A stretch of 64,000 nt of DNA, from the IMG/VR virus record IMGVR_UViG_3300012346_000469; one strand, written 5' to 3'. Source of the stretch: an uncultured virus (IMG/VR IMGVR_UViG_3300012346_000469) (lineage: Duplodnaviria > Heunggongvirae > Uroviricota > Caudoviricetes). The position numbers and the translations under genes are program-made. Of the stretch, positions 1 to 64,000 are shown in pieces. The stretch's first letter is position 1. Every line of letters begins with the position of its first letter. The notes beneath the pieces are model-generated. The model did no database searches, was not told the origin of the DNA, and was given only the letters and a program-made list of their open reading frames with translations.

Positions 1-151
1 TTTCTCCAGTTGTTTGCACAGGCTCCTGCACAGGTGCTGCAAGGGCTTGCTTGATGGCGGTGAGGGCTTGCTTTCTTTTCATACCACGCAAATCAACATT
101 AGATTCTTCCAACGCCTCCAGCGACAGCTTCAATGCTTCGTCTTTGGTCAT
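1..151 (-). CDS. hypothetical phage protein, runs off the window edge (MTKDEALKLSLEALEE...)
   Basis: ATG at 151 overlaps the stop of the upstream gene, with a GGAG SD; sequence resembles small phage early proteins. Confidence 0.6.
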   Translation of the reverse strand, partial: MTKDEALKLSLEALEESNVDLRGMKRKQALTAIKQALAAPVQEPVQTTGE

Positions 152-495
152 GTGGTCTCCCTTGCTCGGATGGCGGTGGCGCAATTTTGTGCTCCAGCGG
201 CCATACTCATGTGTGTATGTTTACCAAAGTCTGTAACAAATGGCCCTTCGGCAACACCACCAAAATTGTTTGACTCTTGCTCGCACACCTTTGCACACGC
301 CTCACGCTCGTCAGCAGCGACAAGGGCGGCAAAGCGTTCCATGTCTTTCAAGTTGCAGGTAAAGTCCGCGCTCATGTCGTGTGGGTCAAACCCAGCCTCA
401 CGCGCCATGCGGATGATGTCTTCTCGGTTCACAATCGCGCCCCATGTTTTATTTGCCCAGTCCTTTAACTCTTGGTGTGTCAATGGCTTGCTCAT
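148..495 (-). CDS. hypothetical phage protein (ERFAALV..EREACAK..AIRAR family)
   Basis: internal ATG at 495 with GAGG SD; paralogous to 4976..5242. Confidence 0.7.
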   Translation of the reverse strand: MSKPLTHQELKDWANKTWGAIVNREDIIRMAREAGFDPHDMSADFTCNLKDMERFAALVAADEREACAKVCEQESNNFGGVAEGPFVTDFGKHTHMSMAAGAQNCATAIRARETT

Positions 496-647
496 GCTGT
501 CACCTCGCGCATCTCCCAACCCAGTTGGAAATAGGCCCATCGAATTTGCAGGCTCGGCACAAGGTACTTGCCGGTGCTGCTGGTGGTGAAGTCGGTGTGG
601 CCCTTCACCCGCATGGTGGCCTCGAATACTCGTTGGCAGTGTGTCAT
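492..647 (-). CDS. hypothetical protein, 51 aa
   Basis: AGGAG SD before ATG 647; similar to 1512..1667. Confidence 0.65.
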   Translation of the reverse strand: MTHCQRVFEATMRVKGHTDFTTSSTGKYLVPSLQIRWAYFQLGWEMREVTA

Positions 648-672
648 TTCAATCTCCTGTAATTGAGCCTCA

Positions 673-701
673 AATTTACCACAACTTATAACTGGTAGCA
701 A
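673..701 (-). promoter_or_regulatory. sigma70-like leftward promoter
   Basis: TTGCTA-17 bp-TAAATT with extended -10 TG. Confidence 0.55.
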
Positions 702-718
702 TAGGTAAAATATACCTG

Positions 719-746
719 TTGCATCATCTGCAGTTTGCTATACAAT
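719..746 (+). promoter_or_regulatory. sigma70-like rightward promoter, probably giving a leaderless mRNA
   Basis: TTGCAT-16 bp-TACAAT; ATG 754 lies 7 nt after the -10 with no SD. Confidence 0.6.
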
Positions 747-753
747 TCTGCAC

Positions 754-1212
754 ATGACACGAAAACGCACACGCCGCAAAATTTACGACTTGGTCTGCCC
801 GATCACTCATGCGATCACTGGGGCCAGCATCACAGACGAAGCCAGCTTGAACTTTTTGCGAAAGAAGGAAAACGGGAGCTACGAAGCATTCCGCACCGGC
901 ATCGCAACGAAGCAGGACTGGAACAACATCAACGCCGTGGCCCAGCTTGCCGAGTCCATGTCAGAAGCCAACATTGGCCCAGAGGTCATGGTTCATGTCC
1001 GCATCGCAGAGATGCATTTGCTGGACTGCCGCGACCGCCACGAAAGGACGGGAAAGATGGGCGCAACAGGCTTGGCTCTGCAATCGTTCAAAGACCTTAT
1101 CGAGTGGCACGAGTTGCAGCGCACATCAGTTGCTCGCAGCGTGTACGAACAGCACATCAAACGGGTGACTGACTTGATCAGAGCCAAGTCACCCAAGATC
1201 AGATTTTTATAG
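754..1212 (+). CDS. hypothetical phage protein
   Basis: 152-aa ORF directly after the promoter, phage-like codon usage. Confidence 0.75.
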   Translation: MTRKRTRRKIYDLVCPITHAITGASITDEASLNFLRKKENGSYEAFRTGIATKQDWNNINAVAQLAESMSEANIGPEVMVHVRIAEMHLLDCRDRHERTGKMGATGLALQSFKDLIEWHELQRTSVARSVYEQHIKRVTDLIRAKSPKIRFL

Positions 1213-1221
1213 GAGAAGCGC

Positions 1222-1428
1222 ATGCACGGAGATGGCGGGAAAGGTTCAGGTCGCAGGCCCATGGCGATCGATGACCAAAAATTTCAACAACAGTGGGACT
1301 CAATCTTTGGAAAGAAAAAACATGGAACTGTATTGGCCGGGGACGAAGATCATAAAGTCCAACAACAACGTCTTCACGAGCTGGAAGATGGGTCGGGAAA
1401 GCATGATGGCAAACGACCTGTCGCATAA
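1222..1428 (+). CDS. small hypothetical protein (GGKGS..RP..WDSIFGKK family)
   Basis: AGGAG SD; N-terminal motif common in small phage ORFs. Confidence 0.55.
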   Translation: MHGDGGKGSGRRPMAIDDQKFQQQWDSIFGKKKHGTVLAGDEDHKVQQQRLHELEDGSGKHDGKRPVA

Positions 1429-1510
1429 GAAGTCGGCGTCAGCAAGAGCTGGGCGCAATCCGACTGAGAAGCTGCCAGTGACCCTTCACATCACCAAAAA
1501 GAAAGCATGA
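1322..1510 (+). CDS. hypothetical protein (MELYWPGTKIIKS...)
   Basis: internal ATG of ORF 1232..1510; overlaps the previous ORF. Confidence 0.5.
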   Translation: MELYWPGTKIIKSNNNVFTSWKMGRESMMANDLSHKKSASARAGRNPTEKLPVTLHITKKKA

Positions 1511-1511
1511 C

Positions 1512-1667
1512 ATGGACGAAGCAAAAGCAAGTTTCGAGGCCATCTTGGCCGCAAAGGGTAAGGCCGTCCCACCCTGGGATGGCCTGAAATTCGACAACCA
1601 AAACATCCAGACCTACTGGCGCTGGTTCCTCATGGGCTGGACTATGAAAGCGACGAAAAACAAATGA
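1512..1667 (+). CDS. hypothetical protein, 51 aa (MDEAKASFEAILAAKG...WRWFLMGW)
   Basis: read by hand; ATGA overlap with the next gene. Confidence 0.65.
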   Translation: MDEAKASFEAILAAKGKAVPPWDGLKFDNQNIQTYWRWFLMGWTMKATKNK

Positions 1668-2500
1668 ACAAAATCCTCAACATCGATGCACTGACCCTTG
1701 ACCAGCGACTTCAATCGCGAGTTGAGATTTCCGAAGATGCAGTTGCAGACTACGCAGACGCCATCTCCAAGGGTGATGTGTTTCCACCAGTCGCCGTGTT
1801 CTTTGATGGGCTCGATTACTTCTTGGCAGACGGCTACCACCGCTATCACGCACACAAGCGCGCAGGCAAGGTAAGCATTGAGTGCTCCATCGTCAACGGC
1901 ATGTTCCGTGATGCAGTTTTCTATGCCACATCGGTCAACGGCAAACACGGCATGCGTCGATCCCACGCAGACAAGCGCAAAGCAGTCATGACCCTGGTTG
2001 AGGACTTCGAGTGGGATCAAGGCATGAGCAACGGCGAAATAGCCAAGCACTGCCATGTGTCCGTGTCGTTTGTGTCGAACCTTCGCGCCGCAACGGGCAC
2101 GCAGAACACAGACACCGTGAAGTACCGCGCCCCGTCTGGCGAGATCATGGAAAAGAAGAAGGCCCCAGGCCGCAAAGCCGAGCCCAAAGAGCCCGAGTTG
2201 AAAGGCCCAGAGATCAAGCCCGAAGAGCCCGACAACAGCGAGCAGCAAGAGGCCATCGACATGATGCTTGCCGAGAACGAAGAGCTCAAAGTCCGACTGG
2301 CCGTGGCCGCAATGGAAGGCACAGAAGAAGAGAAGGCCATGGCCGCTCAGACCATCAGCGAACTGCGCGAAGAGGTGCGGATGCTGAAGATCGAAAACAC
2401 GTCACTGAAGATCAGCCGTGACAGCTTTCAGTCAGAGAATGCGCAGCTCAAAAAGCAAGTGCAGATGCTGACGCGAAAGCTCAAGCAGCAGGAATCTTGA
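1664..2500 (+). CDS. ParB/sulfiredoxin-like N-terminal domain protein with HTH and coiled coil
   Basis: FPPVAV...LADGYHRYHA ParB-type motif; SNGEIAKHCHVSVSFV HTH; heptad-rich C-terminus. Confidence 0.8.
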   Translation: MNKILNIDALTLDQRLQSRVEISEDAVADYADAISKGDVFPPVAVFFDGLDYFLADGYHRYHAHKRAGKVSIECSIVNGMFRDAVFYATSVNGKHGMRRSHADKRKAVMTLVEDFEWDQGMSNGEIAKHCHVSVSFVSNLRAATGTQNTDTVKYRAPSGEIMEKKKAPGRKAEPKEPELKGPEIKPEEPDNSEQQEAIDMMLAENEELKVRLAVAAMEGTEEEKAMAAQTISELREEVRMLKIENTSLKISRDSFQSENAQLKKQVQMLTRKLKQQES

Positions 2501-2592
2501 TCAACCGCCCAAGCCAGCGGGCATGTGTGCTGGCAGTTGTAAGGATGGCGTCAGCATTGACCTCTATGCTTTCGTCAACCTGAAAGGACTTT

Positions 2593-2790
2593 ATGAGGAA
2601 CGATGGACTCCGGCAATTTGCCATGCTTCAGTTGGAGCGCATGGCCTCATCCATTCGAGCAGATGACCCAATCCAAGACCGCATCTGGGCGGCGCTCTAT
2701 TGTGTTCAAGCTATGGACGAAGGGCCGATGCCAGATGATTTTTCCGATGTCATTCACATCGCGAACAAGATGGACTCGGAGGAATCATGA
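2593..2790 (+). CDS. hypothetical protein
   Basis: AAGGA SD; ATGA overlap with the HNH gene. Confidence 0.55.
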   Translation: MRNDGLRQFAMLQLERMASSIRADDPIQDRIWAALYCVQAMDEGPMPDDFSDVIHIANKMDSEES

Positions 2791-3272
2791 AACCAGCAAT
2801 CGAAAGGGTTCTTGATAAGGTTGTCCGCATCCCATTTTCTGGGTGCTGGATTTTTACAGGCGCATCCAACGAGTTTGGATATGGCATCGTTGGCGCGGGC
2901 GGTAGAGGCATGCCAAATGACAGGGCGCACCGCATAACCTACAGGCACTTCCATGGAGAAATCCCAAGCGGCATGTTTGTTTGCCATGAGTGCGATGTGC
3001 CGTCTTGTTGCAATCCAAGCCACCTCTTCCTTGGAACAAATCAAGACAACGTGGATGACATGGTGAAGAAGGGGCGCAACAGCAAGCCACCACGCAACCC
3101 TCACGTGATTGGCTCTGCGCATCCCGGATCAAAGTTTACAGAGGCTGAGGTTCTCCACATAAGGGAGCAAAACAAAATGGGTGTGAGTATGTACAGCATG
3201 GCAAAAAAGTATGGCGTATCTCAATCAACTATGCAAAGAATCGTGCGCGGAGCGAGGTACAAAAATGTCTGA
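2787..3272 (+). CDS. HNH homing endonuclease (HNH_3/Zn type) with C-terminal HTH
   Basis: GCWIFTG...GYG...AHR...VCHECDVPSCCNPSHLFLGTNQDN motif. Confidence 0.9.
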   Translation: MKPAIERVLDKVVRIPFSGCWIFTGASNEFGYGIVGAGGRGMPNDRAHRITYRHFHGEIPSGMFVCHECDVPSCCNPSHLFLGTNQDNVDDMVKKGRNSKPPRNPHVIGSAHPGSKFTEAEVLHIREQNKMGVSMYSMAKKYGVSQSTMQRIVRGARYKNV

Positions 3273-4731
3273 TCTTGTCCTTCGTGAATATCAAAACAAT
3301 GCAATCGAGCTGTTGCGCCAAGGCTTTGCAAGTGGTCACAGAGCCCAGCTCTTATATCTTGGCACGGGCGGAGGCAAAACCGAGATTGCGATTGCCATGC
3401 TTGAGGCCGCAAAGAAGAAAGGCAGCCGAGCAGCAATGATTCTTGATCGCGTCATTCTTTGCGACCAGACCAGTCAACGTCTTGAAAAATACAAGATTGA
3501 TCATGGCGTGCTGCAGTCAGGCCACTGGCGGTATCGGCCATATGAGCACATCCAAGTTTGCTCTGCTCAAACACTTGAAAAAAGGGGCTCTTTCCCAGGC
3601 TTAAACCTGCTTGTCGTTGATGAATGCCATGCAAAAAGAAGGCAGACGATTGAGTTCATAAAAAACAATCCACAAATCAAAGTTGTCGGGTTGAGTGCAT
3701 CGCCTTTTACAAAAGGTCTTGGTGATACGTATAGCAATGTTGTATCCCCCATTACAACTCGCGAGCTTGTCGATCAGGGTGCGCTTGTTCCTTTGCGCGT
3801 GTTCATTGCAAAAGAAATTGACATGACCGGCGCAAAAAAAGTTGCCGGCGAGTGGTCGGAAAAAGAGGCAACAAAACGCGGCATGCAAATTACCGGCGAC
3901 ATCGTCACCGAGTGGATCAAAAAGACGCACGAGATATTTGGCAAGCCAGAAAAGACTGTTGTGTTTTGTTCCGGCGTAGAACACGGAGCTGATCTTGCAA
4001 AGCAATTTTCGGAAAACGGCTACAACTTCATCAGCATCTCCTATAAAGATGACGAGCAATTTAAACGTGATGTCATTGAAGATTTTGCAAAACCCGATAC
4101 GGACATCGTTGGGCTTATTGCATGTGATGTTTTGACCAAGGGTTTTGACAACCCCGGAGTGAAGATTGGTGTAAGCGCCAGACCTTTTAGCAAGTCATTC
4201 TCTTCCCATGTGCAGCAAATGGGTCGAGTGATGAGGGCGGCGCCAGACAAAAAATTCGGCGTCTGGCTTGATCACGCAGGCAATTACATTCGTTTCAGAG
4301 AGGATTGGGAAAAAGTTTTTTATGAAGGCGTCACCAAATTGGATGATGAGCGGGAAAAGCCAAAGAAGGAAAAGACCGAAGTGGAAAAGGAAGCGGCCAA
4401 GTGCCCAGCTTGCGGTGGTCTGTGGCCTTCAGGCAGCGACACCTGCTCACACTGCGGGTACGTGCGCGCAAAGAAGAGCATGGTCGAGTCAGTGCCTGGC
4501 GAGATGGAGGAGCTGACCCAGCAAAGCCGCGAAGCAAAGCAGGCCTTCTGGTCGATGTGCCAGTACAAAGTGCAACATCACGGATGGCAGCCAGGCCGAG
4601 CGGCGCACACGTACAAGGACAAGTTCGGCGTGTGGCCCAAGGGGCTGTTGGATACGGCCGCACCACCGGATTGGACGTTTGAAAAGTTTGTGAAGGCGAA
4701 GCTGATTCGCTACCTGAAAGGCAAGAAATGA
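3265..4731 (+). CDS. superfamily 2 (DExH) helicase with C-terminal Zn ribbon
   Basis: LREYQ, TGGGKT, VVDECH, LSASP, QQMGRVMR motifs; CPAC..CSHC. Confidence 0.92.
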   Translation: MSDLVLREYQNNAIELLRQGFASGHRAQLLYLGTGGGKTEIAIAMLEAAKKKGSRAAMILDRVILCDQTSQRLEKYKIDHGVLQSGHWRYRPYEHIQVCSAQTLEKRGSFPGLNLLVVDECHAKRRQTIEFIKNNPQIKVVGLSASPFTKGLGDTYSNVVSPITTRELVDQGALVPLRVFIAKEIDMTGAKKVAGEWSEKEATKRGMQITGDIVTEWIKKTHEIFGKPEKTVVFCSGVEHGADLAKQFSENGYNFISISYKDDEQFKRDVIEDFAKPDTDIVGLIACDVLTKGFDNPGVKIGVSARPFSKSFSSHVQQMGRVMRAAPDKKFGVWLDHAGNYIRFREDWEKVFYEGVTKLDDEREKPKKEKTEVEKEAAKCPACGGLWPSGSDTCSHCGYVRAKKSMVESVPGEMEELTQQSREAKQAFWSMCQYKVQHHGWQPGRAAHTYKDKFGVWPKGLLDTAAPPDWTFEKFVKAKLIRYLKGKK

Positions 4732-4979
4732 CGCGAGCAACAGGAATAGAGGCCAAGGTCTGCGAAGACATTGCCAAGCGCCAAGAGTTGGGAATGAACA
4801 AGTACGGCGTGAGTGTGGCCGACAACCAGCTCACTCTGCGCGAGTGGTTGCAACACCAGTACGAAGAGCTGCTTGATGCTGCGGTGTATTGCCGCCGTGC
4901 CATCGAAGAGATCGACAAAGAGAAGAGCCGCTGCTCAGGCTGCGACTTGGTTTACTGTGAATGTGGGGAGCTGGAATGA
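4728..4979 (+). CDS. small all-alpha protein, possible MazG-like NTP pyrophosphohydrolase fold
   Basis: G..KYG...WLQH.YEELLDAAVY motif. Confidence 0.6.
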   Translation: MTRATGIEAKVCEDIAKRQELGMNKYGVSVADNQLTLREWLQHQYEELLDAAVYCRRAIEEIDKEKSRCSGCDLVYCECGELE

Positions 4980-5242
4980 CCAAAGAAGACATTTTTGAAA
5001 TGGCGAAAGAAGCTGGGTTCATGCAGCACCTTGGAGTCATCTGCATACCAAACCACTTGGCCCTTGAACGCTTTGCCGAGCTTGTCCGTGCTTACGAGCG
5101 TGACAAATGGATGGAGCGCACCGCAATCCTTATCAGGGGCGAGCGTGAGGCGTGTGCAAAATTGTGTGAGGACGGTGAGTTCATGACCTTTGGGTGCGCT
5201 GCCGCCGCCATCCGCGCAAGGGGTAGCGATGGAATTTCTTGA
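4976..5242 (+). CDS. hypothetical phage protein (EREACAK family)
   Basis: ATGA overlap; paralogous to 148..495. Confidence 0.7.
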   Translation: MTKEDIFEMAKEAGFMQHLGVICIPNHLALERFAELVRAYERDKWMERTAILIRGEREACAKLCEDGEFMTFGCAAAAIRARGSDGIS

Positions 5243-6077
5243 TTTCTGCAAGGCTCACGGCATCCTGATCGACAACCTGCCACCAGTTGGCCGCTGGCGC
5301 AGGTATCCCACGGATGATCACCCAGCAAAACGCAACGGTGCGATCAAGTTCATGATCGACCATGCGTTCGTCCAGAACCACGCCACCATGACAGAGATTG
5401 CCGTGTGGAAGGCCGAGGGCGACACCAAGGTGGATCACGACCGCATTAGGCGCATCGCCAAGCAGGCGGACGACGACATCAAGCGCAAGCAAGCCGAGTC
5501 AGCCAAACGTGCTGCAGGCATCTTGCGCGAGTGCCAGATCGCATACCACCCCTATCTCGCAAGCAAGGGCTTCAAGGACGAGCAGACCAACGTGTGGAAG
5601 ACAGACGATGGCCTGGTCATGGTGGTGCCCATGCGTGTTGGCCATCACCTGGTCGGGTGCCAATTGATCAACGAGGAAGGCGGGAAGAAGTTTCTGTTCG
5701 GCCAGCGCACCAGCAATGCTGAGTTCGTGTTCGACAACAAGGGCCCACACATCTTGTGCGAAGGGTATGCCACCGGCCTCTCAATCAGGGCTGTGATGAA
5801 GGCTCTGAAGCGGCGCTACACACTACACATCTGCTTTAGCGCTGGCAACATGATCAAGGTAGCGTCAACTTTGCCAAAGGGGTTTGTTGTTGCAGATCAC
5901 GACAAGATCAACCAGCAGACCGGAACAAGGGCTGGGCATGAAGCGGCCAAAAAAATAGGGTGGCAGTATTTCATGCCACCCAGCGAGGGTCAGGACTTCA
6001 ACGACTTTCACTTCAGTGTCGGCCTGTTCAAAGCAAGTCAAGCGCTGGTCAAGACCCTGCCACCGCTTGAATACTGA
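5229..6077 (+). CDS. TOPRIM-domain primase-like protein
   Basis: HPYL..KG, CEGYATGLS and VADHD motifs; follows the helicase. Confidence 0.85.
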   Translation: MEFLDFCKAHGILIDNLPPVGRWRRYPTDDHPAKRNGAIKFMIDHAFVQNHATMTEIAVWKAEGDTKVDHDRIRRIAKQADDDIKRKQAESAKRAAGILRECQIAYHPYLASKGFKDEQTNVWKTDDGLVMVVPMRVGHHLVGCQLINEEGGKKFLFGQRTSNAEFVFDNKGPHILCEGYATGLSIRAVMKALKRRYTLHICFSAGNMIKVASTLPKGFVVADHDKINQQTGTRAGHEAAKKIGWQYFMPPSEGQDFNDFHFSVGLFKASQALVKTLPPLEY

Positions 6078-6213
6078 TGATCACGGTGGGCTTGGACGGC
6101 TCATCGTGCATCAAAGATGCTGTCTCAATTATTTGACGCGCATCTGTCTCGCAATCAGCCGCGAACAGCATCTCGAAGGTGATGCCGTTCTTGGCCAGTT
6201 TGACTTTGAACAT
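6049..6213 (-). CDS. hypothetical protein, 54 aa (MFKVKLAKNG...)
   Basis: read by hand; coupled to the upstream stop codon. Confidence 0.5.
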   Translation of the reverse strand: MFKVKLAKNGITFEMLFAADCETDARQIIETASLMHDEPSKPTVIISIQAVAGS

Positions 6214-6395
6214 CATGCCATCACCCTCTCAATCAAGACCTCGGCGGCCAGTTTGCACTGGGCCACCAAAGTCACGGATGCATCTCTCTCGAGACTACGG
6301 ACGAGCCGCATGGCCTGACTGATGCCAGCCTGGCTTGCGGCCTTGGTGCTGGCGATGTAGGCCAGCGTCAGAGGATGGTCGTGCTGCGGCATCAT
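6213..6395 (-). CDS. hypothetical protein
   Basis: 60-aa ORF in a tightly coupled leftward operon. Confidence 0.55.
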   Translation of the reverse strand: MMPQHDHPLTLAYIASTKAASQAGISQAMRLVRSLERDASVTLVAQCKLAAEVLIERVMA

Positions 6396-6565
6396 TGGTC
6401 TTCGTTCTCGCTCTTGAGAAATTCAATCATGCTGTTGCCCCGTTCAATGCAAACGTCCTCAACGTAGCCGGAGTCAACATCACCAAGCTCTTCTGGCGTC
6501 CAAACGATCACACAGTAGCCTTCGTCGCGCATAGCGTTCAATGCGTCTTGCCATTCTTTTTTCAT
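6392..6565 (-). CDS. hypothetical protein, 57 aa (MKKEWQDALNAMRDEGY...)
   Basis: AAGGAG SD; read by hand. Confidence 0.65.
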   Translation of the reverse strand: MKKEWQDALNAMRDEGYCVIVWTPEELGDVDSGYVEDVCIERGNSMIEFLKSENEDQ

Positions 6566-6811
6566 GTCATTCTCCTTGGATAAGTAAGTCGGGAACTACG
6601 TGATACTCGCCGCACTCGGGGCACAGCAAGCGGGTGGTGTCTTCGCCATCAACAATTTCAGTTTGCGATGCTGGCTCGTCCTTTGTCCATTCGCCATTGA
6701 TCATTTGAAGGGGCGTGTACTCGGTTTGGTCAACGCACAACAAAAGGCTTGCATTGCCGCACACAGCGCAGCATCCATTCACGGTTTCTTTTTTCATGTC
6801 ATTCTCCTTGG
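6554..6811. repeat. 26-bp direct repeat TTCTTTTTTCATGTCATTCTCCTTGG (6554-6579, 6786-6811)
   Basis: exact match; on the minus strand it contains SD, stop and start (MKKE). Confidence 0.9.
6567..6797 (-). CDS. Zn-ribbon hypothetical protein
   Basis: CAVC...CPEC; AAGGAG SD. Confidence 0.7.
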   Translation of the reverse strand: MKKETVNGCCAVCGNASLLLCVDQTEYTPLQMINGEWTKDEPASQTEIVDGEDTTRLLCPECGEYHVVPDLLIQGE

Positions 6812-7014
6812 GTTGGGTTCAAAAGTTTTTCACGCATGGCGTTCATCTGCTCCAGCACTGACTGGCGGGTGCCTTTCAAGCCGTACATCTGTCTCGCAAT
6901 CACGTATGCGGATGGGCTGCGCGATCGGCCCATACCCCTGATTTCAAGGGCCAGCATGGATCGCACCGCGAGAAATTGCGCGGCATCGATTTGGTTTCCG
7001 GTGAGTGTGGTCAT
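6799..7014 (-). CDS. hypothetical phage protein
   Basis: AGGAG SD; L.LEI.GM.RSR..SAY motif. Confidence 0.7.
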   Translation of the reverse strand: MTTLTGNQIDAAQFLAVRSMLALEIRGMGRSRSPSAYVIARQMYGLKGTRQSVLEQMNAMREKLLNPTQGE

Positions 7015-7173
7015 GGTTTTCTCCTAAAGTTTTGGCACATCTGTCTCGCAATCATCACCAAGGCGCTGGCGGCGCTGGCGGGTGCGCTGGCTGCTGGCGC
7101 TGGTGGTCGCGGATTTGCTGGCGCGTCCAGGGGGTCGGGCCAGTGGCTGGCGGGAATGGCCAGGGCTGCGGGG

Positions 7174-7335
7174 TCACTGCCTGGCCTCCTGTCGGCCTCG
7201 CTCGATTAAGGCGCGCGCTTCGGCTCGGTCGTCGATGCGTTCGGCCTCGATCATGCGGCGCAAAGTCTCGGCGGGGGTCTGGCCTCGCTCGTATCTGTAC
7301 CCGGCTTGAATGTATGCGGCTTCGGTGTGGGTCAT
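7174..7335 (-). CDS. hypothetical protein (MTHTEAAYIQAGYRYE...)
   Basis: AGGAG SD before the internal ATG. Confidence 0.65.
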   Translation of the reverse strand: MTHTEAAYIQAGYRYERGQTPAETLRRMIEAERIDDRAEARALIERGRQEARQ

Positions 7336-7514
7336 GCTGGCTGCTCCTGTTGGGTTAATCGGTCGGCCTCGGCTTCTAGGTCGGCGGCTTCTTCGTCGTG
7401 CTGGCGCATTGCTGCGGCGCTGTGGCGCAAATAATTCTGGCCTTCGGTGCGGTGCCATCTTGCGCGGCTTCTGAGCGCTGCGGCGCGTGTGGCGGGGCTT
7501 GGCTGGGTGTTCAT
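7332..7514 (-). CDS. hypothetical protein
   Basis: AGGAG SD; ATGA overlap. Confidence 0.55.
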   Translation of the reverse strand: MNTQPSPATRAAALRSRARWHRTEGQNYLRHSAAAMRQHDEEAADLEAEADRLTQQEQPA

Positions 7515-7584
7515 GCTTTGAGCTCCTGTTGTCGGGACAATTCCCGCTCATGCCATCGGTGTCCAATGGCATGGGCTGGCGCTG

Positions 7585-8262
7585 TCATGCTGCGGCGATT
7601 GGGATCACGCGGCGTGCCTTGTGGTCGGCTTGCTTGGCCTTGGTGCCGTGGGCTCGAAATCCGATAATTTGCCGGCGGTTGGCCTGTTGGCAAAGTCCGC
7701 ATAATGCGCACGTCATGTGCTCCACGGTCTGAGCGGGGCAAACTAGAACGGGGCGGCCTTCGGGCGTTGTGCTGTGGCGCGGCGTGTCCATTGGCACAAT
7801 GCAAACCACGGGGGCCCCAGTCGCGGCGAGTCGGTCGGCCTCTCCTGCATCGTCGGCGCTTAGGTTCACCGTAAAACCCCATTGTGTCGCGGCCTTGGCC
7901 CAATAGATCGCCTCGGGGCTCTTCTTGTGGGTGTACGTGAAACCCTTGCGGCCTCGGTTGGCTTTCACAATCTGGCCCAACTGGTAAGCGTCCACGTCTT
8001 CGCCTTGGCCTGGTAGATCGCCTGCGACATTGTGTCGCCATAATTGACCTTTCGGCATTCTGTTGAGGGCTTTTATCAGTCCGTCCAGGTCGGTGCCTCG
8101 CTCGTCCACCCTGTTCCAGTTCATGCGGGTGCAAAAATCCTCGGCGTAGCAGCTCGTTCTATAGTGTGTGCAGCTCGGGGGGCAACTGTCGCGGCTCGTG
8201 TAGGTCTGGGGAATCGGGCCGGTTTTGCGGTTGTTGCTGGCTTGGATGAAATGGTATTTCAT
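7585..8262 (-). CDS. Cys-rich gp88-like / radical-SAM-like putative Fe-S protein
   Basis: N.KTG, CPPSC..CYA, RHNVAGD, YTH, CPAQ..TC..CGLC motifs. Confidence 0.7.
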   Translation of the reverse strand: MKYHFIQASNNRKTGPIPQTYTSRDSCPPSCTHYRTSCYAEDFCTRMNWNRVDERGTDLDGLIKALNRMPKGQLWRHNVAGDLPGQGEDVDAYQLGQIVKANRGRKGFTYTHKKSPEAIYWAKAATQWGFTVNLSADDAGEADRLAATGAPVVCIVPMDTPRHSTTPEGRPVLVCPAQTVEHMTCALCGLCQQANRRQIIGFRAHGTKAKQADHKARRVIPIAAA

Positions 8263-8465
8263 GCGGTTTGCTCCTTGTGGGTGTTGAATGCGTCGATTAG
8301 GTCGAATGCGGCGCGGCGTCTGGCGTGCTTCATGTCTGGCCCTTCTCTGTCGTGCATGAGCATGGCGTAAGCGATGGCGACGGCCTCCTGTAGCGTTGGC
8401 GCGTCTTGTTCTTCTTGGTCTGGGTGCGGCGTGGCTGGGTTGGCGGTGAAGTGCTGGCGGGTCAT
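8259..8465 (-). CDS. hypothetical protein (MTRQHFTA...)
   Basis: coupled ATGA start inside ORF 8259..8543. Confidence 0.55.
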   Translation of the reverse strand: MTRQHFTANPATPHPDQEEQDAPTLQEAVAIAYAMLMHDREGPDMKHARRRAAFDLIDAFNTHKEQTA

Positions 8466-8677
8466 GGCTTGGCCCTTTGCAGCTCGTTTGCCAAGTCCTG
8501 GCCTCCGTTGCGGCCTATCCATCCGTGGCCGCTCCATCCCCATTGCGTTTTCTCGATGGTGATTTGATTCTCACCCCAAATGAGTTGAATCCATGTTTCA
8601 CCCTTGTTGGCGGCCTTTTTAATGGCGGCCTTCAATGTGGTGATGCTCGGCTTATTGGTGTAGTCAATCTGGATCAT
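8462..8677 (-). CDS. hypothetical protein
   Basis: AGGAG SD; WGENQI..G.GWIG motif. Confidence 0.7.
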   Translation of the reverse strand: MIQIDYTNKPSITTLKAAIKKAANKGETWIQLIWGENQITIEKTQWGWSGHGWIGRNGGQDLANELQRAKP

Positions 8678-8680
8678 GGC

Positions 8681-9028
8681 TTAGGCTCCTGTTCGTGCTT
8701 TGATGGTCATGCGGGTGGATTCTTTGCCCTGCTTTGTGTGGGCGCGGATTAGCTGGGCGCTCGGGTTAAAGCGCTGGGCGATGGTCTGCCAGTCGGTGAG
8801 GGCGCGGCCTGCCACCTGTGCGAAGCTGGCGCGGAAAATCTGCCCTTCGATGGTGGTGAGTCCGGCGTCTTCAAGCTCGGCGCGGATTTTGTCGGCCTCT
8901 TCTTTCATCGTTGCCATTGCTGCGGCGATTGCTCCGAGTCGGTCAACCTTGGCGGCCATGGCATCGGCGGCGCTTTGGCGTGGCTGCAGTGCGCTGAATG
9001 CGAGTGCTTGCAAGTCTTGGGTGTTCAT
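8681..9028 (-). CDS. hypothetical phage protein (coiled coil plus TDW motif)
   Basis: AGGAG SD; common phage early family. Confidence 0.7.
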   Translation of the reverse strand: MNTQDLQALAFSALQPRQSAADAMAAKVDRLGAIAAAMATMKEEADKIRAELEDAGLTTIEGQIFRASFAQVAGRALTDWQTIAQRFNPSAQLIRAHTKQGKESTRMTIKARTGA

Positions 9029-9042
9029 GGTGTGGGCTCCTG

Positions 9043-9249
9043 TTAGATGGTGCGGTAGACGGTGGCCAGGATTTGGCGGGCTTGGGTTTCGCTTAGATTT
9101 AAGTCAAGCATTTGCAGTCGGGCGGCGAAGTGCTGAATTGTCCTGGCTGCGGCGCTGCGGTTGTCGGGCGTATCTGGCGCGCCCTTCAATGGCTGGATTT
9201 CCTGCTTGAATGCTTCGATGCATTGGGGTTTGAGGATTGCGGCGTTCAT
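9043..9249 (-). CDS. hypothetical protein
   Basis: GGAG SD. Confidence 0.6.
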   Translation of the reverse strand: MNAAILKPQCIEAFKQEIQPLKGAPDTPDNRSAAARTIQHFAARLQMLDLNLSETQARQILATVYRTI

Positions 9250-9250
9250 G

Positions 9251-9448
9251 TCATGCGCTCCGGTTGGTGGTGGTCTTGGCGGCGATAAATTGGCCCTTGC
9301 GGGTGATGGTGGCGGCGCTGTAGCAACTGGCCCAGCTTAGGGCGGCGCGTAGCGTCAGCGTGTGGTGCTTGCGTGTGTGGCCGTGGCCTTGGATCGTGTA
9401 GCCGATACGCTGGGCGATTGCGTGGCGGATGGTGTCGGGGGTTGTCAT
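9251..9448 (-). CDS. hypothetical protein (MTTPDTIRHAIA...)
   Basis: AGGAG SD; ATGA overlap. Confidence 0.6.
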   Translation of the reverse strand: MTTPDTIRHAIAQRIGYTIQGHGHTRKHHTLTLRAALSWASCYSAATITRKGQFIAAKTTTNRSA

Positions 9449-9900
9449 GCTGTGGGCTCCTCGGTTGCGGTTGTGATGGCGTTGGCGATTGTGTTGGCGA
9501 AGACGTGCAAAGCCGTGAGGGCTATGATGCGGTCTTCTGGCCTGAGCGTGTGAATTAGGTTGTAGGCGTTGGCCGTTGCGTCTTCGATGGTGGCGCGCTC
9601 GGCGAATAGGTCGCACCTGATCTGTCGGGCAATGGCGCCAATCGTTGGCCGTTGCTCTTCGCTGGGGATGGCTTCAAGCATGATTGAGTTGAGCGCGTCG
9701 GCTTGGCGGTCTTCATAGACTGCGGCGACGCTCTTCAGCGTGGCCCAGGCTTGGCGGTCGGTGAGCGGCTTTCCATCGTGGCCGGTGAACAGTTCTAAAT
9801 AATCGCTGTCGCTCCAGCATTCGATCATCGTGTCGGCTCCCTTGTCATAATTGTCAAGGCACCAGTTCTTCATTGCCTGAATCGTTGCTTCGTGCTTCAT
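9445..9900 (-). CDS. hypothetical protein, first gene of the leftward early operon
   Basis: AGGAG SD; NY..G.D..IECW motif. Confidence 0.7.
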   Translation of the reverse strand: MKHEATIQAMKNWCLDNYDKGADTMIECWSDSDYLELFTGHDGKPLTDRQAWATLKSVAAVYEDRQADALNSIMLEAIPSEEQRPTIGAIARQIRCDLFAERATIEDATANAYNLIHTLRPEDRIIALTALHVFANTIANAITTATEEPTA

Positions 9901-9955
9901 GTCGTTTGCTCCTGTCTGTTAGGTTGTCTGCATCCTGTGTGATGCATTGCTGGCT

Positions 9956-9981
9956 AATGTATAGGCTTTGAAGACTGTCAA
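9956..9981 (-). promoter_or_regulatory. candidate leftward early promoter
   Basis: perfect TTGACA, but TACATT is only 14 bp downstream (non-optimal spacing). Confidence 0.35.
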
Positions 9982-10295
9982 CCCCTGCATTAAAAAATAT
10001 CATGGGGTGATCGTTTGTTGTGCAATTGGCTATTGCTTTGGTTTTCAGGCGCGGGTCGTTGGATAGCTTCAGACAATCGGCGGCGCGGGGTTTTCCATTG
10101 GCGAAGCCGTGCGGCTCTGGTGCTGTCGCATGGGGTGAGACTGCATGGCCTGGCCTTCTGCTGGTGCCTGCTTTGCCTGTTTGCGTCCAGGTGCTGGCCT
10201 TTTGTGGGTGCGTTCGGGCCTTCAATCTCGGCGCTCGTCCAGCTGGTCGGCTGTTGGTGCAAAGCATTGGCGGCGCGGGGGTTTGAAGCGAAGCG

Positions 10296-10324
10296 TTGCA
10301 GTTCTGGTGCTGTTCCCCTATCAT
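10296..10324 (+). promoter_or_regulatory. sigma70-like promoter for terS, probably leaderless
   Basis: TTGCAG-17 bp-TATCAT; ATG 10332 lies 7 nt after the -10. Confidence 0.55.
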
Positions 10325-10331
10325 CGCACCT

Positions 10332-11096
10332 ATGAAAGAACACAAACCACCAAGCAAGATGACACGCGCTCAGATAACGGAAGCATTGGATACAGTGCCC
10401 GTCTCCCATATCCTGGGCAAGTCGGCAAATCGCGAGCTAACAGCAAAACAAAAGGCGTTCGCATTGGAAGTGGCGAAGGGCTCAACCGGTGCGGCGGCAT
10501 ATCGGAAGGCATATAACACGAAGGGCAAGAAGCTAACCCAAGCCAATGACGCATCAAGGCTAAAGGCGCGGCCTGATATATCCGCAGAGATAGAGGCTTA
10601 TCAGTTGGCTATTGAGGCGGCGAAACATAGAAACCCTGCCGCCCTGCGTGAGTTGGTCATCCAATCACTGGTGCAGGTCATCATCAACCCCGAGTCAAAA
10701 CCTGGCCAAATCACGGCGGCGGCTAAGGTGCTCGGCACAGTCACCGAAGTGGCGGCTTTCACTGAGCGCAAAGAAGTCCGGACGATTACCAGCTCTGAAG
10801 ATGCACGCGCCAAGATCATGGCTCAGCTCAAAGAACTGACGAAGGCGCAGGCCATCGATGCGACGCTGATAGATCGCCAGGCTGAAGACCTGATGGCAGA
10901 GCTCAGCGACACGGAAGAAAAAACCGAGCCAGACGAGACCCACCCATCCCCGACCCCCACAAGTGAGGAAGAGGAGTCCCTCCTCAGAGCGCATACTATT
11001 CCACACGAACAATCCCCTCAATCTCTCAACTGGATCGAAAATCTCGAAGATAGCGACCCCACCCCCTCATCTGAGGAAGACCCCCCGGTAGCTTGA
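10332..11096 (+). CDS. terS: terminase small subunit-like protein with acidic tail
   Basis: LTAKQKAF...AYRKAY...ASRL HTH typical of TerS; upstream of TerL. Confidence 0.75.
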   Translation: MKEHKPPSKMTRAQITEALDTVPVSHILGKSANRELTAKQKAFALEVAKGSTGAAAYRKAYNTKGKKLTQANDASRLKARPDISAEIEAYQLAIEAAKHRNPAALRELVIQSLVQVIINPESKPGQITAAAKVLGTVTEVAAFTERKEVRTITSSEDARAKIMAQLKELTKAQAIDATLIDRQAEDLMAELSDTEEKTEPDETHPSPTPTSEEEESLLRAHTIPHEQSPQSLNWIENLEDSDPTPSSEEDPPVA

Positions 11097-11109
11097 AAGG
11101 AAAAATGCC

Positions 11110-11373
11110 ATGGAAAATATTCGCCAAAAAATTTCGGATTACGACGAAGAGATTTTGTTGTTGCCTGAGAAGTACGATGAGTGCATTGTTGGCCTTGTGT
11201 CCCGGTGTGGGATGGAGGTTGTTGCTTTGTACGACAGTGGCAAGTTGGCTGCTTGTTACATGAGCGAGGGGATGGAAGAGGATGAGGCCTGGGAGCACTT
11301 TGAATTTAATGTGGCCGGGGCGTACGTTGGGCCCAAAACGCCCATGTTCACGGTGGAGTTGCCTAATTTTTAA
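11110..11373 (+). CDS. conserved hypothetical phage protein
   Basis: YDECIVG...YD...EA.E.FEFNVAGAYVG..TP motif. Confidence 0.75.
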   Translation: MENIRQKISDYDEEILLLPEKYDECIVGLVSRCGMEVVALYDSGKLAACYMSEGMEEDEAWEHFEFNVAGAYVGPKTPMFTVELPNF

Positions 11374-11430
11374 GCAGTTTTTTTTCTGAAAAATCTGTGA
11401 CGTTTGGTAGTAGGCCAATAGAAAACAAGG

Positions 11431-11466
11431 TACTTTGGGGACACGGCAACTTATTTAAATAAGTTC
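11431..11466. repeat. copy 1 of a 36-bp inverted repeat containing the palindrome AACTTATTTAAATAAGTT
   Basis: 35/36 identity to the reverse complement of 53327-53362. Confidence 0.9.
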
Positions 11467-11479
11467 GCGAAAAAAAGTT

Positions 11480-11767
11480 ATGCACAGATGTATGAGGCAC
11501 AAGCGCTCGGACCTAACTGAGAGCGAAGTCAAGGAGATGGTGATGAGCCCGATGCAAAGGGAGGTGTTTGACGTGATTGATGCGTGGTGGAAGAAGTATG
11601 GGTACAGTCCATCGCTTCGGGACATTGCGTATGTGCGCGGGAAGACTGGGATGGGGTCTACGCTGAAGATCGTGAACCGGCTTGTGGAGTTGGGGGCGAT
11701 CAAAAAATTGGATCGTGCGGGTCGGTCGATTCGGCCGGTGTACATCAACTTTAGGAATTTGAAATGA
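11480..11767 (+). CDS. LexA-type winged-helix DNA-binding domain protein (no peptidase domain)
   Basis: SPMQREVFDVI...GYSPSLRDIA...LVELGAI...RSI matches the LexA N-terminal domain; start codon uncertain. Confidence 0.8.
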   Translation: MHRCMRHKRSDLTESEVKEMVMSPMQREVFDVIDAWWKKYGYSPSLRDIAYVRGKTGMGSTLKIVNRLVELGAIKKLDRAGRSIRPVYINFRNLK

Positions 11768-12045
11768 AGTTCAGAAAAAAGCCCGTGGTCATTGAGGCGA
11801 CCCAGTGGTTCAAGAATGGCGACCACCCGTCTGTGCGTCAATATTGGACACATGACCCCGAGGGTAAAGGGTGGGGCTGGATTGATACCCTTGAGGGTGG
11901 TCATATCGTCATGCCTGGCGACTGGATCATTACCGGGGTGAAGGGTGAGCACTACCCCTGCAAACCTGACATCTTTGAGATAACCTACGAAGCGATGCCC
12001 ACTGATGAAGACTACATGGCTGCCCTTGGGCCCTGTGGAAAATAA
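11764..12045 (+). CDS. conserved phage protein (RKKPVVIEA..TLEG..GDWII.GVKGE.YPCKPDIF family)
   Basis: recognisable widespread phage family. Confidence 0.8.
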   Translation: MKFRKKPVVIEATQWFKNGDHPSVRQYWTHDPEGKGWGWIDTLEGGHIVMPGDWIITGVKGEHYPCKPDIFEITYEAMPTDEDYMAALGPCGK

Positions 12046-12068
12046 AAACGTCGCTCCGCGAAGGACTT

Positions 12069-13574
12069 ATGGAACTTGAAAATCTGATTGCCCAGCTACC
12101 GGCGCATGAGCAGGAGCAGCTTATGGCCCAGGTCGCGGATTACAAAGCGGCGCTGGAGCGTGAGCAATGCCAAGCGTCGTTCATGGCGTTTGTCAAAAAG
12201 ATGTGGCCCGGGTTCATCCATGGGCGGCACCATGCTGTGGTGGCCAAGGCCTTTGAGGAGATCGCGTCGGGAAAAATCAAGCGCCTGGCCATCTCGATGC
12301 CGCCTCGGCACACGAAGTCGGAGTTCGGCTCCTACATGCTGCCGGCCTGGTTCCTGGGCAAGTTCCCCGGCAAGAAGGTGATGCAGGCCTCCAACACCGG
12401 TGAGCTGGCCGTGGGCTTTGGCCGCAAGGTCCGAAACCTGGTCATGAGCGAGCAGTACCACGAGGTCTTCCCGAACACCAACATTCGGCAGGACTCCAAG
12501 TCGGCCGGCCGGTGGGCGGTGAACGAGGTGGGTGAGTATTTCGCTATTGGTGTGGGCGGTACCATGACTGGCCGGGGTGCTGATCTGGTCATCATTGACG
12601 ACCCGCACACGGAACAAGAGGCGGCGCTGGCTGCCCACAACCCCGAGGTCTACGACCAAGCGTACGAGTGGTACACGTCAGGTCCACGTCAGCGTCTGCA
12701 ACCTAACGGGGCGATCATCATCATTGCCACCAGGTGGGGTGAGCGCGACCTGATCGGCCGAGTGCTCAAAGATGCGGCCGAGCGGGGCAAGCCTGACGAG
12801 TGGCGCGTGATCGAGTTCCCTGCGATCTTGCCAAGCGGCAAACCTTTGTGGCCTGAGTTCTGGCCGCTCGAGCTGCTGGCCGACTTGAAAGAAGAACTGC
12901 CGCCGGCCAAGTGGAACGCCCAGTACCAGCAAAAGCCCACGGGCGAAGAGGGTGCGATCGTCAAGCGCGACTGGTGGAAGGTATGGCCACACGACGAGCC
13001 GCCACCATGCCAGTTCATCATCCAGTCTTGGGACACTGCGTTTTCCAAAAACGAGCGGGCCGATTTTTCGGCTTGCACGACCTGGGGCATCTTCAACCTG
13101 GACGAAGACGAGAACAACGTCAACATCATCTTGCTGGACGCCTTCCAAAAACGGATGGAGTTTCCTGAGCTGAAAGAAAAAGCCAAGGCTCACTATCTTG
13201 ACTGGGAGCCGGATGCGTGCATCATTGAGGCCAAGGCGGCCGGAACGCCGTTGATCTTTGAGCTGCGCCAGGCTGGCATCATGGTTCAAGAGTACACACC
13301 CAGCCGCGGCAAGAAGGGTCAGTCCAACGACAAGATCGCCCGTTTGAATTCTGTGTCCGACATTTTTGCCTCTGGCAAAGTGTGGGCGCCCGACACGCGC
13401 TGGGCTCGCGAGGTGATTGATCAGATGGCCGCCTTCCCGAATGCAGCCCACGATGACTTGACCGACACGGCCGTCCAGGCGTTGATGCGCTTTAGACAGG
13501 GCGGTTTTTTGAGACTAGAATCCGATGAACGCGATGAGCCCGTCGGTCTTTATCGCAAGCGAATCTACTATTAA
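12069..13574 (+). CDS. terL: terminase large subunit
   Basis: MPPRHTKSE Walker A, LVIIDDP Walker B, SWDTA and HDD nuclease motifs. Confidence 0.95.
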   Translation: MELENLIAQLPAHEQEQLMAQVADYKAALEREQCQASFMAFVKKMWPGFIHGRHHAVVAKAFEEIASGKIKRLAISMPPRHTKSEFGSYMLPAWFLGKFPGKKVMQASNTGELAVGFGRKVRNLVMSEQYHEVFPNTNIRQDSKSAGRWAVNEVGEYFAIGVGGTMTGRGADLVIIDDPHTEQEAALAAHNPEVYDQAYEWYTSGPRQRLQPNGAIIIIATRWGERDLIGRVLKDAAERGKPDEWRVIEFPAILPSGKPLWPEFWPLELLADLKEELPPAKWNAQYQQKPTGEEGAIVKRDWWKVWPHDEPPPCQFIIQSWDTAFSKNERADFSACTTWGIFNLDEDENNVNIILLDAFQKRMEFPELKEKAKAHYLDWEPDACIIEAKAAGTPLIFELRQAGIMVQEYTPSRGKKGQSNDKIARLNSVSDIFASGKVWAPDTRWAREVIDQMAAFPNAAHDDLTDTAVQALMRFRQGGFLRLESDERDEPVGLYRKRIYY

Positions 13575-13583
13575 GGCGGAAGC

Positions 13584-16196
13584 ATGGACATCGATCGCGC
13601 AATTTACGAAGCACCGCAAGGCTTGGCATCACTCGAAGGTGGTGAAGAGCCAGTGATGGAAATTGAAGTCGTCAACCCAGAGGACATGACCATCGACATT
13701 GGCGGCGTTGAGATCACATTGGGCGACATAAAAGAGTCCGACGACGGCACTCCATTCGATGCCAACTTGGCCGAGTACATGGACGAAGGCGAGCTCGAGA
13801 GCATTGGCGGCGACCTGATCGAAGAAGTTGAAGCCGACATCAATTCGCGCAAAGACTGGGTTGAGATGTACGTCAAGGGCCTTGAGGTCCTGGGCATGAA
13901 ATACGAAGAGCGCACCGAGCCATGGAACGGCGCGTGCGGCGTGTTCAGCACCTTGCTTACCGAGGCCGCCGTCCGCTTCCAAAGTGAAACGATCATCGAG
14001 ACTTTCCCATCGTCGGGTCCAGTCAAGACAGAGATCATCGGCGCGATCGACAAACTCAAAGAGGCCGCAGCAAATCGTGTTCGCGATGACATGAACTACC
14101 GCCTCACGGAAGAGATGCCTGAGTACCGGCCAGAGCATGAGCGCATGCTGTTCAACCTGGGCCTGTCGGGCTCTGCGTTCAAGAAGGTTTACTTCGACCC
14201 AAGCCTTGGCCGCCAGACATCCATGTTCATTGCGGCCGAAGACCTGGTGATCCCTTACGGCTCCAGCGGCGCGCGCACAGCAGAACGTGTGACGCACGTC
14301 ATGCGCAAAACCAAGAACGAAGTGAAGAAGCTGCAGGTTGCTGGCTTCTACCGCGACGTTGAGTTGGGCGAGCCAATGATGTTCCACAACGACGTGGAAA
14401 AGAAAAAGGCCGAAGAGCAGGGCTACTCCGTCTCCGACGACAACCGATACCAGTTCTACGAAATCCAAGTCGACTACGACATGCCTGGTTTCGAGGACCC
14501 AGATGGCATTGCTCTGCCTTACATCGTCACGATTGATCGCGGCACATCGAAGGTCATGTCGATCTACCGCAACTACCGCAAAGACGACGCAAAGAAAAAC
14601 AAGCGCCAGCACTTTGTCCAGTACGACTACGTGCCCGGCTTTGGCGCATACGGCTTTGGCTACATCCACCTGATCGGTGGCTATGCCCGCGCCGGCACAT
14701 CGTTGATTCGCCAGTTGGTTGACGCCGGCACGCTGAGCAACTTGCCTGGCGGCCTGAAGTCACGCGGCCTGCGCATCAAAGGCGACGACACTCCAATCGC
14801 TCCCGGCGAGTGGCGCGACGTGGATGTGCCATCGGGCTCGGTGCGCGACAACATCATGCCGCTGCCATACAAAGAGCCAAGCCAAGTGCTGGCCGCTTTG
14901 CTGGAAAAGATCACCGAAGAAGGCCGCCGCCTTGGCTCGATTGCCGACATGAAGGTCAGCGACATGAGTGCCAACGCACCGGTGGGCACAACGTTGGCGT
15001 TGCTGGAGCGTCAGCTCAAAACCATGTCGGCCGTGCAGGCTCGCGTGCATTACTCGATGAAGCAGGAATTCAAGCTGCTCAAAGAGATCATCCGCGACAA
15101 CTGCCCAAGCGAATACGACTACGTCCCAGAGGGCGCGGACCCACAGGCCAAGCAAGAAGACTATGACATGGTGGATGTGATCCCCGTGTCCGATCCGAAC
15201 AGCGCCACCATGGCCCAACGGATCATGCAGTACCAGGCCATCATTCAACTGTCGGCTCAGGCGCCACAGATTTATGATCTGCCCCAGCTGCACCGCCAAA
15301 TGATTGAAGTGCTGGGTGTGCGCAACGCTGAAAAGCTGGTGCCAATCGAAGACGACATGAAGCCACGCGATCCGATCAGCGAAAACATGGCCTTCTTGAA
15401 CGGCAAACCCACCAAGGCGTTCATTTATCAGGACCACGACGCGCACATTGCCGTCCACACATCCATGATGCAGGACCCATTGCTCATGGCGCAGATCGGC
15501 CAGAACCCACAAGCTCAAAAAATGATGGCCGAGATTCAGGCTCACATCGCAGAGCACTTGGCATTCGCATATCGCCGCAAGGTCGAAGAGCAGCTTGGCG
15601 TTCCGATGCCAAAACCAGACGAAGATTTGCCAGAAGACGTGGAAGTTCAGCTCTCCCGCCTGGTTGCCCAGGCCTCTCAGCAGGTTTTGCAGCAAAGCAA
15701 GGGCCAGGCCCAGCAGCAGCAAGCCCAACAGATGGCTCAGGACCCCATGGTCCAGATGCAACAGGCAGAATTGCAGATCAAGCAACAGGAAGTGCAGATC
15801 AAAGGCAAGAAAGTGGACGGCGATTTGCAGATCAAGCAGCAAGAATTGGCGCTCAAAGCCCAAGAATTGCACGCCAAAGAGGGCATGGACAACCCTCAGA
15901 TGATTGCTCAGCGCCACGCCATCGAAATGCAGGCTCTTCAGGCCCAGCAACAGCGCGAAATGGAGCAACATCAGCAGCAAATTGCTCAGCAAGCCGCTCA
16001 GCAACAGCAACAAATGGCCATGCAGCAGCAGCAACATGCTCAGGCAATGGCGCACGGCGGTCAAGTGCATGCGCAGAAGGTGCGCCACGCAGAAATGACA
16101 GCCGCTCAACGAGCCCAACACGCCGAAGAGGCTGCGGAACGGGCTGCAAAACAACCATTGCCGACTGCTAAATCGTCGGCCAGCAAAGGAGATTGA
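13584..16196 (+). CDS. portal protein with long Q-rich C-terminal barrel
   Basis: position after TerL; podovirus portal features; Q/M-rich helical tail. Confidence 0.9.
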   Translation: MDIDRAIYEAPQGLASLEGGEEPVMEIEVVNPEDMTIDIGGVEITLGDIKESDDGTPFDANLAEYMDEGELESIGGDLIEEVEADINSRKDWVEMYVKGLEVLGMKYEERTEPWNGACGVFSTLLTEAAVRFQSETIIETFPSSGPVKTEIIGAIDKLKEAAANRVRDDMNYRLTEEMPEYRPEHERMLFNLGLSGSAFKKVYFDPSLGRQTSMFIAAEDLVIPYGSSGARTAERVTHVMRKTKNEVKKLQVAGFYRDVELGEPMMFHNDVEKKKAEEQGYSVSDDNRYQFYEIQVDYDMPGFEDPDGIALPYIVTIDRGTSKVMSIYRNYRKDDAKKNKRQHFVQYDYVPGFGAYGFGYIHLIGGYARAGTSLIRQLVDAGTLSNLPGGLKSRGLRIKGDDTPIAPGEWRDVDVPSGSVRDNIMPLPYKEPSQVLAALLEKITEEGRRLGSIADMKVSDMSANAPVGTTLALLERQLKTMSAVQARVHYSMKQEFKLLKEIIRDNCPSEYDYVPEGADPQAKQEDYDMVDVIPVSDPNSATMAQRIMQYQAIIQLSAQAPQIYDLPQLHRQMIEVLGVRNAEKLVPIEDDMKPRDPISENMAFLNGKPTKAFIYQDHDAHIAVHTSMMQDPLLMAQIGQNPQAQKMMAEIQAHIAEHLAFAYRRKVEEQLGVPMPKPDEDLPEDVEVQLSRLVAQASQQVLQQSKGQAQQQQAQQMAQDPMVQMQQAELQIKQQEVQIKGKKVDGDLQIKQQELALKAQELHAKEGMDNPQMIAQRHAIEMQALQAQQQREMEQHQQQIAQQAAQQQQQMAMQQQQHAQAMAHGGQVHAQKVRHAEMTAAQRAQHAEEAAERAAKQPLPTAKSSASKGD

Positions 16197-16393
16197 TGGA
16201 ACGAAAAATTCTTGACCACCTGAACGCCAAATTGGAAGAGCGTCGGGTGGAACTCATCGATTTTTTAGGTCGTGGAAGTGCTCCAACCTTCGACGCCTAC
16301 AAAGAAGTGTGCGGTCAAATCCGAGGCCTGCAAGCCGCACAACTTGAAATTGCTGACCTCGTGCGAAAACTGAAGGAAATTGATGATGAGTGA
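16196..16393 (+). CDS. hypothetical head-module protein
   Basis: Y...CGQIRGL motif; coupled to the portal stop. Confidence 0.75.
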   Translation: MERKILDHLNAKLEERRVELIDFLGRGSAPTFDAYKEVCGQIRGLQAAQLEIADLVRKLKEIDDE

Positions 16394-16793
16394 ATTTGAC
16401 GTTAAGGCAGTCGACCTGTCTGGCATCTTGAACAAGCCGGTCGAAGATAAAGCACGCCAGGTCCCAGACCCGGCCACGTTTTATCTGCTTTGCATGCTCC
16501 CGAAAGCGGAAGAAGAGTTCAGTGAAACTGGTATTCTGAAATCTGCTACAGCCATGTACCACGAAGAGCTTTTATCCTCCGTGTTGTTCGTGGCAAAAAT
16601 GGGCCCAGACGCCTACAAGGACGAAAAACGCTTCCCGAGCGGCCCCAGCTGCAAGGTTGGTGACTTCGTTGTGGTTCGCCCCAACACGGGCACCCGCATG
16701 AAAATTCACGGCACTGAGTGGCGACTGATCAACGACGATTCCGTTGAAGCTGTCGTGCAGGACCCCCGTGGAATTCAACGTCCAAACATGTAA
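16386..16793 (+). CDS. GroES-like co-chaperonin
   Basis: TGIL mobile loop, MGPDAY, KVGDFV, RLINDD.VEAVV motifs. Confidence 0.85.
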   Translation: MSEFDVKAVDLSGILNKPVEDKARQVPDPATFYLLCMLPKAEEEFSETGILKSATAMYHEELLSSVLFVAKMGPDAYKDEKRFPSGPSCKVGDFVVVRPNTGTRMKIHGTEWRLINDDSVEAVVQDPRGIQRPNM

Positions 16794-16803
16794 GGAGTAG
16801 CAG

Positions 16804-17784
16804 ATGGCCGATTTTGAAAAAGTTGAGTTTGAATTCCCGCACGAGTCTGAAGAAAAGAACCCTCGTGCTGGCGGGAAAGTGGTCGAAACCGAAGAAGAGG
16901 TGAAAGTTGATGACGATTCAACAGACATCGAGGTTGTTGATGACACCCCCGCAAAGGACCGCAACCGCAAACCAATGGAAGAGCCCCCAAAGGACGTTCC
17001 AGAGGACGAGCTCGCCAAATATGACGAGAGCGTGCGAAAGCGAATCCAGCACTTCACCAAGGGCTATCACGAAGAGCGACGAGCCAAAGAGGCTGCCGAG
17101 CGCGAACGTGAAGAAGCTCTGCGCTTTGCTCAAAACCTAGCCGAAGAAAACAAAAAGCTGAAGGGCTCTTTGTCTCAAGGCCAGCAAGCGCTGCTGGAGC
17201 AGGCCAAAAAGGTCGTTGCCAGCGAAATGGAAGACGCAAAACGCAAGTACAAAGAGGCGTATGAGTCCGGCGACTCGAACGCGCTCGTGGCTGCGCAAGA
17301 GCAAATGACTGCGGTCAAGATCAAGGCTGACCGCGTCAACAATTTCCGGCCAGCACCAGTTGAAAGTGCTGCGCCAGAGATCAAAATGCCAGAACGGCGC
17401 CAGGAACCCACTCCACAAGTGGATAAAAAGGCCCTAGAATGGCAAAACAGGAATACTTGGTTCGGCCAAGATGACGAGATGACCAGCTTTGCACTTGGAC
17501 TCCACAACAAGCTGGTTAAATCTGGAGTTGACCCATCGTCCGAAGAGTATTACAAACGTGTTGATTCGCGAATTCGCGAAGTTTTCCCGGATTCGTTTGA
17601 GTCAGAGAAAACCGACGATGCTCCTACTCGTCGCCAACAAACATCAAACGTTGTCGCACCGGCAACTAGGGGTACTGCGCCACGTAAAGTCGTACTTACC
17701 AAATCGCAGGTGGAAATCGCCAAGCGGCTGGGTGTTCCTTTGGAACTCTATGCTCGTAAGGTTGCGGAAGAAATGAGGAAATGA
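16804..17784 (+). CDS. capsid scaffolding protein
   Basis: acidic coiled-coil protein ahead of the capsid genes; W..RN.WFG and LT.SQV.IAKRLGV motifs. Confidence 0.75.
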   Translation: MADFEKVEFEFPHESEEKNPRAGGKVVETEEEVKVDDDSTDIEVVDDTPAKDRNRKPMEEPPKDVPEDELAKYDESVRKRIQHFTKGYHEERRAKEAAEREREEALRFAQNLAEENKKLKGSLSQGQQALLEQAKKVVASEMEDAKRKYKEAYESGDSNALVAAQEQMTAVKIKADRVNNFRPAPVESAAPEIKMPERRQEPTPQVDKKALEWQNRNTWFGQDDEMTSFALGLHNKLVKSGVDPSSEEYYKRVDSRIREVFPDSFESEKTDDAPTRRQQTSNVVAPATRGTAPRKVVLTKSQVEIAKRLGVPLELYARKVAEEMRK

Positions 17785-17785
17785 A

Positions 17786-18238
17786 ATGACTGAACAAATT
17801 CGTGATAAACGTCAAACTGCATCTCGTGAAGCAGACGCTCGCCCAGCGAAGTGGATGCCTCCCCAGCTTCTGCCTGACCCTCATCCAGAGGCAGGCTATG
17901 CGTTTCGCTGGATTCGGATCAGCATGATGAACGATGATGACCCTCGTAACATTTCAGCAAAACTCCGTGAAGGTTGGGAACCTGTAAAGGCTTCAGACCA
18001 CCCCGAAGTCAAGTTGTTCGGCTCGGCCAATGGCCGGTTCCCAGACAGCATTGAAGTCGGCGGCCTGTTGCTTTGCAAAACCCCAGCTGAGTTCGTCGAT
18101 CAGCGTAATGCGTACTACAACAATCAAGCTGAGTCGCAGATGCAGTCGGTGGATAGCAGCTACATGCGTGAAAATGATCCGCGGATGCCTATGTTCAAAG
18201 AACGTAAGTCCACGGTCACTTTCGGTAAAGGTCTTTAA
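17786..18238 (+). CDS. conserved head-module protein
   Basis: FRWIR..REGWEPV..GGLLLC motif. Confidence 0.75.
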   Translation: MTEQIRDKRQTASREADARPAKWMPPQLLPDPHPEAGYAFRWIRISMMNDDDPRNISAKLREGWEPVKASDHPEVKLFGSANGRFPDSIEVGGLLLCKTPAEFVDQRNAYYNNQAESQMQSVDSSYMRENDPRMPMFKERKSTVTFGKGL

Positions 18239-18256
18239 TTTTTTTGGAGTATCCAA

Positions 18257-18835
18257 ATGGCTTATCCTACAGTCAGCGCTCCGTACGGCTTGAAGCCCAT
18301 CAATTCTCTTGATGGCAAGCCTTACGCCGGCGCATTCCGCCAGATTCCTATGGCATCTGGCTACACTGCCACCTTCTTTGGTGACGCAGTGCTCATCGTT
18401 GACGGCTACCTGAACAAGGACACCGGCACCACAGCAGCCACCCCTTGCGGCGTGTTTGTTGGCGGTTCCTACACCAACTCCATGGGTCAAACCGTTTACG
18501 CTCAGAACCTGCCAGCCGGCGCTACAAACCCAGTGGGTTATGTGGTTGACGACCAGCAAGCTCTGTTCAAAGTGGCCGTCGTGTCTGGCACTACCGTGAT
18601 TGCTGGCGTGAGCCGCAGCGTGGTTGGCTCCAACATGGCTCTGGTGCAAAACGCAGGCAACACCACCACTGGTGATTCCGGCGTTGCAGTGCTGTCGACC
18701 AGCACGAACACCACCGCTACTTTGCCAATCCGCGTGATCGACGTTGTGCCCGACACAGCTACCGGTACGGATTCGTATGTGGAACTGTTGGTGAAAATCA
18801 ACACCCACCAGTACAACAACACCACCGGTGTCTAA
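18257..18835 (+). CDS. capsid decoration / minor capsid protein
   Basis: APYGLKP N-terminus, beta-rich, immediately upstream of the MCP. Confidence 0.7.
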   Translation: MAYPTVSAPYGLKPINSLDGKPYAGAFRQIPMASGYTATFFGDAVLIVDGYLNKDTGTTAATPCGVFVGGSYTNSMGQTVYAQNLPAGATNPVGYVVDDQQALFKVAVVSGTTVIAGVSRSVVGSNMALVQNAGNTTTGDSGVAVLSTSTNTTATLPIRVIDVVPDTATGTDSYVELLVKINTHQYNNTTGV

Positions 18836-18845
18836 GGAGTAAATC

Positions 18846-19754
18846 ATGGCAATTTCACGCGCACAGCTGCTCAAAGAACTGTTGCCCGGCCTGAACGCTT
18901 TGTTCGGTCTGGAGTATGCAACCTACGGCCAAGAGCACAAAGAAATCTACGAAACCGAAACATCGGAGCGTAGCTTTGAAGAAGAAACGAAACTGTCTGG
19001 TTTCTCTGCAGCTCCTGTCAAGAACGAAGGCTCCGCCATCGCTTATGACAACGCTCAAGAAGCATGGACCGCTCGTTACAACCACGAAACCATCGCCATG
19101 GGCTTCTCCATCACGGAAGAAGCAGTGGAAGACAACCTGTACGACAGCTTGTCTAGCCGCTACACCAAGGCCCTGGCCCGCGGTATGGCTTACACCAAGC
19201 AGGTGAAAGCCGCTGCCGTGTTGAACAACGCGTTTGCCGCTGGCGTTACCTACGGTGACGGCGTGTCCCTGTGCTCCACAGCACACCCGCTGATCTCCGG
19301 TGGCACCAACAGCAACCGTCCTTCCACCGCTGCCGACTTGAACGAAACATCGTTGGAAAACGCTGTGATTCAGATCGCCGGTTGGACAGACGAACGCGGC
19401 CTGTTGATCGCTGCCAAGCCCAAGAAGCTGATTGTTCCTCCAGCATTGCAATTCGTTGCAACTCGCCTGTTGGAAACCAATCTGCGTGTTGGCACAACTG
19501 ACAACGACATCAACGCCATCAAGAACAACGGCTCCATCCCTGGTGGCTATGCAATCAACCACTGGTTGACTGACACCAACGCCTGGTTCCTGATGACTGA
19601 CGTGCCAAACGGTCTGAAGCACTTCGTTCGTACTCCGCTGCAAAACAGCATGGACGGCGATTTCGACACCGGCAACGTGCGTTACAAGGCTCGCGAGCGT
19701 TACAGCTTCGGCGTGTCTGATCCCCTGGGTATCTACGGCTCCCCTGGCGCCTAA
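18846..19754 (+). CDS. major capsid protein (BPP-1 Bbp17-like HK97 fold)
   Basis: MAISRAQLLKELLPGLNALFG...RYKARERYSFG; strongly biased codons; followed by a terminator. Confidence 0.92.
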   Translation: MAISRAQLLKELLPGLNALFGLEYATYGQEHKEIYETETSERSFEEETKLSGFSAAPVKNEGSAIAYDNAQEAWTARYNHETIAMGFSITEEAVEDNLYDSLSSRYTKALARGMAYTKQVKAAAVLNNAFAAGVTYGDGVSLCSTAHPLISGGTNSNRPSTAADLNETSLENAVIQIAGWTDERGLLIAAKPKKLIVPPALQFVATRLLETNLRVGTTDNDINAIKNNGSIPGGYAINHWLTDTNAWFLMTDVPNGLKHFVRTPLQNSMDGDFDTGNVRYKARERYSFGVSDPLGIYGSPGA

Positions 19755-19770
19755 TTCCCCTGCGGAAAGT

Positions 19771-19801
19771 GAGAAGGGCCCCTTGTGGGCCCTTTTCTTT
19801 T
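19771..19801 (+). terminator. intrinsic terminator after the MCP gene
   Basis: GAGAAGGGCCC/GGGCCCTTTTC hairpin plus T-run. Confidence 0.85.
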
Positions 19802-19818
19802 GGGGTATATTGGGGCAT

Positions 19819-19893
19819 CCGGGCTTTCCGGTGTATCGGACCAGTCCCGGCTGGACATCATGCTGATTGATACACCGTTCACTGCATGAAGGA
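19819..19893 (+). ncRNA. candidate double-pseudoknot cis-regulatory RNA
   Basis: four complementary segment pairs (see findings); TATATT -10-like hexamer at 19806-19811. Confidence 0.55.
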
Positions 19894-19900
19894 AATCATC

Positions 19901-20356
19901 ATGGGTCAATCCACATTCTCCGGTCCAGTCCGTGCTGGCACCATCCAAAACACCACTGGCACCACTGTTGGCACAGACATCGCCAACGTAGGCTACATGG
20001 TCATGGCCCAATCGGCTGCGTTCACGCAAGCCAGCGGCGCCACCACAATCGTGATCCCGGCCAACAGCCAGATTCTGTCGATCGACGTCAACGTGACCAC
20101 TGAGTTCACCGGCGTTGCCACCACGTTTGGTGTCGGCACAACCGCTTCCGCTACCTTCCTGACGGCCGCTGGCGCTGTGGACGGCGCGGCCTTTGGCATC
20201 GTGGCTGCAGCCCCCGGCGACGACGCAACCCGCGCAGCCAACTGGGTTGACGTGGGCACCACAGACCGCAAGATTTTGGTGACAGCTACCAACACCGGCT
20301 CCGGCGCTGGCGTGATCACCGTCACGTACATCCAAGGTCTGAACCTGTCGGTTTAA
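19901..20356 (+). CDS. virion structural protein (head decoration/fibre-like)
   Basis: TFSGPVRAG N-terminus, T/A/G-rich; AAGGA SD. Confidence 0.75.
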   Translation: MGQSTFSGPVRAGTIQNTTGTTVGTDIANVGYMVMAQSAAFTQASGATTIVIPANSQILSIDVNVTTEFTGVATTFGVGTTASATFLTAAGAVDGAAFGIVAAAPGDDATRAANWVDVGTTDRKILVTATNTGSGAGVITVTYIQGLNLSV

Positions 20357-20363
20357 TTGATCT

Positions 20364-20381
20364 CGGGGGCTTCGGCCCCCG
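20364..20381 (+). other. stable cUUCGg hairpin without a U-tract
   Basis: CGGGGGC-TTCG-GCCCCCG. Confidence 0.7.
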
Positions 20382-20399
20382 CTTCACAGGAGATTGATT

Positions 20400-21155
20400 A
20401 TGGGAACTTCCGTCGTTTCATCCGTCACACGTATGGGGCTGTTTGAGCCGTTCGACCTTCAGGTTGCGCGTGGCCACATCACCATGCACAGCACGGTCAA
20501 CATCTACGGCTTTCAGGTGTCGGTGTCGACCACCAACATCCCAATTTGGGAGGTGGCCGGGGCGTACACATACCCGGTAACCGCCGCGACAATGAACTTG
20601 GCCAGCAGCGTCAACACGGGCGCGGATTTGTCGGGCACGACAATCTTGATTCAAGGGTTAGACGCCAGCTACAACATGATTTCGGAGACGGTTGCGCTGA
20701 CTGGCACAACCCCAGCTGTGACCACGAAATCGTATTTGCGGATCAACGGGATGCAGGTGACTGCGGGGGCCCCAACCGGCACCATCACGCTGAAAAACCT
20801 CACGAACACCGTGACCTATGCGCAAATTAACCCCAGTATCGGGCGCGCGCAGATGGCAATTTATACGGTCCCAGCGGGGTTCACGTTCTACTTGAGCCGG
20901 ATCGACGCGTACACGTCCGCAAACGGATCGTCCGCCGACTGGATTCAGTACCGCAACGTTGCCACAACTGCTTTGGGTGTTACGACCCTGTCGCAGCAGG
21001 CGCCGTTCACCAATACGTACCACGCACAGCGCGTTATGCCACGGCCGTTCACCGAGAAGACGGACATCCAGCTACAAGCAAAAACCAGCGCGAATACGTA
21101 CGCTGTGTCCATCGCTGCAGAGGGGTACCTGATTCAAAACAACGGGCAGGCGTAA
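20400..21155 (+). CDS. virion structural protein
   Basis: LQVARG, IQGLD.SY, AIYTVPAG motifs. Confidence 0.75.
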   Translation: MGTSVVSSVTRMGLFEPFDLQVARGHITMHSTVNIYGFQVSVSTTNIPIWEVAGAYTYPVTAATMNLASSVNTGADLSGTTILIQGLDASYNMISETVALTGTTPAVTTKSYLRINGMQVTAGAPTGTITLKNLTNTVTYAQINPSIGRAQMAIYTVPAGFTFYLSRIDAYTSANGSSADWIQYRNVATTALGVTTLSQQAPFTNTYHAQRVMPRPFTEKTDIQLQAKTSANTYAVSIAAEGYLIQNNGQA

Positions 21156-21157
21156 CG

Positions 21158-21364
21158 ATGAAAGACCCATTCGCAAACCTCGACGAAACCTTGAAGCATG
21201 TTGTTGATGGGCTTTCAGTTATTACCGTTTTAGGGACGCTTGTGGAGATGCTTCCATCAATCGCAGCAATATTCACGATTGTGTGGACCGGCATCCGCAT
21301 CTACGAAACCGACACGGTGCAAAGATTGTTTGGCCGCAAAGGCAAGCAGCCTTCGGCCGACTAA
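21158..21364 (+). CDS. small membrane protein (holin-like)
   Basis: two hydrophobic segments and a basic C-terminus. Confidence 0.6.
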   Translation: MKDPFANLDETLKHVVDGLSVITVLGTLVEMLPSIAAIFTIVWTGIRIYETDTVQRLFGRKGKQPSAD

Positions 21365-21384
21365 TAAACCAGCAAGGTGACGCA

Positions 21385-21579
21385 ATGAAACACGAAGACG
21401 TGAAAATGGACAAGGCCCTGATGCAGAAGGCCGTGAACAAACACGAGAGCCGCCTGCACAAAGGGCAACCAATGACCAAGCTGGCCAAAGGCGGCTTCAC
21501 AAAATCCGCTGACGGTATTGCCTCCAAGGGCAAAACCAAAGGCACAATGGTCGCCATGTGTGGCGGCGGAAAAATGTGA
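21385..21579 (+). CDS. small basic protein with LAKGG and ADGIASKGKTKG motifs
   Basis: AAGG SD; internal ATG of ORF 21283..21579. Confidence 0.75.
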   Translation: MKHEDVKMDKALMQKAVNKHESRLHKGQPMTKLAKGGFTKSADGIASKGKTKGTMVAMCGGGKM

Positions 21580-21587
21580 GGACAAAC

Positions 21588-21881
21588 ATGAGTACAGCTG
21601 AACAACAAGCACGGCAGATGATTGCCGACAAGAAGGCCGCTGCAGCCGCAGAGAAGGCTTACAACGCCGCAAGCTCAACGCCTCCTGCTCCAATGCAAGC
21701 AGCGCCAGCCGCAAAGCCGCAGCGCTCTCCTGCTATTCAAGAAGCAATGCAAGAAGCGGAAGACGAAAAAGCTCGCAAGAAAATCAAAAGCATGGGGTAT
21801 GCCAAAGGTGGCTCCGTGTCTGCATCGAGCCGCGCAGATGGCATTGCCAAACGCGGCAAAACTCGCGGCAAGTTCTGCTAA
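21588..21881 (+). CDS. small basic protein with YAKGG and ADGIAKRGKTRG motifs
   Basis: GAGG SD. Confidence 0.75.
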   Translation: MSTAEQQARQMIADKKAAAAAEKAYNAASSTPPAPMQAAPAAKPQRSPAIQEAMQEAEDEKARKKIKSMGYAKGGSVSASSRADGIAKRGKTRGKFC

Positions 21882-21890
21882 GGATGGATC

Positions 21891-22469
21891 ATGGCAACAC
21901 GCAAACCACGTAAATTTGCAGAGGGTGGCGTCACCCCTGACGACCTTGAAATGGCCAATGCCTCCGAAGACCCAATCCAGGCATTGAATGCCCGCAANNN
22001 NNNNNNNNNNNNNNNNNNNNNNNNNNNNNNNNNNNNNNNNNNNNNNNNNNNNNNNNNNNNNNNNNNNNNNNNNNNNNNNNNNNNNNNNNNNNNNNNNNNN
22101 NNNNNNNNNNNNNNNNNNNNNNNNNNNNNNNNNNNNNNNNNNNNNNNNNNNNNNNNNNNNNNNNNNNNNNNNNNNNNNNNNNNNNNNNNNNNNNNNNNNN
22201 NNNNNNNNNNNNNNNNNNNNNNNNNNNNNNNNNNNNNNNNNNNNNNNNNNNNNNNNNNNNNNNNNNNNNNNNNNNNNNNNNNNNNNNNNNNNNNNNNNNN
22301 NNNNNNNNNNNNNNNNNNNNNNNNNNNNNNNNNNNNNNNNNNNNNNNNNNNNNNNNNNNNNNNNNTGTTGCCAGAGTCTGGCTACAAAAAGGGTGGCTCA
22401 GTCAGCCGGGCCTCTGGCCGTGCGGATGGCATTGCTCAGCGCGGCAAAACACGCGGGAAGATGGTCTGA
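21891..22469 (+). CDS. protein(s) with FAEGG, YKKGG and ADGIAQRGKTRG motifs, spanning the assembly gap
   Basis: in frame across 368 Ns; could be two genes. Confidence 0.55.
   Translation: MATRKPRKFAEGGVTPDDLEMANASEDPIQALNARXXXXXXXXXXXXXXXXXXXXXXXXXXXXXXXXXXXXXXXXXXXXXXXXXXXXXXXXXXXXXXXXXXXXXXXXXXXXXXXXXXXXXXXXXXXXXXXXXXXXXXXXXXXXXXXXXXXXXXXXXXXXLPESGYKKGGSVSRASGRADGIAQRGKTRGKMV
21998..22365. other. assembly gap (368 N)
   Basis: N run. Confidence 1.
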
Positions 22470-22471
22470 TC

Positions 22472-22765
22472 ATGCGTGCAAGTCGCGGCATGGGCGCCAT
22501 TGCCCCAAGCAAGATGCCCGGTGGGAAGCGCAAAGCTCGCCGGGATGACACCTCGTTCACGGAGAACGGGGTTGTTCGCGAGCGCCGCGACAACACTGAC
22601 TTCACCGACTACAACGCTGGCGGCAATGTTGGTTTGTACGCCAACATCAACGCAAAGCGAAAACGCATTGCCGCTGGTTCTGGTGAGAAAATGCGAAAAG
22701 TTGGAAGCGCGGGCGCTCCGACTGCAGGCGCATTTGCGCAATCGGCCAAAACTGCAAAGAAGTAA
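22472..22765 (+). CDS. small basic protein (MRASRGMGAI...YNAGG...GLYANINAKR)
   Basis: 97-aa K/R-rich ORF in the operon. Confidence 0.7.
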   Translation: MRASRGMGAIAPSKMPGGKRKARRDDTSFTENGVVRERRDNTDFTDYNAGGNVGLYANINAKRKRIAAGSGEKMRKVGSAGAPTAGAFAQSAKTAKK

Positions 22766-22768
22766 ACC

Positions 22769-23698
22769 ATGACCACATCAGGCACCACCACATTCGACAT
22801 GGACTTCACGGAGATAGCCGAGGAAGCATGGGAGCGTGCTGGTCGTGAGATGCGTACTGGCTACGATTTGCGAACAGCTCGACGTTCCATGAACCTCATG
22901 ACGATCGAGTGGCAAAACCGCGGCATCAACATGTGGACCATTGAGGAGGGCGCGCTGACGTTGACGCCAGGCCTCAACACCTATGCCTTGCCGCTGGATA
23001 CCATCGATTTGATGGAGCACGTCATTCGCACTGGTGCCAACTCAGCCTCAACCCAGGCCGACCTGAACATCACGCGCATCAGTGTTTCTACTTACGCCAC
23101 GATTCCCAACAAAATCCAGCAGGCACGCCCGATCCAGGTTTGGATTCAGCGCATGTCTGGCGTTCAATCGCCCACTGGCGCCACGTTGGCTGAGTCAATT
23201 GGCGCCACGGACACAACACTGACCTTGTCCACGACACAAGGCTTCGCTGCTGCAGGATTTGTGCGGATCGGCTCAGAGGACATCTACTACGGCTACATCG
23301 TTGGCAACACGCTGCAGGGCTGTTTCCGCGGCCAGAACAGCACGACGGCCGCCAGTCACTCTTCCGGCGACAGTATCATCAATCCGAATTTGCCTGCAAT
23401 CACCGTTTGGCCAACACCGGACAACACGACCACATACCAGTTTGTTTACTGGCGTCTGCGTCGCATCCAGGATGCCGGGTCCGGTATTCAGACTGGCGAC
23501 ATGAACTTCCGATTCTTGCCGCCTTTGGTTGCCGGCTTGGCCTACTACATCGCCATGAAGGTGCCTGAGCTGATGCCTCGCATGCAGATGCTCAAGCAAA
23601 CATACGACGAGCAGTTTGACCTGGCTGCCGGCGAAGATCGAGAGAAGGCGGCCGTGCGTTTCGTGCCGCGTCAGATGTTTATTGGTGGCAGCACGTAA
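22769..23698 (+). CDS. head-tail adaptor-like virion protein with inserted beta domain
   Basis: EEAWER..ARRSMNL..EW.NRG.N.WT and WPTPD motifs. Confidence 0.75.
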   Translation: MTTSGTTTFDMDFTEIAEEAWERAGREMRTGYDLRTARRSMNLMTIEWQNRGINMWTIEEGALTLTPGLNTYALPLDTIDLMEHVIRTGANSASTQADLNITRISVSTYATIPNKIQQARPIQVWIQRMSGVQSPTGATLAESIGATDTTLTLSTTQGFAAAGFVRIGSEDIYYGYIVGNTLQGCFRGQNSTTAASHSSGDSIINPNLPAITVWPTPDNTTTYQFVYWRLRRIQDAGSGIQTGDMNFRFLPPLVAGLAYYIAMKVPELMPRMQMLKQTYDEQFDLAAGEDREKAAVRFVPRQMFIGGST

Positions 23699-24087
23699 TG
23701 GGCAATCGGTTTGCATCCGGCAAGAAAAGCATCGCGGAATGCGATCGCTGCGGTCAGCAATTCAAGCTGAAAAAGCTGCGCACGGAAATCATCAAAACCA
23801 AGCAGTACCAGCTGCTGGTTTGCCCAGAGTGCTGGGACCCTGATCATCCGCAGCTTTTGCTTGGCATGTATCCGGTTGACGATCCGCAAGCGGTACGTAA
23901 CCCAAGGCGTGACACCACATACATCACGTCTGGAACTTTGTCTGATGGAAGCCCTGGCGGCGGCAGCAGACAGATTCAGTGGGGCTGGAACCCGGTCGGC
24001 GGGTCAAGCTATTTTGACGAGCTGTTGACTCCAAATAATTTGGTGGCGACAGGATATGTTGGTACAGTCACGGTTGTGACGAATTAA
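23698..24087 (+). CDS. Zn-finger virion-module protein
   Basis: CDRCG...CPECWDPDHPQL. Confidence 0.75.
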   Translation: MGNRFASGKKSIAECDRCGQQFKLKKLRTEIIKTKQYQLLVCPECWDPDHPQLLLGMYPVDDPQAVRNPRRDTTYITSGTLSDGSPGGGSRQIQWGWNPVGGSSYFDELLTPNNLVATGYVGTVTVVTN

Positions 24088-24097
24088 GGAGTCCATC

Positions 24098-24286
24098 ATG
24101 GCTTTCACAAAATCTGCAGACGGCATTGCAAAAAAAGGCAAGACGGCTGGCAAAAATTACGGCAACAGCGGCCCTTCCGTTGGCATTGAGCATGGCGGCA
24201 AAGGCAAAGCCGGCGGCAAAACCAATGAAGAAATGATGAAGCTGGGTCGCGGCATGGCCAAAGTGGCAAACCAAAAGCGAGGCTGA
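24098..24286 (+). CDS. small basic protein with ADGIAKKGKTAG motif
   Basis: AAGGAG SD. Confidence 0.75.
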   Translation: MAFTKSADGIAKKGKTAGKNYGNSGPSVGIEHGGKGKAGGKTNEEMMKLGRGMAKVANQKRG

Positions 24287-24288
24287 TC

Positions 24289-24555
24289 ATGGCAACATTT
24301 AGCAAAAAAATGGGCGGCAAAGAGGTTGGCCAAGCCAGCACTTACGCCAAGCCACACACCATGTCCGGCAAGGCTGTTCGCGCCCAGGAAAATCCTGGCA
24401 AGGGCGCAAACCAAAGCAAGCTCGACACCGTTGACATGTCTGTTGGCGCCATCAGCAAGTCGGCCGGCAATGAACCAACCAAAACCAGCGGCATCAAAAT
24501 CCGCGGCACTGGTGCAGCTACCAAGGGCGTAATGGCTCGCGGTCCAATGGCATAA
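24289..24555 (+). CDS. small basic protein (RGTGAATKG C-terminus)
   Basis: GAGG SD. Confidence 0.75.
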   Translation: MATFSKKMGGKEVGQASTYAKPHTMSGKAVRAQENPGKGANQSKLDTVDMSVGAISKSAGNEPTKTSGIKIRGTGAATKGVMARGPMA

Positions 24556-24563
24556 GGTAGGAC

Positions 24564-25223
24564 ATGAACTACACCGAGTTGAAAGCAAACATTGCCGTTG
24601 TCTGTGAAAACACTTTCACAGAGGACGAGTACGCGCTCTTCACCCAGCAGGCGGAGCAGCGCATCTACAACACGGTGCAGATTTCAAACCTTCGCAAGAA
24701 CGTGGTGGGCACAACCTCGGCAAGCAACAAGTATTTGTCTTGCCCAGGCGACTTTCTGTCCGCGTATTCGTTGGCTGTTGTGGATGCCGATGGCGAGTAC
24801 CACTTCCTGCTAAACAAGGATGTGAACTTCATCCGCGAAGCGTACCCCAAAGCCACGGACACCGGCTTCCCCAAGCACTACGCGATCTTTGGCCCTACCG
24901 TTGCCGGCGACACCGTCACGAACGAGCTGTCGTTCATTTTGGGCCCCACGCCCAATGGCGCGTACACAGCAGAGCTGCATTACTACTACTACCCCGAGTC
25001 GATCGTGACCGCCGGTGAGACGTGGTTGGGTGACAACTTTGACAGCGCGCTGCTCAACGGTGCCTTGGTTGAAGCCATTCGCTTCATGAAGGGTGAGGCC
25101 GATATGGTCAAGCTGTACCAAGACATGTACCTGCAAGCAATTGCACTCCTCAAGAACTTGGGCGACGGCAAGCAGCGCATGGACGCCTACCGCGACGGCC
25201 AAGTTCGGACACAAGTGAACTGA
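24564..25223 (+). CDS. tail adaptor / tail tubular protein A-like
   Basis: MNYTEL..QAEQRI..P.DFL..PKHYA..GPTP..LL.GAL.EA motifs. Confidence 0.75.
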   Translation: MNYTELKANIAVVCENTFTEDEYALFTQQAEQRIYNTVQISNLRKNVVGTTSASNKYLSCPGDFLSAYSLAVVDADGEYHFLLNKDVNFIREAYPKATDTGFPKHYAIFGPTVAGDTVTNELSFILGPTPNGAYTAELHYYYYPESIVTAGETWLGDNFDSALLNGALVEAIRFMKGEADMVKLYQDMYLQAIALLKNLGDGKQRMDAYRDGQVRTQVN

Positions 25224-25224
25224 T

Positions 25225-25632
25225 ATGTCGATCACCCAAGGCCTCACAACCGCCGCCAAAGAAGCCGCACTGGCGTATCTGGCGGAGGGCACCCTCAAGA
25301 TGGCGCTGTACACAGCAGCGGCAGACATCGGCAACAGCACGGCCGCGTACACCACGGATGGTGAAGTGGTCGGCACTGGCTACACGGCCGGCGGCGAGGT
25401 GCTCACAGGGGTGTCGGTTGCCGTCTCTGGCACCACGGCGTATCTGAATTTTGACAACGTCACATGGGACCCGGCGGACTTTACCGTTCGTGGGGCGCTC
25501 ATCTATAATCCCGGCTACGGCGACATTGCGGTTGCGGTCTTGGATTTTGGGGCAGACAAAACTGCCACGACCCAGTTCACGGTGCAGGCACCGGCTAACA
25601 CGGCGACAACCGCCATCATCCGTTTTGCATAA
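25225..25632 (+). CDS. virion tail protein
   Basis: KMALYT..GTGYTAGG..RGALIYN..VLDFG.DK motif. Confidence 0.75.
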   Translation: MSITQGLTTAAKEAALAYLAEGTLKMALYTAAADIGNSTAAYTTDGEVVGTGYTAGGEVLTGVSVAVSGTTAYLNFDNVTWDPADFTVRGALIYNPGYGDIAVAVLDFGADKTATTQFTVQAPANTATTAIIRFA

Positions 25633-25641
25633 GGAGCAAAC

Positions 25642-26220
25642 ATGTCCATCGAAATCGCAAAAGCCTGTGACGCCGTGCAAACCGGTCTGATCGCTGGTAC
25701 CCGCCACGCCGAGCAGGCATCTGCCACTGGCCGCTTCCGCATTGAGTGCCTCGACAAAGACGGCAACCTGAAGTGGGAAGCCGAGTCCAAGAACTTGGTG
25801 GTCAACGTCGGCCTGCAGTACATGGCTGGCACAGCCCTGACTTCCGTTGCCCAGATCACCACTTGGTACATCGGCCTGTACGGCGCTGGCGCATCGAACA
25901 CTCCTGCTGCTGGCGACACTGCGTCTTCGCACGCTGGCTGGACTGAAGTGGTGCCTTACAGCAACTCTACGCGCCCCACAGCGACGTTCGTCACCGCCAC
26001 CACGGCCAACCCCTCGGTTGTGACCAACAGCGCGTCCCCTGCCTCGTTCAGCATCAACGCCACGTCCACCGTGGGCGGCGCGTTCTTGATCAGCAACAGC
26101 ACCAAGAGCGGCACCACCGGCACCTTGTTCTCGGCTGCCGACTTCCAATCGCCCGGCGACCGCAGCGTGGTCAGCGGCGACACACTGAACGTGACCTACA
26201 CCTTCAGTCTTGCTGGTTGA
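25642..26220 (+). CDS. virion tail protein
   Basis: KW...NLVVNVG, WYIGL, GDTLNVTY motifs. Confidence 0.75.
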   Translation: MSIEIAKACDAVQTGLIAGTRHAEQASATGRFRIECLDKDGNLKWEAESKNLVVNVGLQYMAGTALTSVAQITTWYIGLYGAGASNTPAAGDTASSHAGWTEVVPYSNSTRPTATFVTATTANPSVVTNSASPASFSINATSTVGGAFLISNSTKSGTTGTLFSAADFQSPGDRSVVSGDTLNVTYTFSLAG

Positions 26221-26265
26221 TTTGCGGGGCGTAGCGGCCCCGCCTTGTTGCTTTTGAGGTAGCCA

Positions 26266-28131
26266 ATGGCCGTTTATTACATTAGCCCGTTCACCACGAC
26301 CAATGGCACTGGGACGTGGGCGTCTCCATACTCATTTAGCACTACCGCCCACTCCAGCTTGGCAGCAGGGGATGAGTTACGGGTTGTCGCCAAATATTTG
26401 ACGAGCCTTCTCACGGCAACAACGTACACAGCCACAAGAACCGATGTTACAAGTTTTTTGATTACCGCGGGGGGTGGTTTAGGAGCTGATTTTATCGCTG
26501 GTGATTATGTGTACTTCCCAGACTACGATTCATTTGGCAGAGTCAGTACCGTTGTAACAAACACGATTACTGTGGGTACTGGTGGCAACTTTGGCGTTGC
26601 TCCAATACCAAACACAAATGTTACGACAGTGACAATTAGGAAAGTTGATTTGACGGCAGCAACGCCGAGCGCAATATCAACAACGACGACTTTGTTTGGT
26701 GTTTTGGCCAACAATGTAACCGCAACGGACGGATGGGTTGCTGACGGGGTGCAAGTAACAGACGGAACTGCAAAAAGCATCGTGCGGTCGTCGTCGACAA
26801 GCGGCTCCCATTCATTTCGACTTGATCTTGCTTCAGCGGGGACATATTACACGGGGGTAACTGCCAACATTCCAAACACCCATGTTTTGGGTTCAAATTC
26901 TTCATCGAGTACTTTGGAGTTTGTTGCACACACTACTAGCACGCTTTCGATTGGGCAAGTATATGCAACCGGCTCAGGAGCCAGCTACCTCACAGCTGGC
27001 AGCGGTGCTACTAATGCCGCTATTTTTTCAAATGTTACGTTTACGTTTAACCACGTTACCGCTGCGCAGTCGTTTTTCCAAAGCGCAACAATGTCGTCAT
27101 CGACAATCAATATAACAAACCTGTACCTAGCTGCCGCTTTAATTCCAAGCTCAAGTATGTACGGGTGTACCGTAAATATCGGCTCGTATATTGCCTCAAA
27201 ACTTGATGCCAGTGGCATTGCCACTGGATCAGCGACTGCGTCCAGCACAATATTTAATTTTATAACTGTAGTAGATGGGTATCAGAGCTCCACCATAAGT
27301 TATCTGGCAGTGCAGTATGGCTCATACACGCTAAATATTTTATGCCCTATTTATGTTGCCAAGCGAACAGCTACAATAACAAACATATCGTACAGATTTT
27401 ATGGACTTGGCATTACACCGGCTTATGCAAACGTGGACACGGCTTTTGCGCCGGCGGTGTCAGCATTGGGGGTTACATTCGCCAATAATGATAACGTAGC
27501 CGTACAGTTATTCGCCACCCAAACAACCGTTAGGGACACGCCACTAAATCTCCCAAGGCAGTATCGTTTATACGCCGGGTATAACACTTCGGGTTTTGAG
27601 CCTATATGGAATCGTACGGCGACAAATCTACTGGTTACGAGCAGCCTTGGCAGCCCGCCGTACGAACTATTGGGGATACCGTCTGCAAGTTCGCCGTCCC
27701 CGGCTTTTAATTCGGGAAATAACTTCCCCAAAGTAACGCTTGATGCTGCCGTATATCGCACCGCAGGCCCAAGCATTAAAGTGTACCTCGCCACGTACAA
27801 TGCAACGTACTGGACCCCGACATTTCCGTCTACAGCTGGGATGTCTACAAAAAACATCAAGATTCCAGTGGTGGCCGGAACAACGTACACGATTTCCGGG
27901 TACATCCGTACGGACCAGACTACATTCACAGACGGGCACTGCATTGTCGCGCTGACCGATGGATTCACAACAACCAACAGCCAGAGCATGACAACTGCCT
28001 GCATCAACGCATGGGAGCAGTTCACAATGACGTACACGGCAACACTCACGCAAGAGATCAACTTGGCGATCAGCATGAAGTTTTCGGCCGGCGCCAAAGC
28101 GTTCTGGATCGACGACATCACAATCGTGTAA
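26266..28131 (+). CDS. tail fibre / receptor-binding protein with C-terminal CBM-like jelly-roll
   Basis: T/S-rich beta protein; VVAGTTYTISGYIRT..WEQFT..FWIDD resembles CBM4/9. Confidence 0.7.
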   Translation: MAVYYISPFTTTNGTGTWASPYSFSTTAHSSLAAGDELRVVAKYLTSLLTATTYTATRTDVTSFLITAGGGLGADFIAGDYVYFPDYDSFGRVSTVVTNTITVGTGGNFGVAPIPNTNVTTVTIRKVDLTAATPSAISTTTTLFGVLANNVTATDGWVADGVQVTDGTAKSIVRSSSTSGSHSFRLDLASAGTYYTGVTANIPNTHVLGSNSSSSTLEFVAHTTSTLSIGQVYATGSGASYLTAGSGATNAAIFSNVTFTFNHVTAAQSFFQSATMSSSTINITNLYLAAALIPSSSMYGCTVNIGSYIASKLDASGIATGSATASSTIFNFITVVDGYQSSTISYLAVQYGSYTLNILCPIYVAKRTATITNISYRFYGLGITPAYANVDTAFAPAVSALGVTFANNDNVAVQLFATQTTVRDTPLNLPRQYRLYAGYNTSGFEPIWNRTATNLLVTSSLGSPPYELLGIPSASSPSPAFNSGNNFPKVTLDAAVYRTAGPSIKVYLATYNATYWTPTFPSTAGMSTKNIKIPVVAGTTYTISGYIRTDQTTFTDGHCIVALTDGFTTTNSQSMTTACINAWEQFTMTYTATLTQEINLAISMKFSAGAKAFWIDDITIV

Positions 28132-28139
28132 GGCACACC

Positions 28140-28403
28140 ATGGCAATCATCACAGACGTCACCACCGAGTACGGTTACACGTACGCTCAGCAATACTGCC
28201 GCCCTGACGCCGTTCGCGCCGATAAAGGCCGCATGCGAATTGAAATGGGCGTGTACGAGTCCGCCGCGCATGCAGAACCCGGCAAGCCCCCACACCGCAT
28301 GGAGGTGTTTGATGGGCCGTTTGATTTGTACGCCCCGGAAAATCTGTGGCAGCAGGCCTACGCCATCGTCAAGCTGCGCTGGCCCGAAAGCACTGACGTC
28401 TGA
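28140..28403 (+). CDS. putative tail fibre chaperone
   Basis: small gene after the fibre; NLWQQAY..K....STDV C-terminus. Confidence 0.6.
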   Translation: MAIITDVTTEYGYTYAQQYCRPDAVRADKGRMRIEMGVYESAAHAEPGKPPHRMEVFDGPFDLYAPENLWQQAYAIVKLRWPESTDV

Positions 28404-28406
28404 TAC

Positions 28407-29306
28407 ATGAACGTCTTTGACATAATCGGCTACACGAACTCGCGTGCTTACCCGCTTGAGTCGAAGACGAGTGTCGGCTATTTCGCGCTGATACCCAGTG
28501 GACCGTCGCCCATTTCGGCTACGGTCCTTGAAACGGCCACTGCGTCCGATCTGATCAGCGCCTCGGTTACGCCCGGGGGAATTACTGGCTCGGTCACGGA
28601 AACTGCATCGGCCAGCGACAGCGTGTCCGCCATCGTGGTGTTTGTCTCCACAGCAGCAGAGACGGCAACGGGAACGGACGCGATCTCAACAGCGGTAAAT
28701 GTCGGCGCATCCGTTGCCGAAACCGCCACGGGCACAGACACCTTCCGGGGTGTCGTGGTGTTCATGGGTATTTTGTCGGAATCAGCCGCGGGCACAGACG
28801 CCATCACGACCACGCAGGTCTTCCGCACCACAGTTACAGAGACGGCCACGGGCACGGATGAAATCACGGCCGGCAAGCTGGTATCCGCGGTTGTTACCGA
28901 CTCCGCCACTGGCACAGACGCGCTGGTGGCCACGACAACCTATTACGCTGCGCTGGCCGACTCGGCAACAGGCACGGACACCTACGTCGCCACAACAACG
29001 TACTACGCCCCGATCGAAGAATACGCTACAGGCGTGGATTCCATCACCACGACGGCGGTCATGGGAGCTTCGGCCGATGAGTCGGCCACGGCCACGGACT
29101 CGCTCAACGCCCCCGGCAGCACGTACAACACTCAGATCGTCGAGTCTGCAACGGGCACAGGCCTGTTCTTTGGCGCCTTCTTGTGGGAAGTCATTGATGA
29201 CAATCAGACCCCCGGATGGCAAAATATCACCGATACGCAAAGTTCTGGATGGGGACTCATCAATACTGGTGACGACAATCCTTGGTCCCCCATCTCCACC
29301 ACATAA
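28407..29306 (+). CDS. repetitive virion protein (ETATGTD repeats, ~24-aa period)
   Basis: about ten E/D-T/S-A-T-G/A-T/S-D units. Confidence 0.75.
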   Translation: MNVFDIIGYTNSRAYPLESKTSVGYFALIPSGPSPISATVLETATASDLISASVTPGGITGSVTETASASDSVSAIVVFVSTAAETATGTDAISTAVNVGASVAETATGTDTFRGVVVFMGILSESAAGTDAITTTQVFRTTVTETATGTDEITAGKLVSAVVTDSATGTDALVATTTYYAALADSATGTDTYVATTTYYAPIEEYATGVDSITTTAVMGASADESATATDSLNAPGSTYNTQIVESATGTGLFFGAFLWEVIDDNQTPGWQNITDTQSSGWGLINTGDDNPWSPISTT

Positions 29307-29315
29307 GGAGCCAGC

Positions 29316-30686
29316 ATGGCACTCGTTAACTCTACCCCTTTGCTTGGCTTGGGGCTCCCAACAACTGGCGACCTGAACGGTACATGGGGCACTGCGGTCA
29401 ACGTAGCGGTCACTTCACTGATCGACACCGCGATTGCTGGCACTACTACCCTGTCTACGGATGGCGATGTAATTTTGACGGACACCGATTTTGTGGCCAA
29501 CGAGGCCCGCGCAGCCATCCTGCGCTGGACGGCCACCGGCACAGTCACCCGCAACATCACCGCACCTGCGCAGAGCAAGGCGTACATCGTCATCAATGCC
29601 ACAGGCGGCAGCCAGTCCATCGTCATTCGCGGCGCAGGCCCCACAACAGGCGTCACGGTGGTTTCGGGCGAGAAGTGTGTGGTGGCTTGGAGCGGCTCGG
29701 ATTTCGTGAAAGTTGCTTCGTCAGTTGTGGATGGCGTCACCTCCGTGGCTTTGTCCGCCCCTACCGGGTTCACGGTAGCTGGCAGCCCGATTACCTCCAC
29801 AGGCACGCTGGCGCTTGCGTTTGATACGGGGTACTCTCTGCCGACCAACGCCAGCCAAGCCAACTGGAACACTGCGTACTCAAACAACCTGCAATGGGAC
29901 GGAGGCAGCACGAACCTTGTGGCTGCAACGGGACGCACTTCGTTGGGTGCAACCACTGTCGGTGGGAGCATCTTCACCCTTGCCGATCCATCCGCAGTCT
30001 CGTTCCTTCGCGTGAACGCAGACAACACCGTGACTGCTCTGACGGCGACCAACTTCCGTACTGCGATCTCTGCGGCGGTTTCTGGAGCCAACAGCGACAT
30101 TACCTCTCTGGCGGGGTTGACCACTGCGCTTTCCGCAGCGCAGGGCGGCACGGGCCTCACGGCCCCTGGGACTTCCGGCAATGCGCTCATCTCCAACGGC
30201 ACTGCATGGACCTCCGCTCCGATCGCAGGCATGGTCTACCCCGGCACAGGCATTGCGGTTTCTACGGGATCGGCTTGGGGCACATCGCTTACAGCACCGT
30301 CCGGCACAATCGTCGGAACGTCCGACACCCAGACCCTGACCAACAAACGCATCACTTCGCGGGTGTCGAGCAGCACGTCATGGACCTCTCCGCTGGCGTG
30401 GAACAGCGACACCTTTGACCAATACCAAGCCACTGCGCAAAATGGAGCTGTGACGATCAGTGCTGATGCGGGCACGCCCACTGACGGCCAGAAGATGATC
30501 TTCCGTATCAAAGACAACGGCACTGCCCGCGCCTTGACATGGACGACTGGCACAAGCAAGAGTTTCCGAGCTGTGGGCACCACACTGCCAACTTCGACTG
30601 TGGCCAACAAAACCCTGTACGTGGGCGGCATCTACAACAGCGCCGACTCGCGCTGGGATGTCATCATGGTCACTCAAGAAATCTGA
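29316..30686 (+). CDS. tail fibre protein
   Basis: LGL.LP.TG...GTWG N-terminal anchor; GANSDITSL, QGGTG and QTLTNKR fibre motifs. Confidence 0.8.
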   Translation: MALVNSTPLLGLGLPTTGDLNGTWGTAVNVAVTSLIDTAIAGTTTLSTDGDVILTDTDFVANEARAAILRWTATGTVTRNITAPAQSKAYIVINATGGSQSIVIRGAGPTTGVTVVSGEKCVVAWSGSDFVKVASSVVDGVTSVALSAPTGFTVAGSPITSTGTLALAFDTGYSLPTNASQANWNTAYSNNLQWDGGSTNLVAATGRTSLGATTVGGSIFTLADPSAVSFLRVNADNTVTALTATNFRTAISAAVSGANSDITSLAGLTTALSAAQGGTGLTAPGTSGNALISNGTAWTSAPIAGMVYPGTGIAVSTGSAWGTSLTAPSGTIVGTSDTQTLTNKRITSRVSSSTSWTSPLAWNSDTFDQYQATAQNGAVTISADAGTPTDGQKMIFRIKDNGTARALTWTTGTSKSFRAVGTTLPTSTVANKTLYVGGIYNSADSRWDVIMVTQEI

Positions 30687-30694
30687 GGTAGCGC

Positions 30695-32647
30695 ATGGCA
30701 AACCGATACTGGGTAGGCGGAGATGGGACCTGGGCCGACACTGCGCACTGGTCGACTTCTTCCGGTGGCGCTGGCGGTGCTTCGATACCGACATCCGCAG
30801 ACTACGTTAATTTTGATGGCGCATCTGGGGGAGGCACCGTTGTTTTGTCCAGCACCCAGAGCTGCCAAGGATTTGATTTTCGTGGGTTCACGGGGAGTGT
30901 TTCCGGTTCCGGCGTGCTTTATGCCGCAAGTAACACCTCCTACTTTTCCAGCACTGTGCCGTTTACGCCTTCACTTACTACTGGGGTCGTGACAGTTTAT
31001 GGCGGCGGGGCCACGATCGGTTCGTTCCTTTCCGGCTCAATAACGTTGGCATCTGACTTGACCGTAACAGACATACAGGCGGGCTACAGTGGTGCGGTCT
31101 ATCTCTCGCTTAATACGGGGGTGACATTAACGGCGGGGCGTATTTACGCTTATGACGACGACTTCACCTGCACCGGTGCGGGAAAGATACGGCTGACGGG
31201 CGTGTCTGGGGAGCGCATTATTTACGCTGCTCCGACGTATGCCTCTGCGCCAACATTCACCGTAAACACAGTCATTGAAGTGGTGGGGTTGGCCGGCGTC
31301 GAAACGCTTATGACTTTTGGGTCGTACGCATACTCCACCGGGGCTTCTGGAGAGTTGCGGGTCGTTGGAAACAGCACATCGTATTCCATAGGCGCAGCAG
31401 GGTCGGCTTCAAACTACATCCCAACATTGCATGCGTATCCGGAGGCCACGAACAAAATCGTGCTGAGGTTTTCGGCCACTGCTTATGTCAAGAGCATCAA
31501 ATCAACCGCAGGCTCGGCGGGGCTGCAAAACATTTTTTGGACGGCGAGCAGCACGGTCTACAGCCTTGTTTTGCAAAGCGCAAGCACCGCTTGTAACAGC
31601 GCCAATTTCCAGTGTATTGCTGCATCGGGCGCGGCTGTGAGCGGCACACGCGTGGGAGACTTGGGCTCCAACTCCGGCATTACATTTTCGTCCCGGGCAA
31701 CGGTGTACCGGATTGCAACTGGCGCCTACGGATTGGCCAGTGGGTGGTCCACTTCCTCCGGGGGTTCCGCGGATACAAACGTGCCGTTGCCACAAGATAC
31801 GGCTGTGTTTGATGCTTTGACCCCCAGCGGTACGATCACAATAGCCGCAGGTATAAACGGCCCCTCAACAACATCGTATGTTGCGGGTTTTAGTGCGTCC
31901 GCATACACCGGCACAATCAGCTCTTCTGCTGTCCTGCAAACAGCGGACGACCAAATCACGTTTGGCGCAGGGGTGACGGTTTCTCTGTCCAGTTCGCTGA
32001 CGTGTACAGCCGCTACTGCGCAAGTTGCGGTGCCTACTGGAGCCATACGTCTAGTGTGTGTTGGGGCGTCCATCAATGCGGCAACAACGTTTACCACCCT
32101 TAGTGCAACTGGGGCGGTGGCTACCAACGATTACGCCATCACGGCAAACTTGACGCTGAGCGCGGCAGCCAGCATTACTTGCGGGACGTCCGCCGTTACT
32201 TTGACCGGTTTGTCGGCTGCCGCGGGCGCAACCATCAGTGGAAGCAGCGCAACGTTTACCACATCCGGCTCATGTACTTTGACGCTTAATGGTGGCACTT
32301 TGCCCAATCTGACCGTGGCCAGCGCAACCACAGTCCCAACCAGCGCAACCATCACCGCCCTTACGTTTACGTCAGGCAGTCTCAGCATTGCATCGGGCAC
32401 AACCTTTACGGCCACGAGCTTCGCATCGCCATCGCCCAGTGCATCGCCGCCCGTGCTCAAATGCACAACAACTGGGGGCACGTTTACGCTGGCAACCTCG
32501 GGCGCCAAACTGCTCCAAAACATGAGCTTGCAAGGCGTGGGCACCTCTGGTGTCACCTACTGGAACGCCCTCAACTGCGTCAATAACGGGTACAACAGCA
32601 CGTACATCCTATTCAACAACAACTCCGGGGCGGCAGCCTTTTTCTGA
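30695..32647 (+). CDS. tail fibre / spike-like beta-helical protein
   Basis: MANRYWVGG.GTW..WSTSSGG motif, repeated internally. Confidence 0.75.
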   Translation: MANRYWVGGDGTWADTAHWSTSSGGAGGASIPTSADYVNFDGASGGGTVVLSSTQSCQGFDFRGFTGSVSGSGVLYAASNTSYFSSTVPFTPSLTTGVVTVYGGGATIGSFLSGSITLASDLTVTDIQAGYSGAVYLSLNTGVTLTAGRIYAYDDDFTCTGAGKIRLTGVSGERIIYAAPTYASAPTFTVNTVIEVVGLAGVETLMTFGSYAYSTGASGELRVVGNSTSYSIGAAGSASNYIPTLHAYPEATNKIVLRFSATAYVKSIKSTAGSAGLQNIFWTASSTVYSLVLQSASTACNSANFQCIAASGAAVSGTRVGDLGSNSGITFSSRATVYRIATGAYGLASGWSTSSGGSADTNVPLPQDTAVFDALTPSGTITIAAGINGPSTTSYVAGFSASAYTGTISSSAVLQTADDQITFGAGVTVSLSSSLTCTAATAQVAVPTGAIRLVCVGASINAATTFTTLSATGAVATNDYAITANLTLSAAASITCGTSAVTLTGLSAAAGATISGSSATFTTSGSCTLTLNGGTLPNLTVASATTVPTSATITALTFTSGSLSIASGTTFTATSFASPSPSASPPVLKCTTTGGTFTLATSGAKLLQNMSLQGVGTSGVTYWNALNCVNNGYNSTYILFNNNSGAAAFF

Positions 32648-32656
32648 GGAGATACT

Positions 32657-32920
32657 ATGAGCTGGGCAGATGCACTCAAAGCAGTAATTCCTATCGTGGT
32701 TATGGCCTTGGCGTGGCTGCTCGGGCAGGTCAACTCTTTCTCGGAGCGATTGACCAAGATTGAGGGGAGCATGCCTGCGCTCATCACCAAAGAGGGCGTT
32801 CCAACGGACAGCCCAATCAGCGCCGAGCGCCGCATGATCCTGAAAGAGCAAATCTACAAAGACATCAACGACCTGCATGTGCGGGTCAAGCTCATTGAAG
32901 AGCGGCAGAAAGGCAAGTAA
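32657..32920 (+). CDS. membrane-anchored coiled-coil protein of the lysis module
   Basis: one N-terminal TM segment; AGGAG SD. Confidence 0.65.
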   Translation: MSWADALKAVIPIVVMALAWLLGQVNSFSERLTKIEGSMPALITKEGVPTDSPISAERRMILKEQIYKDINDLHVRVKLIEERQKGK

Positions 32921-33414
32921 TGTTTGAACTCATCGGTGGTGGTGTACTGGGCGGCTTGATCGGCGGGGTGTTTCGCCTCGCACCCGAAGTGCTGAAGTTT
33001 TTCGACAAGAAAAACGAGCGCCAGCACGAGCTGTCCATGTTTGACAAGCAGTGCGATCTGGAAAAGGCCCGTGGCCAGCAAAAGCTCGACGAGATTGGCG
33101 CTGTGCGGGATGCTGCAGTGGACGTTGGTGTCATGGACTCCTTCAATGCGGCGATCAAACAGCAGTCCGAAATGGTCACTGCGGCCGGGGGCTGGGCTGC
33201 AAAACTGTCCGCCTCGGTGCGGCCGGTCGTCACATACTGGGTGCTGTTCATCTGGTCGTTTGCCCACGTCTGGTTTGGCTGGAACGCATGGACCAATGGC
33301 CTGCCGCCTGCCGAGGTGTTTACGCAAATGATGTCGCCTGACTTCTCTGCACTTTTGTCTGGCACCATCAACTACTGGTTCCTTGACCGCACCCTGAAAC
33401 AACGGGGGTTGTGA
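32920..33414 (+). CDS. holin-like membrane protein
   Basis: three hydrophobic segments, SVRP..TY and YWF..R motifs; adjacent to the endolysin. Confidence 0.65.
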   Translation: MFELIGGGVLGGLIGGVFRLAPEVLKFFDKKNERQHELSMFDKQCDLEKARGQQKLDEIGAVRDAAVDVGVMDSFNAAIKQQSEMVTAAGGWAAKLSASVRPVVTYWVLFIWSFAHVWFGWNAWTNGLPPAEVFTQMMSPDFSALLSGTINYWFLDRTLKQRGL

Positions 33415-33857
33415 TGAATCTGGCTGTGGCCGAAGAGCTGTGCAAGCGCTTTGAGGGGTTTCGATCGAAGCCGTACCTCTGCCCAGCCGGCATCCCCACC
33501 ATCGGGTATGGCAGCACGTACTACCCGGGCGGCAAGAAGGTCACGCTCCAAGACCCACCGGTTGACGAGCAAATGGCGGCGGCCATGCTGCGCCAAGAGC
33601 TGGAACACACGTACCTTCCCGGGGTGCTGAGGCTTTGCCCAATCCTTGCAAGCGATGAGCGACGCTGCAATGCAATCGTGGATTTCGTCTATAACCTTGG
33701 GGTTGGCCGGTTGCAAACCAGCACCTTACGTAGGAAAATCAATGCTCAAGACTGGGAAGGCGCCAAGGAGCAGTTGATGCTGTGGGTGCGCGGAGGCGGC
33801 AAGGTCCTCCCCGGACTGGTCAAACGGCGAACTGCCGAAGCCGCACTACTAGGGTAA
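33414..33857 (+). CDS. endolysin, GH24 (lambda-class/T4-like phage lysozyme family)
   Basis: FEG...PYLCPAGIPTIGYG, F.YNLG, LPGLVKRR.AE. Confidence 0.92.
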   Translation: MNLAVAEELCKRFEGFRSKPYLCPAGIPTIGYGSTYYPGGKKVTLQDPPVDEQMAAAMLRQELEHTYLPGVLRLCPILASDERRCNAIVDFVYNLGVGRLQTSTLRRKINAQDWEGAKEQLMLWVRGGGKVLPGLVKRRTAEAALLG

Positions 33858-33860
33858 CCA

Positions 33861-35708
33861 ATGACACTCAAAAAGCTCACACTCAAGGCCGGCGTCAACC
33901 GAGAAAACACACGGTACACCAACGAAAACGGCTGGTACGTGTGCGACAAGGTTCGCTTTCGCCAAGGCACGCCGGAGAAAATCGGCGGGTGGGCCCGCGT
34001 CTCTGATGAGACTTTCCAAGGCGTATGCCGGGCGCTCTTCCCATGGGCTACCCTGAGCGGGGCTGTGTACTTGGCCGTTGGCACCAACCTCAAATACTAC
34101 GTCGAGTACAGCAGCCAGTTCTACGACATCACGCCACTGCGGGGCACAGCCACTTTGACTGACCCGTTTACAACCTCCAGTGGCCTCACAACGGTCAACG
34201 TGTATGACGTGGCCAACGGCGCAACGGTCGGAGCATTTGTCACATTCAGCGGCGCCACCACTGTGGGCGGCCTCGATCTGAACGGTGAGTACCGGGTTGC
34301 AACCATTGTCGACGCTGACAACTACACCATTGAAGCCGCGTCCCCCGCAAGCTCCAGCGTAACGGGCGGAGGTACGGTAACGGCCGCATACCAAATTACC
34401 CCGGGCTACGAGTTCGAGCAGCCATACGCTGGCTGGGGTGCGGGCGGTTGGGGCGACGGCACATGGGGGGTGGGTACCACCTCTACCGAGCCTATGCGGT
34501 TGTGGTCGCAGTCGAACTTTGGTGAGGACTTGATCTTTGCGCCTCGCGGCGGAGCCATTTACTACTGGTCCGTCAGCAGCGGCCTCACCACCCCTGCGGT
34601 CGACTTGGCCACCGTGGTAGGGGCCTCTGAAGTTCCAATCGTACAGAACTGTATTCTGGTGTCGGACGTATCCCGCTTCGTGTTCGCCTTTGGCTGCAAC
34701 GACGTGTTTGGATTCCTGCAAGACCCAATGCTCATCCGTTGGTCCGACCAAGAAGATGCCACCAACTGGAACCCCTCCGCCACCAACCAAGCGGGTAGCT
34801 TGCGCCTCTCGACGGGCTCCAGCATCATCACCGCGATTCAGGCCCGTCAGGAGGTTTTGGTGTGGACGGACTCCGCTGTGTACTCTATGCAGTACGTCGG
34901 AGCACCCATTGTTTGGGGCGCCACTTTGCTTGGCAGCAACACGTCGATCGCGGGCCCAAACACGGTTGCCTACGCGTCTGGCAAAGCCTACTGGATGGGG
35001 CTGGACAAGTTCTACGTCTACGACGGTACGGTTCAGACACTCAAGTGCGACCTGCGCCGCTACGTGTTCAATGACATCAACCACGACCAGTTCACACAGT
35101 GTTTTGCGGGCACCAACGAAGGCTTCAGCGAGGTCTGGTGGTTCTACTGCTCGGCAAACTCGCTGACAATTGACCGGTACGTGGTGTTCAACTACGCCGA
35201 GAACATCTGGTACTACGGCACCATGGCTCGCACGGCATGGGCAGACACTGGGCTAGTTCCGAACCCGCAAGCGGCCACGTACAACGGCAAGGTCGTCTAC
35301 CAAGAATACGGCGTGGATGACAACGAGAACATGGTCACCGCCCCCATTGAGGCGTACATCGAGTCGGCTGAGTTTGACATCGACGATGGTGACCATTTCG
35401 GCTTTGTGTGGCGCATCTTGCCGGACGTGACGTTTGATGGCTCCACGGCAGAAAACCCATCGGGCACCATGACGCTGATCCCCATGAAGAACTCCGGCTC
35501 AGGGTACAACGACCCGACCTCGGTGGGCGGTTCAGATCAGTCTGCTATCACCCGCACGGCCACCGTGCCGATCGAGCAGTTCACAGGCCAGATTTACGTT
35601 CGTGTGCGCGGGCGCCAGATGATCCTGCGCATGGAGTCCTCTGATATTGGGGTGACGTGGCAGCTTGGCTCTCCTCGGATTGACATCCGTCAGGACGGTC
35701 GTCGATGA
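33861..35708 (+). CDS. tail nozzle / tubular protein B-like (P22 gp10-like beta-propeller)
   Basis: size, position and RWSDQE motif. Confidence 0.75.
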   Translation: MTLKKLTLKAGVNRENTRYTNENGWYVCDKVRFRQGTPEKIGGWARVSDETFQGVCRALFPWATLSGAVYLAVGTNLKYYVEYSSQFYDITPLRGTATLTDPFTTSSGLTTVNVYDVANGATVGAFVTFSGATTVGGLDLNGEYRVATIVDADNYTIEAASPASSSVTGGGTVTAAYQITPGYEFEQPYAGWGAGGWGDGTWGVGTTSTEPMRLWSQSNFGEDLIFAPRGGAIYYWSVSSGLTTPAVDLATVVGASEVPIVQNCILVSDVSRFVFAFGCNDVFGFLQDPMLIRWSDQEDATNWNPSATNQAGSLRLSTGSSIITAIQARQEVLVWTDSAVYSMQYVGAPIVWGATLLGSNTSIAGPNTVAYASGKAYWMGLDKFYVYDGTVQTLKCDLRRYVFNDINHDQFTQCFAGTNEGFSEVWWFYCSANSLTIDRYVVFNYAENIWYYGTMARTAWADTGLVPNPQAATYNGKVVYQEYGVDDNENMVTAPIEAYIESAEFDIDDGDHFGFVWRILPDVTFDGSTAENPSGTMTLIPMKNSGSGYNDPTSVGGSDQSAITRTATVPIEQFTGQIYVRVRGRQMILRMESSDIGVTWQLGSPRIDIRQDGRR

Positions 35709-36349
35709 ACCGCGAGCAGCTGCAACAGGTAGCGCCACCCAGTCTTCCGGTGGCGCAGCCGGCCTATGACGGCCCACGTCAAGAGCAGTACAGCAACGTG
35801 CTGCGCCTGTTTTTTACGCGGCTTATGAACGTGGTTAACTCGGTGACTGGCTCATTTGGCGGCCGGTTTGTTGACTGCCCAAACGGATTGTTCTTTGACC
35901 TTGGGACCTACAGCCCGGCGTTAGCAAACACGGGTTATCCCTTAGAGTTCAAAATGCCCTACTTGGACCACGGGATCAGTGTTGTCGACGACACCAAGAT
36001 TACAGTCGCGTATGGCGGGGTGTACAACTTCCAGTATTCCAGCGCGGTGACAAGCACCAATGCCAGCCTGAAAACTGTCTGGGTGTGGATCGTGCGAAAC
36101 GGGACGCCCATAGGGTATTCCACCAACGAGTACACCATCAGCGGCTCGGGCACAGCCACGATCGTCTCGTGGAACTTCAACATCGACCTCGACGTGGGCG
36201 AATACGTGGAGATGTATTGGGGCGCGGACGACGTGAACATCTCCATTGGCACCACGGCACCGACAGCACCACACCCGGGCATCCCTGCAAACGTCATTGC
36301 AGTAAACTTCATTGCACCGCTGCCTGACCCGCGTCCGGTCGCCCCTTAA
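35705..36349 (+). CDS. virion protein (tail needle/knob-like)
   Basis: LRLFF..L helix followed by G.YNFQ.S beta domain. Confidence 0.65.
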   Translation: MNREQLQQVAPPSLPVAQPAYDGPRQEQYSNVLRLFFTRLMNVVNSVTGSFGGRFVDCPNGLFFDLGTYSPALANTGYPLEFKMPYLDHGISVVDDTKITVAYGGVYNFQYSSAVTSTNASLKTVWVWIVRNGTPIGYSTNEYTISGSGTATIVSWNFNIDLDVGEYVEMYWGADDVNISIGTTAPTAPHPGIPANVIAVNFIAPLPDPRPVAP

Positions 36350-36364
36350 TACAGGACATACGCC

Positions 36365-39300
36365 ATGGGATTATTTGACTTTTTGGGAATGTCGGATGAC
36401 TACACCGACAGCCACCCACAGCTTGGGTTCGATCAGGCAAAGTTGGACGCGCTCCTCAAGAAATCCCCCGGCGTGGGGCGGTTGACTGGCCAAATTTTGG
36501 CGCAAGGCACGTACGACAAGTGGACCGGCCAAGGTTTTGGCTCGGTGTACAACACTGCCCGCGACATGGCGACGAAACTGCACAACGCAGGCATCACGCG
36601 CCTTGAAGACTTTGGCCAGCGCCAAGTTATTGGTGACGAATTTTTTAACCAAGGCGTGCCGCAGTACGAGTATTACAACAAGGCGACCGGCCAAGCCATC
36701 GACTCCGGTTATGGCACGGGCCCAAATACGTGGGGTGGAACCTACCGCGGGGACGGCAGCACTGCGTACCATGTAGCGTTCAATGAGTTGGGCATGCCCG
36801 TCTTCTCCGCGCAGTACGGCGGGGATACAAGTGACTGGGGGGCGGTGGACATGATCGCCACGGTAGCCAGCATCATTCCCTCCCCAGTACAGCCCTTTGC
36901 CCAAGCGTACAAGGCCGTTCGCGCATACGAGCAGGGGAACACCACGGGCGCTATCATCAACGCGCTTGGTTCCGCGTACTCGTTTGGCCAAGAATACAGC
37001 ACGCTGGACCCAAAATCGGTCGATTACGTCAACCAGATGGACGCCGCCAGTGATGTGGCGTCCGGCTCCACATCTATGGTGTCCAATGGCGCTAATTGGC
37101 TGGCGCAAAACGCTGGGAACATCCGTACCGCGCAGCAGGCTGTCGGCGTCCTTAACGCACTCAGCAACCGCGATCTGGCGGGCATCATCGCCGGCCTGAC
37201 GAGCCTTGGCCCACAAATTGGCGTCACCGTTCCAGCGGAACTCGTCAAACCTATTCAAGTTGCGGCAATCGGGTCTGCAATGGACCGCGGGGACTGGGCT
37301 GGCGCGTCTATGATTGCGGGCAGCCTGCTGCGCAGCCCGGACCTAACGCTGGCATCCAAAGCCGCGTACCTTGCGCGCGCCGTGGAATCCGGCAACCCTG
37401 TCAGCATGCTGAACGCTGCGGTGGACATGCAGAAAACGTACGGGGTGGTGCAGGCTGCATCACTTCAGGAGGCTGCGCGCGCCGCAGGCCTTCCCATGAG
37501 CGCAGCTGACGCGCAACGGATCATCGACAGCCCGGACTACAAAAAAGACATCTCACTGCAAAACTCTGTGTACAAAAAAGCGCAGGAAACTTACGCAGCG
37601 GAGAACGACGGCGCACAGCTCCCACCAGAGTTTTTCCAACAGCACAATCTGGCTGATGTTGTCAAAGCCGCTGACGACATGTACACCACGTTGCCAGAGG
37701 CCAAGTCACTGTGGACCAAGCAGTTAGGATACGCGCCTTCCGAGTTTGACTTGATGGAGCTGCAAGGGTTGCATGCGTCGGACGTTCAGAGCGTGATCGA
37801 CAACAAATCCAGCACCACCTTTGAAGAGGCTGAAACCTTCTTGAAAGACCTCTACGGAGATCGCTACCAGCCAACGCAGGACGAGATCATCAGCCTGATG
37901 GGGCTGAAAGAGAACGACGCCCAGAAACAGGCGCAGCAATTTGTGGACATGCGAAAATCCACTTTTGACGGCGGGGAGTACGCATCGCAAGCTGAAGCTC
38001 AAACCGCAGCGATTGCAAATGGGTACAGTGAGTACACGTGGGATGGGAAATCCCATACCCTATTGACGCCAGAGCAGGGCGAAAAACTCAAATCCCACGT
38101 CGCCTCCGGGAAAGATGTTGGGGTTAACCCCACAATGCTGGACCCAGGCGCTGGTGCAACGCTGGAGCAGCAGCTCGCCGCAGCGGGCAACCCAGAGGAG
38201 TATGCGTACCAGCAGGGCGACACCATCGTTGTAGTTTCCAAGCGCATGGACCTGCCCAACCCAGAGAACCTTGAGGACTGGGCCGCCTTCAAAAAGGAGA
38301 AGGAGGAGCTTGGCGGGGACAACTTCCAAAGCTGGCTCACTGAGAAATTCACGATCTTGGAGGCCGCCATGAAGGGCGCGCCACCAGACAGCATCGCCCA
38401 AACGTTCGCCAGTGGCGCCATGTGGGGTTACGGAAAAATTGCCAGCCTTGCTGAAACTTGGATGCGCGCGGGAGAAGCTGCGGGCATGGACCCCAACACC
38501 GCGGGGCTGCGGGTATCGCGCCAAATCCAAAACTGGAGCCAGAAGCTCGTTGACCAAGGCATCCAAAACGCGGAGTCCGCGGTGGCTGCCAACATTGCGG
38601 CCGTGACCAAAGAGTCTATTGCCGCGGCGACCGGTGTCACCCCCGCCGAGGTCTCAGATTGGCAGCTATACGGCGCCAAAGGTATGGCGCTCATGCGCCA
38701 GATGAAAGACAACCCGCTGGGCGTCGGATTGGTTGTTGCTGGTGAGGGCGCTCAAGAAGTGCCTAACCTAGCGATTGCTGGCGGGCTCGGAAAAGTCTTC
38801 TCCTTGATTGCCGGGAAAACAGTCGGGTTTGCTGCAGCCATGGGCACTGATATGGCGCTCAACGGCGGCGAGTCTTTTGGGGGCAACTACGGCGAAGTCA
38901 AAGACTACCTGATGAAGCGCGGCGTTTCTGAGGAAAAAGCAAACGCAGTTGCCATGCAGTCTGGGTTTGAAGCCATGGGCGTGTCTATGCTGACCGCCTA
39001 CGCGGGTGATCGCGCGCTGGTTAAGGCATTCATGGGGGACGTCGCTAAGGACTCGTTTGCTCGGGTCGTTGTTGCCAACTCCACGAAGGAGTGGGTCCTC
39101 GGCAACGTAGAAGGCTACCTGCAGAACGCTAGCGCGCAGATCGGCAAGTACGGCGAATTCAAGTCCCAAGATGAGGCCATGAACGCCGGCATCATGGAGG
39201 GGCTTGCGCAAAAAGGCATCGCTGCGGGGGTGCTGACCGCCGACCAGCTGAGTAACATCATTGTCGGGCAAGATGTTGACGGCAACAACGTCACATACCA

Positions 39301-42184
39301 AGATGTCATCACGGGCAAGTCGACATTCGACCCCGCCACCCTAGACAAGAGCGTTACGTTTGGCGCGGGCTTAAGCCTCGGGGATGCGATCGGCTACCAC
39401 TCCACGTTCATGTCTGACCCAGACATTACGCCTGACGAGTATTTTGCGACTGTGCAGGCCATGCACGATCTGGGGGTGGACAACTACACAGTGGATGACA
39501 TCGCATCAGTTGTGAGTGGCGAAAAAGAATGGAGCGCTGACCAGATCAAGGCCCGCGTTGACAGCGCAACTTTGGACCCATCAGAAGCTGCTGCGCTGCT
39601 GCAAGACCAAGGCATTACCGACCCAACCCCAGAGCAAATTGCGCAGTTCGTTGGGGTTGGAAACATCACGCAGCGCCGCAGTGATGCCTCCCGGTATGCC
39701 GACGCGCAGACAACGTCTGAGGCTGAGGCCCGCCTATTCTTTAAAGCCAACGGCATCACGAACCCGACGCAAGAGCAGCTGGCCATGTTTGTTGGTGAGA
39801 AGCCCGATGCAGACCAGCGCGCGGCGATCAATGCCTACGCAGACCCGCTGACCACGACCGAGTCGGAGGCCCGCGCATTCTTCCGGGACATTGGCATCAC
39901 TGACCCGACGCCGGACCAGCTGGCCCAATTCGTTGGCTCCAACCCCGAGGCAGACGTAATCTCCACGATTACACGCGATTTCGGCGCCCCACCTGCGGAT
40001 ACCACGACTGGCGGCCAGGGTGCAGACACAACAGCTGGGGGTTCTGGAACCGACACTACGGCAGGCGGTCAAGGCACAGATACAACGACCGGCGGCGCTG
40101 GAACGGATACAACTGCTGGCGGGACTGGGGTTGACACGACCGGAGGAGGCCAGACCACTGACACCACAACTGGCGGCCAAGGAACGGACACCACAGCTGG
40201 CGGTACTGGGGCAGACACGTCTACCGGAGGAGCGGGCACAGACACAACCGGCGGGCAAGGAACCGACACGTCGGCTGGCGGGACTGGCCAAGACACAACA
40301 TCCGGCGGTACCGGCCTGGACACATCAACGGGCGGCCAAGATACAGATCAAATCACTGAGCAAGACATCATCGAGATTGTCAACGGCGCGCTCACGGCAC
40401 ACCCAGGCATTACCGAAGAACAGGTGCAATCCATCATCAATGATGCGCTGGCTTCCGATGACAGCGTGACTGCAGATGAAGTTCAAAACATTGTTGACAG
40501 CGCTGTGTCTTCCATCCCTGCGGGCCTTACTGAGTCCGCGGTTCAGAAGATCGTCAACGACGCCATTGCGGCAAATCCATCTTTGACCGAGGCGCAAGTA
40601 TCAAAGATTGTCAATGACGCAATGACGGCCAACCCTGGCATCACTGCTGCGGATGTTGCAAGCATCGTCAGCAATGCTGTTTCGGCAATTCCCGCAGGAG
40701 TAACTGAGTCGGCAGTCCAAAAGATTGTCAGTGATGCATTGGCTGCCAACCCGTCCTTGACGGAGTCACAAGTCCAAAAGCTCGTCAGCGATGCAATGGC
40801 AGCAAACCCTGGCATTACGGCCGCAGAGGTAGCAAACATTGTTGGCGGTGCGATCTCAAGCATTCCAGCCGGGGTTACGGAGTCGCAAGTTCAGTCCATT
40901 GTGGATACGGCTCTTGCCAACAATCCATCCCTGACGGAGTCGCAAGTTCAGACAATCGTCAATGACGCTCTTGCTGCAAACCCAGGCATTACGGCCACGG
41001 AAGTCACAAACATTGTCAACAATGCCGTGACCGCGGCTAACACGACAACGGCCGGTCAAATCTCCAATCTTTCGGAGCAGACGCAAGCCGCATTGAACGC
41101 ATTGACCGCGGACCAGAAAGCGCTCGTACAAACCCTGACCCAGCAGGGCGTAGACCTGAACACTGCGATCTCCACAGTGCAAGGGCAAGTGGAATCGCTG
41201 GCAACCAATGTCCAGCAGCAATACGACACGCTGACGCAGAACCAGAAAGCGATTGTCGATACGCTGACGCAGCAAGGTGTAGACCTGAGCGCCGCGATTG
41301 CTACCGCCCAGCAGCAGACGCAAAGCCAGATTGCCGGGCTGACCGCTGACACGCAGGCAAAGTTTGACGCCCTGACGCAAAACCAGAAAGACTTGGCCAC
41401 CCAGCTCACCCAGCAAGGTGTGGACATCAACACTGCGATTACTCAGGTGCAGCAGCAAACGCAGCAGCAGTTCACCGGGTTGGAGACGCGCGTCAACGAG
41501 CTGATGCAGCAGGGCCAAACGTACCAGCAGGCCACCCAGACCGCCATCAACGAGCTGACCAACCAGAACACGCAGCTGGCATCTCAGATCGGCACCCAGG
41601 GGCGCACAGCTTCGCAGCAAGACATCGACGCCTTGACCCAGATGCTCGGCGGCCAAAAGCCTGTTGACCTGAAATATGACGTTACCGGCGACAAGCAGAT
41701 CACGCAGGACGACATTGACTTTCTGACGCGCGTGATCAGTGGAACCAACCCCGATTGGCAGGCTCCAATTGATTCCGCCTGGGGCCCTACCGGTTTGTAC
41801 GGGCAGCTGGCCACCGCAGAAGCGCAACGCCAAGAAGACCTTCGCCTGCAAAGATTGCAAGATCAACAGGCGGAGCAGCTTCGTCTGCAAAAGGAGCAGG
41901 CTGATGCCGAGGCGGCAAGGGCGGCAAAAATTGGCAGCATCTTGAACCAAGGGCAGCAGACGTTGCAGTCGATTGCCGGGCAGCTTCCTGGCGCCGCCAA
42001 AGCAGCTGAGACAAGAATTGATCCAATCTACGGTGGAACAATGCAAGATTTCGACCTTGGAGCCCCGCTTGACGTTGGGTTCTTCGGCCCTCGCGGCAGC
42101 AATCAAGCTGGCCAAAACAAGCAACAGACGACTAAAATCGCAACTGGCGGGTATCTCGACGACCTGCTGGATTTACTTCGGTAA
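36365..42184 (+). CDS. 1939-aa putative internal virion/ejection protein with several repeat arrays
   Basis: long ORF after the tail genes; GGxGxD, ANPSLTESQV and Q-rich repeats; EF-hand-like loop. Confidence 0.75.
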   Translation: MGLFDFLGMSDDYTDSHPQLGFDQAKLDALLKKSPGVGRLTGQILAQGTYDKWTGQGFGSVYNTARDMATKLHNAGITRLEDFGQRQVIGDEFFNQGVPQYEYYNKATGQAIDSGYGTGPNTWGGTYRGDGSTAYHVAFNELGMPVFSAQYGGDTSDWGAVDMIATVASIIPSPVQPFAQAYKAVRAYEQGNTTGAIINALGSAYSFGQEYSTLDPKSVDYVNQMDAASDVASGSTSMVSNGANWLAQNAGNIRTAQQAVGVLNALSNRDLAGIIAGLTSLGPQIGVTVPAELVKPIQVAAIGSAMDRGDWAGASMIAGSLLRSPDLTLASKAAYLARAVESGNPVSMLNAAVDMQKTYGVVQAASLQEAARAAGLPMSAADAQRIIDSPDYKKDISLQNSVYKKAQETYAAENDGAQLPPEFFQQHNLADVVKAADDMYTTLPEAKSLWTKQLGYAPSEFDLMELQGLHASDVQSVIDNKSSTTFEEAETFLKDLYGDRYQPTQDEIISLMGLKENDAQKQAQQFVDMRKSTFDGGEYASQAEAQTAAIANGYSEYTWDGKSHTLLTPEQGEKLKSHVASGKDVGVNPTMLDPGAGATLEQQLAAAGNPEEYAYQQGDTIVVVSKRMDLPNPENLEDWAAFKKEKEELGGDNFQSWLTEKFTILEAAMKGAPPDSIAQTFASGAMWGYGKIASLAETWMRAGEAAGMDPNTAGLRVSRQIQNWSQKLVDQGIQNAESAVAANIAAVTKESIAAATGVTPAEVSDWQLYGAKGMALMRQMKDNPLGVGLVVAGEGAQEVPNLAIAGGLGKVFSLIAGKTVGFAAAMGTDMALNGGESFGGNYGEVKDYLMKRGVSEEKANAVAMQSGFEAMGVSMLTAYAGDRALVKAFMGDVAKDSFARVVVANSTKEWVLGNVEGYLQNASAQIGKYGEFKSQDEAMNAGIMEGLAQKGIAAGVLTADQLSNIIVGQDVDGNNVTYQDVITGKSTFDPATLDKSVTFGAGLSLGDAIGYHSTFMSDPDITPDEYFATVQAMHDLGVDNYTVDDIASVVSGEKEWSADQIKARVDSATLDPSEAAALLQDQGITDPTPEQIAQFVGVGNITQRRSDASRYADAQTTSEAEARLFFKANGITNPTQEQLAMFVGEKPDADQRAAINAYADPLTTTESEARAFFRDIGITDPTPDQLAQFVGSNPEADVISTITRDFGAPPADTTTGGQGADTTAGGSGTDTTAGGQGTDTTTGGAGTDTTAGGTGVDTTGGGQTTDTTTGGQGTDTTAGGTGADTSTGGAGTDTTGGQGTDTSAGGTGQDTTSGGTGLDTSTGGQDTDQITEQDIIEIVNGALTAHPGITEEQVQSIINDALASDDSVTADEVQNIVDSAVSSIPAGLTESAVQKIVNDAIAANPSLTEAQVSKIVNDAMTANPGITAADVASIVSNAVSAIPAGVTESAVQKIVSDALAANPSLTESQVQKLVSDAMAANPGITAAEVANIVGGAISSIPAGVTESQVQSIVDTALANNPSLTESQVQTIVNDALAANPGITATEVTNIVNNAVTAANTTTAGQISNLSEQTQAALNALTADQKALVQTLTQQGVDLNTAISTVQGQVESLATNVQQQYDTLTQNQKAIVDTLTQQGVDLSAAIATAQQQTQSQIAGLTADTQAKFDALTQNQKDLATQLTQQGVDINTAITQVQQQTQQQFTGLETRVNELMQQGQTYQQATQTAINELTNQNTQLASQIGTQGRTASQQDIDALTQMLGGQKPVDLKYDVTGDKQITQDDIDFLTRVISGTNPDWQAPIDSAWGPTGLYGQLATAEAQRQEDLRLQRLQDQQAEQLRLQKEQADAEAARAAKIGSILNQGQQTLQSIAGQLPGAAKAAETRIDPIYGGTMQDFDLGAPLDVGFFGPRGSNQAGQNKQQTTKIATGGYLDDLLDLLR
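40010..40348 (+). repeat. 13 GGxGxDTTx-type nonapeptide repeats (RTX-like)
   Basis: translation of 36365..42184. Confidence 0.85.
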
Positions 42185-42195
42185 AGGAGATCGAG

Positions 42196-44106
42196 ATGGC
42201 TTTTGATGACAACGGATGGTGGGTTCCTGATACCGAGGGCGATCAGGAATTTATGGACTTTATGAGTGGCGCTGCAGGCGACCAAGAGTTCAATGATTTC
42301 ATGGCTGGCGCAGCCGGGGATCAAGAATTTATGGACTTCATGACGCAGGCCGCAGAAGCAGACCAATCAACAGGCATTGGCGACTTCATTAAAAGTGCAA
42401 CCTCCGTTCTTGGAGGTGGCGCAAAAGACTTCCTGAAAAAATACCTGTACGACCCCACCACTGGAAAAGCAAACCTGGCCGGGCTTGGTACAGCGGCCGC
42501 AGCCTTGTACAGCCTGAGTCGAGACAAAGACTCCGGAGGCTACAACAAGCCTGTTCCAAAGATGGACATGGTGCGCGAGCAAGTTCAGTTCAACGATCCA
42601 AATCGTCAGCCAGGATCAACCGGCCGCCAGTATTTCACCGACCCACGCTTTGTTGCGCAAGGCGATGCTGCTGCACTTGAGGCCGCAAAGACCGCGTCTG
42701 CGGATCAGGCCGCCGGGATTAAGTCGCTTCAAACGGCGGCGCCCGCTCCGGCTGCAAACCCATGGGCCGGAAAAATGAATCTGGCTGCATTGAAACCAGC
42801 TCCAGCGCCCGTGCCGCAACAAGCAGCAGGCGCTCTTCCATCTATTCCGCAAGCAACAGAGGCAAATGCTATGGCTCATGGCGGCATCGCAGAACTGGCC
42901 AAAGGCGGCCGATATTTGGCCGGCAAGACCGACGGCATGGCTGACAAAATCCCAAGCAGCATCGATGGCCAGCAGCCCGCAAAGCTGAGCCATGGTGAGT
43001 TTGTTATCCCGGCTGATGTGGTGAGCCACCTTGGCAATGGCAACTCCGAAGCTGGCGCAGGCAAGCTGTACGAGATGATGGCTCGTGTCCGCAAGGCGCG
43101 CACCGGCAACCCAGAGCAGGGCAAAAAGATCAACCCCAACAACTTCATGCCTGGCGGATTGGCCTCTATCAAGACTTACGCTGGCGGCGGTGAGGTCTTG
43201 GGTTTTGACGGCACAGGCACGGCTGGCAGTTCGGTTCCTGCCGCATCCGGCGTGCCTTTGGACACATCCAAAACATCCACTCTGTCTCCATGGGTTGGCG
43301 ATTACGTGACCAACGCACTTGGCCAAGCCTCTGCTTTGGCAGCGGCACCTTACCAAGCCTATCAAGGACCACTGACGGCCGGACCGTCTAATCTTCAGCA
43401 GCAAGCATTTGCCGGTGCAAGTGAGATGACTCAGGCTGGATACACGCCCGGTCAGTTCACGACTGGCACGTTTGACGCTGGTGCTGCTCAGCAGTACATG
43501 AATCCGTACTTGAGCGCTGCTCTGGACCCTCAGCTCAAAGAGTTGCAACGCCAGAACCAGATTGCCAACATGACAAATGCCGGTCAACTGACCAAGGCCG
43601 GTGCGTATGGCGGCTCTCGTCAGGCGATCATGAACGCTGAGAACCAGCGCAACATGCTGGACAAAACGAATACCCTGGTCAGCCAAGGCTACAACACTGC
43701 GTACGACAAGGCCATGGCCCAGTACAACGCAGATCAAGGCCGCCAGATGGACGTTCAGAAGTCGAACGAAGCATCGCGTCAATACGGCGCCGACTTTGGC
43801 CTGAAGTCACTCAACGAGCTGTCCACATTGGGCGCAACGCAGCGCGGCATCGAATCCGAAGGTTTGGCTGCCGACAAAGCTCAGTTTGAAGAGCAGCGCG
43901 ACTGGGCATACAAGATGCCTCAGTACCAGCTCAACATGCTGTCCAACCTGCCGATCGGCGCGAGCACAACGTCATCCGATCAGACTGGAATTAACTCAAT
44001 TCTGTCGAACATTTCTGGACTTGGTTCCCTTTACAAGCAGTTGGCCGGTCTTGGACAGGCGCCAACTTCGAGCACATCCACAACTACAACCGGCACCGGG
44101 GGCTGA
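42196..44106 (+). CDS. internal virion (DNA ejection / pilot-like) protein
   Basis: YMNPY, GAYGGSRQ and LS.GEFVIPADVVS motifs; three N-terminal GDQEF.DFM repeats. Confidence 0.75.
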   Translation: MAFDDNGWWVPDTEGDQEFMDFMSGAAGDQEFNDFMAGAAGDQEFMDFMTQAAEADQSTGIGDFIKSATSVLGGGAKDFLKKYLYDPTTGKANLAGLGTAAAALYSLSRDKDSGGYNKPVPKMDMVREQVQFNDPNRQPGSTGRQYFTDPRFVAQGDAAALEAAKTASADQAAGIKSLQTAAPAPAANPWAGKMNLAALKPAPAPVPQQAAGALPSIPQATEANAMAHGGIAELAKGGRYLAGKTDGMADKIPSSIDGQQPAKLSHGEFVIPADVVSHLGNGNSEAGAGKLYEMMARVRKARTGNPEQGKKINPNNFMPGGLASIKTYAGGGEVLGFDGTGTAGSSVPAASGVPLDTSKTSTLSPWVGDYVTNALGQASALAAAPYQAYQGPLTAGPSNLQQQAFAGASEMTQAGYTPGQFTTGTFDAGAAQQYMNPYLSAALDPQLKELQRQNQIANMTNAGQLTKAGAYGGSRQAIMNAENQRNMLDKTNTLVSQGYNTAYDKAMAQYNADQGRQMDVQKSNEASRQYGADFGLKSLNELSTLGATQRGIESEGLAADKAQFEEQRDWAYKMPQYQLNMLSNLPIGASTTSSDQTGINSILSNISGLGSLYKQLAGLGQAPTSSTSTTTTGTGG

Positions 44107-44109
44107 TAA

Positions 44110-45687
44110 ATGAATCTCGTACAAATCAATGAGCGCCTGAAAGAGATGCCTTTGCAGGCGATTCAGCAGTACGCCAACGGCACAAACCCAGAGGTTCCGC
44201 CTTATCTGGCGCTCGGTGAAATTCAGCGACGCGAGAAACTCAAGCAGCAGATGGCGACCCAGGGCGGCCAGCAGGGCCCGCAGCCCAGCGTCAAAGAGCA
44301 GATCGAGCAGAAGGCTGGCCTCATGGGTCTGCAACAGGCGCAGATGCAGCAGCAACAGCAGCAGATGATGCAGCCCAAGTCTGCCGGCCCCGCCCCAATG
44401 GGCACACCGCAACCAGAGCCCCAGCCGCAGCCAGAGCCAGAAATGGCCATGATGGCTTCTGGTGGCGTGGCCAGCCTGCCTGTTCGTCGCGACATGTACG
44501 ACTTTGCCGGCGGCGGCATCATCGCCTTTGAAGAGGGTGGCCAGCCACCTCAAGTGATCACCATTCCCCGAGGTGCATCTGATGAGGAAATCGATCGCAT
44601 TCGACGCGAAAACCCTGATGCAATCTTGCGGCCAGAAGCCGACGCAAGTCCGCAACCCCAAGCGCCCCAGGCTCAGCCTGCCGTGGCTCCTCGTCCAGTT
44701 CAGAAGCCGGTGCAGCCAGGCATGCCCCAGCGCTCGCCTTTGATGGATCAAGCTATTGCTGCTGCGTCTGAGACGGCTGAAAAGCCAACCGCCGAAAGCG
44801 TGAATGCTGGCATTGCCGGCCTTCTGCCACCTGAGCTGCAAGATGCAGCCCGCAAAAAGCGCGCCGAAGAAGCTCAGGCTCGCATGGCTGAATCCCAAAA
44901 GGCATATGAATCTTCCAAGCCGAGCGGCCTGGATAACCTGATCCGAACGTTTGGCCAAGCTGGCCAGTACAAAGGCCTGTCTGGCCTTGGCCCAGCCTAC
45001 ACGCAAGCCCAAGACCAGCAGCGCGCCCGTGATGCAGCCTTCCGCAAAGAGCAGGAAACCATGCGTTCTGGTGCAGAAAAGCAGCAACTTGAAGAGGCAG
45101 CAGGCCTGTTTGGCGCTCGCTCCAAACAATACGCCAGCGAGATGGAAGGGTATCGTCGTGAGCTGGCAAGCCGCAAGGAAGCCTTGGCAAGCATTGCTGG
45201 TGCAGATCAACGCGCCATTGATGCTGCCTTGGGTCGCATGAATGACGCCGAGCTGACAAAGCTGAAAATTGCCGCTGACAAAGCCAATGCATTGCGCCCA
45301 GGCGAAGGCATGCAAGTGACTGCTCAAATCCTAAAGCTGCGCGCAGAAGGCAAGAACAAAGAAGCTGATGCCTTGCTGGAAACTTTCACCCAAGTGAAGT
45401 CCGTTGGTGTGGCTGGCGTTGGTTCGGAGCGAAACGCAATCCAACAGAAGCGCCTGCAGTTGCAATCCTGGAAAGACATTCGCGAAAACGGCGAAACTGA
45501 TGCCGAGCGCAAAGAGGCGGCTCAAAAGATTTTGCAGATCACTCGCGATATTCAAAAACTTGAATCTGGTGAGGATGTGGCGCCATCCATGACAATGGAT
45601 GATGTGCGCGCAACGGCCAAATCTAGTGGAAAATCAGAGGCCGAAGTCATCGCTGCAGCAAAAGCTCGCGGCTACACCATCAAGTAA
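44110..45687 (+). CDS. internal virion protein
   Basis: helical, Q/A-rich; MASGG, FAGGG and FEEGG motifs. Confidence 0.7.
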   Translation: MNLVQINERLKEMPLQAIQQYANGTNPEVPPYLALGEIQRREKLKQQMATQGGQQGPQPSVKEQIEQKAGLMGLQQAQMQQQQQQMMQPKSAGPAPMGTPQPEPQPQPEPEMAMMASGGVASLPVRRDMYDFAGGGIIAFEEGGQPPQVITIPRGASDEEIDRIRRENPDAILRPEADASPQPQAPQAQPAVAPRPVQKPVQPGMPQRSPLMDQAIAAASETAEKPTAESVNAGIAGLLPPELQDAARKKRAEEAQARMAESQKAYESSKPSGLDNLIRTFGQAGQYKGLSGLGPAYTQAQDQQRARDAAFRKEQETMRSGAEKQQLEEAAGLFGARSKQYASEMEGYRRELASRKEALASIAGADQRAIDAALGRMNDAELTKLKIAADKANALRPGEGMQVTAQILKLRAEGKNKEADALLETFTQVKSVGVAGVGSERNAIQQKRLQLQSWKDIRENGETDAERKEAAQKILQITRDIQKLESGEDVAPSMTMDDVRATAKSSGKSEAEVIAAAKARGYTIK

Positions 45688-45696
45688 GGAGAAATC

Positions 45697-48600
45697 ATGG
45701 CCGGTCGTGATCTGAGTGCGGAGCTTTTTGGGAGCCCCGCAAAACCTGGGGCTGGTCGTGATTTAAGCGCCGAACTCTTTGGAGAAAAACCAAAAGAAGA
45801 AGGCTTCTTCAGCAACATTGGCAAGCTGGCCTACGAAGGCGGTGAGCGTGCAATTGGCGCGGCCAAGGTGTCGCCGTCCGTCATCTCTGGCAACGTCGGC
45901 CCAGAGCAGGCCGGCATCATTTCCCAGCAGCTGTCGATGAAGCCTGCTGTTCAACCCAAAGAGCTGACCGAAGTGCAAGGCGCATTTAAAGACGAAGCGG
46001 AAGCTCTGACCAAGGCCAAAGGCTTCACCGAGAGCGTGGGCCCTGCTCTGCAATTCATGGGCGAGCTTGGCAAGCAGGCCCTCACAAACCCAAAGGGTGT
46101 TGCATACCTGACCGCTCAGAGCGCAGCCAATATGGCGCCATCGATCGCGGGCATGATTGCCGGCGGCAAGGGTGGTGCTGCACTGGGGTCGCTTGCTGGG
46201 CCGGGCGGCGCTGGCATTGGCGCATTGACTGGTTCGATTGCCGGTGGTTTTGCTGGCAGCGCCCCCATGGAGATCGGCTCCGAGTTCATGGACAACGTTG
46301 GCAAAGAGCTGCGCACCCGCGGCATGGAGCCCACCGAAGACAACGTCAAGGCTTTGCTGCAAGACAAGGCGTTCGTCGACAAAGCTGTGTCCGAAGCCCG
46401 CACCAAAGGCGTCACAACTGCTGGTGTTGATGCCCTCACAACCGCTGGTGCTGGCCGATATGCCACCGGTCCTGCGCGCGCCGCGATGAAGACCGCCCAG
46501 GCCGAGCTTGGCGCTGTTGCAGACGCAGCAAAAGTCGCCTCGCGGGCCGAAGAAATTCTCAAGCAAGGAACCAAGGCTGAGCGTGCCGGCCGTGCCGTGA
46601 AGCGTGGTGCTGGCGCCGTCGGCATTGACGTGCTTGGCGGTGGCGCATCCGAGGCCGCTGGCCAGTACGCCGCCTACGGTGAAGTTGATGTCGCATCGCT
46701 TGGCCCTGAAATGCTGGGCGAGCTGGGCGGCTCTGCCATTGAGGTGCCCGGAGCAGCCTATGCCACCGGCAAAGACGCCCTCAGAAGCAAGGCCAAAAAG
46801 GATGCGGCCGAAATCCTGAGCAAGGAGCAGCCCGCTCAGCCCGAGCAGCCAAAGGACATTGCATCTGCACTCAAGGCTGCCGGCATGCAAGAAACGCAGC
46901 CCACCGACCTGGATGAGCTCGAGCGCCGCACGGGCATGGCCAGCTTCAAAGAGGAGCCTGCCGCCGAGCCGGTCAAGCCTGCCGCCACCGTGACGCCTCC
47001 TGCGCCCATTGCTGAGCCGGCCAAGGCTGCCGCGCCAGCAGCTCCAGTATTTGAGCCAGCAGTGACTCCGGTTGAGGCTGCCGCACCAGTTGCAGAAAAG
47101 CCTGCCGTCGAAGAAACACCAGAGCAAAAGCTGAAACGCCTGTCGCAGCGCCAAGCTCGAATGAGCGATGCTTTCCGAGAGGGCGTCATCACCAATCAGG
47201 AATACGAATCTTACAAAGCTGAGCTTGAGGCTGCCCGCGCTGCAGCCAAAGGCGCGCCAGTTGATGTCGGCACACTGAGCCCCGCCAAGCAAGAAATCCT
47301 CAAGATCGCTGACCAGCTTGAGGCGGCTGGCGTCAAGGGAATTCCAGACGGAATGCGCTTGAATGCCAAGCCCGAATCTCGTGAGCCGACAGAACAGCAA
47401 TTGGACTTCTACCGTTCCAAGCTGAACGAGCTGGCAAAGCCAAAAGAGAACGCAGAGGTCGAGCAAACTCCATACGGCTTGCCTGAGTTCTTTGCCGACA
47501 ATGCCAAGGATTTGGCGCGCATCAATGGCCTGATGAAGTCTGGCCAGCCAAAGGTGCGTTTTGCACTGGGCGAGGCAAGCGATGCAATCCAAAAGCTGGC
47601 CGACACAATTCAGAATGCAGGCTACAGCATGGACAGCCTGGTGCCCGGCCAAGTGCCGCCAGCCATCCTCCGCTTAAAGACCCAGATCGGCCAGATTGCC
47701 GCAGGAGCCAGTCGCCTTGCCAACAACGCAGAGGCTGTTCAAAAAGGTCACAAGCGTGCCAACCCAGGACGCATCAAGACCGATGCTCAAGAGTTGCTGA
47801 ACGACATTCAGAACGCCGACGAGCTGACGGCATACGACCAGAACATCCCCACTGCCACCGAGCAGATGGAAGGTGCTGAGGTCCCGACGTCGCCAGAGGT
47901 TGAAGAGCTGATGGACAAGCAGCGCAAGGCCACCGCAGACATTGAAACTTTGAGCAAGCGCACGGCCGGCACCAGCTTGATGAAGGTGCTGGAAGGCCAG
48001 CTGGCGGATGGCGAAATCTCTGAGCTCGGCGGCAAGGCACGCAAGATCGGGAAGAACCCGTTCATCTCGCTCGTGGCCAAGAAGGGCAAGCCTGGCGCCT
48101 CCATGGAAAACATGGTGGAAAGCGGCTCGCTTGACCTGTTCCTGCCAGAAGAGATGCGCCCAGGGGCAGAAGGTTACGACAACCAAGAGTCGGCCGAATA
48201 CATCCGTGAGAAGCTGCGCGCCGGCGAGTTCTATACGAACGACATGCGTCAGGAAATCGATGCCGTGCAGCGCGGCGTCTGGGAACTCGAAAAAGAGATC
48301 GAAGAGCTGCTGACCATCGAAGACATCAACAAGGAGATTCAATATGCCCTCGAAGAACAAAGACGAGCTGATCAAGAAGCTGCGGAGCCTGCCGCCCCAA
48401 AAGAGACTGGAGCTGCTGCGCAAGGCCCTGAGCAAAAAGCAGAAGAGCTGATCACCTCACAGACGGAAGAAGAGCTCAAGCGCAAGCAAGCTGAGATCGA
48501 CCGTCTGAGCAAAGAGAACGAGCGCCTGGCCAAAGAGGCTGAGCGCAAAGCCAAGGCCGACGAAGAGGCGAGCGACTTTGTGCTGACCGGCAGTGACCGC

Positions 48601-51600
48601 ACAGCTGACAAGGCTGCTGCGCGCGGCCAGATGGAGCTGGTTGAAGAGCCTGTTGCGGAGGAGTACCCGGACACTTACATGGGCGCACTTCAATCTGCTG
48701 GTTTCAAGAAAATTCCAAGAGGTAACAATCGAGCGTACAAAGATGCGGACGGGAAAGAATACACAACGCTTGAGCGAGATGGTGTTCGCGTTGTTGTGCG
48801 CTCTGCGACATCATTGCAAACAGATGATCTTGGCGGCGTTGATGTTTATCAGGGCGATCCAAATGAATGGACGATCCAAGCTCTGATCGTTGACAAAGAC
48901 AAACGCAATCAAGGTTTGGCATCCCAGGCAATGCAGGACATTGTTGATGCCGCCGGCGAGTACGACATTGATTTGTACCTCGAGCCGACTGCAATTGAAG
49001 GCGGCAAGATGTCGAAAGACGAGCTTGCAAACTTATATTCAAAATTTGGCTTCAAGTACCAGTTCGGGACTCTTGGCGGAAAGTCCGTCATGTTCCGTGA
49101 AGCAAAAGGCGACGGCACAGAGTCTTTGCAGGCCGCCGAAAAAGGCCAGACCGGCTACAACATTGATCCCGAAGATCAACGCATTGAGAAAGAGCTGACC
49201 GGCAAGACCATGCTGCAGGCTGCAGACTGGTCGGTGAAGAACGCTCCGAACGCTTTCATGCGTGTGATTGCGGAGAAGGTGCGCAATCGCCTGCGTGAGC
49301 TGGAGCGCCGCGGCGTCGAGTTTGAGTTCAAGGTCGAAGGCGGCAACATGCGCAGCCGCGATATGTTCAGCGGCCGTGGGATCACGAATTTCAAGTGGGA
49401 TGAAGAGCAGTCCAAAATCAGCGTCAGGCTAAATGGCGCTGCTGTTATGGACAACCAAAATGGCTATCCACCTGGTACGCGTTACGAGACATTGCTGCAC
49501 GAGCTGCTGCACGTTGCAACTCGCGCCCAGTTCAAATTCCTGTCGCCAGACAGCAGCATGGGCAAGCAGCTGGTCGAGTTGTCTGATGCCATCATCAAGC
49601 GCTACAACGCTGACGCCAAGGCCGGCAAGCTGCCTCCCATCATGGAGCGGTATTGGAAAAACCGGAACAACGTACTGGAAGACCCAGACGAAATCCTGGC
49701 CTGGGGCCTGACCAACAAAGAAGTTCAGGAATATTTTGCCGACATCAAGGTGGGCGAGAAGTCCGCCATGACTCGACTGGTCGAACTGATCCGCGAAGTG
49801 CTGGGTCTGGGCAAGCCATACGAGTCGGCACTTGATCGCCTGGTCACGGTGTCTGAGTCCATGCTGGACACGAACGTTGGCGAGATCGAGTCGCTCATGA
49901 GCGTGCGCGGCAAGAAGCTGGGCAAAGCAAGGGCGCCCGTGCAGGAGAGTCTGTTCCAGCGTGAAAAGACATTGTCAACAGGCAGCCCTGCATTCAAGCG
50001 TTGGTTCGGCAAGAGCAAGGCTGTTGACGCCAACGGCAAGCCTTTGGTGGTTTATCACGGCACGCAAAATGATTTCAGCGAGTTTAGTCTGCGCAATCGC
50101 CGCAAGGATCAGGGCAACAACCAGTTTGGCCCGGGCTACTACACAACCACAAGCGCAACCGGTGCTGGCGGCTATGCAAGCGGAGATGGCGCAAACATCT
50201 TGCCGCTGTACCTGAGCATTCAAAACCCGATTGATCTTGACACGCCAGCTTTTGGCCGATCAGTGATTGAGCGGTTGATGCGTGCCTCGCCTGACTTTGA
50301 CGACTCTTTGTCCAACTTTGGCGATGTCGGCTACGAAGGTGAGCGCAAGGTTTTGCGTGGCGCTATTGATGGCTTTTCTGGGTACGAAAATGCACTCCAG
50401 CAACTGAGCACACTCCAGCGAGACTTCTGGCCTGGCAATGAGGATGGATTCCTCAAGGCGGCCAAAGAAATTACAGGTCATGATGGCGTTGAAGTTGACA
50501 ACGGTGGGGCGGGCAAGTTTTTCATTGTCTGGACACCCGAGCAAATCAAATCCGCCACCGGAAACCGCGGCACCTACGACCCCGCAGACCGCGACATTCG
50601 CCACCAGCGTGAAAACGTTTTGGGCGAGCCTGTCGCTGGCAACTGGACGCTGCAGCCCGACACCAAGCTGGACTTGAAAGACGGCTTCATCTACAAGATG
50701 CTCGACAAAAACATCGACATCAAGCGCGTCATTGAGGCCATCACCAAAGAGTCTGGCGAGCTGATGTCGCGCTGGAATCCGTACCTTCAGGAAGAGCTGT
50801 ACCACGGCCGCACGGCCAAGGAAACTCAGGACTTCATGTCCAAAGAGATGAAGCCTTTGCTGCAAGACATGAAGCGGGACAACATCACCATTGGTGAGTT
50901 TGAGCAGTACCTGCAGAACCGTCACGCCGAGGAATACAACAAGCAAGTCGCCAAGGTCAACAAGGGCAACGACGACATGCAAGACGGCGGGTCAGGCATC
51001 CTGACCGAAGACGCGCAGAAGTACCTGGCTGATTTGCCTGAAGACAAACGTTCCAAGTACGAGGCTTTGGCCAAACGCATCGACTCCATCACCAAAGGCA
51101 CGCGAGAAATCTTGGTCAAGAGCGGCATGGAAAGCCGTGAGACGATTAACGCATGGGAAGCAGCCTTCCCACACTACGTGCCGTTGCAGCGCGAGGACGG
51201 TGACTTCGAGTACACCACCAGCAGCACCGGCACCGGCCGCGGCTTTGATGTGCGTGGCGCCTTCAGCCGCCGGGCAATGGGCTCCAAGCGACAGGTCGTG
51301 GACATCATGGCCAACATCGCTTTGGCTCGTGAGCGCGCCATCGTTAAGGCTAATAAGAACAGAGTGGCCCAGGCCGTGTATGGCCTCGCTGTGCAGAACG
51401 CAAACCCTGACTTTTGGCTGGCCGTCAACCCGTTGGCCGAGAAGGTGCCGCCGTTAGCGATCGAAGAGCTGCGCGACATGGGCATCGACGAAGAGGCGAT
51501 CGAGTTCTTGATGAAAGAGCCCCGCCAGCGCGCCGTTGATCCAAAGAAGGGCCAGGTTGTCAGCCGCATCAACACGATGCTGCGCAACAGCGACTACGTC

Positions 51601-53316
51601 CTGTCGATGCGCTTGAACGGCGAGAACCGCTACGTGTTTTTTAACCAGAGCGACCCACGCGCAAAGCGTGCCGTCACTGCGCTGAAGAACCTGGACGCCG
51701 AGCAGCTTGGCGCGGTGATGGGCACTCTTGCCAAGGTCACGCGCTGGATGGCTGCGGTCAACACCCAGTACAACCCAATCTTTGGCGCGTACAACTTCTT
51801 GCGCGACGTTCAGGGCGCCGCCTTGCAGTTGTCTGACACGCCACTGGCTGGTAAGCAAAAGCAAGTGATTGCTGGAACTATGCCCGCCTTGAAGGCCATC
51901 TACGCCAGCATGCGCGCCGACCGCAAAGGCAAAGAGGCGGACACAGAGATGGCCAAGCTCTGGGCTGACTTCCAGAAGGCTGGAGGCCAGACCGGTTTCC
52001 GCGACATGTACAGCCGATCACAGGATCGCGCAGAGGCCCTGCAAAAAGAGCTGGCCATGATGTCCGAGGGCAAGATCAATGGAGCCCGCCGAGCCGTGCT
52101 TGGTTGGCTGTCGGACTACAACGACACCATGGAAAACGCTGTTCGTCTGTCGGCATACAAGGAAGCACTGGACAGCGGCATTGGTCGCGACGAAGCTGCA
52201 TCGATTGCCAAGAACCTGACGGTCAACTTCAACAAGAAGGGCCAGATTGCAACACAGGCTGGCGCGCTGTACGCCTTCTTCAACGCGGCCATGCAGGGCA
52301 CCGCTCGCTTGCACAAGACTTTGACTGGCCCAGCCGGCAAGAAGATCATGGCCGGTGGCTTGCTGCTTGGCGCAATGCAGGCAGCGCTTTTGGCATTCGC
52401 TGGCTTCGATGACGAAGAGCCACCAGAGTTTGTGCGCGAGCGCAACGTCATCATTCCGATCGGCGGCAAAAAGTACGTCATGTTCCCAATGCCCTTGGGC
52501 TACCACGTCATCCCCGGCACCAGCCGCATCATGACCGAGTGGGCCATGTCCGGCTTCAAGAACACCGGCGACCGCATTGCGTCGCTGACAGGCATGTACC
52601 TGGAAGCGTTCAACCCGATCGGCAACGCCGGCTGGTCTGTGCAGACAATCGCTCCAACCTTTGCTGACCCGATCGTGGCGCTGGCCGAGAACCGCGACTG
52701 GACGGGCAAGCCGATTGCCAAGAAGGACTTCAACAGCCTTGATCCAACGCCAGGCTACCTGCGCGCCAAGGATGCGGCCAGCTGGCTGTCAACGAAGTTG
52801 GCCAAGTTCATGAACTACGCCAGTGGCGGCACCAAGTACCAGCCTGGATTGGCCAGCCCAACACCAGACCAGATCGACTATCTGATTGGCCAGGCCACCG
52901 GCGGCTTGGGTCGCGAGTTGCTGAAGGCGTCAACCAGCGTGGAAAAAACGTACACAGGTGAAGAGCTGCCCGTGTACAAGATTCCAGTGGTTGGTCGCTT
53001 CTACGGTGAAACCACCGGCTCGGCCGCGGAGGCAAGTCGCTTCTACAAAAACCTGGAGCGTATCAACAAGCTGGAAAACGAAGTCAAGGGGCGCCGCGAG
53101 AACAAAGAGCCGCTTGGTGATTTCATTTCGGAAAACCCAGAGGTTCGCCTGGCCAAGCGTGCTCACGAAATTCAGAGCGACATCAAGAAGCTGCGTGAGC
53201 GCAAAGAGAAGCTGGTGGACCGCAAGGCGCCTCGCGAGTCGGTCAAAGTGGTGGAAGAGCAGATCACTCGGAAGATGAAATTGCTCAATGATCGGGTGGC
53301 TGAGTTCAACAAGTGA
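45697..53316 (+). CDS. 2539-aa polyvalent protein (GNAT, zincin peptidase, ADP-ribosyltransferase-like and LPD38-like domains)
   Basis: RNQGLAS GNAT motif; HELLH zincin motif; FKRWFG...VVYHGT..G.Y ART-like motif; LPD38-like C-terminus. Confidence 0.8.
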   Translation: MAGRDLSAELFGSPAKPGAGRDLSAELFGEKPKEEGFFSNIGKLAYEGGERAIGAAKVSPSVISGNVGPEQAGIISQQLSMKPAVQPKELTEVQGAFKDEAEALTKAKGFTESVGPALQFMGELGKQALTNPKGVAYLTAQSAANMAPSIAGMIAGGKGGAALGSLAGPGGAGIGALTGSIAGGFAGSAPMEIGSEFMDNVGKELRTRGMEPTEDNVKALLQDKAFVDKAVSEARTKGVTTAGVDALTTAGAGRYATGPARAAMKTAQAELGAVADAAKVASRAEEILKQGTKAERAGRAVKRGAGAVGIDVLGGGASEAAGQYAAYGEVDVASLGPEMLGELGGSAIEVPGAAYATGKDALRSKAKKDAAEILSKEQPAQPEQPKDIASALKAAGMQETQPTDLDELERRTGMASFKEEPAAEPVKPAATVTPPAPIAEPAKAAAPAAPVFEPAVTPVEAAAPVAEKPAVEETPEQKLKRLSQRQARMSDAFREGVITNQEYESYKAELEAARAAAKGAPVDVGTLSPAKQEILKIADQLEAAGVKGIPDGMRLNAKPESREPTEQQLDFYRSKLNELAKPKENAEVEQTPYGLPEFFADNAKDLARINGLMKSGQPKVRFALGEASDAIQKLADTIQNAGYSMDSLVPGQVPPAILRLKTQIGQIAAGASRLANNAEAVQKGHKRANPGRIKTDAQELLNDIQNADELTAYDQNIPTATEQMEGAEVPTSPEVEELMDKQRKATADIETLSKRTAGTSLMKVLEGQLADGEISELGGKARKIGKNPFISLVAKKGKPGASMENMVESGSLDLFLPEEMRPGAEGYDNQESAEYIREKLRAGEFYTNDMRQEIDAVQRGVWELEKEIEELLTIEDINKEIQYALEEQRRADQEAAEPAAPKETGAAAQGPEQKAEELITSQTEEELKRKQAEIDRLSKENERLAKEAERKAKADEEASDFVLTGSDRTADKAAARGQMELVEEPVAEEYPDTYMGALQSAGFKKIPRGNNRAYKDADGKEYTTLERDGVRVVVRSATSLQTDDLGGVDVYQGDPNEWTIQALIVDKDKRNQGLASQAMQDIVDAAGEYDIDLYLEPTAIEGGKMSKDELANLYSKFGFKYQFGTLGGKSVMFREAKGDGTESLQAAEKGQTGYNIDPEDQRIEKELTGKTMLQAADWSVKNAPNAFMRVIAEKVRNRLRELERRGVEFEFKVEGGNMRSRDMFSGRGITNFKWDEEQSKISVRLNGAAVMDNQNGYPPGTRYETLLHELLHVATRAQFKFLSPDSSMGKQLVELSDAIIKRYNADAKAGKLPPIMERYWKNRNNVLEDPDEILAWGLTNKEVQEYFADIKVGEKSAMTRLVELIREVLGLGKPYESALDRLVTVSESMLDTNVGEIESLMSVRGKKLGKARAPVQESLFQREKTLSTGSPAFKRWFGKSKAVDANGKPLVVYHGTQNDFSEFSLRNRRKDQGNNQFGPGYYTTTSATGAGGYASGDGANILPLYLSIQNPIDLDTPAFGRSVIERLMRASPDFDDSLSNFGDVGYEGERKVLRGAIDGFSGYENALQQLSTLQRDFWPGNEDGFLKAAKEITGHDGVEVDNGGAGKFFIVWTPEQIKSATGNRGTYDPADRDIRHQRENVLGEPVAGNWTLQPDTKLDLKDGFIYKMLDKNIDIKRVIEAITKESGELMSRWNPYLQEELYHGRTAKETQDFMSKEMKPLLQDMKRDNITIGEFEQYLQNRHAEEYNKQVAKVNKGNDDMQDGGSGILTEDAQKYLADLPEDKRSKYEALAKRIDSITKGTREILVKSGMESRETINAWEAAFPHYVPLQREDGDFEYTTSSTGTGRGFDVRGAFSRRAMGSKRQVVDIMANIALARERAIVKANKNRVAQAVYGLAVQNANPDFWLAVNPLAEKVPPLAIEELRDMGIDEEAIEFLMKEPRQRAVDPKKGQVVSRINTMLRNSDYVLSMRLNGENRYVFFNQSDPRAKRAVTALKNLDAEQLGAVMGTLAKVTRWMAAVNTQYNPIFGAYNFLRDVQGAALQLSDTPLAGKQKQVIAGTMPALKAIYASMRADRKGKEADTEMAKLWADFQKAGGQTGFRDMYSRSQDRAEALQKELAMMSEGKINGARRAVLGWLSDYNDTMENAVRLSAYKEALDSGIGRDEAASIAKNLTVNFNKKGQIATQAGALYAFFNAAMQGTARLHKTLTGPAGKKIMAGGLLLGAMQAALLAFAGFDDEEPPEFVRERNVIIPIGGKKYVMFPMPLGYHVIPGTSRIMTEWAMSGFKNTGDRIASLTGMYLEAFNPIGNAGWSVQTIAPTFADPIVALAENRDWTGKPIAKKDFNSLDPTPGYLRAKDAASWLSTKLAKFMNYASGGTKYQPGLASPTPDQIDYLIGQATGGLGRELLKASTSVEKTYTGEELPVYKIPVVGRFYGETTGSAAEASRFYKNLERINKLENEVKGRRENKEPLGDFISENPEVRLAKRAHEIQSDIKKLRERKEKLVDRKAPRESVKVVEEQITRKMKLLNDRVAEFNK

Positions 53317-53326
53317 TGAGGGACGG

Positions 53327-53362
53327 GAACTTATTTAAATAAGTTGCCGTGTCCCGAAAGTA
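53327..53362. repeat. copy 2 of the 36-bp inverted repeat, between convergent genes
   Basis: palindrome at 53328-53345; flanks extend into a longer hairpin. Confidence 0.9.
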
Positions 53363-53371
53363 TTCAATCTG

Positions 53372-53638
53372 CTAATCGATTGAATCTATAAGACGCTCAA
53401 TTGTGACGTTGAGCGCATCCAATTCGTCCATCTTTTTGATGGCCCACATGCGCTTTTGGCCATGCCACCCGAGCACTGGGCCCTGGTGGCATGACTTGCA
53501 CAGCGCAACGCACAGGTACTGCGATTCCTGCTTGATGTGGTGGGCATCACTGGGGCCGGCGGCGTCGCACACAGAGCATGGCAGCATCTTCACCATGCTG
53601 ATGTGCGCGCGCTGCTTGGCGGTCAGCTTGTTGTTCAC
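53372..53638 (-). CDS. Zn-binding HNH-like protein (Ref/DUF968-like)
   Basis: LPCSVC..AHHI..LCKSCHQG. Confidence 0.75.
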   Translation of the reverse strand: MNNKLTAKQRAHISMVKMLPCSVCDAAGPSDAHHIKQESQYLCVALCKSCHQGPVLGWHGQKRMWAIKKMDELDALNVTIERLIDSID

Positions 53639-53970
53639 TTGGACTTGCCCACGTCAAACCCAGCCTTGAGCCAGAACTTGCGCTCGCTGCGCAGCCGCTT
53701 GATTTCCGTGATGGCGGACAGCATCATGGATTTCAGCGGCGTGTCCTTTTGCTCGCGCATGTTGTCCTCAAGGATTGGAACCACGTCAATGCCTGAATCA
53801 GCCCCTTGGCGGGCTGCCCATGCCATGGTCTTGTCGATGGCCTCCTTGGCCGCTGTGGCGCGCTCCTGAAGGCCTTCGTACTGCTTGTGCAGCAACTGCT
53901 TCTCGATCGCCTTCAGCTGCACCTCTGCGCGCATCATGTGCGTGCTCCAGTCGTCCAGTTCAAAACTCAT
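53635..53970 (-). CDS. hypothetical protein
   Basis: coupled ORF in the operon. Confidence 0.65.
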   Translation of the reverse strand: MSFELDDWSTHMMRAEVQLKAIEKQLLHKQYEGLQERATAAKEAIDKTMAWAARQGADSGIDVVPILEDNMREQKDTPLKSMMLSAITEIKRLRSERKFWLKAGFDVGKSK

Positions 53971-54191
53971 ACTTCCCTCGCTTTCAGCATGGCGTCTGCC
54001 AATTTGTAGGCATCCTCAGCGATGCGTTCAAAGCTGTGACCAGCCATCATCTGCATCGCCTTGGCCGCAAAGTAGTCGCGCAGGGTCATGCCCGATTGCT
54101 CACTTACTGCCCAATCAAGACCACTGCCGTTGTCGATGTATTCAAACGGTGCGCGTGGAAACGCTGGACCGCCTGTGTTTGTGTTGCTCAT
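53967..54191 (-). CDS. hypothetical phage protein (GGPAFP..GMTLRDYFAAKAMQ family)
   Basis: well-known small phage family motif. Confidence 0.8.
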   Translation of the reverse strand: MSNTNTGGPAFPRAPFEYIDNGSGLDWAVSEQSGMTLRDYFAAKAMQMMAGHSFERIAEDAYKLADAMLKAREV

Positions 54192-54415
54192 ACTGCTCTC
54201 CGTTTCAACATTTCGTCCGCATGATCAAAGGCTGCCGCGTGAATGCTTGTGCGGCTGTCATCGTCAATGATGGCGCTCTTGTCGCCGTAATAGGCCAGCA
54301 GGCCCTGCAGCGCAAAGGCGGCAAAGAAGTCCTGCATCGTCAACTCCTGAATCGACACGGGGTCTTGCTTTGCAACCAATGCCTCCAGGCCTTCACCCTT
54401 TGGTTTTCTTGCCAT
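54188..54415 (-). CDS. hypothetical protein, paralogous to 53967..54191
   Basis: LTMQDFFAAFALQGLL..AD.ML. Confidence 0.7.
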   Translation of the reverse strand: MARKPKGEGLEALVAKQDPVSIQELTMQDFFAAFALQGLLAYYGDKSAIIDDDSRTSIHAAAFDHADEMLKRRAV

Positions 54416-54716
54416 TGCTTTTCCCCTTCACGTTTTGAGAAACAATCATTGGTGACAGCTGCTCTTCAAGGTAGTACGCAAAGCTCTGGCCTTCGATGCC
54501 AAGCACCTTGCACCACTGATCGTCATGCAGTGCGGCGATCACGTCGCGGATGGCCTTGTTGTAGCCGCCGTTGAACTCGTCGTCGCCGTCAACGATGATG
54601 GTGATGGCATCGCGCACCAGGGCCGAGGCCTTGCGGTTGCCGGCAGCCTCTTTCAGCTTGTTGTAAACGTGCTCTGGCAGATGCACGCTGTACGGGATTA
54701 AGCGCTTAGTTTCCAT
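54393..54716 (-). CDS. ribbon-helix-helix DNA-binding protein
   Basis: YSVHLP..VYNKL...ASALVRDAI pattern. Confidence 0.7.
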   Translation of the reverse strand: METKRLIPYSVHLPEHVYNKLKEAAGNRKASALVRDAITIIVDGDDEFNGGYNKAIRDVIAALHDDQWCKVLGIEGQSFAYYLEEQLSPMIVSQNVKGKSNGKKTKG

Positions 54717-55117
54717 GCTTGGAACTCCTGTTCAATGGCTGCAAGTTTTTTCGCAGCCTTGTGGTTTTCTTTCAGCTCCGTGCGCGACTGGATGTCCAGC
54801 TCTGTACGCAGCCATTCAACGACCGTTGACTCTTTCGCATCAAGCGTGTGGCCAACGGTCAGCAGGTATTCGGCAAACTGTTTGTCGCGGCAAAGAATGC
54901 CTGCTGTGCGGACTGCATCTCTGCTGTATTCCGCATCACGATTCATTGGTTTTTCTTCGCCGTTCAGTCTCACCATAACTACCTGATACCTTGCACCGAC
55001 AAAGTCACGCAGCAGTGACTCTGGGACTTCGTCGGGGTGTACGTTCAAAGTCAAGATGTAGCCAGTCTTGTCTTGCTTCATGGCTATCTTGACCGCTTCG
55101 TATTGCAGCGTCTGCAT
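54698..55117 (-). CDS. conserved hypothetical protein
   Basis: AGILC.D..F...L.IQSR.EL motif. Confidence 0.7.
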   Translation of the reverse strand: MQTLQYEAVKIAMKQDKTGYILTLNVHPDEVPESLLRDFVGARYQVVMVRLNGEEKPMNRDAEYSRDAVRTAGILCRDKQFAEYLLTVGHTLDAKESTVVEWLRTELDIQSRTELKENHKAAKKLAAIEQEFQAWKLSA

Positions 55118-55119
55118 GA

Positions 55120-55512
55120 TCAGAAGGGGATGTCGTCATCCATGTCGTCAAACGATTCCTGCTGCTTCTTGGGCGCTGGGCGCTGGCGCTCTTGTTGAGG
55201 CTCAGCATCCTTGCGACCACCTTGCAACGCAACGTCGTTCACACGCACATCCATGGACTTGCGCTTGTTGCCTTCTTTGTCAGTCCACTCGCGCTCGGAC
55301 ACGGTGCCTGTCACAGTGACAGCCTGGCCTTTGACAAGGTACTGGGACAGCGACTCTGCGCGCTTGCCGTACAGGCCGCAGTTCCACCAGATGGTGCCTT
55401 TGTCGCGGCCCATTGAATCGGCAACAGAGAAGTTGCAGATGTAGTCGCCGCTGTTGAGCTGCTTGAGCTCAGAGTCTTTGCCGAGCGTACCGGCGATAGT
55501 GATCGTATTAAT
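55120..55512 (-). CDS. ssb: single-stranded DNA-binding protein with ATT start codon
   Basis: (I)NTITIAGTLGKD..NFSVA..YLVKG..V.G..DDDIPF; AAGGAG 7 nt upstream of ATT. Confidence 0.85.
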   Translation of the reverse strand: MNTITIAGTLGKDSELKQLNSGDYICNFSVADSMGRDKGTIWWNCGLYGKRAESLSQYLVKGQAVTVTGTVSEREWTDKEGNKRKSMDVRVNDVALQGGRKDAEPQQERQRPAPKKQQESFDDMDDDIPF

Positions 55513-56137
55513 TTTGATTCTCCTTAAAAATTGAAAGTGCTTTTTCGAGCGGCCATTCTTGCAATCGTTGTATCAATGTTGAGACGCTGACGCCAAGATG
55601 CTTTGACCAGTCGGTTAAGCACATTTCCAGGCCGTTGAATTCCAAATATCTGTTGTTGCGTTTGTTTCTTGATTGCTTGTAATCGTTTGCCCATCTGCAA
55701 TTTTCTTTGCAGTAATCTCCATGTACATCAATTCTGTCTATCGACTTCATTCCGTCTGGTTTTTTGCCCATGTCCTCAAAAAAAGCCTCAAAAGAATCCA
55801 TCCACCTTTGGCACATTTTTATTCCACGACCTCCATAATCAGGAAAGTCTTTGTGGTTTGGGTTGGTGCATCTTGCTTTGATGTGCGCCCATGACCTGTA
55901 CTCTGTGGTTTTTGTCATCCCATGCTTACGATTTGAGTTGCCCTCTTTTTTTATGCATCCGCAAGACTTCGAGCCCCCAGAACGCAAGGCATTTAGCCTT
56001 ACGTCTGTTTGCACTCCGCAATCACAAATGCAAGCCCACAAAACATGTTTTCTGCTTGGGCAGATTTCATGTCCATTGGGGTAAAGGGCGGTGAGTTTGC
56101 CAAACTTCATTCCAGCGATGTTGAGTTTTGCTACCAT
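55508..56137 (-). CDS. free-standing HNH homing endonuclease
   Basis: FGKLT..W.C.CDCG..SKSCGC..YGGRGI..SIDRID..GDY...NCRWA; AT-rich. Confidence 0.9.
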   Translation of the reverse strand: MVAKLNIAGMKFGKLTALYPNGHEICPSRKHVLWACICDCGVQTDVRLNALRSGGSKSCGCIKKEGNSNRKHGMTKTTEYRSWAHIKARCTNPNHKDFPDYGGRGIKMCQRWMDSFEAFFEDMGKKPDGMKSIDRIDVHGDYCKENCRWANDYKQSRNKRNNRYLEFNGLEMCLTDWSKHLGVSVSTLIQRLQEWPLEKALSIFKENQN

Positions 56138-56168
56138 GATAGATTATGAACAAGTTGTTCATGCAATA

Positions 56169-56192
56169 TTAGCATACTGTGATGACGTTCAT
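56169..56192 (-). pseudogene. orphaned original ssb 5' end (MNVITVC*)
   Basis: AAGGAG SD and ATGA coupling to erf; resembles the SSB N-terminus. Confidence 0.6.
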
Positions 56193-56902
56193 GCTTGCTC
56201 CTTGAATTTGTTGCGTGCTGTTTTGAATTCTTCCATGAGGGCGTCGTAAGCAGAGCTGCCTGGCTCCGCCTTCATGCGGTCGTAGATGTTTTTGTTGTTG
56301 CGGAAGATGGCCATCACATCAGCTTCTGTGGCGGCTTGCTCGAGCCCCAGCTTGGTTGCCTCCATTACGATGTCTGCCCAGTCCGTGAACTCACCTTCTG
56401 GCTCAATCGAAACCTTCAGCTGCCATGGTCCTTCTTTGCCTTCAATCTTGGCTGGCGGCTTGGCTGATGGCTCGGCCTGCTTCACTGGCTTGGATGCCGA
56501 ACGCGGTGCTGGCTTGACTGGCTCTTCGTAACCGGTGCTGGCGTCCAGGATGTCGTGCTCAACAATCTCCATGGCGGTCATCCACAGGTAGCGGCGCTGG
56601 TAGGTTTCCACGGCACCCAGGTTCTGGATGGGGTGCGTGCCCTTCAGGTTTGCTTCGGCCATGGGGCTGCTGATCGTGATCATGGTGCCGTCTTCGACAT
56701 CGGTGATGGCGAGCTCAGCATAGTCCTTTGTGTACGAGACAACGCCGCACAAACCGATCCGGTTGAAGATCGATTGGATGACGGGCAGGAAGTCGCCCAG
56801 CTCGAAATAGCTGTAGCCTGCGAACTTGTTCAGTCCAGACTTTTTCAGCTGCGTGCCCTGCAATTCAATGCGGGCTTCCATCAGTTTTTTATGAACGCTC
56901 AT
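56189..56902 (-). CDS. ERF-family ssDNA annealing protein
   Basis: KSG.NKF..Y.YFEL.D...IQNLGA..TY.RRY motif. Confidence 0.85.
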   Translation of the reverse strand: MSVHKKLMEARIELQGTQLKKSGLNKFAGYSYFELGDFLPVIQSIFNRIGLCGVVSYTKDYAELAITDVEDGTMITISSPMAEANLKGTHPIQNLGAVETYQRRYLWMTAMEIVEHDILDASTGYEEPVKPAPRSASKPVKQAEPSAKPPAKIEGKEGPWQLKVSIEPEGEFTDWADIVMEATKLGLEQAATEADVMAIFRNNKNIYDRMKAEPGSSAYDALMEEFKTARNKFKEQA

Positions 56903-57099
56903 TTTGCGATTCCTTCATCACGGTTCTTTTTGAAATCGTAGTCGTTACGATATTCGGTTGGGGGTGTCCAGCCATGCTTGCGCCATGTTTGCTGGACGTT
57001 GGAGCCTTTCTTGAAAACAAAAAAGGGATCATCCAATGATGGCACCTTTGGGGTCGACGCCACTTCAACGATTGCAAATTTTGCTTCACGCTTTTTCAT
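56899..57099 (-). CDS. hypothetical protein (VQQTWRKHGWTPP motif)
   Basis: GAGG SD; internal ATG. Confidence 0.65.
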   Translation of the reverse strand: MKKREAKFAIVEVASTPKVPSLDDPFFVFKKGSNVQQTWRKHGWTPPTEYRNDYDFKKNRDEGIAK

Positions 57100-57475
57100 C
57101 TGGCACCTCGTCAGTGATTCGTAAAACTTCAATTGTCTTGCCGTCTTTACCATGGCACGTTGTGTAGGTTTTCCTTCCCCAGACGGTGGAAAGATAGCTG
57201 CACACACCAGAGCGAATATCTTCCGCTTCGTAGTCACCAATTTTGACGATCTGCACAGAGCCAACAGCGGCCTTCAGGTCAATCTGCGAGCCGTAAAACT
57301 CACGCAGCTCGCCATACGGAAATCTGTTTGGAGCCCTGCGCTTTCTTTGCTTTGGAGTGACCACTTCAAGTTCTCCGTATTCGTTGCCGTCTGGGTCGAT
57401 GATCTTGAACTTGCAGCCAATGCCTTCAATGAATTTGATGGAGCGGGTCAACTCCTTCAGTTGAATTTCTTTCAT
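57086..57475 (-). CDS. hypothetical protein (MKEIQLKEL...)
   Basis: AAAGGAG SD. Confidence 0.75.
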   Translation of the reverse strand: MKEIQLKELTRSIKFIEGIGCKFKIIDPDGNEYGELEVVTPKQRKRRAPNRFPYGELREFYGSQIDLKAAVGSVQIVKIGDYEAEDIRSGVCSYLSTVWGRKTYTTCHGKDGKTIEVLRITDEVPDEKA

Positions 57476-57492
57476 GGTGTTTCTCCTTTGGT

Positions 57493-57660
57493 TTAGAACC
57501 AACCGAACCAGATTCCGGTTCCGTGAATCCATGCGATTGGGAACACAATGGCTCCGGCAATCAAGAATCCCCACGAAGCCGTTTTCAGGCATACAACGAT
57601 GTGCGTGATCCATGAAAAGATCACCCAGATGGCCAGGCCAATTGGAATTAAGCCGTTCAT
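57493..57660 (-). CDS. 55-aa membrane protein (MNGLIPIGL...WITHIVVC...HGTGIWFGWF)
   Basis: read by hand; coupled start; hydrophobic. Confidence 0.65.
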   Translation of the reverse strand: MNGLIPIGLAIWVIFSWITHIVVCLKTASWGFLIAGAIVFPIAWIHGTGIWFGWF

Positions 57661-57866
57661 ACTTCCATCTCCCCTTGGTTTGTTTCGCCATAGGTTTCCA
57701 CCTTGGTGCCATTGCTCAGTGCTTCGACCAGATCATCTTGCGATGCGACCTTGACGCTGAATGCAGACTTGGCCACATGGGTGATGGCTTGTGATGCGAC
57801 AGAGGCTTTTACGAGGCGGCTGCCTGTTGGGCCGTTGACGAGATAGATGCGTGTTGCTGTTGCCAT
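57657..57866 (-). CDS. hypothetical protein (RIYLV..RLVKA..SQA..HVA)
   Basis: AAGGA SD. Confidence 0.75.
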   Translation of the reverse strand: MATATRIYLVNGPTGSRLVKASVASQAITHVAKSAFSVKVASQDDLVEALSNGTKVETYGETNQGEMEV

Positions 57867-57876
57867 GATGATTTCC

Positions 57877-58680
57877 TTATTTAACGTGGATGAAAGGGGT
57901 GACGCCACCGGCGTTGGTAGTCGGCAATTTGCCGTCCCATTTTTCGATGGCTTTGAGTTGGACGTAGTCGGAACCGCCTTGTGCAGAAATCGCTGAAGCA
58001 CGCAGTCGAATGGCGTCGGCTTCACCTTGCGCTTCAACTCGTTTTCGATCGGCTTCTGCTCGGGCAAGCTCAACTTCTTTTTGCTTGGCTGAGATTTGAA
58101 AGTTTCGGTTTGCCGATTCCTTGATTGCCTGCTCAAGTGCTGGGTCGGTTACAAGGTTGCGGACGTTGGCGCTGCGAACAAAGAACATACCCTTGCCAGC
58201 GGATTCATCGAGGTCGGCTTGCAAAGACTTCACGATGTCCGCAGAGATGCTCACGCGCTCGGTGTGTACGGTTTCAGAACCATACTTGGCGACTGCGTTG
58301 TAAACGGCTTCACGGGCCTGGCGTGTGACGTAGCCATTGCCAATCCGCACACCGTCTTCGCCCTTGAACTCAACGGCATCGCCTGGCCATTTGGTCATGA
58401 TCTCTGGAGCCTTGGATGGATCGATTTGGTAAAAGATGTCCACGTCCAGGTCGGCCAGCGTGATCTTGTCTTTGGTCTGGGGCTTCATGTCATCAAGCGA
58501 CAGGCGTAGCTCTTTGGCGGACACTTCGGTCACGCGCTTGAACAGGCTGAAGTACACGCCTGGCGGCATGGTTTCTTTTTTGACCTGGCCCAGTGTTGCC
58601 TCAACGCCGACGTTGCCGGTATCGATCTGGGTACATGCAGTCAACGATGCGACTGCAATTGCTGAAATGATTCTTTTCAT
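57877..58680 (-). CDS. SPFH/Band 7 domain lipoprotein
   Basis: lipobox LTAC; IDTGNVGV, TKD and AIEKWDGKLP motifs. Confidence 0.88.
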   Translation of the reverse strand: MKRIISAIAVASLTACTQIDTGNVGVEATLGQVKKETMPPGVYFSLFKRVTEVSAKELRLSLDDMKPQTKDKITLADLDVDIFYQIDPSKAPEIMTKWPGDAVEFKGEDGVRIGNGYVTRQAREAVYNAVAKYGSETVHTERVSISADIVKSLQADLDESAGKGMFFVRSANVRNLVTDPALEQAIKESANRNFQISAKQKEVELARAEADRKRVEAQGEADAIRLRASAISAQGGSDYVQLKAIEKWDGKLPTTNAGGVTPFIHVK

Positions 58681-58684
58681 GGTT

Positions 58685-58876
58685 TTACAAAAGTTGGGTT
58701 GATGGAACATTGGCGGCAACCACTACGAGTAGAAGCAAGATGCCGATGAAAAAGCCAATCCGGAAAGCGTGCTGTGTGATGGACTTGATGGCCACCCTTC
58801 TTGCCTTTGGATCAGCCAAAGTCCAGACTGCGTAAACAGCCACGACTAAGACAACGAGTAAAAGCAAGTGCCTCAT
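58685..58876 (-). CDS. two-TM membrane protein
   Basis: hydrophobic ORF coupled to the upstream stop. Confidence 0.6.
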   Translation of the reverse strand: MRHLLLLVVLVVAVYAVWTLADPKARRVAIKSITQHAFRIGFFIGILLLLVVVAANVPSTQLL

Positions 58877-59100
58877 GACCAGGTGACAGCTTTTACTGCC
58901 CACATCTGGGCGGTCTGGGCTTCCGTGATTGCAATGCTCAGCATGCGCTTTGCTTCGGGTGATGCGTCGCTCAACAGGCGGTGCTCATTCAGAAGGTCAA
59001 CGACTTCAGCAAACTTGCGCTTGATGAGGTCAACGTCTTCGCGTCCGCCTGGGTTAAAGCTAACGCCGCAGGCCTTTTGGCCAAATGTCAATTCATTCAT
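58873..59100 (-). CDS. Acb2/Tad1-like helical-hairpin protein (candidate signal sponge)
   Basis: FNP...V..IK......R..SIAIT..QTAQMWAVKA motif. Confidence 0.65.
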   Translation of the reverse strand: MNELTFGQKACGVSFNPGGREDVDLIKRKFAEVVDLLNEHRLLSDASPEAKRMLSIAITEAQTAQMWAVKAVTWS

Positions 59101-59996
59101 GGTGCTTCCTTGGTTTTGAGATAGGCTTGGTATTGCGTGCAGAACGGTGCCACTTGGCAAAAGCCAGAGCAGCGCGTCCGATCGCCTTCCCTTACCTCGA
59201 TTGAAAAGCTCTCACCTTTCTTGGCCTTGGCCACAGATTCAGCAAGAGCAGCTTCGGCATTGGCGCGCACTTCATGCACGCTCTTTGCGCGAACGTTGCC
59301 GTCTTTTTTGACGGCGTAATAGGTTGGCTTTTCCCACATCTCTTCAGCCGTGCATTCAGGCATTTCACCGCCGGCATGGACTGCGAAGTAGGCATCGTTG
59401 TGCAGCGACAGACGGCCCTCGACGTAGGCCTGACGCTTCTCAAAAGTCCACAGAGGGATGTCAATGACATGGATGGGTGACTTGGGGTAGCCTTCCTTTG
59501 TCAGTGCATCACGGCGCGACCAGTCACGCACGATGGCCACGATGTTCAAAGCCTTGATCGGCACGCCTTTTTTACGCTCTATCAGCCAGGCGTAGACGTT
59601 CAGCTGGTTGTGCCAATCATCTTTCTCGTTCATCACGGCCCATGCGCCAGTGACTTTGTAATCGCTGATGATCACGCCGTCTTCATAGACCTCTTGCAGG
59701 TCGATGGCGCCGCTGATGCGCCAGCCGTGGTGCTCGGTAAAGATGCGCTCTTCAACGATGTGGTGATCGCTCTTGCCGTGCTGCAAGATTTCGTGGACGG
59801 CCGAGCCAAACAGTGACCAGACCATCTCGCTTGCGTCTTGCTCGAGCTCATCCCAGTGCTTGGCCTTGAGCTGCACGATGCGCGGGCTGTTCAGGATTTC
59901 CGTGGCAGAAATCTGTGAGTCGCCTTTGGTGTAGGTGGGCCGCTTGATCACGTTGATGAACGTGTCGGGCAGCTCAAACTTGTTGGTCAGCTTCAC
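59097..59996 (-). CDS. PD-(D/E)XK (RecB/Cas4-like) exonuclease
   Basis: GSAVH, SGAID, DYKVT, QLN.Y, C..FC.V..FC motifs; GTG start with AGGAG SD. Confidence 0.85.
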   Translation of the reverse strand: MKLTNKFELPDTFINVIKRPTYTKGDSQISATEILNSPRIVQLKAKHWDELEQDASEMVWSLFGSAVHEILQHGKSDHHIVEERIFTEHHGWRISGAIDLQEVYEDGVIISDYKVTGAWAVMNEKDDWHNQLNVYAWLIERKKGVPIKALNIVAIVRDWSRRDALTKEGYPKSPIHVIDIPLWTFEKRQAYVEGRLSLHNDAYFAVHAGGEMPECTAEEMWEKPTYYAVKKDGNVRAKSVHEVRANAEAALAESVAKAKKGESFSIEVREGDRTRCSGFCQVAPFCTQYQAYLKTKEAP

Positions 59997-60244
59997 TGCA
60001 TCTTCTCCTTGCTCAGGTGAATCGTGTGCTTGTGAATCTCCATGAAGATACCGATGATGTCGTGCATCGTCATGTCGGCAGACAGGCCAAGCGTTGACAA
60101 AATGATGCAAGCCGCTGCAATGGCCTCGCGCGGGTTTCCATCTGAATCTTCCAAAATTCCGGCGCCGTGTTTATTGGCGATCTGGGCAGCATGCTTTAGG
60201 ATGAGCATGCCCGCTTCGCGCTGCTCTGGGGTGAGTTCTTTCAT
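59993..60244 (-). CDS. hypothetical protein, first gene of the leftward operon
   Basis: AGGA SD. Confidence 0.65.
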   Translation of the reverse strand: MKELTPEQREAGMLILKHAAQIANKHGAGILEDSDGNPREAIAAACIILSTLGLSADMTMHDIIGIFMEIHKHTIHLSKEKMQ

Positions 60245-60274
60245 GTGTTGATCCTAACTGTTGGGTGGGACTCT

Positions 60275-60303
60275 AATGTAACAGGTATAAACCAACAACA
60301 CAA
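60275..60303 (-). promoter_or_regulatory. candidate leftward promoter
   Basis: TTGTGT-17 bp-TACATT with extended -10 TG. Confidence 0.45.
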
Positions 60304-60349
60304 CACCTGCTACGATGAATGCAATATATTTTTTTCATAGGTGTTTTCC

Positions 60350-60634
60350 ATGAGAAGAGCAGCCAGGCGTGACACCAACGAGCCAGAGATCATCAAGGCC
60401 ATGCGCGACATGGGCGCCTACGTCAAGGTCATCAACGACGAGGGCTTGTTCGACCTGCTGGTGAGCTTCCGCGGGGAGACGCTGCTGATCGAGGTCAAGG
60501 ACGGGGCCAAGCCGCCATCGGCCAGACGGCTCACGGACGCAGAGCAGAAGTTCCACGACGAATGGCCAGGATCAGACCTGTACATCGTCAACAGTGTTGA
60601 AGAGGCTGTTGCTCTGTTGAAAACTTGCGGTTAA
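60350..60634 (+). CDS. VRR-NUC-like PD-(D/E)XK nuclease (resolvase-like)
   Basis: RD.NE..I....G..DLLV...LIEVK..LT..E..F...W. Confidence 0.85.
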   Translation: MRRAARRDTNEPEIIKAMRDMGAYVKVINDEGLFDLLVSFRGETLLIEVKDGAKPPSARRLTDAEQKFHDEWPGSDLYIVNSVEEAVALLKTCG

Positions 60635-60637
60635 GAT
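60609..60637 (+). promoter_or_regulatory. sigma70-like promoter for the sRNA/tRNA region
   Basis: TTGCTC-17 bp-TAAGAT. Confidence 0.6.
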
Positions 60638-60643
60638 TGAGGC

Positions 60644-60728
60644 GCGGCATAGGGGTATGTCGTGTTTCATGAGTGTTTCTCCTTTAGGTTGGGATTGCCC
60701 CTCTGCTTAGCGGCAGAGGGGTTTTCTT
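60644..60728 (+). ncRNA. candidate trans-acting sRNA with anti-SD/anti-AUG seed
   Basis: promoter, 5' hairpin, TTTCATGAGTGTTTCTCCTTTAGGTT seed, terminator. Confidence 0.55.
60697..60728 (+). terminator. intrinsic terminator
   Basis: CCCCTCTGC/GCAGAGGGG stem plus TTTTCTT. Confidence 0.75.
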
Positions 60729-60735
60729 CTGAAGG

Positions 60736-61025
60736 GCCAACACGCATGAGCCTTTCTGCGGAGCTCTCAAGCCGGCTCTTGGGCGCAGTGATGCAGACGG
60801 GTTCAGTCGTGTTGGCAAGAGTCGGCCGAAAGGCAAACAGTTTTGGTCTGTTGACTCACAGTGCGAGTCGAGAAGTCAACCGGCATCTGGGGCCGTTCGC
60901 ACACCAGAACCATCACTTTGCCCAGGGGTCGTTCCCCGCAGCGCGAAGTCCTGGAGTGGCCAGGTGGGCAAAGTGATGGTCAAGCGCAACACTTGCGTCG
61001 GACTGGGGGTTCTCGGTCGCCATCA
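60736..61025 (+). ncRNA. cluster of structured non-coding elements upstream of the tRNAs
   Basis: 9-bp and 16-bp closing stems, GAAA tetraloop, three-way junctions. Confidence 0.5.
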
Positions 61026-61033
61026 ATCATTGT

Positions 61034-61112
61034 CGCGGGATAGAGGAGCCCAGCCGTCCTCGCCAGTTTCATACGCTGGAGATCGCAGGTGCGAATCCTG
61101 CTCCCGCAACCA
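61034..61112 (+). tRNA. tRNA-Met(CAT), initiator-like (C1xA72) with non-canonical features
   Basis: cloverleaf, CAT anticodon, encoded CCA. Confidence 0.85.
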
Positions 61113-61168
61113 ATTCATGTACAATCCGGCCCATCATGAAAACGTCTTTCCTTCCGCGACCGACCAAG

Positions 61169-61244
61169 CTGTGTGTAGCTCAGCTGGTAGAGCGCGCGCT
61201 TTGGGAGCGTGAGGTCGCAGGTTCGATCCCTGTCACACAGACCA
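61169..61244 (+). tRNA. tRNA-Pro(TGG)
   Basis: canonical cloverleaf, encoded CCA. Confidence 0.95.
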
Positions 61245-61274
61245 ATTTCACAACGACACGAAACTGATACCCAT

Positions 61275-61350
61275 TCTGGGGTAGCACAGTGGTAGTTGCA
61301 TCTGGCTGTTAACCAGAATGTCGTTGGTTCGATCCCAACCCCCAGAGCCA
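61275..61350 (+). tRNA. tRNA-Asn(GTT)
   Basis: cloverleaf, G73, encoded CCA. Confidence 0.95.
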
Positions 61351-61355
61351 AATAA

Positions 61356-61432
61356 GCCCTCGTAGCTCAGTCGGTAGAGCACCTGTTTTGTACTCAGGAG
61401 GCCGGGCGTTCGATTCGACCCCGAGGGCACCA
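61356..61432 (+). tRNA. tRNA-Thr(TGT) with U31-U39 mismatch and a bulged T-stem
   Basis: GCCCTCG/CGAGGGC acceptor stem, encoded CCA. Confidence 0.85.
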
Positions 61433-61441
61433 AAATATCTC

Positions 61442-61471
61442 TTGCACGTCCACCAACGTCTTTGCTATACT
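61442..61471 (+). promoter_or_regulatory. sigma70-like promoter
   Basis: TTGCAC-18 bp-TATACT with extended -10 TG. Confidence 0.75.
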
Positions 61472-61475
61472 GGCC

Positions 61476-61597
61476 TCGTTGCCGTAGGAAGCGACGAAAA
61501 TTGAGGCCGTTTACACATGCGTTCCGCCTTACCTGATGACCAGTTGAAGAGTCATGAGGTAAGGTTCCTACCGGACGCAGTTGTAAGCGGCCTTTTT
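61476..61597 (+). ncRNA. C4/CI-like antisense RNA with its upstream target hairpin
   Basis: loop GTAGGAA (61484-61490) is complementary to bulge TTCCTAC (61565-61571) in a long nested stem ending in a T-run. Confidence 0.65.
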
Positions 61598-61602
61598 CAT
61601 TT

Positions 61603-61975
61603 CTACGTCAGCTCTGCGCTGATCCTTTTGGTGATACGAACGTTCTTGTTCAGCGCGAGAGCCATAAGAACTATCGACGTGGCAAGCGCGGGTGGGGATA
61701 GCGCTGATTGTTGGGTAAACCGCCAGAACGGAACCAGGTCGAGAGATTGGGGTGATCCGGGGCAACGGCAGCAATCAGGTCGAGCTTGGTCAGTGCGCTA
61801 AGAAGGGGTCTCACAATGGGCCTAAATGTCTGACAGCTGCGGCGGAGCATTGAGAGATGACCGCAGCCAAAAAGCGACGGAGCGACCGATGGGCGATTCC
61901 AGCATTTTGATCTTCAGCCAACCTCGCGTTTTGTGAGCTAGGGGTGGGCTGTGTCCGATTGCTCTGTCACTCGGT
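61603..61975 (+). ncRNA. candidate large structured RNA
   Basis: multiple 7-10-bp nested stems and one pseudoknot; no credible ORF. Confidence 0.45.
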
Positions 61976-62003
61976 CCGGGCGATAACCAGTGTGGAGATG
62001 GTG

Positions 62004-62600
62004 ATGTCAGAGAAGATGGAAGCGAGTAGGGTGAAGAGTAGTGCGCTGCCTTGGTACATCACATCCAGGGTGTGTGCTGCGGAGAGGCAAGGGCTGAGCG
62101 AGATAGAGCAGGCCTGCCTGGCCTTAGAGATAGACGGCATGCCCTGCCCCATGGCCACTGATCCAGAGCAGTGGGTGCGCGAGAACTTCTCATACATCTG
62201 TTTCAAGTACCGCGAAAAATATCCGCGGAATGCCGTGGCCACCGGCAAAACAAAAACTCAAAAGAAGCGCAAAAAGCATCGTGCTTTGGAGCGACGTCAA
62301 TCTGTACCAAAACCAGTGGCGCAAAGGCCCATCAAGGTGGCTGGCGTCGATGTGGCATCAGATGCCTTCCTGTCCACGTTTGAGTGGCGCAAAGTGCGCA
62401 TGGAGGCCCTAAAGAAGTATGGCCCAAGGTGCCAGTGCTGCGGCGCCACTCCGGCCAATGGTGCCGTGATGAACGTTGACCACATAAAGCCGCGCAAAAA
62501 GTGGCCAAGCCTGGCGCTTGATGTCAACAATTTGCAAATCCTTTGCCACGATTGCAACCATGGCAAAGGCAATTGGGATGAAACGGACTGGCGGGCGTAA
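62004..62600 (+). CDS. HNH endonuclease with N-terminal domain and K/R-rich linker
   Basis: W..VR....CQCCG..VDHIKP...NLQILC.DCN.GK; GGAG SD. Confidence 0.88.
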   Translation: MSEKMEASRVKSSALPWYITSRVCAAERQGLSEIEQACLALEIDGMPCPMATDPEQWVRENFSYICFKYREKYPRNAVATGKTKTQKKRKKHRALERRQSVPKPVAQRPIKVAGVDVASDAFLSTFEWRKVRMEALKKYGPRCQCCGATPANGAVMNVDHIKPRKKWPSLALDVNNLQILCHDCNHGKGNWDETDWRA

Positions 62601-62625
62601 AAAAACCCGCCACTGAGGACGGGTT
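62599..62625 (-). terminator. terminator between convergent genes
   Basis: AACCCG/CGGGTT stem with a T7 run on the minus strand. Confidence 0.6.
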
Positions 62626-62629
62626 CGGT

Positions 62630-62800
62630 TTACTCGGGGTCGTTCCAGATGTCCGGCGTCGCCCAGGCGAATAGGTGCTGCCACATGCTGATGCAGTCGC
62701 CACACTTCTCGTACATGAACTTGGCCAGCTCCAGTTGGTTTTTACGCTCCTGGAGCCACCACTCATGCGCCGTGTATGGTGGGTACTTGCGCATGCTCAT
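62630..62800 (-). CDS. 56-aa hypothetical protein (MSMRKYPPYTAHEWWLQE...)
   Basis: read by hand; ends just before the terminator. Confidence 0.5.
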   Translation of the reverse strand: MSMRKYPPYTAHEWWLQERKNQLELAKFMYEKCGDCISMWQHLFAWATPDIWNDPE

Positions 62801-63224
62801 CGCCCAGCTTCAATACGGCGTAGCCTGTTAACGTCTTCATCAGCATCAGTCCGTGGAAGCTCAGGTCTTCTGCTATTTGCTTCCATTCCGGCTCCCGAGC
62901 AGGTGCTGCGAGTTCTGCTTTCAACAAAGCGATGGTCATGGCTTGGTCTGCCGCAATTGCTTCCCAGTCCTCCACTGGCGAACTGGAAGTTTTTTCTTGG
63001 TTCGCCAATTGCTCCCTTTTAAGTTCGCCATAGTTCCACACGGCTTCGCTCAGCCAGCCTTCTGTTTTGGTCAGCCTTGCTTCCAAGTCCTTTGCCGCTT
63101 CTTGAGCTTGGAACAACGCGGACTCGAGCGTGCCGATGCGCTTGTTAATCCAGTCGAGTTCGAGCTTGGTCCACACCCATCCACCAACGAAGTCGGGATG
63201 ATCTTCTGGTTTGATATTGCTCAT
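62763..63224 (-). CDS. hypothetical phage protein (WEAIAADQAMTIALL motif)
   Basis: AAGGAG SD. Confidence 0.7.
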   Translation of the reverse strand: MSNIKPEDHPDFVGGWVWTKLELDWINKRIGTLESALFQAQEAAKDLEARLTKTEGWLSEAVWNYGELKREQLANQEKTSSSPVEDWEAIAADQAMTIALLKAELAAPAREPEWKQIAEDLSFHGLMLMKTLTGYAVLKLGDEHAQVPTIHGA

Positions 63225-63952
63225 GTGTTCTTCTCCTTGATTGCGGCCTCAATGGCACGGGCAAATGCCAAGGCCAAACGCTCGTCTTGTGGTCGCAATG
63301 TTTGGTTCGTTGCCGTTATGTATGCCGTGTAAATCTCTCCGTTCGTCAGTGGCACGGCTGGCTGTTTTGCAGGTTCTGGGTATGCGTAGAGAGGCAATGC
63401 ACGATGCTCGTTGGTAAAGTCTTCCGGGTTGTCGGTCACGCAGACAGACGTTCCATCAAGCGTGTAAACCATCCACGCCACAGGATTTTGCTTCGCTTGC
63501 TCGGCCAGCAACTCCGTCCTCCCAGTGCAGTACCCATTTAGGTAGTTTGTCTTTTGCTTCTCAGCCGCATCAGTGGCAGCATCTCGACGGCCCTTCGCCA
63601 TGCCGTCCATGTAGCCACGCTGGTATGCGGACTCGGACTGTTGCTGTGCGGGTGGGGTGGTGTCAAAATTGTTGCGCGGGTCAAGTCCGCCATCAGAAAC
63701 GATGTCGCTGTATTGCGCCACCTTCTCCTGCATAGGTGCTGGTTTGTAGATGGCCTCAAGGGGGATCGGTTTGGCCATCAGTTTTTCGCCATCCCACCAG
63801 ACTTTTGACACCTGTGTTCCGCCTGCTGGCTCATAGTCCAACCCCAACTCACGGGCATTCTCAGACATCTTGTTGAGGGCGCTTTCCACGGCCTGTTTGC
63901 GCATCTTGGACTCACGCTCGATGCGGTTGAACTCTTCGTCTTCGTCAGTCAT
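63221..63952 (-). CDS. mosaic hypothetical phage protein (PVAWM..PLY family)
   Basis: GGAGG SD; modular motifs typical of phage accessory genes. Confidence 0.7.
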   Translation of the reverse strand: MTDEDEEFNRIERESKMRKQAVESALNKMSENARELGLDYEPAGGTQVSKVWWDGEKLMAKPIPLEAIYKPAPMQEKVAQYSDIVSDGGLDPRNNFDTTPPAQQQSESAYQRGYMDGMAKGRRDAATDAAEKQKTNYLNGYCTGRTELLAEQAKQNPVAWMVYTLDGTSVCVTDNPEDFTNEHRALPLYAYPEPAKQPAVPLTNGEIYTAYITATNQTLRPQDERLALAFARAIEAAIKEKNT

Positions 63953-64000
63953 TCGTCGTCCTCCATTTCGGTAATTTGATCGTTCAAGATTTGCATCTTG

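Follow-up and report, generated by a model that had tools for sequence, protein, structure and literature searches.

Few phage-encoded regulatory RNAs have been described (bioRxiv 10.1101/2024.10.31.621285). Among those closest to the RNA considered here, c4 of phages P1/P7 acts in trans around the ribosome-binding site of an mRNA from its own phage and blocks translation; in the portion of the account available to us, it has a single target (ant), serves temperate-phage immunity and carries its binding sequences in loops (PMC12197685). The lambda RNAs PreS and OOP are likewise phage-encoded and base-pairing; OOP is antisense to cII-O mRNA, whose decay it promotes, and PreS differs from the RNA proposed here in acting mainly on host genes (bioRxiv 10.1101/2024.10.31.621285). 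The streptococcal csRNAs are similar in layout, with a 5' hairpin, unpaired anti-SD and anti-AUG sequence, and a terminator (PMC3091779).

The locus described here lies in a 64,000-nucleotide stretch of DNA from an uncultured virus (IMGVR_UViG_3300012346_000469), which was analysed as a whole and is called the window. Its predicted small RNA (hereafter the sRNA) holds anti-SD and anti-AUG sequence between two hairpins in the csRNA style, short members of its family being without the 5' hairpin. The family is apparently real, widespread in a large group of uncultured phages and uncatalogued; we found no description of it in the literature or in six supplements of PMC10690425, whose remaining supplement files may include it.

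The window is the bulk of a 60-70-kb podovirus-like phage; its plus strand encodes the terminase, the portal and the major head protein, and helicase and primase are found at the left end. Among cultured records, the nearest to its capsid protein are MinM2/Pag-Yong1/Pra-JY27 (73%) and HTVC023P/027P (65%). Leftward genes occupy two blocks described below, cluster A and operon B, and a third at 62630-64000; their gene content suggests that these blocks are early/middle. Three 65,014-bp records, OQ594354, OL906435 and PP438419, have identical match statistics and three different cyanobacterial host labels, which may be unreliable.

A promoter, seed and terminator at the end of a nuclease gene

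The elements of the unit are as follows.

60350..60634, plus strand: 94-aa nuclease-like gene that contains the promoter; its only matches, all weak, are to endonuclease, Hjc and VRR-NUC
60609..60614, plus strand: -35 box TTGCTC, within the 3'-terminal coding part of the nuclease gene
60632..60637, plus strand: -10 box TAAGAT, which shares bases with the TAA stop codon of gene 60350..60634
60643..60729, plus strand: predicted sRNA, ~85 nt, with a putative +1 at 60643-60645
60643..60664, plus strand: 5' hairpin, 9 bp, GGGG loop
60660..60696, plus strand: seed (anti-codon-2/anti-AUG, anti-spacer, anti-SD, anti-5'-leader)
60668-60670, 60677-60685 and 60686-60694, plus strand: seed segments CAT (anti-AUG), anti-SD and anti-5'-leader
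60697..60729, plus strand: one-directional intrinsic terminator (hairpin 60697-60722 with U-tract)
60572..60670, minus strand: 32-codon ORF, not a gene

The nuclease-like protein matches PHROG 93 at E=3e-4, every Pfam match lying under the curated cut-offs, and within the nuclease mRNA the sRNA sequence doubles as 3' UTR. The preliminary description had proposed a promoter TTGCTC-17-TAAGAT followed by a seed at 60665-60690 and a terminator. The promoter is of an ordinary sigma70 type. Both boxes and the 17-nt spacer are at the claimed positions, the seed lies where it was placed, and the hairpin at 60697-60722 with its U-tract was the top-listed hairpin in our scan. A consensus promoter scanner did not list the sRNA promoter, which is supported by its conservation in relatives. 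The second T of the -35 box is a silent third codon position and is T in 20/23 V/I/L codons against a 14% background, a test whose p-value is overstated because the promoter sequences are related; the encoded residue is variously V, I or L. The last T of the -10 box is invariant (24/24 distinct promoters), and TA...T occurs at the nuclease stop in 110/136 close loci versus 5/95 distant ones. The sRNA promoter thus appears, from these comparisons, to be under silent-site selection.

Relatives of the nuclease were drawn from viral, genome and metagenome collections (309 loci matched, 231 non-redundant). A terminator lies 3' of the nuclease in 132/136 loci at >=54% nuclease identity versus 5/95 below this value. 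An anti-SD precedes it in 100/136 close loci, an undercount because the script at times halted at the 5' hairpin; under a stricter parse an anti-SD is found in 106/115 units, the other 9/115 being without a clear one. The terminator hairpin is followed by a U-tract in 114/115 units and preceded by an A-tract in 0/115, and the RNAs of these 115 units measure 50-102 nt (median 70). Pair counting in alignment A1 gave 76% paired in register, but a +1 slide scored equally high because the terminators fall in different sequence families, and the figure is not counted as evidence. The conserved promoter-seed-terminator unit is very probably an RNA gene, as judged from sequence conservation.

Each genome appears to carry one such unit: this was found for the window and 3/5 further genomes, the scan having missed the known unit in the other two. 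A scan that failed to recover two known members detected no such unit in 14 kb of MinM2 or 50 kb of DSL-LC04. When viral contigs were searched with a loose pattern, most of the matches were ordinary gene starts, and a terminator was present in 5/80 flanked loci, 1 of which was a known member. A similar -10/anti-start/terminator arrangement occurs at about 3001-3070 in two other viral contigs, L102 and L144, by pattern match.

The region 60640-60735 folds with z = -5.6. The claimed 5' hairpin with an open seed is obtained if +1 is 60643, but at +1 60644-60645 an alternative fold partly hides the seed; the unpaired fraction of the seed is 0.57 versus 0.53 in shuffles, the window value depending on the +1. 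The 5' hairpin is unconserved in sequence and missing in the shortest relatives. Two elements absent from the window RNA recur in the 5' part of the RNA elsewhere, namely a CAGTTGY motif (33/115 units; L299, L285, L292, L280 and others) and a CCAGANGGCTGG hairpin (25/115 units); CAGTTGY was considered as a mirror of AUG-CAA starts and rejected, as it fits one genome only. With its U-rich stretch, hairpin and U-tail, the sRNA could presumably make use of Hfq.

Further structured elements lie downstream. Right after the terminator, 60736-60818 forms a structured RNA with a long closing stem, in which the 2x2 internal loop (CACG-CA-UG ... CA-GC-CGUG) is fixed whereas the interior is very variable; it has no Rfam match. 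Stem RNAs of this type lie 3' of the sRNA in 33/115 loci, where the U-runs are shorter and a new promoter occurs in 1/33, which suggests read-through into the stem RNA. A second long-stem element at 60908-60980 has a multibranch interior and resembles 60736-60818 in outline. Four tRNA genes follow at 61034-61432: Met (CAT, low Rfam score), Pro, Asn and Thr. At 61442-61600, a promoter-like TTGCAC...TATACT precedes a two-domain structured RNA of ~125 nt with a terminal U-tract (-61 kcal/mol) and no Rfam match; among relatives, L006 and L019 for example have similar units 3' of the sRNA.

The seed and the leftward gene starts

The following leftward features bear on the seed.

6100..9900, minus strand: cluster A, small leftward genes
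53372..60244, minus strand: operon B (PD-(D/E)XK exonuclease, Acb2/Tad1-type protein, SPFH protein, Erf, HNH, SSB)
60275..60303, minus strand: putative leftward promoter of operon B, read from sequence as TTGTGT-17-TACATT, divergent from the sRNA
59993..60244, minus strand: first operon-B gene
60230..60267, minus strand: start of this first gene together with its 5' leader, showing the tightest covariation with the seed
57466..57500, minus strand: start region of the 129-aa gene 57086..57475, which belongs to no family; -35.7 hybrid, -18.8 net
9888..9927, minus strand: start region of gene 9445..9900, first of cluster A, -36.0 hybrid, -13.6 net, ranked second

In most relatives, too, a -10 box for operon B can be seen at this offset. 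A CAGGT...ACCTG inverted repeat, a possible operator, lies between the divergent promoters at 60281-60310, and related motifs recur in relatives.

Energies were computed with our own simple loop-limited duplex model and automated start calls, the starts in the window being curated. All six seed matches of the preliminary description were confirmed at their coordinates, but that list omits a strong match at start 9900 and the first leftward gene 60244. The match at 57470-57493 scored 40, against a best of 30 and a mean of 22.5 in 100 shuffled windows, and is thus beyond random chance; among start regions it is unexceptional. The start of gene 57086..57475, whose position is backed by homologs, is the best predicted target in the window. 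A pairing dedicated to this gene did not hold up, the gene having been found in 3 loci only, one of them this phage, and foreign seeds binding equally (8/11 other phages' seeds gave -29 to -32.7 kcal/mol at the window's best start, versus -31.7 for its own seed).

The top 12 net-energy targets in the window comprise 10 leftward genes (36/87 genes are leftward; p=0.002) and 1 structural gene, and include the cluster A starts 9028, 8262, 7014 and 6797 and the start of the Acb2/Tad1-type gene. Compared as whole distributions, late and other genes of the window differ with p=0.03 without accessibility and 0.095 with it. The nuclease's own start is bound weakly by the seed. Over the first operon-B gene's start and leader, the seed gives -23.0 kcal/mol in the window and -26.5 in the near-identical L001. 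The Shine-Dalgarno sequence of this gene, at 60251, is GGAU in the window and GGAG in the near-identical L001 and L242, either a strain variant or an assembly error. The hairpin-domain protein of Acb2/Tad1 type at 58873-59100, an anti-defence candidate, scores over the Pfam cut-off.

Leftward and structural genes differ in their start regions: AUGAA is found at 92/239 (38%) leftward starts versus 10/131 (8%) structural starts, and the commonest SD-AUG spacer is 8 nt in the former and 6 nt in the latter. Leftward starts account for 56/78 top-six matches, where 37 were expected. A possible, still tentative reading is that the clade encodes temporal class in its start regions, decoded by one antisense RNA; under the proposed start code, early genes would have a long spacer, CAUGAA and an AC-rich leader, and structural genes a short spacer and AUGGC. 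If this is true, a whole early regulon could be shut off by RNA only, and invading relatives might be cross-silenced too.

Seed and targets covary across relatives in the leftward classes, modestly (effects of 1-3 kcal/mol). The class test, for which 27 genomes were loaded (one without a parsed seed) with up to 12 best-SD starts per class, showed an own-genome advantage at cluster A (a top-3 residual of -1.4 kcal/mol, p=0.001, 21 genomes; -1.7, p=0.003 with representatives) and at operon B (-1.6 kcal/mol, p=0.0002, 26 genomes; -1.9, p<0.001 with representatives). Structural genes had no such advantage (+0.3, p=0.80, 25 genomes; range +0.3 to +0.75), a result that speaks against an explanation by genome composition. 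The claim that the seed is antisense to the phage's own early (leftward) genes is borne out for the class, with own-genome advantages at p<=0.003. Unstratified own-versus-cross tests, mostly of close genomes, gave p=0.11 (15 genomes) and p=0.45 (12 genomes), and the whole-distribution comparison of late and other genes was not significant in any of 13 genomes; start 57475 is absent from the gene calls behind the window's row in the 15-genome and 13-genome tests.

The leader of the first operon-B gene, ~400 nt away and divergent, has a residual of -2.5 kcal/mol over the 84/115 loci where it could be placed. Among 20 lineage representatives, the first gene gives -2.2 (p=0.002), operon-B genes 2-5 lie at -0.4 to -1.1 (p 0.08-0.30), and +0.4 is obtained for the start of the nuclease itself; at 7-9 clusters the significance of the first gene weakens to a median p of about 0.03 (maximum 0.18). 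The AUG/spacer half and the leader half of the seed each covary with this gene, and the untranscribed promoter region, used as a control, does not. Shared-word excess is 1.2-1.3 for gene 1 and 0.1-0.6 for genes 2-5, and gene 1 ranks first of five in 16/57 loci and first or second in 35/57. The first operon-B gene differs between phages, so the target would be a position, not a protein.

A proposed translational brake and its rivals

We consider it probable that the sRNA is a repressor that works in trans on many targets, directed at the leftward genes of its own phage as a class. On the evidence of conservation, host sigma70 RNA polymerase would initiate within the last part of the nuclease gene and halt at the terminator, yielding a 50-100-nt RNA. 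The U/G-rich seed would pair in trans across the 5' leader, Shine-Dalgarno sequence, spacer and AUG of leftward mRNAs, hindering 30S loading and so blocking initiation. Its targets would be the small genes of cluster A and the recombination/anti-defence operon B, the first operon-B cistron being the most consistently matched, and structural genes would escape through their different type of start. As the RNA accumulates, it might act as a delayed brake on early/middle protein synthesis, the least supported step of this scheme. The sRNA and operon-B promoters both look sigma70-type, which suggests a delayed negative loop and not a late-specific switch. By throttling two early blocks, with their recombination set and Acb2/Tad1-type anti-defence gene, such an RNA would add a translational layer to phage timing, and the more than 100 natural seed/target variants make direct reporter testing feasible.

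The sRNA could instead be real and act mainly on host mRNAs (AGGAG...AUGAA), its fit to the phage arising from shared adaptation to the host's style of start. The seed is indeed a generic mirror of start regions that binds the best sites of foreign genomes about equally, and lambda PreS offers a precedent for action mainly on host genes (bioRxiv 10.1101/2024.10.31.621285). However, the structural genes share the same host and do not covary, and the seed follows the 5' leader of one positional target; we regard this reading as unlikely.

The main rival for the covariation itself is homogenisation of direct repeats at the DNA level, in which the seed would be a repeat of leftward starts (a relic start whose similarity is maintained by recombination or gene conversion), its pairing without function, and the promoter and terminator would work for the nuclease gene and for the ncRNA/tRNA cluster downstream. 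Relative to all leftward starts the seed has the orientation of a direct repeat, and relative to structural starts the inverted one, an arrangement that could alone yield the leftward/structural contrast, and the shorter U-runs ahead of the stem RNA also fit. Wobble evidence is divided: G-U-compatible differences number 94 versus 48 at the first five operon-B genes, but the bias is gone for genome-wide top-5 matches (96 versus 93). Against this rival, the seed persists among nucleases with as little as 54% identity, and its place is precisely that between a promoter under selection and a terminator; compared with the antisense of real starts, seeds are richer in U and poorer in C/A; and the ATG is frequently lost while the anti-SD is retained. 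We find this rival rather improbable.

With the same mechanism as the trans-acting repression that we favour and a different purpose, the RNA might be an immunity or exclusion factor that silences the early genes of a superinfecting relative or keeps a resident phage in a carrier state. Seeds do cross-bind the starts of relatives, the promoter is of a constitutive type and c4 RNA confers P1/P7 heteroimmunity (PMC12197685), but an integrase is absent among the 52 window proteins scanned (a subset of the ORFs), and this purpose seems quite improbable. Very improbable is the reading of the seed as a genuine ribosome-binding site for a small peptide encoded on the minus strand, which has a perfect SD-AUG in the window but is largely excluded by sequence conservation, neither ATG, frame nor length being conserved (ATG lost in 45/106 units; 4-119 aa; three frames, 23/21/17), or as a 3' UTR element folding onto the nuclease's own start, which is weakly bound and does not covary. 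The 32-aa minus-strand ORF that the preliminary description named as a possible refutation of its sRNA is thus not upheld as a gene.

Comparison with known systems

At the gathering threshold, Rfam matched only four tRNAs in the window and only tRNAs at 20 related loci, with no credible match for the sRNA even at E<=10; the csRNA family gave no match for the sRNA, and the C4-type model gave none at E<=10 in 60200-62000. No antirepressor (ant) was found among the predicted target genes scanned, several of which belong to no family. The c4 RNA is processed by RNase P.

As in the sRNA family, CAU is retained in most, not all, csRNAs; unlike the sRNA, csRNAs are chromosomal, CiaR-driven and directed at host targets in Firmicutes, and covariation with a phage gene block is not part of their description in the portion of the source available to us (PMC3091779). 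The sRNA is unlike c4 in carrying a seed that mirrors, as a linear sequence, start regions of a class. Action on many targets would contrast with the self-directed phage RNAs compared here, which have one target each as far as the available accounts go. On its predicted features, the sRNA would work like c4 and is built like the csRNAs, and it matches neither family.
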